Below are positions 1 through 64,000 of a DNA stretch of 64,000 nt, piece after piece. Source of the DNA: Microbotryum violaceum (taxonomy: Eukaryota); the NCBI GenBank assembly GCA_001244265.2, contig CDLV01000013.1, forward strand, positions 620,001 through 684,000. Direction: 5' to 3'. Under the pieces are notes generated by a model. That model worked only from the letters and a program-made list of their open reading frames with translations. It had not been told where the DNA came from and made no database searches. Every line of letters starts with the position of its first letter. Positions within the stretch are counted from its first letter, which is position 1. A program made the translations under genes and the position numbers.

Positions 1-20
1 TCTCGTCTCCTCTCCTATAG

Positions 21-3000
21 GGTCGCGCACCTCTCGTCCAAGCTTTCGCATCTCGCGCAGTCGTTCCGACCCCAGCACCACTTCAACACCTTGCGTAATG
101 CGTTCCCTTCCTCCGCTTCGGCCCATGGAGGATCGACCACCGGCTTCTTCGACCCGGCCAATGTGTTCCAACACGCCGCGAACAATACTTTGGGAGCCGC
201 GACCGGCCAGGCTGCGGGCGCTGGACCGGGCTCGTCGGCGGGAGGCGCTGGAGGGGCCAAGTGGCACGCCGGTAGGAATGCTTACAACTGGGGCTCATCG
301 GTGAGCAAAAACAACAACAACACCACTTTTGCTCGAGCGGGAAGCACGGATGCTAATGCTGTTGGATTGATCCGCCGTCGGATGATCTTTTTCTTCCCTT
401 TCTTTTTCCCTCAGAATTCGGGCCGGATGATGTCACAAGCTACCTCCCAGGATCCGTCGACACGACTGGACGAGGAAGCCGAAGACTCTTCCATCACACG
501 AGGGAGACGCAACGTCCTGCTCACCCCGCATCGAGCAGGACGAGCAGCACCAGCACCGTTCAAGTCCGCGACCCGAGAACGCAGCTCGTCGATCCCTTCT
601 TCGACCGAACGACCGGCCCCACCAACCGAATTGCTCAGGGTCTCCGAGATGGGTCTTCAAGCACCGCGGTTGTCGAGTACCGAGATGCAGAGCCGCTATC
701 GATTTGCGTTTGCGCAGGGGACCAAGACCGTTGAGATGGTCGCGATGGAGAGGGAGGCCGATGAGATGGATCTTGGGCCGCAAGCTTCGAGTGTTCGCGT
801 CTCGAGGCGGAGAGCGTCCATCTCGTCCGTGACGACACCTTCCTTCATACGGATACCTCGACCCTTGTTGTTGGCTGGTTCATCCTCGAGCGCAGCGGCA
901 CCGCTATTGAGCGCCCGAGGCGTGCACACGACGACGAAATCCTCCCCCTCGAGTCGGCGAACTCCTTTCCCTTCGACCTCCCCACCGCTTGCGACCGTCG
1001 CTCGGGTCCGACGCAACTCGACTTCGGCGATCGAACCCTCCTCGCCTTCTCTTCTTGACTCGGCCGATGCGGCGTTGCAAGTTCCTCCACCCCGCCAGTC
1101 CTCGTCACGCCCCCCGGCATCGAGCCCCAACGATCCCGCCTCGATGATGTTGCGCCAGCGCAGCCCAGCCTTCACAGAGAAGATAGAGGCCCCGACTTTT
1201 GAGACGATTAGGAACTTATCCTACCGCAGTCCTGAAGCCGCAAACGACGCTGTTCGTCACTACCTCGCCGTCGAGAGTGCTTACTCGGTCGAAGGCCACA
1301 ACGCGGCGATGGAAGCCTTGTTGAGGACGCGCTTACCGAACACGCCCATCACGACGATCGTGCATCTGTACAACCAGTTGTTCGAGCACGAGGCGTTGAG
1401 ACCGACGAGGAGATCGTACGAACTTGTGCTCAAGACTTTTTGCACGCGTGACCAAGAGGTGCTCAACAACATCAGCTTCTTGACCAAGCGCATCGAACGC
1501 AAGAAGGGGGCGACTCTGGCGCGCGGTCCGTACCATCGCGCATCGAGCTCGGAAGAGTTGATGATGAACCCTGCCGAACAAAGGACGCTCGAGACGCTGC
1601 AGAAGGAGGACTACCTCTCCCCTGCGCTTGAGATCTACAAGACCTTGGGCCCGCTCGGCGATAAGCTCGAGGACGGGGTCATGAGCGGGTTGATCGCCGG
1701 CGCCGCTCGAAGGGGTCGCATCGATTTGGCCTTGACCTTGTTTGGTCGAGTCGAAAAGTCGCCTTTCCAAAAGGCACTTCCGGGGACGTACATTGCGCTG
1801 ATCCAGATGTTCGGTCGCGAAAAGGACAAGGAGTCGTTGATGGCCGTGTTCGAGGGTTACCTCCAAGCCCGAGCTGCGGGCCAGCTCCGACCTACGAACA
1901 GTGCCATCAAGCGACCGTTCCACCAACAAGTGCCGGTCAAGCACGCCTACTCGACCGCGCCCGAGTTCACCTTCCGGGCCAACTCTGGCTTCTTCGTCGG
2001 CGGTGATGATGCCGTGTGGCGCAACACGATCGCGGCGCTTTTCGAGGTCGGCGATTCGGCCGAAGCGGTGGCCTTGCTCGAACGCATGCTTTTGGCGCAA
2101 AACTCTTCGGAGCCCCTTCCCGCCGGGTACCCCACCAAGTTCGCCCCCGCGATGCTCGCGACGATCGTGGCTGGGTTCGCTTCGCTGGGTGACGAGAGCT
2201 CGGCCCGCAAATGGTTCGACCAGGCTAGTGCCGTTGCATCGTCCGGTGTCCCGGTTGAACTCCACGGGATCGCGTTCCACGCCGCTCTCCGTGCCGATCT
2301 TCCCGCCCTTCTTCGACACATCTACGCCGCGAGCCTCGATCGGGCCGGTCCCAACTTCCCGCTGTCCATCTCGGACTTTGTCACATTCATCGACACCCAG
2401 ATCGCTTCGTTGTACTCTTCCACAACGTCGGCCGAGGATGCCCGTGCCGCCATTGACGCGATCGTTTCGGCTCGACCCAAGTTTGAGCAAGCCGCTAGAA
2501 AAGGGTGGACGCTTGGTAACCCGCAACGCGAGGTTGCTCTCTCGACCGGTCTCTTGTCGCGCATCGTCAGTGCGTTCGCTCACTGTGGCGACTGGACCAA
2601 TGCGGCCAACACGTTCGTGGAAATGGGTCGCACGATCTTGCGCGCTCAGGTGAGCAAGGACTCGGTGCGCAGTCCTGAAAAATGGATCTTGGTAGGACGC
2701 GATTCGGCTATGACTGCCTTGGGCTTTGTGCCGCAAGATGCCAAGGAATGGACTCGCAACGCCGATGCGCCTCGTTTGCCCATTGCCGAGGTCACCAAGG
2801 TCGTCGCCATGCTCAATCGCTTCAGTATTCAAGCCGGTACGAACGAGACAACCCCTTCGGCTGTTCAGGTCCTCGTCGTTGAATGCTTCTTGAGCGCCAA
2901 GGCCGAGAACAAGGGCGATGTCGAAGCGCTTAAACTGTCCGGCGATCAATGGTACGCCATCATCGACGCGTTCGCGAGCGTCCAATCCCAGATCCGTCGT

Positions 3001-5048
3001 GGTCTCGAACCAGCTTTCGAGTTCCCCGGCTTCGAACCCATCATCGATGACTTTGCCGCATCGCAGGTCAAGATTCCCTCGACGTTCGCCAACAACTTCC
3101 CTGCTTTGGTCGAATCGCTCTTGGCCGGTGGCATGCCGAGCGATCGCGCTCGTGCGGTCTTGGCCGTGCTGGATCTCAATCTCGCCCAAAGTTTGGAAGC
3201 CAAGGAAGCCCCTGCACCCGTCGAGGCTCCCGCCGCCGCTGCCCAAGTCGATTCGCCGTCTGTCGCTCAGTCCGCTCGAACGTATGCGGCCGAGCCTGCC
3301 CCCGTTGTCATCCCTACACCTCCCGCAACGCCGCCGCCTCACGTCCTCAAGCAATTGTCCGCGCCTCTGCCGACCGTTAACGCCATCGACATCAATCTCT
3401 CGAACCAACTCGACACGCTCATCTACGGCCACAGCTATGACGATGCGTTCAAGACCGCTCTGCAAGCCGCCGATCAAGGGCGCTATGCCCACCCCGAGGC
3501 GCTCGGTCGTCTCCTCGAGGCTTTGGGACGAGCTGGCAAGACCGAAGCGGCTCGACAGACCTACATACTCGCGTACGCCTCGTTACCCGCGCTCGCTGCG
3601 CAACCGACTGATCAGTCCATGGCCTGGTCCGCGCTCGAGGATCATATGATCATTACCCTTGCCGTCGCGGGTGACCTCGAAGAAGTGGGCCAACATCGCG
3701 ATCGCTTGATCCAAGCTGGTAGTGCTCCCTCGGCCGATGGGTACGCCGCGATGATCCTGCATATGCAGGAGACGACCAACGACGCTGCGGTCGCGTTGAC
3801 CTTGTTCGAGGAATCGCAACGCCTCGGCGTCAAACCCAACATCTACCTCTTCAACACACTCATTTCAAAGCTGTCGCGCGCTCGAAGGGCCAAGGATGCG
3901 CTCGAGTACTTTGAGCTCATGAAGTCGCATGGTTTGAAACCGACGGCGATCACCTATGGTGCCATCATCAATGCGTGCTGCAAGACCGGGGACGACGCTT
4001 CGGCAGATTACCTGTTCCAAGAGATGATTGCGTCGCCCAACTTCAAGCCCCGTGTGCCGCCTTACAACACCATGATCCAGTTTTACACCTCGACCAAACC
4101 CGATCGGGCCCGTGCACTGCACTACTACCGCGCACTGTTGAACGCGAGGGTGCAACCGACCGGACATACGTACAAGCTCTTGCTTGACTGCTACGGCTCG
4201 ATCGCCGAGCCCGACTTCGCGTCGATGGAAGACGTCTTTGCGACTTTGCTTCAGGACCCAAACGTGATCGTCACGGGCGCGCATTGGGCCTCGCTCATCC
4301 ACAGCTACGGATCCGTCGGCAACGACCTCGACAAGGCCGTCGAAATCTTTGATTCGATCCAAGGTCATGCCTCGACCTTGCAATCTCGTTCGGACTTGCC
4401 CGATGCGGTCGTGTACGAGGCCTTGTTGAACGCGTTCATCGCGAATGGTAGGGCCGATTTGTGCGAGAATTATTTGGTCGAGATGAAGGATCGAGGGGTG
4501 AAGATGACGGCTTATGTCGCGAATACGTTGATCAAGGTAAAGTTCCTGGGTCTGGGTATACATTCCATTATCGCTTTTTTCTTTTTCAAACTGATCATGA
4601 CCTGCTTCGGTGGAAACGTTGACAGGGCCATGCCGCTCAGAACAACATGTCGTCCGCGCGCGCGGTCTTTGACGCGATGCAAGACCCTCCCGCCGGTTTC
4701 GCCGCCTCAGGCAACCACGCTGTGAATCGACATCCCAAACAACAGCAGCAACAGTCGAGTGATCCCGCGGCGAGTGGCCCCGTGTACCGAGAACCTTCGA
4801 CGTGGGAGACGATGATCAAGGTTGAGTTGGAGGCCGGGGAGGCGCAGAGGGCTTTGGGCTTGATGAAGAGAGTTGAGGAGAGGGCATTCCCTGAGGCGGG
4901 TGAGTTCTCGCATATGCTTTGCGTTCACAGTATTATTGGGAGTGGTTCACTGACTCGCTTGCATCGGGGTTTTTTCGTGCGCACTCGATCAGTCGTAGCC
5001 AGGATTCGCAAACACCTCGATGACGCCGGGCTCGTTTCCTTGGCATAG
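21..5048 (+). CDS. Large pentatricopeptide-repeat (PPR) protein, probably mitochondrial RNA metabolism; 5' end lies upstream of the window
   Basis: ORF 91-4725 has tandem PPR motifs (GVKPNIYLFNTLISKLSRARR, GLKPTAITYGAIINACCKTGD, PRVPPYNTMIQFYT, PDAVVYEALLNAFIANG). Acceptor TAG at 18-20 precedes an in-frame exon. Predicted introns ~301-414, ~4537-4626, ~4900-4991. Stop at 5048. Confidence 0.85.
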
Positions 5049-5488
5049 AAGAAGAAAGAAGTGTCCTTGACCTGTTCTGAGTTTTTTTTTGTATCCCACT
5101 GCATGCCTTCGTTTCATCTCCGAGGAAGGTACATACCAAGCACTATGATGTAATTTTCAAGCGAAAAAAAAGGAGTGAAAAACTTTGAAGGGGTTCGCTT
5201 TCGGAGAGGGGGGTGAGGATCTCGGAATAGCGGAACAGATTGATGGGGGTGTATGAAAGTCATTTAGAGAAAAGTGCACTCGTGGGAAGTGAAGTGACCT
5301 TGGCAGAGTACACTTTTTGCATCCTTCAAGCGGCGAGGATATAATTCCGAGTGAGTCCGAGCGGTGGGCCATTCTCTCCTTGACGTCGCGCCGTGTCGGC
5401 AGATGCGCTCGATGTGCCCGAGCCCGGCTGCAACTCTCGGCTCCACTTTGCGTTTCTCCACCCCACGCCGTGTCCTCGCCAGAGCACC

Positions 5489-6660
5489 ATGTCACTCCGA
5501 ACCCTGTCTCGATCATCCCTGCTCTTGCCGTCCATGATCGGCTCAACAAGTCGACTGCCACTCCTTGCATGCCTCTCGTCGATCTCGTGCTCGATCGTCC
5601 CTCGGAGCTCGGCCTCACCCTCTTCCTCGTCGTTCTCCTCTTGCTCTTCGGCGTTCAACAGGATAGCACCTGCACCATCTGCAACCGCAGCCCCTCGTCC
5701 AAGTGGACTAGCCTACAAGCAGCGTGAACTACCGTCTGATCGTGAATTGCCCCGGTTAAAAGTGAGCCTTCCCATTCACCCCTTCCTCCTCCTCTTCTGC
5801 ACCGACTTAAAATCCACCCTCTTGACTCGAACAGTCCCGAACGCCGCTCTACCTCTCCGTCGCCCTCCTCTCCGCTACAACATGGGGTCTATTCCTCTTC
5901 TACGCGACCAACGCCGAGCGGTCCAATTCATCCGTGATAGGTTCGCTCGCGTTTCAACTAAGGACCTCCAAAGTCGTGGCCGATTTCTTGGGGAATAAAG
6001 TGCATTTACCGACCTTGATCGGGGAATTTAGGACGGTGAAAGGGAATGTGAGTACTGGGAAGTTGGGAAATGGGTGCAACGAAGAAGTTTCTTCGGGATG
6101 CGATAACTGATGAAGGCCGTTATTTTTTTTCGGGGGGGGGGGCTTGTTTCTTTCTTTCTTTCTCGCCCGGCTCGGTACCCTTCTTCGTGTGGTCGAATCT
6201 CGCCCCCCCCCCCCCCCTCCGAATTCGATGACTTGAAAATAGATCAACATGTTGGCCGGACGAATTGACGTTCAATTCAGAGTCAAAGGTGATAAAGGTC
6301 CGTAGTAATAATAATAAAACCCTTCTCCCTTTTCCCTACCTACTCTCCACCTTCCCCCCCCCACAAAAAACCTCAACCTCTAACCATTTCCCCTCCCTCC
6401 CCCCCCCTCTCTCTCTCTCTCTATTAGCCGGAGGAACCGCGATTTTCACCTCCGTTCGTAGAGGTAAAGAAGGTAGATTCGAGGTACTGAGATGGAAGAT
6501 CATCAGGGATGATGGGCAAACGTTGGATTTACAAGCCGCGGATCCTAAATCGGCGAGGAGGGTGATTGAGGAAGTGGTCATTAGGGAGACGGAGACGGAG
6601 ACGGGAGAGAAAAAAGGAATGGTGAAAAGTGAGAGTGAGGGGGTTAAGAGGATTGTGTAG
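5489..6660 (+). CDS. COA1: Cytochrome c oxidase assembly factor Coa1-like, 4 exons
   Basis: Spliced product has an Arg/Ser-rich presequence, one TM helix (LYLSVALLSATTWGLFLFYA), then NAERSNSSVI...KGN|INMLAGRIDVQFRVKGDK|AGGTAIFTSVR...FEVLRW, matching the fungal Coa1 pattern. Exons ~5489-5761, 5834-6047, 6243-~6297, 6428-6660. Confidence 0.75.
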
Positions 6661-6665
6661 AAGTT

Positions 6666-6694
6666 GCGAGGGGCGAGGGGCGAGGGGCGAGGGG
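6666..6694 (+). repeat. (GCGAGGG)x4 tandem repeat giving four GGGG tracts, a G-quadruplex motif in the COA1 3' UTR
   Basis: G4 tracts at 6670-73, 6677-80, 6684-87 and 6691-94 with CGA loops. Confidence 0.85.
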
Positions 6695-6950
6695 ATGGGA
6701 AAATGGTTTTGTGGGTCTTTGGGTAGATAGATAACCTGGCGGGCGGCGGTGCCCACAGAGGAAAAGGGGTGACGAGTTATTAGGTTTTGCTTTTGGAAAG
6801 CGTTTTCTAAAGTCTTCAATTTTCGGCGCGTATGATCGTACAGCACAACCACGTAGTGTATCTAACATAGCAAAAAAAGGCGGGGACATTTTCACACACA
6901 GAGGAGGAATGGAAACAAGTGGCGCGGCGATTTATACCCCTGTTTCTGTC

Positions 6951-8615
6951 CTACGACCCCTTTGAACCATCGGTACCGACCGATCCTGTCATCTTGTGTT
7001 CCAAACCGTGGACGGTCTGAACGGTCGTCAAGGCTTGGGAGGTAAAGACCAATAAGGGGATGAGGATGAGGAAAGAGATGAGGATGCCTGTGGGGAATAA
7101 AGAACAATGTTGGGGGTCAGTTTACGCTCTCCTTAAATTGACAGATGGCCAACGCGGACTCACAAAGAATCAAAGCGGGTGTGAAAAAGACGTAACGATG
7201 CAACAGTCCCGAATTAGGCTTGACCTCAAAGATCGAGGTGGGGTCAGGTGCGAAAGCTGAAGCGACGTAGTTGATCCCTGCGTCGATAACTTGAGCGGCT
7301 TTGTCGGTGACGGATTCAATGATGGGTCGGTCTTGGGCGGCAAAGGTGTCGGGGTCGTCGGTGCCGATGGTGGAAGAGGGGACTAGGGTTTCGTCGAGGG
7401 TTTCTTCGAGGTCGGAGAGGGAAGAAAGGACTTTTTCTTCGCTTTCAGGGGCTTCATCGTCCAGATCAAGGGCTTGACGTTTGGTGAGAGGGGTGATCGA
7501 TGCGAGGGCTTGGGTTGAGGCTTCGGGGAGCGAGGTGAGGACGACGAGGTACGGTCCTTGAAGGGTGTGCAGGTGAGCTTGGATGGCTTCGTCTGCGGGA
7601 CAAACCGAGTAAAGTGGGTGAGCTGCGGGCCAAGGATCACTCGAACCTCGGGACGCACCAATTTTGTTGAGGAGCTCTCGTCTGCCTTGCCTCGCCTTGA
7701 CGCCGACCAACTCCCACTCGTCCAAACCCTGCACGGTCTCGATCCTCAACGTTTTCGCCGCATCTCCCTGCCAAAAGCTCGCGTAGTCGTCCGTCTGCAG
7801 GACGGCACCGCACTGCTTGATGAAAGTGCGCGCCACTCGTTCAGGGGTCGTCAGCACGCCGTTGGCGAGGGGGACGTAGGCACGCGTGAGGGATGATTCG
7901 GCGTAGTAGTCGAGACGGGCTCGGATGCCGGTTGGTGTAGGGGGGAGCAGGGAGAGGTCCGAGTAGTGCAATCCTGGTGCGGAGACGAGCAGGATCGATT
8001 GCAGCGAACATAGGTCGGCCGCGGGGTCCGAGGAGGAGAAGCTCGCTTGGGTCCCAGAGCGGGAAGACGATGATGGGGAGGTGGAGGCTAGTGTTGATAG
8101 GGAGGAGTGTCTGTAATGAAGGAGAGGATGTCGGCTTAGTGGAGCGCTCTTCTCGTGCTCTTCTTGTGCTCTTCTTGCGGTGGGCGAGGGAGTAACGCCA
8201 GATCGCCACCGCCCGACACGGTGTTCTGACGAGACGTGTGTACTGGCAGTTCTATCTCAAAGTGGGAGTAGTTTTGTGAGGGACAGGCCCCTGTTGAGGT
8301 CTCTGCTTCCACCCGCAGCTCAATCCAACCTCGGGGCATCGTCATCGACGCCGCTCGCTTCCCAAGACAAGACGGCCTCGCCACCCACCACTCGTTTCGT
8401 TCGCCCAGACTATTCCGTGGCCGCATAGCCTGAGACCAACATCGCGCCAAAAGAGAATCACAACAAGCATCTCTTCCAACTCACGGTCTATCGGCCCAAG
8501 CGACGATGGGGAACGTATTGGCGAACGCATCGACCCCGACCGCGATGGTCGTCAGTGCGACCAAGGTGACGGCCCATCGTGAGACACTCGACCTTGAACT
8601 GTGCGACGGTGCCAT
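6951..8615 (-). CDS. Type I membrane protein of the V-ATPase assembly factor Voa1/Ac45 (Big1-like) family
   Basis: Signal peptide (MAPSHS...AVTLVALTTIAVGVDA), luminal region (ORF 7117-7971) and C-terminal GLLHRYVFFTPALIL-ILISFLILIPLLVFTSQALTTVQT, typical of the Ac45/Voa1 TM segment. Stop at 6951-6953. Confidence 0.65.
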
Positions 8616-8738
8616 GTTGGTGGTTGGAGTGGTGAGTGGGATTGGGGTTGGGCTGCGAGTGGAGCGGAGGGAGCGGAGGGAGCAGAGAGTGCAGTGCAGG
8701 CGCGCCAAGAGGGATCAGCGATTACAACTCGAGTTTGT

Positions 8739-8776
8739 AATGAGCAATGAGCAATGAGCAATGAGCAATGAGCAAT
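8739..8776. repeat. (AATGAGC)x5 tandem repeat in the short divergent promoter between the Voa1-like gene and PSO2
   Basis: Five exact heptamer copies plus a partial copy, read directly. Confidence 0.95.
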
Positions 8777-8868
8777 TGGAGCGCAATGTCACTGCGCGCG
8801 CGAGCTCGGCTCGGGTTTTGACTTCTCTCCGCGTGTGGCGACTTGCTGTGGTGACTGCTGAGAGGACG

Positions 8869-11800
8869 ATGACCTTGACCTCGAGCAGCTTCAACAAGGG
8901 CTTGCTCCCACCTCGTTCGACAATACACGACCTCTTTCGAGCTCGACACCAAGCTGAAGCTAAAGCTGAAGCCGAGGCTCAGGCTGCCAAGACACGTTCC
9001 CCAGCCACGAACCAGACCCCGACCCGTCGCGCGTCAGCAGCTCGGAACAAGTTGACTTCGCACACCAAGCACACCAATCCGTCGTCGTCGTCGTCGTCCT
9101 CGTCAGCCACGAACAGGCTGGACAGGACAACGATCGGTACGAGTACAACCAAGAAGCGTAAGGCGGTGGCGGTGACTCCTCATGTCGATAGCGATGATTC
9201 CGATATTGAGATCCTGCCCTCTACGCTCAACGCGACCGCAACGAGTGGTGGGCTCAAGCGATCAAAGGCGATCACACAGGAGGCTTCAGCTACGGATCGC
9301 AAGAACAAGCTGTTCGTACGAGCCGAATCGATCTCGATTGATTTGACTATCGAGGATGAAGAGGAGGCGCCATCTGAGCAGGTTTCGACGAATGTGGCGG
9401 CCACCTCGGAGCTCAACGCGAATCTCGATGAAGACGATGGCGAAGGCGAGGGGCATCGATCCCGAGATGCCGCCGAGAGGGAACAGAGCTTCGGTCAATG
9501 GAACAACGACGACGGCGCGCACGAGGGCGAACAAGACCTATTTTGGGATCAAAGCGATCACGACGACGACGAACCGCATCGTCGCAGCGAGACTCCAAGC
9601 CGAGCACCCCAGGCCAAGGACGAGATGTGGGGTGAGGAACGCATGCTTCAAGACTCGGACGGCGACGATGTCGTCTTTGCCGACGAGTTCGACGACCAAC
9701 CCATCACTGCCATCGGGCAACAAGGTAGCTCCAAGGATCTTGAACCAGTCGACGATCACGCTTCTTCCAACCATTCGACGTGCCCCATCTGCTCCATCTC
9801 GCTCGGCTCCATGTCCAAGAAGGCAAGGGAAGCGCATGCTAACACCTGTCTCGATGAGTGCGACGACGACTTGGTCTCCAAGCCTGCCGGTCGAGGCATA
9901 TTTTCTTCCATGTTCGGGAAGCATTCGAAGCCTGCACCGACCTCTACGAAAGGCAAGGGCAAGTCTGTGGCAACCCCAGCGAGCAACGGCCGACGACCCC
10001 TCTCGTCCTTTATGCCTTCCTTCTCCTTCAGCGCCGCCTCCTCAACCTCGAGCTCGGCGCCAGGTGCTCCCAACGCTTTTACGGCCCTCATGACGGGACA
10101 CGCCGAGACGAAGCAGTGGAAACTCGCCGAGGAGGCGGACAAACAGAAAGGTCGAGTGCCAAAGGGCGAGTTCAAAAAGGTGCCGTTCTACAAATGGGTC
10201 GAAGGGCTTCAAATCACGGTCAGTCCAAAGCCTCGTTTTTAGTACGTCATTCGCACAGTCTCTGAAAAGGCCGAGGCTTGACAACAGGTCGATGCCTTTC
10301 GCTACAACGCGATTCAAGGCTGTAAAGCCTACTTCCTCACGCACGCGCATTCGGACCATTATCAAAACCTTTCGGCGAGTTGGGATCATGGCCCTATTTA
10401 TTGCTCCTACACGACGGCGAATTTGATCAAGCTCAAGCTTGGCGTCAAGGACGAGTACCTCAAGCCGTTGCCGATGAATGAGACGGTCAAGGTTCATGGG
10501 ATAGATGTGACGCTCATTGATGCGAATCAGTGAGTGGGCCTGCGGATGGGTCCTTTGAAAAGGTGGAGATTGATCCGACGTGTGCTGCACAGCTGCCCTG
10601 GTTCGGTCCTGTTCCTCTTTGAGGGCCCTCACACCGATCCGAACAGTCCCTACTCCAAGACGCCCTCGAGAATTTTTCGGTATCTTCACTGTGGAGGTCA
10701 GTCTCACCTTACAAGCGCGTTTGACGACCCAAGTCCTATAAGTCACATTCTCACTTCAATCGCCTCGCCAGCCAGATTTTCGCGCCGCACCCCAGCACGT
10801 TTTGCACCCGGCGGTGAAGAACAAGCGGATCGATATCTGTTACCTCGATACGACCTACCTCGACTCCAAGTACTGTTTTCCCGCGCAGGAACTCGTGATC
10901 GAAGCGTGTGCGCAGTTGGTCAGGGAGCGCGTCTTGGAGGGCGATGAGGAGGCTTTGAATCGACTTGCGGGGGAGGCGGAGGTTGGGATGAGGAACGGTA
11001 TGAAGGGTTGGTTGAGTGGGAGAGGGGTGAAAAAAGGGGAGGAAGAGGACGAGGGTAAGGGGGGTCTGGGGGTGGGCAAGGTGGAAGATGAGGAAGAGGA
11101 CGAGAGGGTTTTGAGGAAGATGGAGGAGGAGCAGGTGATGATGGGGGAGGAAGCGGAAATGATCAAGGCTGAGCAAGGTGGGGGAGGGGAGGACGTCAAA
11201 GAGGAGGCGAAAGTTGTGAATGATGTAAAGGAGGAGCGCAAGCCAAAGTTGGAGAAGGAGGATTCGAAGAAGCCCAAGAAAGAGAAGCTACTGGTCATGG
11301 TCGGCACGTATTCGATTGGCAAGGAACGGATCGTCAAGGGTGAGTAACATGTACATAATGTGCTGTCTCAAAAATGTATAGAGCTGACATCGGAGCTTTT
11401 CTGTTAATCAGGTATTGCCAAAGCGCTCGGCACCAAGATCTATTGCGACGAACGAAAATCGGCGATCCTATCGGCGCAAGACGATCCCGAACTACATGCA
11501 CTCATGACTAGTGACCCGCTGGAAGGGCAGGTCCATATGTGTTGGCTTAATAGCGTTAATAGGGTAGGTAGAGAGAGACGTTACAGTGTGAGATGCTGGG
11601 CCTCTGAGCTGACTGTTCCTCTTTTCGAGATTGCAGGATGCCATGTCGGATTACCATGCGCAGTACAGCGCCAAGCGGATGGAAGGTGGATACACGCAGG
11701 TCATTGGACTTCGGCCCACGGGTGAGTTCTGGCTACTTTCGAAGATGAACAAAACATGATGCTGACGATAGCTTTTGCGTGGACTGACGGATAGGCTGGA

Positions 11801-12237
11801 CCTACAAAGCCGAGGGATCAACAGGAGAAAAGACGCCGACGATCGCGAAGATCTTGGAGCGCGAAAGGTTGCGCAAGTTCTCGGCTGCTGGGATGTGTGA
11901 GTCCGCCGACGAGACAACGCCATCGATTGAACAGGACCGCGAGATGGATTGAACTAACGAGCGACCCCCATGCCCCATCATAGACCCCCAACGCGACTCG
12001 ACGTCCACTTTCCTCGGCTACGGCGTCCCCTATTCCGAGCATTCGTCCTTCTACGAACTGACCTGCTTCGCCCTCTCGCTCGACTACGTCCGCATGATCC
12101 CGACGGTGAATGTACATACGCCTGCTTCGAGGAAGAGGATGGACGATTGGATGACGCGGTGGAAGGCGGAGAAGAAGAGGAGGGCCGATGCGAGGATCCC
12201 GAGGTTGGTCGAGCCGAGGAGCGAGAATTATTGGTAA
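8869..12237 (+). CDS. PSO2: DNA interstrand cross-link repair nuclease Pso2/Snm1 (metallo-beta-lactamase/beta-CASP), multi-exon
   Basis: UBZ-type zinc finger CPICSISL...AHANTCLD. MBL motifs FLTHAHSDHY, DANH|CPGS, LHCG|DFR, YLDTTY, GTYSIGKER, VPYSEHSS. Stop TAA at 12235-12237. Confidence 0.9.
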
Positions 12238-12745
12238 AGCTTGGGAGGGGTAAGAGTGGGCGCATAGGCCGACCTTTCTTTGGGTTTATTATTTATTATT
12301 ATTAATTGTCATGTCGACCTTTTGGAGAGTTTCGTTTGCCCTGTGTGCGGAAGAAAAGTCATGGTTCTCAGCCCGCAATGATGGCCCGCGACTGCTAACG
12401 ACGGTATTGCGTAGAGCAATAGAGAAGGACCCAGAAATTGAGTTTGTTTGGCGGTGAATGTTCGCCACCGAAGCGCCACAGCTCGCCCCGGTCCGAAAAT
12501 TGAGTCACTACAACGAGATGGCGACGCCCGCAAGTGGAGGTTCCAGGTGGGGGTAGCTGGCAAGGAGGCCCGAGCGGCAGCGATTTTCGCGCGGAGGGCG
12601 TGGCATGGTCGAAGTTTTGCAGCGTGGACGGCACCGCTCTTTTTCCCGCCCATCCCACCGATCTCTCGAGGTCGCGCCCCCGTACCCACCCTTTCCCCTC
12701 CCCTCCTCCCTCGACACTCGTCACCCCCCAAAAGTCTAGCCCAAC

Positions 12746-15700
12746 ATGGTTAATTTTACCGTTGGTCAGTTCTCGCCTCTCTTCGTTGGGGCCCGCATCG
12801 CCCGGGGGTGGTGTTGGCTCGCGTGGTGGTGGGCTCCGCAACCGAGCTGCGGCCACCCCGCCGCCGAGGGCGTGGCGAACGCATCCCAAGCGAGCAATCG
12901 CGAACTGCGAATCTCCAATGATTAGAGAGCTGACTCGGCCTCATCTTTCTGACTGCAGACGAAATCCGTGGGCTCATGGACAAGCCCACAAAGTGAGTTC
13001 CCTGATTCTAGATCAGGGGTCTCGGGCGTTCGTGGGAGTGGCGCGTACATGCATCCAACCCGTGTGCGGTGGCAGGGCCCACATCAACGACGACGCCCTC
13101 GTGTCAGCCCGTCGCGCCAACCGGGCCTTCGCTGGCTCGCGCCTGACTCGGCCTGACTCGGCCGTGTGGCCTCGCGCGCGAGAGGGGTGTGGCAGTTGTG
13201 GTTATAGGTGTTGACGTGATCGAGTTGCTGATTATTCGTCCCTTTGGCTTTGCACGGGTGCGATGATTTTCTTGATCCTCACAGCATCCGTAACAGTGAG
13301 TAGTGGGCCGGTGACCTCCGGTCGTGTGCGGGGCCACAAGTGCTGACTTGATCTTCTCATCTTGCGTTTGCGTTGCTGTGCCCGCCTCGTAGTGTCCGTT
13401 ATCGCCCATGGTGAGTTTGATACGATTCTCATCTTTGACCGATGGCTCACTGGTTGCTCATGCCCGAGTTTCTTTCCTACGCCCTTCTCCAGTCGATCAC
13501 GGCAAGTCGACCCTTACCGACTCGCTGCTCGCCAAAGCCGGTATCATTGCCTCCGCCAAGGCCGGTGACCAGCGTGCGATGGACACCCGTCAGGACGAGC
13601 AGGACCGTGGTATCACCATCAAGTCGACCGCCATCACCATGTTCTTTGAGCTCCCCAAGGACGATGTGCCCGACATTAAGCAAAAGACCGATGGTGCGTC
13701 CGCATTCTCTTCGGTCCAGGAAGAGTTTCAGACGGTGTTTCACGGGGTGAACTAATGCTTCCCCTCGTCCCTCTTTAGGTGGAGAGTTCTTGATCAACTT
13801 GATCGACTCCCCCGGTCACGTTGATTTCTCCTCCGAAGTCACCGCCGCCCTCCGTGTCACCGATGGTGCCCTCGTCGTCGTTGACACCATCGATGGTGTA
13901 TGCGTCCAGACCGAGACCGTGCTCCGTCAAGCCCTCGGTGAGCGCATCAAGCCCGTTGTCGTTATCAACAAGGTCGACCGAGCCCTCCTCGAGTTGCAAA
14001 TCAACAAGGAGGACCTTTACCAGACCTTTGCCCGCACGATCGAGTCCGTCAACGTCATCATCTCGACCTACAACGACCCCGTCCTCGGTGACTGCCAGGT
14101 CTACCCCGAGGCCGGTACAGTCGCGTTCGGTTCCGGTCTCCACGGCTGGGCCTTCACGCTCCGTCAGTTCGCGACCCGCTACGCCAAGAAGTTCGGTGTC
14201 TCCAAAGACAAGCTCATGCCCAAGCTCTGGGGCGACAACTACTTCAACCCCAAGACGAAGAAGTGGTCGACCAAGGCCCAGGACGCCGATGGCAAGCCCC
14301 TCGAGCGTGGTTTCAACATGTTCGTCCTCGACCCCATCTTCAAGATCTTCGATGCCGTCATGAACTTCAAGAAGGACCAGATCCCTACCCTCCTCGAGAA
14401 GCTCGAGATTCCCCTAACCTCGGACGAGAAGGACCTCGAAGGCAAGGCCCTCCTCAAGGTCATCATGCGCAAGTTCTTGCCCGCCGGTGATTCGCTCTTG
14501 GAGATGATTGTCATCCACTTGCCCTCGCCCGTTACGGCCCAGCGCTACCGTGTCGAGACCCTCTACGAGGGTCCCATGGACGACGAGTGCGCTGTCGCTA
14601 TCCGTGACTGCGACAAGTCCGGTCCCCTCATGCTCTACGTCTCCAAGATGGTGCCCACCTCCGACAAGGGTCGTTTCTACGCCTTCGGCCGTGTCTTCGC
14701 CGGAGTGGCCAAGGCCGGCCCCAAGGTCCGCATTCAGGGCCCCAAATACGTGCCCGGCAAGAAGGACGATCTCTTCGTCAAGTCGATCCAGCGCACCGTC
14801 TTAATGATGGGACGCAGCGTCGACCCCCTCGAGGACTGCCCCGCCGGTAACATCGTTGGTCTCGTCGGTGTCGACCAGTTCTTGCTTAAGTCGGGAACGC
14901 TCACCACCTCCGAGACGGCGCACAACCTCAGGGTCATGAAGTTCTCTGTTTCGCCCGTCGTGCAAGTCGCCGTCGAGGTCAAGAACGCCAACGACTTGCC
15001 CAAGCTTGTCGAAGGTCTTAAGCGTCTGTCCAAGTCGGACCCGTGCGTCCAGACTTGGATCTCCGAGACCGGTGAACACATTGTCGCCGGTGCCGGTGAG
15101 TTGCATCTCGAAATCTGCTTGAAGGATCTTGTCGAGGACCACGCCGGTGTGCCCCTCAAGATCTCGGACCCCGTCGTCGGATACCGTGAAACTATCCAGG
15201 CCACGTCGTCGATGACGGCGCTGTCCAAGTCGCAGAACAAGCACAACCGTATCTGGATGACCGCGCAGCCCCTCGACGAGGAGGTCGCCAAGGCTGTCGA
15301 GGACGGCAAGATTGGCCCCCGCGACGATTTCAAGCTCCGCGCGCGTTGCCTCGCCGACGAATACGGATGGGACGTCACCGACGCTCGTAAGATTTGGTGC
15401 TTCGGTCCCGACGGACAAGGCCCCAACTTCCTTGTTGACACGACCAAGGCCGTTCAGTACCTCAGTGAAATCAAGGATTCGTGCGTGGCCGCGTTCCAGT
15501 GGGCGTCCAAGGAAGGACCCATGGCCGAGGAGATCATGCGTTCGACCCGATACAACATCATGGATGTCACGCTCCACACCGATGCCATTCACCGAGGTGG
15601 TGGACAGATCATCCCCACGTGCCGACGAGTCGTCTACGCCTCGGCCTTGCTCGCCGACCCCGGATTGCAGGAGCCCGTGTACATGATCGAGGTGCAGTGC

Positions 15701-16095
15701 CCCGAGACCGCCCTCGGTGGTATCTACTCGACCCTCAACAGGAAGCGTGGACACGTCTTCTCTGAGGAGCAGCGAGTCGGCACGCCCATGTACAACGTCA
15801 AGGCGTACCTGCCCGTCAACGAGTCGTTCGGTTTCACCGGCGAGTTGCGTCAGGCCACTGCCGGCCAGGCCTTCCCCCAGATGGTGTTCGATCACTGGCA
15901 AACCATGCCCGGCAAGTCGACAGAAAAGGGTGGCAAGGTTGAGAGCTTGGTTTTGGAGATCCGAAAGAGGAAGGGTCTTAAGTTGGAGATTCCTACGCTC
16001 GACCAATACTACGATGTGCGCTTGCATTCTCTAACCCTGCCTACCTGGCTTCCTGCTGATCATCTCCACCACTTTGCTTCTCACAGAAACTATAA
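12746..16095 (+). CDS. EFT2: Translation elongation factor 2 (eEF2), 7 exons
   Basis: Exons 12746-12764 (MVNFTV), 12959-12992, 13285-13295, 13393-13410, 13493-13693, 13779-16015 and 16087-16095 splice to [34 protein letters not shown]...RGITIKS...DSPGHVDF...NKVD. The diphthamide loop [17 protein letters not shown] is present. Confidence 0.98.
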
Positions 16096-16681
16096 GCGTT
16101 GTTTTGCAGCGTGTTGCGAATGGGACGATAGTAGCAGGTCATCTTCACTTTTACTCTTTTCGATTGGCAATGTCAAATCATGTTTCTTCAGGCCCTCAGT
16201 CTCGTCCCCACCAGATTGAGAGAGTCGATAGCAGGCTCGAGAGTCAGCTTGGACAGCGTGTCTTTCGTGTACGTGACAGCGACAAGCAACTGCTTCAGAT
16301 ACTTTCAGGCTAGTGCTACACCAGTGCATGAATACAGCTCCTCTTGATAATCCCAGTGACCTGGCCGTCCAATAAGACAAACCGTTAGGCCGCGCAGCAA
16401 GCCTCCTGACCGTCGGCTAACCCTTCAAAACCTGCCTCCTGTTTCACCGTTTGCGGCGGGTGCGGAACGTAGACGGGGGTCCGTGTCCGATAATCATCTC
16501 CTTCTTTTTACTCTCGCCTCTGTCCATCTTCCCATCCTTTACACCTCTTGCATCTCATCTGTTTGACATCTCGAAGAGAGCGACCCACGCAGGAAGACTT
16601 TGGATCATATTCCCCGGATTGGGGCGCGTTCGCTCGATTAGGCGCGACTTGCAGGTCTAAGGGAACACGTATCGACCCCAA

Positions 16682-19600
16682 ATGGACCGCTCGGGCGCTC
16701 CCTCTCGCTTGCCTTTGGCTCCACTTATCATACCTGCTGGCGAGGCCGAGCAAGGCCGAGCAGCAAGTGAAGGAGTCACTGCACAACCACCAATAACTGC
16801 TACACCTACGGCCCAAGACCCCGTAGCACAGGCCCAAGGCTCCGACCTCGAGCAACTCGCCGCCGCCCGACCGCCCTTAGCAGCCGAGGTCCGAGCCCAT
16901 CGGCGCCTGCGATCGCGACGGCAAGAATCGCTGCAGTTCGCCGGACGAACGAGTGCGATCGACTGGTCCAAAATCATCATGGCCAGTAATGGAGTTGAGG
17001 ATGGTGGTGTTGGTGGAGGGAACCTGACCGATGAGAATGACTTTGATCAACTGTCGAGGTACGTCCGGTCGTTTCGAGGTCAGGGTCCTCCGAAATGAAG
17101 ACAAGCCGACGGGGGCCCGGGGCCCCGGCGACTTGGGAGGTTCGCAATCCCGAAGCTCAGCTTCCGCAATCTCAAGATGGGCTGACACTCCCCTCCGTGG
17201 GAGGCGCATCGTTATTCAGGGATGAGATCTTGCAAGTCTTTCAAAGACAGTACTTGGAGATGGAGGACCTGCGCTCGCGCGTCAACAGCTTGGAGGACGA
17301 TCAGGCCACACTCGTGAATGAGAACGGCGACGTCTTGAAGCAACTCGACAATGCCCGGGCGACCAATTCAGACTTGTTGGCCGAGCAGGCGAGGATGTGA
17401 GTATTGAAGATTTTCTCTCGTGAGTCGTGGTGTTCACGGGCTGGTGTGCTGACTCGGGGTGATGTGTAATTTCGATACGACAGGGAGGAAGAGCTGGCGG
17501 GTAGGATTGAGGTATTGGACAAGCTACGGGCCTCTGTCAGAGAATTGGAACGAGAAAAGAGGGATGCTTCAAAACGGTATCGAGAGCAGGTACGTGCGAA
17601 CGGAAAATTGCTCTGCAACCCGGCGAATTCTCGAGCTTCGGCGATCTAACACTTCCGCTCCCGTCCTCCGTGCACAGGCCGACTCGTTCGATTCTGAGCG
17701 CCAGGCTTGGTACGACCAGGAAGCGCACTACAAGGGACGGATCGCCAACCTCGCCAATGTCGGTTCTCGTCGTACACCCCGTTCCTCGCTTGGATTTGAA
17801 GCATCTTTGGCTCCCTCGCCGAAGAAGTCTGACGAAGACGAGCAATCGACCCTTTCCCCCGAAGACGACCTCCCGGCGTCCAAGGAAGGCAAGACGTCCG
17901 ATGGCGAGTCGTCGAATTCGTCCGTCCCGAGTAGGAAGAAAGTCTCTGCACCTTCTACTGGACCGACGGCGAACGAATTGGCGCTGCAAGAGCAATTGAC
18001 AACTCTGTCGACCGCACACGAATCCCTCACGGTCACGCTGCGCACCGTTCAACACGAATTGATCGATCTGAAACGTGTTTACCAGGATTTGCAAGAGGAG
18101 AACGAGTCGTACGAGATTCTCTTGGGAGAAAAGACGTTGAATGGCGAGGTGCGAGATACGGACCTGTTCAAGCGCAGCTTCCAATGGGAAGAGACGGAAG
18201 GGTCGACACCCCTCAGCGAAGGACTTGGATTCATGGGCGGCTTGGAAAGCGTGGGAGAGGAAGAAGACTTTTCGGATGACGATGAAGAGGATAGTGAAGA
18301 GCGCGAACTCGATGATGACGAGGTCGAACTCGCATTACTCGAGGCGCATGGCACCGGCTCACCGAATTCGGGCGCCGTGCAGACCAAAGGAGGTTCTCGC
18401 AGACGGGCCAAGAAGCGGCCTAGCGTTGAGAGCGGCGCGGGTGGTGGATTGGACCTGGCTGCCGAGTTGGAGATGGCGCAGGCGGTGAATCACGAAGAGG
18501 AGGAACGAAAAGCGGCCAAGTTGGAGAGACGACGAGCTTCCGAGGCCAGAAAGGCGACTGCAGGGGCGCAAAAACGCAAGGACTCGATGCCGTCGATGCC
18601 CCAATCAGTTGAAGGTGGGTTTGATCTCTTTCAATGTGCTCGCTTGACGATCCCTAGCTGACCGCTTCTTTCTCGCTGCGTCTCCGTTCGCAGAACTGCA
18701 GAAGGAGCTCAAGGCGCTACACGAGGCCAACAGGGCACTGACTCTATACGTCACCAAGATCGTGGAGCGAGTATGCAGTCAAGAAGGATTCGAAAAGGTG
18801 CTGGCCGTCGACTACCGGAACGCTACGCCGAAGGCCGCTACTCCGGCTTTCGTCGCTGCCGAGGAAGCGCCCGCATCGAAGAGCCAGCAGCCAACCGACG
18901 ACCAAGAAGTGATCAAGTTCAGGCCGTCTGCGGTCTCGAGGACTTCAGCGTCACTACGAAGCCCGGCCGCATCTAGTACTCTTTCGCCTACGTCCGCGCA
19001 GAAGAAAGGTTGGGGTGATACCTTGTCAGCCGTCCTACCGTTCACCCTCACGCGCACCCCTCAAGTCGTTTCTGCCGTGCCGACAGGTATGAAGCCATTG
19101 CGACTGACGTCGGACGCGTCCGCCAGAAAGGTCGCAATCTCGGATGAGATCGAAGACGAAGACGATATCCGTGAACGAGAACTGCTACGACAAGAAATGG
19201 CCCGCATTGGCATTTCCCCAACTGCGGCGAGTGATCCGACCTCAGCCCTGCCCACGGCCTCGACGGGAGGCAACAACTGGATTGGTAAAAAGTCGAGTAG
19301 CAGCGACCGCAGCAGCTCGACTAGGCACAGTGTCGGGTCAGCCAGTTCCTCAAATCCGTGCGACAGCTCTTTGAGCGGCTCGACGCGAACGACCCAGACG
19401 TCACCACCGACTCCCCAGGAGATTGATGCCGAGGTACAGGAGGTCCTTCAGCTTCGCGTGGTCAAGGAGAAACAGGCCAAGGAAGCGCTCGAGCAGGGCA
19501 AGGCCTCTGGGTTCACGGAGCCACGTCGCTTATCACGACCATCCTCCTTGATGCGTCATCCCAGTCGGTCGAGTGTTTCTTACATCACGGGCTCGGCGAC

Positions 19601-19811
19601 TCCCATCGGCGTCGGACTTGGCATCGATGCAGGGCTAGCCGCACCGAACAAGAGTCCGGGCCTCGCTGGCGCCACAAGTCCGAAGCCGGGCGATACATCG
19701 GCGGTCAACTCACCTGTCACTGCGGCCGAAGTAGACTCGGCAGCTCCTTGGGGTAGCAAGGCACTTCGACGGCTGTCCATGGGATGGACCGCACCGGCTC
19801 CGACCTCTTGA
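16682..19811 (+). CDS. Uncharacterised coiled-coil protein with a FIP/Rab11-binding-domain-like helix; start codon uncertain (16682 or 16979)
   Basis: Spliced ORFs with heptad-rich segments (EDLRSRVNSLEDDQATL, LQEENESYEILLGEKTLNG) and ELKALHEANRALTLYVTKIVERV, followed by an S/P-rich tail. Stop at 19811. Confidence 0.6.
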
Positions 19812-22269
19812 GGGTCAGACTCTGCAGCCTGCGCATGCTCCCTGGCAAGATTGCTAACCGTCCGGCCCTGCAGAGCACTCGCAGCACCGACTACCTGGCC
19901 TATTCCAATCTTAACATCTAGGTTCCCTACGTTTCGCCCCTTGTCGTTTGGATCGTACTATTTTGCATATCATTCCCTCGCATTAAGTTCAGTTGCAACA
20001 TGCATTGGTCTCCCAAGCGCAGCTCGCGAGTGACCGCTGGACCTGGTCGAGAGCTTCTCGGATCAGATCTCGGCACTGGCCTCGGCAGCCTTGTCGAGCT
20101 CCCAGTTCCAACTAGGTTGTCTCCGGACCTTCACTTAGTTCTTTCTGGACCAGGGCATTCATTGACGTGATTCACACCTTAAAGGGGTAATAATTGCTGG
20201 TGTTTCACACTTAAGATTGCAATTTTGACGAGAAGGAGTTCGGGACCGCTGCCAGCACCGCCCTCCGGTCCCTGCCAATCTGCCAAACGCCAAGCGCCCG
20301 CGAGCCGTCTCATCTTGGAAGAGGTAGAGATATCCCGACCCGATTTCCTTGGTCGCGAACAAGGTACCTAGGTGACACCTACGGTACATACCGTCCCTTC
20401 CTACTACCCATACCATTGACAAGCTGGCGCACTGGGTGCATAGTCTGCTTCCGTCGTCTGCTTCCGTGAATCCGTAACCATTATTAGGAAAACCCCGTTT
20501 AAGAAAAGTGCGCGCACACTCGGCGGGCCTCCGAGCTCGGCTGTGGGGCGTAGCGAATGGTCGCCCGCATCCCGGAGGCTATCTCGACGATCCTCCTTTT
20601 CTGCTGCGATAGAAACATGCTACTTTGCATTCCAAGACTTGGCGAGAGAACGAGAAGATGTCCATCTAAAAAAATTGGGAGGCCATCTTTAGTGGAGAAA
20701 ATAGTCCTGACGACACTGAGGATCCTCGTCGGAAAGAATCATAAGACAGGAGGTAGGATGAGATGAGATGACGGTAAAAGCCTAACTTACGAAGCTTACG
20801 CGGCGCACGGCGGAGGCGCTCTATTCTTCCTGAACTGAATGTCACTCGGGATACTGGTTGCGGTGCTCTCGATCAGTGATTCCGGTCCGGAGGCGGAGAT
20901 GCGCAGCTCAGACATAGGAGCCCGCGGAATACTCCACGGGCGCGCATGCGCACAGAGAGTGTAAGCGCAAAACACAGAGCAAGCGTGGAGGAACTGTTAG
21001 TGAAGGACTCCCTTTCTGACCGGAGTTTCCGGAAGGGTCACTTTTCACCCCGAGCAGCCCCCCTCTGCTCTCGGACTTACGTATCACCGGGAGCGGCGGA
21101 AGGACAAAGCGCTTGTTTTTTCTGGTGCCGGGCGCGTGGGCAACAAGCGTCATCGCGTCATCATCGCCGCGGGTAAGGCCCTTTGTAGGGCGGGCTTACC
21201 GAGGGAGAGGGTATCGGTGCGTGGACCACTGGGCAACTAATAGAAACGCACCATGATTCATGATTGTGGGTTGTGCTGCGTCGGAGAACGGATCCCGAGA
21301 AGGTCGCGCAGAACTGCTAGATTCAGTGCGAATTCAGGGCTAGCACGGTTTAGGAAAGAAGGCAATTCTATAATCGCCAGCTTGCGCGCACGCCTGTGGC
21401 GCGACGGACTAGGGCCACTAGGGCGAGGCAAACGGCGGTGGCCCAGGTTCAATTACTGACTCTAATTTTTTGGAACACAAAAAGGAAGGCCTTTTCATTG
21501 TTTCAAAAGCCCATTTTTGGTATTGAGACACGGTACATATTATTACAGTGCCTGGCGTAGCACCCAAGCTCTGGAACAGGCAGTTATCGACGGTAGCAGT
21601 GATCAGCATAACAGCAGGCCCAAGGTGAGCCAACCCTGCCTGCGGCGCTCGCGCGCTGGGCCGCCGGCGCAGCGCAGCCTGGCGCACTCCAGAAGGCTGG
21701 TGGCCCTGACTGATCGATCGCGTTGGAATCTCATGGCTTCGACCGCTTTTGGCCGCTCTCGGCGAAACTCGACGACAAGCTGATGACTGCAGGTGAAGCC
21801 AACCTGAGACCGCGCAAGTGCTATTGCGGTGCCAACGTGTGTAGAAACCTCTTAAAGTGGCGCCCGAGCTGACCTCGAAGGTACCGACTCCGGTGGCCCT
21901 ACATTGCTTCTAGGTCCCGAGTGGCAATCGAAACCGACGGGGCGGACGATCTTCGGCCTGCGAGTCGTCGGGAGTTTCCTCTTCACCAATCGCCCACCCG
22001 TTTGTCCTTTCGCTCTCCTCCCCATCACTTGATCAGCTCCTTTTCATACTTTTTCCTCCGTCCCCTCCCAACCGCGAGCGAACAACCTCGAACCGAGCTG
22101 CTGGCCATCTCTAGTTCAAGTCCGACAGATTCCTGCGAGATCTGACCCCTCCCCGAGATTCCTTGGTGCCGTCTCGAAAAGTACACACCGCGGCTGGCCC
22201 ATACACACCGCATCGCATACCTCGACTCTTGATCTCGCACAAGCATATCCATTACTCAGCACTACCAAA

Positions 22270-25066
22270 ATGTCTAGCTCACACCTTGTCGCTGTTAGCC
22301 TTTTGGCGATGGCTTCCTCGACCGTCGCTCACATGAGCATCTGGACGACTTCCATGTCAGTCCGCCGCGCCCGCCAGCTTGAGCCAACGGAGTTCATTTT
22401 CGGACTTGCGCTGCAAAGCTGACACTCTCCCATCTATTTGCTCAATCCCCAGGTACGGTGTCGGATGGCACGGAACTGGTACCCCGTTTAACACGCAAGA
22501 AGGAGGTTACTGTGAGTCTACTGCTGTTGCGGTTGATTTTTCATCCGGATACACGGCGCAGGCTAATTTTTGTCCCCGAATTGGATACTCTTTCGCAGTC
22601 TCTTACGACAGTCAGTCCCAGAAGCATCATATATAGAGGCGAAAAATAAGTGCACCATGGCATTGTGCTGATAACCTCTACTCCTACCTTTCCTATCGCT
22701 TCTATAGCCGTAGACCCCGTCGCTCCTCTCGGCCCGGACTGGAGCAACCAAGACGACTGGTGGTTCCGGTGAGCCCCTTCGCCGCGGCGGCGAATGAAGG
22801 CTAGCAAATTAGCTGAACATTGGCTTTCCTGTTGCAGTGGACCTGCTGCTCGTGCTCTGAAACCCTCCCCCGGCTCTGTCGAGAAGTTGCCTGCCGGCGG
22901 GCAATGGACTGTTCAGGTGTGTAACCTTTCCTTTTCGTCCCTGTCGCCATACCGCGGCCGCTGACTTCTGCGTGTGCTGCAACACAGATTGCTTGCCATG
23001 TCGCATGGACATCTTACGGTGTTTCCACTACCACTCCTGGCTCTCTTCTCGATGCCTGTCCCGGGAACCCCGGTGCCTACCACTCTGGTGACCCCGCCGC
23101 CACCGACATCGACCGCAACCTCCTGAGTGGGTGCGCTCTCGGTATCGCCGACGTCGACGACATCTCCAAGGTTACCATCGACAACCTGGCCATCTTTTCC
23201 GTCAAGCACTCTTGCGTCGCCAAGAAGTTCAACACCTTTGACATCCCCGCGGCCATGCCGGCTTGCACGGGCAAGAAGTGCATCTGCGGTTGGTTCTGGC
23301 TCGCTAACAATGGTACCGGTAACTTCTACATGACCGCTTTTGACTGCGCCATCACTGGTGCCAAGGCGGACGCTTTGCCCATCGCTGCGCCCAAGGATCC
23401 GGTATGGTGCGCCAAGAAGGACACGGCTTGCATGGCTGCTCGTCCAGGTGGAGCCAAGCGCCCCCTCTACGTTTACAACTCGCCCTCCAACATTGTCTGG
23501 AAAGGCAATGACGACCGACCGGGCTACCACGCCAACTGGGGCTTCCCCAACGATGGCGCGCAGAACGATATTTTTGTCAACGCGTCATCGGTCAAGTCGA
23601 GCTCTGCTGGTGCCTCCCTACCCACTGCTTCTCAAGCATCCCCGACGACCGCCGGGGCGACTCCGACTTCTCCCGCTGCTTCCACGCCTGCGTCTCCCGC
23701 TCCTACGAACTGCGCACCGTCTGGCTGGTCTAGTAAGGGCTTGGGCGAGGATGGATACGACTGCGACTCGACCGGTGCCACGCTCCCCTACGTCGCTGAG
23801 AACTTGATGGACTCGAACGGAAAGTGGCAATACTATGGTGTCAAGTACGGATGGCAGCCTGTGAGTGGTGAAATCTGCTTTGGCGCTGTGACTCGCACTC
23901 TGCGGTTTGTTCTGACGCTGCGTCCCAATGTTACTCATTTGCAGTCCGAGGCGTGGAACATCCCGAGCGCGAACTGGGTCCCTCCCACGCAGTGGACTGT
24001 CACTGAAGCTCTCAAGGCGAAGTGGTGGTCTCCCGCGTCGTCTTGGCTGTACCCTTCGAACTGGGACACGAGAAAGCTGCTCCCCATGTGGGAAAATCTC
24101 GACTCGAACTACATCGGCCCTTACGAAGCGGGCTCCACATCTTCCCCTACCGCTTCACCTACGACCAAGTCCAAGACGACGACCACGTCCAAGACCACTA
24201 AGACGCCAACGACTACTTCCACCACCACCACTGCCAAGGCCTACCAGAGTTCTTCAACGGGTGCTGTGGCCGTCGGTGCTACGACGGCTACGACGACAAC
24301 GACAACAACAACGTCAACGACAACAACAACGTCAACGACAACAACAACGTCAACGACGACGTCCTCTGCAGCTCCTGTCCAGACCACCGCCGCCGCCGCC
24401 GCCGTCAACCTCGCGCTGCAAGCAACGGCTACCGGTTCGTCGTACCGCTCCGGATCCGAATACAGCAAGCTTATCGACGGCAACACCCAAGGTTTGAACG
24501 ACAAGGGTGCGGGCAGCGCTCGAGTCGAATGGATCTCGCGCAGCCAAACCGTTGGGGCATGGGTTCGTCTTACCTGGAAATCGACGCAAACCTTCAACCA
24601 GGTTGTGCTCTACGATCGACCGCTCTCGTCCGAGCAGATCACCGCCGGTGTCCTCATCGTCGATGGCAATCTCCAAGTCCCCGTTGGGTCGCTGAATAAC
24701 GATGGTACTGCGACGACGATCAACTTCACCCCCATCCAGTCCAAGACGGTCACCTTTTTCGTCATCGGCACCAACACCGCCGCTTCGGCCGTCGGTCTTT
24801 CGGAGCTGCAAGTCTTCAACCAAGCCAGCACCGCCAGTCTGACTCGCGTCATGACCCCTCAGAAGCGTGACGTCGTCAACGACTTCATGGACGCGTTCAA
24901 CGAGCCTGCTCAACCGGCGGGCACCCGTCACCCTCGTGACTTCAAGTCGGCCTCGATCGCGCAGCGAAGCCCCTCTCCCCTCGTCGCCGAGGAGGACTCT
25001 TTGGCGAAGCGATGCGGAGGTATGGACCACTCGTGCGAGTTGACGGCCGAGAAATTGTTTGCTTGA
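22270..25066 (+). CDS. Secreted AA14-family-like lytic polysaccharide monooxygenase with a Trp-rich module and a C-terminal discoidin/F5-8-type-C (CBM32-like) domain
   Basis: A 20-aa signal peptide ends exactly before His (CAC 22330-32; mature N-terminus HMSIWTTSMYG, cf. AA14 HIAFWHxSMYG). Also WWF, LPAG, ACH, AYH (second His), GCALGIA, MPAC...CICGWFW, NFYMTAFDC (axial Tyr), GAKRPLY and DGAQNDIF. C-terminal NLALQATATGSS...KLIDG...EW...W...YDRP...GLSELQVF. Confidence 0.85.
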
Positions 25067-25340
25067 GCTGTATCCTTATGATCTGTTTCGTTGCCCACAC
25101 AACCAAACCTTGTATCATAGCTTCTCCTGGTCTTGTTCTTGCGGCTTTTTGACGACAACGACGCGGGGCCATTTGTTCCTCGCCCGTCAATAGCATGTAT
25201 CTTCTTTTCAAAGATGTCGGTGTCAAGCGCCTTCGTTATATGTTTTGTGCATAATGTAGTGTTGCAAAGCTCTTCCTTGCCCCTTTAATCAGAGTGCCTC
25301 GCCAAAAGTCAAGTGAGACCAAAGAACTGGTATTCCAATG

Positions 25341-50940: not shown

Positions 50941-51733
50941 ATGATGGACAACGATGACGATTCCCCATGGATGCAGGATGACGACATAGACTTTCACCAC
51001 CAACCTGGCTCCTCCGCCTCTGCTCCGTCAGCACATGCCAGTCGTCACGAGGATCGCATCGCCCAGCAAGAGTACAACAAGATGGCCGCGAGGTATCATG
51101 ATGTAAGCCAACACCAAATTGGGCACCCAGACTTCACATCCCAGACTGACCCCCCACCGCTCCCGCTCCCTCCCTCCCTCCGCTCATCCTCATCAGGAAG
51201 GTTACCGAGCCGGCATCACCTCGGGCAAAGAATCCAGTCTGCAACAAGGCTTCGACGAAGGCTATTCCATATCCGCCCCCCTCGCCCGTCAACTAGGTCA
51301 TCTCCGCGGCATCGCTACAACCCTCCTCGCCATCCTCACCACGAACTCGGGAGCGAAATATTCTTCCCCCGTCTTGGACCATTTCTCTTCGGCTGAAGAG
51401 AAGGAACGCGTTGTCACCGCACTGAGAGACGTCGTTTCATGCTTGGGCGCGTTGAGTCAGGAGGATGTCGTACCTGTTGATCAAGAGGCGGAGGAACATA
51501 AGAAGGAACATGATGGTGACGCGGGGGAGAATCTCAAGACGATCGAGCGGAATCAGATCAATCAGTTGAATGCGATGATGCAAGGCTTAGGCGCAGGACA
51601 AGAATCAGTACCACGGAGTAAACCGGGTTTGGAGGAGTGCAAGCAGAGACTACAGATAGTCTTGGATGCGTGTGGAATGGGGTCGATACCTTTGCATTTC
51701 AGCGAGGGCTCGGTCGATGGGATGACGCAGTAG
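50941..51733 (+). CDS. YAE1: Yae1-like protein (Fe-S cluster adaptor for Rli1/ABCE1)
   Basis: Spliced ARYHD|EGYRAGITSGKESSLQQGFDEGY...LGHLRG, the deca-GX3 Yae1 N-terminal motif. Confidence 0.8.
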
Positions 51734-51958
51734 ATCTGGCCCGAACAGCAGCAGCAGAGCATCGGGATTGAATGTTGAATAATTCAAACACCACCACATA
51801 GACACAATATGGCGGAGAACGTAAAACCGAAAAAAATGTTACATGTGGGACCAATCGAACAAGGTCGCAACCCGAGGGCGGCCGCGGGGACAGAGGACTG
51901 AACACGGACGAAAACAGGTAAAAGTCCACCCAGAAACAATCCGAAACCCCTAAAAGAC

Positions 51959-54358
51959 TCAAACGACCATGGAATCATCCCCTGCTCGCAAGTCCTGGAT
52001 GACCTCCTCGACCTGATCCATCGATATTCCACTCCCCAAAGCGATCAACTGGCGATACTGCCCCATCTTGGTCCCGGCGCCCAACTTGGCCGTTCGCTCG
52101 GCGTACAACCTAAAGTTCTCCTCGCGACGTTTCTGCAGATCCGCGATCTGCGACTTGAGTTGTGCTTTACGTTGATCGGCATCGGCAGGAGGGTGCTCGA
52201 GTAATTGACGGTACGAGTCGAGATCCTCTTGCGAGTCCTCCACCCCGTTTGAAGACTTGGCTCCCCCATTCAAGCGCAACTCTTCTTCATAAGCCCTTTC
52301 CCTCGCATCCTCATCCCGAACCCACTTCTCCCACCCCAAACGGAATCGATTCCCCATCTTCTTTTGCAACTGCGCGAGCAACTGGTTCTCCTCTTGCGTC
52401 AACGCATCCGCATTCGCGACTTGATCCTGCAAGAGCATGACCTTTTCCCTCGAATCGGCGATTTCGCTCCTTAGACTCGTGACGAGCGAGGTCGCTTGGG
52501 TCGCATTACGCGCTTGGTCCGCGAGTTCGGCATCGAAAGAGTCGGCGAGTTGTTCGAGCATCTTGGCCATCTCCGGAACGCACTTGAGCGACGCTCGTTG
52601 GGCTGTTTCAGAGGTGTGCAGAGTTTGTGGTGCGAATAAGACGGGTCGGGATGCTCCACCCGCTCCTTCGGGACCGTTGGCTTGTCCACTTGGTAAACCA
52701 ACGTGATTTCTACCATGTGCATCGGCAGCCTCGGTTTCGCGGTACTTTTCGTCCTCGAGGATGTAATCTTCGGCCGTCTTGCCGTCAAAGTTGGGCAATT
52801 TCGGATCGGCGTGGTGGTCGAGCAGCAGCTTGACCAATCGCTTCGACCTCGCCCGGGCCGCGAGGGTAAGAGGGGTCTCGCCTTCCTCATCACGGAAATT
52901 GAGGATGTCGGCGACTTGATCGGGGTAGTCGGCGAGACGATTCAACACCGTCTCGAGGTAGTACCGTGCGGCGTGGGTCTTACCCTTGCCGAGGGCGATG
53001 TCGACGATGTAGTGGAATACGCTACGGTTGTTGCGGTCGATGTTGACGGTCGAACGATGTAGCAGTTCAAACAACTCAGGAAACTTGCGCAGGTCATAGT
53101 TGTTGGTGAACATGACCGAGCGCATCAGAGCGGTCTGACCTATTGCGTTCGCACGGAAAATATCGGCCCCGGCGGAGAGCAGCAGTTTGACGATACGAAT
53201 GCGACCCATCGCGCATGCCCAGTGCAGGGCCGTGTGACCATCATCATCGATGACGACGTTGGCGTCGAAGTCCGCGGGCGGGTGCAGCAAGAATGCGGGC
53301 ACCTGCGTCGATTCGGAGACGAAATAATCGAGGATAGCCCGAGCGTATCGGAGCGCGCCAAGCCCTTGCTGCTCTCGCAATTGGCTCGCGTTCGAGCTAC
53401 GTGCGGACCCGTTCGCTTGCTTGCGCTTTTTGATCGGAGGGCCTCCCGCCGCGCCTTCGGTCCATTCGCCGTCCATTTCAGATCCGAGTGGGCTAGGGGT
53501 CTCGCTCGTGACGCTGCCGTTCTCACTGGGCGTCGGACTTCGGCTACCTTCGGTTCCTCCCGCCCTTCGGTCAGCGATGCCATCGTCGCCGAGGTCCGAG
53601 ACATCATCGTCCATCGGGATATCGTCGTCTTCCTCTTCCTCCTCTTCCTCGGCCAGAGCGGCAGCAGCGCGTCGAGCCGCGGCTGCGGTTGGTTTGCGAG
53701 GCGCGGCCTTTTTCTTCGGCAACGCTCCATCAGCCGCTGCGGCCTTGACGGCTCGGGGCCCTCGGGTCGGCAGCGCGGTGATGTGCTTGGGTGCGAGAGG
53801 GGGCGAGTTGATCGTCGGTTGGAAGTCGAACATGGGTTGCAAGAGGTGGTCGACGCCGTACTGCTTGGCGAGCGCAATTCCCTTTTCCATCGGGATCCAG
53901 GTGCCTGTAGGAGTTTATGGAAAAAGTCCGCATCAGCAGGGGTTTTTCAATTATATGTATTATTTTAATCTGTTCCCCCAAGACGGACCTTGGTATTTTC
54001 CATACCCCCCCTGCACCTTCTCATGAACATCCTTCTGCACCTCGCGTTCGAGCACACGCGTCCGTTGCGGCTTGTCGAACCCAGCGACCTTGAGAATCTG
54101 CGTCGCGTTGAGCCATGCATCCGACTTTCTTCGCATCACAGCCACGCCATGGCAGGGGAACTGGAACGAATTTGAAGCGACACGAACAAGAGGGAGGCGC
54201 GTATCGCGCAGAGTACGGAGGCGTTGTCAGATGCGTTCGGTAGATGGACGAGTAGAAGTGAGCAGACTGGGACTCACCTCGTATACGGGAACACTCGAAT
54301 AAGTCGCCTTGTAGATCTGGACAGCACCCGAAGGAACGGATGCGGGTGCCTTGGGCAT
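51959..54358 (-). CDS. MBP1: MBF/SBF-type G1/S transcription factor (APSES/KilA-N plus ankyrin repeats), Mbp1/Res-like
   Basis: [13 protein letters not shown]|...[21 protein letters not shown]...[17 protein letters not shown]; ankyrin [15 protein letters not shown] and [14 protein letters not shown]-terminal coiled coil. Confidence 0.85.
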
Positions 54359-54421
54359 CGTGGCTGGGGTCGCGGGCGAGCGCTAGATGTGGGTGCGAAG
54401 CGGCGGCCGAGGTCTTATCGC

Positions 54422-54734
54422 ACGCGTTGATGATACGTGACTTGTACCTAAAAGTTGGGCAAAGTACCGTTGATTGGATCCAATTCGAGTTGACGAGAAA
54501 GGTCGGGGCTGTACACGACAAGTCGCGTGCACACGTCGCCACGCGTATATGAAAACCGCGTCGATGGCGCGCGTCCAAGGGGGAATAGAAAGTTGTGTAC
54601 GCGATCAACTACGTGAATGATGGATCGCAGGTACCTGAAATTATGGACCACATACCTGGGATGTCGTTTAAGCGTGGCTTGAGGGAGAAACGCGTTCCGA
54701 AGGGGGGGCTTGGGTGCTCAAGAACGCGACGCGT
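54422..54734. promoter_or_regulatory. Cluster of MluI cell-cycle boxes (ACGCGT x4) upstream of the MBF-subunit gene
   Basis: Exact ACGCGT at 54422, 54541, 54690 and 54729, plus several CGCG near-matches. Confidence 0.6.
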
Positions 54735-55084
54735 CAAAGTCTGGGCCGGTAGGGGAGGAAGGCTGGGCGCAGCGGTCGACCGGTGGAGATATACTTGAAA
54801 CTCTGGGCAAACGCAGCAACCAAGTCGAAGCAGAGCAGAGCCTTCTTCGATCAAGGTGGCAGATGGGGGCGGCTATCGTGAGACGGTTGCGATGATGCCG
54901 TACGACGAGGCGTGGGGTGTGCCGCGTGCTGAAGGAGTGGCAGCCGCGTCCTGTGGCGACGTGTAGTTTAGCTCACGATGCACGCGCCGGAGCGCGCCGG
55001 CTGAGCCACAAGCGGCCGTAGGTCGGCGGCCACCGGTCAGCTGTGGCGTCGTGTCTCCGGACACCTCAAGAGCCCACCCCGAGC

Positions 55085-58000
55085 CGGACAGGACCGGGTA
55101 TTACAGGTGATGTAGGTCCTTTATGGGCGTCTCTGCTGGTTCTATAATGCTCTACTAGACTCGAAAAGTATGTGTACGCCAAGGGAAGACGATACATGCA
55201 GTTGGCGGGACCTTCTCATAGTTTTCGGGGCGTATCGCACATTCATAAAGTCAAGACCGCAGGCGGCTGGACATGGCGTGGTACCCGAGTCATCGCCCCA
55301 AGGAATCATTCATCAAAGCGATCATTGAGCTCCAAAATCTACCCCGAACAGCTTACGCTCCGCCTAATGGGGCGTGCCTCGGAACAAGTACGCCACCGGC
55401 ACAGCGGGATGAATGCTTGTGCGATAATGCAAGGTTGCCGCATAAGCTCGCGCAGCATCGGGGTCGGAGACATTGGCCGGTGGCGGACGATGACCATGGT
55501 AGCCGACATGCCACACGTTTCGAAACTTAGATCTGTCGAAGCTGCAGCGTGAGGTGATCATGAGCTAAGGATATGTGGGGCTGTTGGGGCCGTGAAGACG
55601 GTAAAACTCACTTAGGATCCCAAGCTCTGCTGCAGTGAGATCCGAATCGTCCAGTTGCGCCATGAGAGTGTACGCTTCGCATGTTTTGTGCATCAACGGC
55701 GCGTGGCATATGTCACATTCTCGCCGAACTGAGTGCGCCGTACACGTTGAATGCGTGTGTCGCTTGGGTCCGTCCTGAGCCGAAACGGTGTTGGAACGCG
55801 ATCCGACTGACAACGTCCCCATGGGTCGGCCGATACCAAAGCAGCCCGAATTTGCGCACACATACACTCCCAAGCATTTCGATTTGATGGCTTTGACTTT
55901 TTTTGAAAGGTGAGGGTACTTGATGTGGTGAGGACGTTTGCGGTATCTCGACCCAGACTGCTTGCTGTAAGAGAAGATGGGCTGAATGATCGGGCTGGTA
56001 TTCAACCGATGGCGCTCGACGCGAATTGGGATCGTCCATGTTCCATTGGGGACGTAGACGTTCCGAATTTCTTCTGGCTTCAATCCCGAGAAAAATGAAT
56101 CGAGGAGGGGGGGCCCTGAAGCATCAAGGCGCAGGCAGAAGGGTAGGGTCGCGGGGTTGTCCGCGTGATCTTGCGCCTTAGCCGCGTGCGGTGCCGGGTC
56201 GTTGGCTCCAACGACAGGGGTCGACTTTGGGCAGCTGCCTGGTTCCAACACGTCGGTTTGAGGAGGGCAAGTCGTGGTGATCAACGCGCCTCGCCGCTTA
56301 GGGTCGGTTGCAGATGCCCGCAGGACAACAGGGTCTCGGCTGTGACAGATTGGTGGAGGATCGACGGTGATGGACAACAAGGCGCCGAGCACCTCTCTCC
56401 GTTGAGCTTCGGTGGAGAACATCTGTCTCACATGAGACCAAAGTGTGTCAATATGATACTGGCGAAAAGTGCCGCCAGAAGAGAACCAACGCGGGGGTAG
56501 GAATGTACCTGTATCCAGAGTTGTGGAGGATCCGAAGCTGCTGCGCCTTTGGCCAGTCGAATGAATTGGGCAGAACTCAGGAGCGTTGTGTCGGCAGGGC
56601 TAGCAGACTCTAGTTCACTGAAAACATCCGTTTCGAAAATGATGTTTTGTGATCCAGATAAAGAGAACGTGCCACGGGAGTAGCGCCCGCAGGCATCATC
56701 AGCTATGGGTACCCAGTTGAGGGTCGAATTAGTGTCAAAGTTTCTGCCGAGTCGGAAATGGCGCGGCAGTTGACTGACGTGGGGATGTGCCCTTCCAAAG
56801 ACACATATTGCGGGAGCCGGTGAACACGTCTCGAAGCGAAAGAAACAAGTCGCCGTTGTAGTCGTAAGCGGTCACACCACATGTGGTGGGCTGGAATTGG
56901 CTTGGCGATGGCCAGATAGTGGAACCTCACAGCGATGCACTGTGACAGACGGGCCAATACGTAAGCATGAGATACCACTTCCGCCCTCTGTGAATGAAAG
57001 TATTGTAACGTACCCATCACAATAGACCTGAGGACGCGTGGAGACAAGCGCTCGGTCACGGATGATATCACATCGTTGAAGTTCAGGTCAACTTTGCCGA
57101 GGGCGATTTCTGATGGGAGAGCGGAAGACTGAGCGAGCTGGTATCGCAGTTGCGCATTGAAGGCGCGGTGACCTTCCATATTCGGGGAACTGGTTTTGTA
57201 ACCCAAGAGGCCATAAGAATCGTGTGTGCTCGATCCTTCCGAGGAACAGATCGATGACGCGACGCTGAATCGATGAGACGAAGGCGAGTGGCGAACTCGT
57301 GCGGTTCGTTCGGGTTCCACCTCGGACATTCTGCTCTCCGTTCGAGCGTGAGCATGATCAAACGCGTCGTCTCGTACCTCAACGCTGATGGACCCTGGCC
57401 AACCATCAGGAGAACTTGCAACGGTACCGCGATCGATCGTCGCGCCGAACGTTCGCGGCTCGGGAAACACAGGCGCTTCCAAAGACTTGGGATTATCTTC
57501 TTGAAATAAAGTCATCGACGACGCCGACCGTAACTAGAGCGCCCAAATGATCGATTTGAGTGGAATGGGCCATCAGACAAGTTCATAAATGCCCCTAACG
57601 ATGGATTATGGACAGGTAGCCGCCACCATGGACTCATCGTCTGCTTACCAAGCTGTAGTCTACTACTCGTGGGCGAGTGTGTGGCTCATGCAGCCTCTTG
57701 TCCGATCCCGGGGATAAATCCACTTCATTGATAGACTAGCAACAACATCAACGTTAGACTTTCAAGTAAAAACATGGTCTGGCGACTGAAGCAGTACGCA
57801 CACTTTGCAGTCTGACCGGCGAGCGTGAATGGGTCGCGTCAACGGAGATGTCGGACAAGCCTTGCTGGGATGACCCCGGGGGCTCAAGATCCTCATATTC
57901 ATCGTCGAGATTCGATTTCCAATAAATTATCGAGTTCGTTTCAAGCATGTGTGTTTGCGCCGAGGGAGAAGTAGCTGAGAACGCCGGCGGCGACGGAGCG

Positions 58001-58795
58001 GCACGGGGCAGGTGGTCGAGGACTTGGAGACGCGTCCGACGCGATTGAAGTCTTGCTTCTCGTTCGGAAATCGGAGGTGGGGCATGAGCCTTTGGGTTCC
58101 GCTTGTTTCGTTTTCCACGGGCCATCGGTGGTGGCTGGTGGCCTGTGTGGTCGACTCGAAGGAAAGCACCGCCGGTCGCGGGCCCGCAGATGGACGCGTG
58201 CAGCACTGACGTACTGACAGGGAAAGTGAGCCCTAATTTGTCAGGCCGAGATTGAGTCCCCTGAGTCGAGTCGCGGCGGTTGAGTTGTCCGTCACGGAAA
58301 AGGACCAGTTTGCAAGATTAAGAGCGCTTGATGCGGAGGCTTGGTACCATCTTGACGCCTTGATTATTTTCTACACCTGAAGACAGCTCGGCCTCCGTTC
58401 TCGTTGCGCGGTGCTCAGTGGTTCGGCCCCGGCCGACTTGTATCTGCTTCATCTGCTCAAAGAGATTGGGCAGACGCACCATTGGGCCGAACTCGTGACT
58501 GCGGGAGTGCATGCAAGGCGCTGTATCAGTGATGAATGCGATCCAAACTTTTGGGGCGTACTTAGGCCGAGGCAAGTCCGCCCCATCAGGCGGAGCGTAA
58601 GCTGTTTGGGGCGTACTCTCCGCCAATGAATGTGCGGTACGCCCTGCAAAAAATGAAATTGCTACAGCTTCCGCTAATCTGCATGTATCGTCTTCCCTTT
58701 CCGTATGCATGCTTTGTGAGTGTAATAGAGCATGATAGAGCCAGCAGAGACGCCCATAAAGGGCCTACATCTCCTGTAATACCCTGTCCTGTCCG
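55085..58795 (-). mobile_element. DNA transposon with long imperfect terminal inverted repeats, probably a Mutator-like element of the GCM-domain type, non-autonomous
   Basis: The first 70 bp of each end are 65/70 identical as inverted repeats. Similarity spans 55085-55246 / 58626-58795 and 55342-55394 / 58555-58611. Internal minus-strand ORFs carry a GCM-like Cys/His motif. No clean TSD. Confidence 0.75.
55527..58125 (-). pseudogene. Truncated transposon gene with basic N-terminus and C-terminal GCM-like zinc DNA-binding domain; exon structure uncertain
   Basis: ORF pieces 57754-58125 (MARGKRNKRNPK), 56703-57515 and 55565-56431 (KCLGVYVCANSGC...RP...ECDICHAPLMHKTC). After a predicted intron comes THDH (55554-55562), then a stop. 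No DDE core visible. Confidence 0.55.
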
Positions 58796-59129
58796 CCCCG
58801 GGACGTAGTTTCGACCGCACCCCTGTGTCTCACCGAGTCCGACGTCCAGCCTCGAAATTGCGGCACCCTAGTATGAGGTCTCGATCGCGATATCACAAGC
58901 AATAGGCACGACTTGTCTGGCACCATGCGCCACATTGTGACGACGACTTGCTCATTCCAGGCTCTGGCGAGATAGATTGATCACGACACGTGTATGCTAT
59001 CGAGTTTTCAACAGCACCCCTTGTGTGCTTAGTTCGACCCTCCACTTCTAGGACGATCGGGCAAGGTAGGATTCTAATGTCCCTGGTTGGGACCATGCTT
59101 TTTCTTCTTGTGCGTCTTGTGAACAGACG

Positions 59130-59902
59130 TACTTTGAGTCGAATTTTTGCAAACTGTGAGGGGATGTAATCACAGGAGGGTGAACAATCGAAATTACGAT
59201 CCCGCCGACGGTCCACACTGTCACGTGAGTCACGAGCCCCTGAGTGTGGGCCCCCCCTCGGGTCTGCTACAGCGGGACGCCGAGGCGCTCGCGCGGCCAG
59301 TACGACAAAGGGATACATGGAGAGTTTGAAGAGGTAAAGGTAAATCTCGACCTACCATAGGGCCGATCGTTGCCATCGATCTTTGCTTTCCTACATTTGC
59401 TGCAGAGTTGTCTTTTAATGGAGGGGATATCCTTCGCGCATCCTAGGTAACGGCGGTTAACAGGAGAATCATTGTGCAAGAGGAGAGCGTGGGCCGTCAG
59501 CTCCGCTTTCGGCATCGTTGCAGGGGGGGAGCTGACCCGGTGTTGCACTTAGACAATCGACCAAGCGATCGGTGAACATGGTGTCCTCGCAGATGCACCT
59601 GATCTTGTCCCACCCAGTACACTGGTTGAAAGGAATGAAGGATGTGAGACTCAGTAAATATGGCCAATGGGCATGAGGCCATTCACAATTCACATGACCC
59701 CTGGGCAATTATAGGATAGGAGGGCTAGAGTGTGACGAGGCGCGCGTGACGCCACCGCGACTTGTCGATCAGTATCACTCACATCCGTCGATTCGAAGAC
59801 AGCCATCCCACAATCCTTTTGACAATGGGACATCCGCGGAACGGTGGACGCTGCCGACTTCATGGCTAGAGCAGCGAGGATGAGGAAATTGTAGCCAACC
59901 AT
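59130..59902 (-). CDS. Small secreted cysteine-rich protein with a CFEM-like domain; 3' end approximate
   Basis: Signal peptide MVGYNFLILAALAMKSAAS. Spliced SHCQKDCGMAVFESTD|CTGWDKIRCICEDTMFTDRLVDCLSATPG|CAKDIPSIKRQLCSKC gives the C-x3-C-x9-C-x3-D-x3-CxC-x11-C spacing of CFEM. Confidence 0.6.
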
Positions 59903-60606
59903 GGTGATCTGAGGTTGCGGAAAGCCGAACGAGAAAGAGGAAGGGGAAGAGTGAAAGAAAGGAAGGAAAGGAAAGAAGATGGGCTGGCTTCGGCTTATCA
60001 AGACACGGTCGAAGACGGTCATCTCTGGTTGTACCGGCCGTTAGTTCTCGGCCGAGCCGTTGCTTGAAGACATCCCGATGAAGAAAGGTTTGGCGGAAAT
60101 CTCAAGGGGACGTTTCTCACTCGACCATTGGAAGCCCTCCTAAAAAATCACAGGCTACCGTCTACTTACCTTAAGAGGTGCTCTGAGAACGACCGCCAAA
60201 AATGGCGAAAGCGCTTTCGCTGCAAGACCAAACTACACCTGATAGACCTACATTCCGACAACCTATGGCGCAGCTTCTCCCAAAACCCTGACGACATCCC
60301 GACCGTTGAACATCCCATCCCAAGCTTTCCTACATTTTGTGTACCGTCATTCCGAGCGCTTAGTAGTTCGGCTGGATCTGGCACGCTAAAGAGAGATAGA
60401 GGGAGGAAATCCTACTGTATAGATTTCAGCGAGTCATCTAACTTTGCTCAAAGTTGTAGTGAAAGTGATGATCAGCCTCGCCTGTCCCCAGTTGCGTCGC
60501 GCTGTGGCGTGCTAGGAACGGGCCCCTGAGTGTGCGCCTTGGTCTGTGCCCCTGAATTACGCACTACGAAGGCGTAGAGACAGAGGTAGGAGGCCTACAC
60601 TCGCAA

Positions 60607-62696
60607 TTACCACATGAACCTAGCCACATCTACAACCCCTTCATTCGTGATCCGCGTCCAGGGTCGCTGAACGAAGACCCACATCGTGACTGCGTTCACG
60701 AGCCCGTAAAGCAAGCCCTCCATCCACACCGCTTTCTGTGTTTGAGGGCGTATATGGAGTCGTATGAGGACGTAAGGGATGAGGAAGTAGCGAGGTTCGA
60801 TGAGTGGACTTGGGATGATGACGAGCAGGGTCGTGAGGGCCAGTCCTAGGGCCTCGAGAAGCCGGAATGAACTCGCTTCGACTGGAGATGATAGTGCAGT
60901 CAAGCCGAATGTCAGCCTTCACTTCAACTCAGAATTGGATATGTGGTACTAACTGAGTACATCAAGGAACAATCGCCCTGCGAATAAGTACACTGGCGCA
61001 AGCAGATACCGTGCGGCTGGGAATCGATTGACGATCCGGCGTAGCACGTAGAAGGTGTAGTGCCGGTTATCAGCCAACAGGAAACGATGTAGGATGCTGC
61101 AGAGCGGAGCAGATCGGAGCAGATCGGAGCAGAACATTGTTTCAGCTTTGTGTCCACCAGGAAAGCTACGCATCTGTAGCACGTACGTGTGGTATCTGAT
61201 GCAGTACAACGCGGCACCCGTCGCCAGCGTACTTGTCACAATTCGTCTGTTCGAGCAGAACGCGAGGAATACTATTGAACCGCCGCATACTGATGCCGAT
61301 CATACTCCGATGGCAGCCCAAATTTCATACAACGTCAGAACTTACCTTGGGCTACCAAGTAGATTCCTCAGACTTCTCGAGACGTTGCTCGGTGTGAGGG
61401 TATAAGGTGCCAAGAAGCTAGTGAAGGCGAAGAAGTAGAGGGGTTGGACGAGATGGAGTGTAGGCACGTGGTTCGCCTTATCTCCTGTTGATGGTCGTGA
61501 AAATTGAGACTGTTTTTCACTGAAACCGTGGTCATGAGACGCCTATAGACTCACCGAGGACAACACCTCCGTTCCACTTGATGTACGCCGCCGCGCCCAA
61601 GAAGACGGGCAGGTACGACAAGATGATCGGCAGGAGCTGTGGAACGAACCGCAGGCCGTGATCCACCAATGATATAGCTGCAGAGGGAACATCAGCTGTT
61701 ACGAAGTACGAGTCCTCGTCTTGCTGCATCAGCGGCCGGGCCTTATTCTTTCCGATGTTTAGGAGGGATGAAACTTACCAAGGTTGGTGTTCGCCAACAG
61801 TGGGTTCTTGAGTGGTCTCTTGGCTTCTTGGCGCGAGAGAACACGGATGATTGAGGAAGCAGAGACGAAAGCAATCCACAAGATATTGGTTTGGCGAAAC
61901 GTGAGGGAGGCCGCTCCGACCTGTTAGATTTTGAAGAACGCGACCGGTCAGGCAAACGAAGACCTCCGAGAGATCCTCATCAACAGAATCCACTGACCAG
62001 GGCTGACTTGAGCCATTTCCCTTCAAGCGCAAACGACTGAGACAATAGCACGAGGACGAGAGACCCCGTCTCGGTATAATAGAGGTACCCGAAGAACCAA
62101 GCGATCGGGAATGTGGCTATGAAGATTGCTTCTGAGCTGAGGCTTAGACCGCGTAGTTTTGTTGTCTTGACAGCCTTTTCATGTCCTTTGATCTTTTGTG
62201 GCGTCGGTGTATTTTCTTGAAGTGTTTCAAGGAGTCCGGATACTACGTAGGGTAGATAGCTGAGGAAGAGAAAATTGACCGCACGTAGGCCGGCGGTCGA
62301 GCAGAGGTATGGCCGCAGCGGAGCGATGAGGTAGGCTGGAATGGCCGATATGAGGTATCTTGAGCATGCGTTGAAGAGCCAAAAGTCAGCAAGTTTGAAC
62401 ATCTCCCCTTTGAGCGAACACCGTGGCCAGTCCTCCGTGGCTCAACCCCCACATACCCCCTTTCAAAATAGAACACACTCCAGTGAAACAGAGGTTACTC
62501 ACAACCCGGGCGGAGTCGTCAACGCCGGATCCCAGAAACCAAAATCTCCTCTGCAATATGCCCGAGCTTGAGGTATATGGATCATTTCGTCCATGTACGG
62601 CGTGGGACCGACGTTCTTGAGCACCGTGTAGAAGGTGAGGAGGTTGATTGCATGGTAAGCTGCTGTGAGAGCTCCGTTCGTCTTGCGAGACAACAT
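60607..62696 (-). CDS. ALG10: Dol-P-Glc:Glc2Man9GlcNAc2-PP-Dol alpha-1,2-glucosyltransferase Alg10/Die2
   Basis: [16 protein letters not shown]...[65 protein letters not shown], terminal RFMW*. Confidence 0.95.
61105..61134. repeat. (CGGAGCAGAT)x3 short tandem repeat in an ALG10 intron
   Basis: Direct reading; the third copy has one mismatch. Confidence 0.8.
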
Positions 62697-63194
62697 GGAT
62701 CTAGAAGTACACGGATGACGCTGGTCAGGTGGTTCTGCACCTTGGGACGCGATCGGACGTGAGCTCGGGGTGGGGAAGGGAGAAGAGGCTGAGAGTCACA
62801 CCGCGGAAGACACGAGTCTCCGGCCTGAATGGGTCGCTCACAATTTTTCGAAATCGTCCCCCAGCTCTTCCATCAACAAGCAACGCAGCCCAACACCAGC
62901 AACGCAGCTCAACAGAATCGGCAATTCACAGACTTACGTGGACCAGACACAGATGACAGATTGATTTGCAAAAGGCAAAGGGTAGGTGAGCTACAGGATG
63001 GCCAAAATTGGCACGAGGGCCACAACGTGCTCGGGGAAGATCACGCTGTTTATATATAGTATACGAAAAAACCGAAGCAGCGGGTGCGAAGAACAGAGAA
63101 TGATTGGAAGAGAAGAAAGGGGAAGGAGGAGGCCTATCACAGACAAAGTAAACGTAAAACAAAGTGTCTTTTGGCCGCACGCGTCGATCCTGCA

Positions 63195-64000
63195 TCATTT
63201 GGATCCAGTTCGGGCCCAATCGAGATGGGCACCGACAGCTTGCAATCGCTCCATAGCTACCTTCCGCAACTGCTCGAACGCGAGCTTTTGTCGTTCCTCA
63301 TCCGAGATCACGGGAATACCATCGAACTGCGTCGGGTCCGTCATACTCGCGGACCCGGCTGTCTCGACGGCGCTGTCGGCAGGTCGCAAGATCTCCTGAC
63401 TCAAGCGTGACAAAGACGATTCGCCTCCCTTACGCATCACCGAAGCACCAACGAGTGACCTCGATCGTCGTTGGTCGATCAATCTCTCGACCAGGACTCT
63501 CCCCGCCGCACTTCTCGAGCTCCTCCTGCCGAGCTTGTTCGTCGACCTCCGGCCTCGGCCCTTGTCGTTCTCGCGAACGTCCTGTTCGTTATCATCAAAG
63601 AGCCCGCGACGACCCTCGCTCCATCGTTGCGGTTTTTTGAAGAGTTGATCAAAGTCCCATCGGTTGTAGCTCGTCGCTTCCATCGTCAGCGGATGAGCTC
63701 CGCTTCCCCCCTCGATCTGCGAGGTCGGTGGCGTCGATGCGACCGAAAAGGCTTCTTCGGCCGTTGGCATGTCGCCCGAGGATGACGAGACGAAGCTCGC
63801 ATTGGCGTTGCGATGCATGTACATTGGGCCCGCCATCGAGGATGAAGGCGTACCTGACCAGTTCGGTGATGAGAAGCCCGACCGGATCGCCGACAGGGTC
63901 TGCTGCTCGGGGCTGAAGAGGGGCGACGCATCTTCTTTCTCGGCATCGAAGGAGGAAAATGACGATGACGACGACGGAAAGGAAGCTGCTCCCGGAAAAG
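63195..64000 (-). CDS. 3' part of an uncharacterised S/P-rich protein running off the window end
   Basis: ORF 63195-63836 stays open upstream toward the window edge. It has a helical C-terminus (EERQKLAFEQLRKVAMERLQAVGAHLDW) and no recognised domain. Confidence 0.45.
   Translation of the reverse strand, partial: FPGAASFPSSSSSFSSFDAEKEDASPLFSPEQQTLSAIRSGFSSPNWSGTPSSSMAGPMYMHRNANASFVSSSSGDMPTAEEAFSVASTPPTSQIEGGSGAHPLTMEATSYNRWDFDQLFKKPQRWSEGRRGLFDDNEQDVRENDKGRGRRSTNKLGRRSSRSAAGRVLVERLIDQRRSRSLVGASVMRKGGESSLSRLSQEILRPADSAVETAGSASMTDPTQFDGIPVISDEERQKLAFEQLRKVAMERLQAVGAHLDWARTGSK

What the first reader, a model, noticed from the sequence alone, without database searches (positions are those of the whole stretch)
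55085..58795. Long-TIR element carrying a GCM-like zinc DNA-binding domain but no transposase core
Seen: ~240-310 bp imperfect TIRs flank a minus-strand gene ending in KCLGVYVC-x4-C...RP...CxxC...L...C...HDH. Known: the GCM domain has the pattern SCLGVxxC...C...RP...CPxC...L..C...HDHP and belongs to the WRKY-GCM1 superfamily linked to Mutator-like transposases. Inference: this is an internally deleted GCM-type Mutator-like element that retains only the DNA-binding half. It could be a trans-acting repressor of its family or raw material for a new transcription factor.
Basis: partly seen in the sequence, partly recalled or inferred. Interest (0 to 1): 0.7.

Follow-up and report, generated by a model that had tools for sequence, protein, structure and literature searches.

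The report
Broken GCM-type Mutator transposon, once conserved
This is an old, fixed copy of a known kind of fungal jumping gene that lost its cutting enzyme; its DNA-binding part seems to have been preserved by selection for a time and is still unbroken in a sister species' gene model, but here it is broken by two frameshifts.

Summary
Real element, known kind. It is a 3,765-bp Mutator-like element (55058-58822, 9-bp target duplication, 7 of 9 matching) of an anther-smut fungus, with TIRs shared by 10 other loci. Relatives in the genome carry GCM plus a DDE core, the MuDRF architecture (Cantu 2011); this copy lost the DDE. A profile of the domain hits mouse GCM1 first (E=0.0019); folding was inconclusive. 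The same deleted copy sits beside MBP1 in M. silenes-dioicae and M. saponariae, where the annotated ORF is whole with eight candidate zinc ligands. Between orthologues the two presumed domains differ at 22 of 293 residues, linkers at 87 of 397 (p=2e-7), which suggests selection after the catalytic core was lost. Best reading: a transposon-derived DNA-binding gene, kept for a while, then lost in this lineage. Protein-level evidence only. The scan noted a GCM-MULE family elsewhere in this genome before.

The parts
55049..55057 (+). Left copy of 9-bp target site duplication (TCGTGTCTC)
   Evidence: length fixed by perfect 9-bp TSDs of family copies L022 and L023
55058..55395 (+). Left TIR, shortened on its inner side by the deletion (family TIR about 510 bp)
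55247..55343 (.). About 85-97 bp segment inside the left TIR, absent from the right TIR, matching 6 other loci at 81-85%
55395..55401 (.). Deletion junction: transposase coding DNA joins TIR DNA; DDE core missing
   Evidence: the M. saponariae protein P0002 ends in the same TIR-derived residues
55119..55541 (-). Exon 7: YHGH strand of GCM (His codons 55498 and 55492), ancestral-frame stop at 55366-55364, 3' part runs through the left TIR
55542..55611 (-).
55612..56422 (-). Exon 6: Pro-rich linker, then GCM domain from about 56050 with six Cys (codons 55876, 55858, 55843, 55717, 55708, 55681); 1-nt frameshift near 55620
56509..56702 (-). Exon 5: second half of a conserved region of unknown family
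56779..56939 (-). Exon 4: conserved region; 1-nt frameshift near 56919; premature stop 56874-56872
57014..57533 (-). Exon 3: Ser-rich, fast-diverging
57649..57735 (-). Exon 2
57802..58125 (-). Exon 1, coding part from ATG 58125 (basic N-terminus)
   Evidence: P0001-P0003 start at the same place
58434..58822 (-). Right TIR (homology to the family TIR reaches 58434; pairing with the left TIR reaches 58555); crossed by a spliced RNA-type contig with intron 58499-58561
58823..58831 (+). Right copy of the target site duplication (CTGTGTCTC)
59100..59905 (-). Upstream host gene (approximate ends): 123-aa, 10-Cys protein with a hydrophobic N-terminus; its RNA contig continues through the right TIR to 58014
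51959..54360 (-). Downstream host gene MBP1 (APSES-ankyrin), the synteny anchor

Best explanation
A MuDRF-type (GCM + DDE) Mutator element inserted between MBP1 and a small Cys-rich protein gene, making a 9-bp duplication (shown). A deletion then removed the DDE core and the inner left TIR (shown), before M. saponariae split from the lychnidis-dioicae/silenes-dioicae lineage (inferred from shared synteny and a shared C-terminus; at least about 3 My on a published rough calibration). The remaining seven-exon gene made a protein of about 750 aa ending in a two-zinc GCM domain, unable to cut DNA. Its presumed folded parts were kept by purifying selection on both branches (inferred from protein divergence). 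Most likely it bound the family's own TIRs, as the parent transposase did, and acted as a competitor of transposition or a regulator of genes near such TIRs (inferred, untested). In this genome's lineage it was then lost: one frameshift in exon 4 (probably shared with M. silenes-dioicae) and a later one in exon 6. Today it is a spliced, transcribed pseudogene, probably driven at least partly by read-through from the upstream gene.
For: Family TIRs at 10 other loci. Perfect 9-bp TSDs in L022, L023 and family B copy L046; 7 of 9 here. Paralogue on C1 continues from GCM into the start of a DDE core; P0004 carries the second-D motif; families B and C show D, D, CxxH, W, E in order. Profile of 7 sequences: top PDB hit mouse GCM1 1odh, E=0.0019, both halves. 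Exons and both frameshifts are in independent contigs: X1 with 0 differences over 53800-56576 and 56708-58043; X16 spliced contig of 2438 nt, equal to the sum of the window exons. Adjacent locus tags to MBP1 in two other species. Window versus P0002: 22 of 293 differences in the two domains, 87 of 397 in linkers, p=1.6e-7; 2,400 neutral simulations never gave a ratio below 0.44 against 0.34 observed. GCM alone 16 of 163: p=7e-4 against linkers, 0.027 against all the rest. Contrast on both branches (10/289 vs 34/377, p=0.004; 6/289 vs 24/377, p=0.008), none on the paralogue branch (p=0.39). Boundary-free block tests p<=1.5e-4, exon-wise chi-square p=7e-7.
Against: No DNA of the orthologues was available, so no dN/dS between them, and P0002 is a gene model: its 16-, 6- and 2-residue gaps could be invented introns that hide breaks. 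Overall orthologue divergence is 113 of 728 (15.5%) against 14 of 732 for MBP1, so constraint was weak or ended early. The exon 4-5 boundary was chosen after I saw the conservation. Window-versus-C1 dN/dS is 0.32 for GCM but also 0.33 for the Pro-rich linker, which does not match the domain/linker split. The share of conservative changes is not significantly higher in domains (11 of 22 vs 25 of 87, p=0.08). Pfam GCM does not hit the window ORF and hits family B only at E=0.44. One DNA run (X15) has an unplaced gap in 54006-56094, so the exon 6 frameshift may not be fixed. DNA binding and targets were not tested.
Confidence: 0.62

Rival explanations
1. Neutral fossil: a deleted MuDRF-type copy that drifted to fixation and never had a function; uneven protein divergence comes from local mutation-rate differences, ectopic gene conversion with paralogues, or gene-model artefacts.
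For: Two frameshifts here; 15.5% protein divergence from the orthologue, eight times that of MBP1; TIR arms only 87% alike; abundant paralogues carry exons 1-4 and could convert them; exon 3 has 21 window-private against 11 saponariae-private changes.
Against: The contrast appears on both orthologue branches but not on the paralogue branch; the Pro-rich linker, which only one paralogue carries, is also fast (10 and 11 private changes in 107); uniform and CpG-boosted neutral simulations do not reach the observed ratio. The annotated ORF is the same sequence in both M. saponariae strains.
Confidence: 0.25
2. The locus still works here, but as RNA: read-through from the upstream gene passes both TIRs, folds back into a long stem and feeds RNAi against the family (like maize Mu killer, recalled from memory), or the 332-aa N-terminal peptide interferes with the transposase.
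For: A spliced contig joins the upstream gene's exons to 58014 and abuts the element's contig by a 30-nt overlap; the two TIR arms pair at -160.5 kcal/mol; Dicer, Argonaute and RdRP are reported in M. lychnidis-dioicae (PMC4469406, passage); exons 1-2 are conserved between orthologues (9 of 121).
Against: Contigs cannot show one molecule, strand or level; any element with TIRs gives such a duplex; family copies L022 and L030 are 99.7% identical with different flanks, so the family moved recently; no small-RNA data were examined.
Confidence: 0.1
3. An ordinary host GCM-like gene captured between TIRs (Pack-MULE) or flanked by them by chance.
For: Conserved position in three species and regular GT-AG splicing.
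Against: The same gene lies inside family copies elsewhere and continues into a DDE core on C1; its only real homologues are these Microbotryum proteins (4 hits; 3 of 4, the fourth a repetitive chance match); TIRs and TSD enclose it exactly.
Confidence: 0.03

Closest known systems
MuDRF elements (MuDR superfamily; Cantu et al. 2011, PMC3164196; passages and the legend of Figure S2 seen, the alignment itself is a picture and was not seen)
   Same: Basidiomycete TIR element, 9-bp TSD, one protein with a GCM domain followed by a DDE core in intact relatives.
   Different: This copy has no DDE core and is frameshifted; about 550 extra N-terminal codons; no direct comparison with Repbase MuDRF sequences was possible; Microbotryum is not among the hosts listed in that legend.
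DNA-binding-only defective MULEs and MULE-derived transcription factors of the WRKY-GCM1 superfamily (Mutyl derivatives, Rcs1p/Aft2p, Rbf1p; Babu et al. 2006, PMC1702500, passages)
   Same: Transposase loses its catalytic domain and keeps the WRKY-GCM1-fold domain; proposed raw material for transcription factors.
   Different: [quoted passage not shown]
Domesticated MuDR transposases, FAR1/FHY3 and MUSTANG (bioRxiv 10.64898/2026.08.24.746577, abstract and section 8)
   Same: Loss of catalysis with retention of DNA binding as a one-step route to a regulator.
   Different: They keep a degenerate DDE fold and have lost transposon ends; here the whole core is deleted and the ends remain.
Animal GCM1/GCM2 transcription factors (PDB 1odh)
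   Same: Order and spacing of six Cys and HxH; top profile hit.
   Different: Weak score (21.5 bits), longer insert between the zinc-ribbon cysteine pairs, transposon context, no shown DNA target.

Membership tests
MULE / MuDRF | Long terminal inverted repeats shared by a family | tested here: met
   about 240-340 bp here, 511 bp at 99.4% in L022; 12 TIR matches at 10 other loci
MULE / MuDRF | 9-bp target site duplication (8-10 bp for MULEs, PMC5499845) | tested here: met
   7 of 9 here; 9 of 9 in L022, L023 and L046. Only these four had both ends compared as a pair with a match; L059 did not match
MULE / MuDRF | GCM DNA-binding domain, by sequence | tested here: met
   profile hits 1odh first of 3 hits, E=0.0019; six Cys and HxH aligned with families B and C. 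Pfam GCM below its cut-off
MULE / MuDRF | GCM fold, by structure | tested here: inconclusive
   Model pLDDT 35.5; no meaningful match
MULE / MuDRF | DDE core in this copy (autonomous element) | tested here: not met
   Homology to the C1 paralogue ends at 55401; the copy is non-autonomous
MULE / MuDRF | DDE core with (C/D)xxH and W before E in relatives | tested here: met
   Motifs read by eye in families B and C against PMC5499845; family A relatives share the first-D and second-D regions. Pfam, PDB profile and fold searches gave no hit
MULE / MuDRF | Direct similarity to Repbase MuDRF transposases | not testable with these tools
   Repbase is not held
Domesticated transposase gene | Fixed at an orthologous site in several species | tested here: met
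   adjacent locus tags to MBP1 in M. saponariae (both strains) and M. silenes-dioicae
Domesticated transposase gene | Intact reading frame | tested here: not met
   Two frameshifts in this genome; whole only in the M. saponariae gene model
Domesticated transposase gene | Purifying selection after loss of mobility | tested here: inconclusive
   Strong protein-level heterogeneity, no codon-level test between orthologues
Domesticated transposase gene | Expression | tested here: met
   Spliced contig over all seven exons in run X16, 1 of 4 runs laid; contigs show presence only
Domesticated transposase gene | Loss of TIRs and TSD | tested here: not met
   Both are still recognisable

The most novel reading that the evidence does not exclude
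A short-lived domestication of a GCM-type transposase: the catalytically dead GCM protein was kept for millions of years as a TIR-binding repressor or host transcription factor, survives in M. saponariae, and was lost in the lychnidis-dioicae lineage, where its family then moved again (near-identical copies at different sites). This would be a fungal parallel, caught in progress and partly reversed, of the route by which animal GCM factors may have arisen, with intact and broken alleles in crossable-distance sister species.
Probability: 0.3. Interest if true: 0.65.

Novelty: new member of a known kind. Interest (0 to 1): 0.42.

Why it matters
The element type is published, and deleted copies are routine. 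What is worth a look is the history: a GCM-only derivative fixed across species, with signs of selection after catalysis was lost, whole in one species and broken in another. If codon-level data confirm this, it gives a testable case of a GCM-type transposase turning into a regulator, a step proposed for this fold but not, in the papers I found, shown for MuDRF elements.

Tried and rejected
Pfam scans of window ORFs, P0002-P0004 and family B/C proteins: no hit above cut-off for GCM or MULE. AlphaFold2 of the P0002 domain (7 rows, pLDDT 35.5) and of a family C DDE region (single sequence, pLDDT 45.1): poor models, fold searches empty; this is no evidence against the folds. PDB profile search with the DDE alignment: 0 hits. 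ESM Atlas: no usable hit for GCM; CHRD clusters at 0.83 for the exon 4-5 region, below the 0.9 level, rejected. Metagenome scan: 24 pattern matches, 0 confirmed. Own-genome search with Pfam GCM: 0, and the control rang nowhere, so uninformative. phmmer over 1.84 billion proteins: only the three Microbotryum proteins plus one repetitive chance hit, P0005. No autonomous family A copy found: 1 close match of 24 to the DDE-start exon, on C1, where the gene runs into Helitron-like DNA (lower bound). No RNA holder was on record in the run list; X16 was recognised as RNA only by its GT-AG joints. No empty-site joint among the 15 joints shown of 19. No RIP-like excess (index -0.31 vs -0.27 for the window). 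Rejected: a 2-bp TSD/CACTA reading from the blast-defined ends; KDZ-type transposase (recalled lead, dropped once DDE motifs appeared). The first run of the protein comparison started one base off and was redone; only its MBP1 identities are used.

Full report
Observation. The inverted repeats are real: 124 nt at 87% (55078-55201 / 58679-58802) and three more paired blocks inward. Comparison with family copies moves the ends to 55058 and 58822, flanked by TCGTGTCTC and CTGTGTCTC. Family copies L022 and L023 have perfect 9-bp duplications. The cysteine pattern is in ORF 55565-56599.

Host. The closest proteins are named Microbotryum, and the neighbouring MBP1 is 100% identical over the region searched to an M. 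lychnidis-dioicae protein. The window is G000:C11 of a 33-Mb, 20-contig genome.

Family. The left TIR has 12 matches of 100 bp or more at 10 other loci (lower bound). Most copies examined keep only exons 1 to part of 4 and carry an unrelated 1.6-kb filler. L022 has 511-bp TIRs at 99.4% identity and L030 is 99.7% identical to it with a different flank, so the family moved recently. Only two places carry the family's GCM exon: this one and C1:1954842. The C1 copy runs on into the start of a DDE core and then into Helitron-like DNA (the Helitron label is my reading of the motifs, not a tool result). P0004 from M. silenes-dioicae reaches the second-D motif. A search with the DDE-start exon gave 1 close match and 23 at 32-41%. 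Of 12 loci fetched for these distant matches, 11 show the GCM motif; L046 is a 7.35-kb element with its own TIRs and a perfect 9-bp TSD, and its relatives show D, D, CxxH, W and E in order, the MULE signature described in PMC5499845 (passages). GCM plus DDE plus 9-bp TSD in basidiomycetes is the definition of MuDRF (PMC3164196, passages and Figure S2 legend).

GCM test. A profile from 7 sequences (P0002 part, window, C1 paralogue, four family B/C copies) hits mouse GCM1 (1odh) first among 3 hits, E=0.0019, over both halves. Pfam is below cut-off. Structure prediction failed for lack of depth. The assignment rests on the profile hit and the eight candidate ligands.

Gene structure. Four of 24 listed runs were laid. 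X16 has GT-AG joints and gives a 2438-nt contig whose length equals the summed window exons 58043-57802, 57735-57649, 57533-57014, 56939-56779, 56702-56509, 56422-55612, 55541-55119. Intron 55542-55611 holds the HDH. The spliced ORF from ATG 58125 is 332 aa and stops at 56872, because the window is one base short near 56919 relative to paralogues; a second one-base loss near 55620 puts YHGH out of frame. Both are in X1 contigs with no differences. X15 has the first and one unplaced gap in the contig that covers the second. A downstream Met at 56806 could give a GCM without its histidines, which would lack one zinc site (inferred).

Synteny. P0002 (Chr7-1g09282) lies next to MBP1 (09281) in M. 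saponariae, in both strains, and P0001 (C008g05118) next to MBP1 (05119) in M. silenes-dioicae. P0002 is uninterrupted as annotated, has all eight ligands and ends in the same TIR-derived residues as the window's ancestral frame, so the deletion is older than the split. P0001 skips the first break by another splice site, which suggests it shares that frameshift, and reads through the second; this is inferred from a gene model. Published rough dates: 420 ky for lychnidis-dioicae/silenes-dioicae and 3.0-4.4 My for saponariae/lagerheimii (PMC6581054, passages); the split relevant here should be at least as old as the latter (inferred). No M. intermedium homologue appeared (weak), and TIR elements are reported absent from that species (PMC10502011, passage).

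Selection. Window against P0002: 113 of 728 residues differ, against 14 of 732 for MBP1. The differences are clustered: exon 4-5 region 6 of 130, GCM 16 of 163, N-terminal part 56 of 287, Pro-rich linker 31 of 110, tail 4 of 38. Domains against linkers p=1.6e-7; GCM alone p=7e-4 against linkers and 0.027 against everything else; the contrast is on both orthologue branches and not on the paralogue branch. Tests without chosen boundaries agree, and neutral simulations do not reach the ratio. Against this: no orthologue DNA, possible gene-model artefacts, possible conversion in exon 3, a non-significant excess of conservative changes (p=0.08), and dN/dS against the paralogue as low in the Pro-rich linker (0.33) as in GCM (0.32).

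Transcription context. A second spliced contig (1530 nt, depth 326 against 43.5) joins the exons of the upstream single-copy gene, which encodes 123 aa with 10 Cys, through the right TIR to 58014, overlapping the element's contig by 30 nt. Read-through is the simplest reading, but contigs cannot prove one molecule. Such an RNA would hold both TIRs (duplex -160.5 kcal/mol), and RNAi genes are reported in the species (PMC4469406, passage).

Mechanism. Shown: insertion with TSD, loss of the DDE core, fixation in three species, splicing, two frameshifts here. Inferred: a period of selection on the DDE-less protein; TIR binding as its activity, by descent from the transposase. Babu et al. proposed this route for the fold (PMC1702500, passages), and a 2026 preprint argues that loss of catalysis alone turns MuDR transposases into regulators (abstract and section 8).

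What is in print. 'MuDRF' returned 2 papers, 1 relevant. Listings of four further searches showed no title on a domesticated GCM-type element or on MuDRF in Microbotryum; a MULE survey has no mention of GCM (PMC6446971). The library lacks most subscription papers and Repbase, and I read listings, not all texts.

Verdict. New member of a known kind. Interest 0.42.

Noticed in passing
L046:1200-8553 (G000:C5, about 790700-798050) and some 20 further loci: A second, larger GCM + DDE family (7.35 kb, own TIRs, perfect 9-bp TSD) with long C-terminal ORFs, and a third related family (L048, L053).
   Followed up: partly
L022:3560-5200 and 6 further loci: Non-autonomous family A copies replace GCM and DDE with a shared 1.6-kb filler of unknown origin (93-100% identical); possible Pack-MULE-type capture. 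L022 and L030 are 99.7% identical at different sites although no autonomous copy was found.
   Followed up: partly
window 59100-59905, minus strand: Four-exon gene for a 123-aa protein with a hydrophobic N-terminus and 10 Cys; the spacing recalls a CFEM domain (from memory; Pfam on exon 1 alone found nothing). Its RNA contig runs through the transposon's right TIR, with an intron inside it.
   Followed up: partly
window 55247-55343: Segment inside the left TIR that matches a separate small dispersed repeat at 6 loci (81-85%).
   Followed up: partly
window 56509-56939 (exons 4-5): About 130-aa region, 95% identical between orthologues, of no known family in Pfam or the Atlas; may be a second folded domain of the family A transposase.
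   Followed up: partly
L037:3950-4900: The only other GCM-bearing family A copy is cut after the first catalytic Asp by Helitron-like sequence and has a stop in its exon 7.
   Followed up: partly
window 60550-62800, minus strand: Multi-exon gene that reads like an ALG10-type glucosyltransferase (by eye); window 49760-50180 reads like an Nep1/Emg1-type gene.
   Followed up: no
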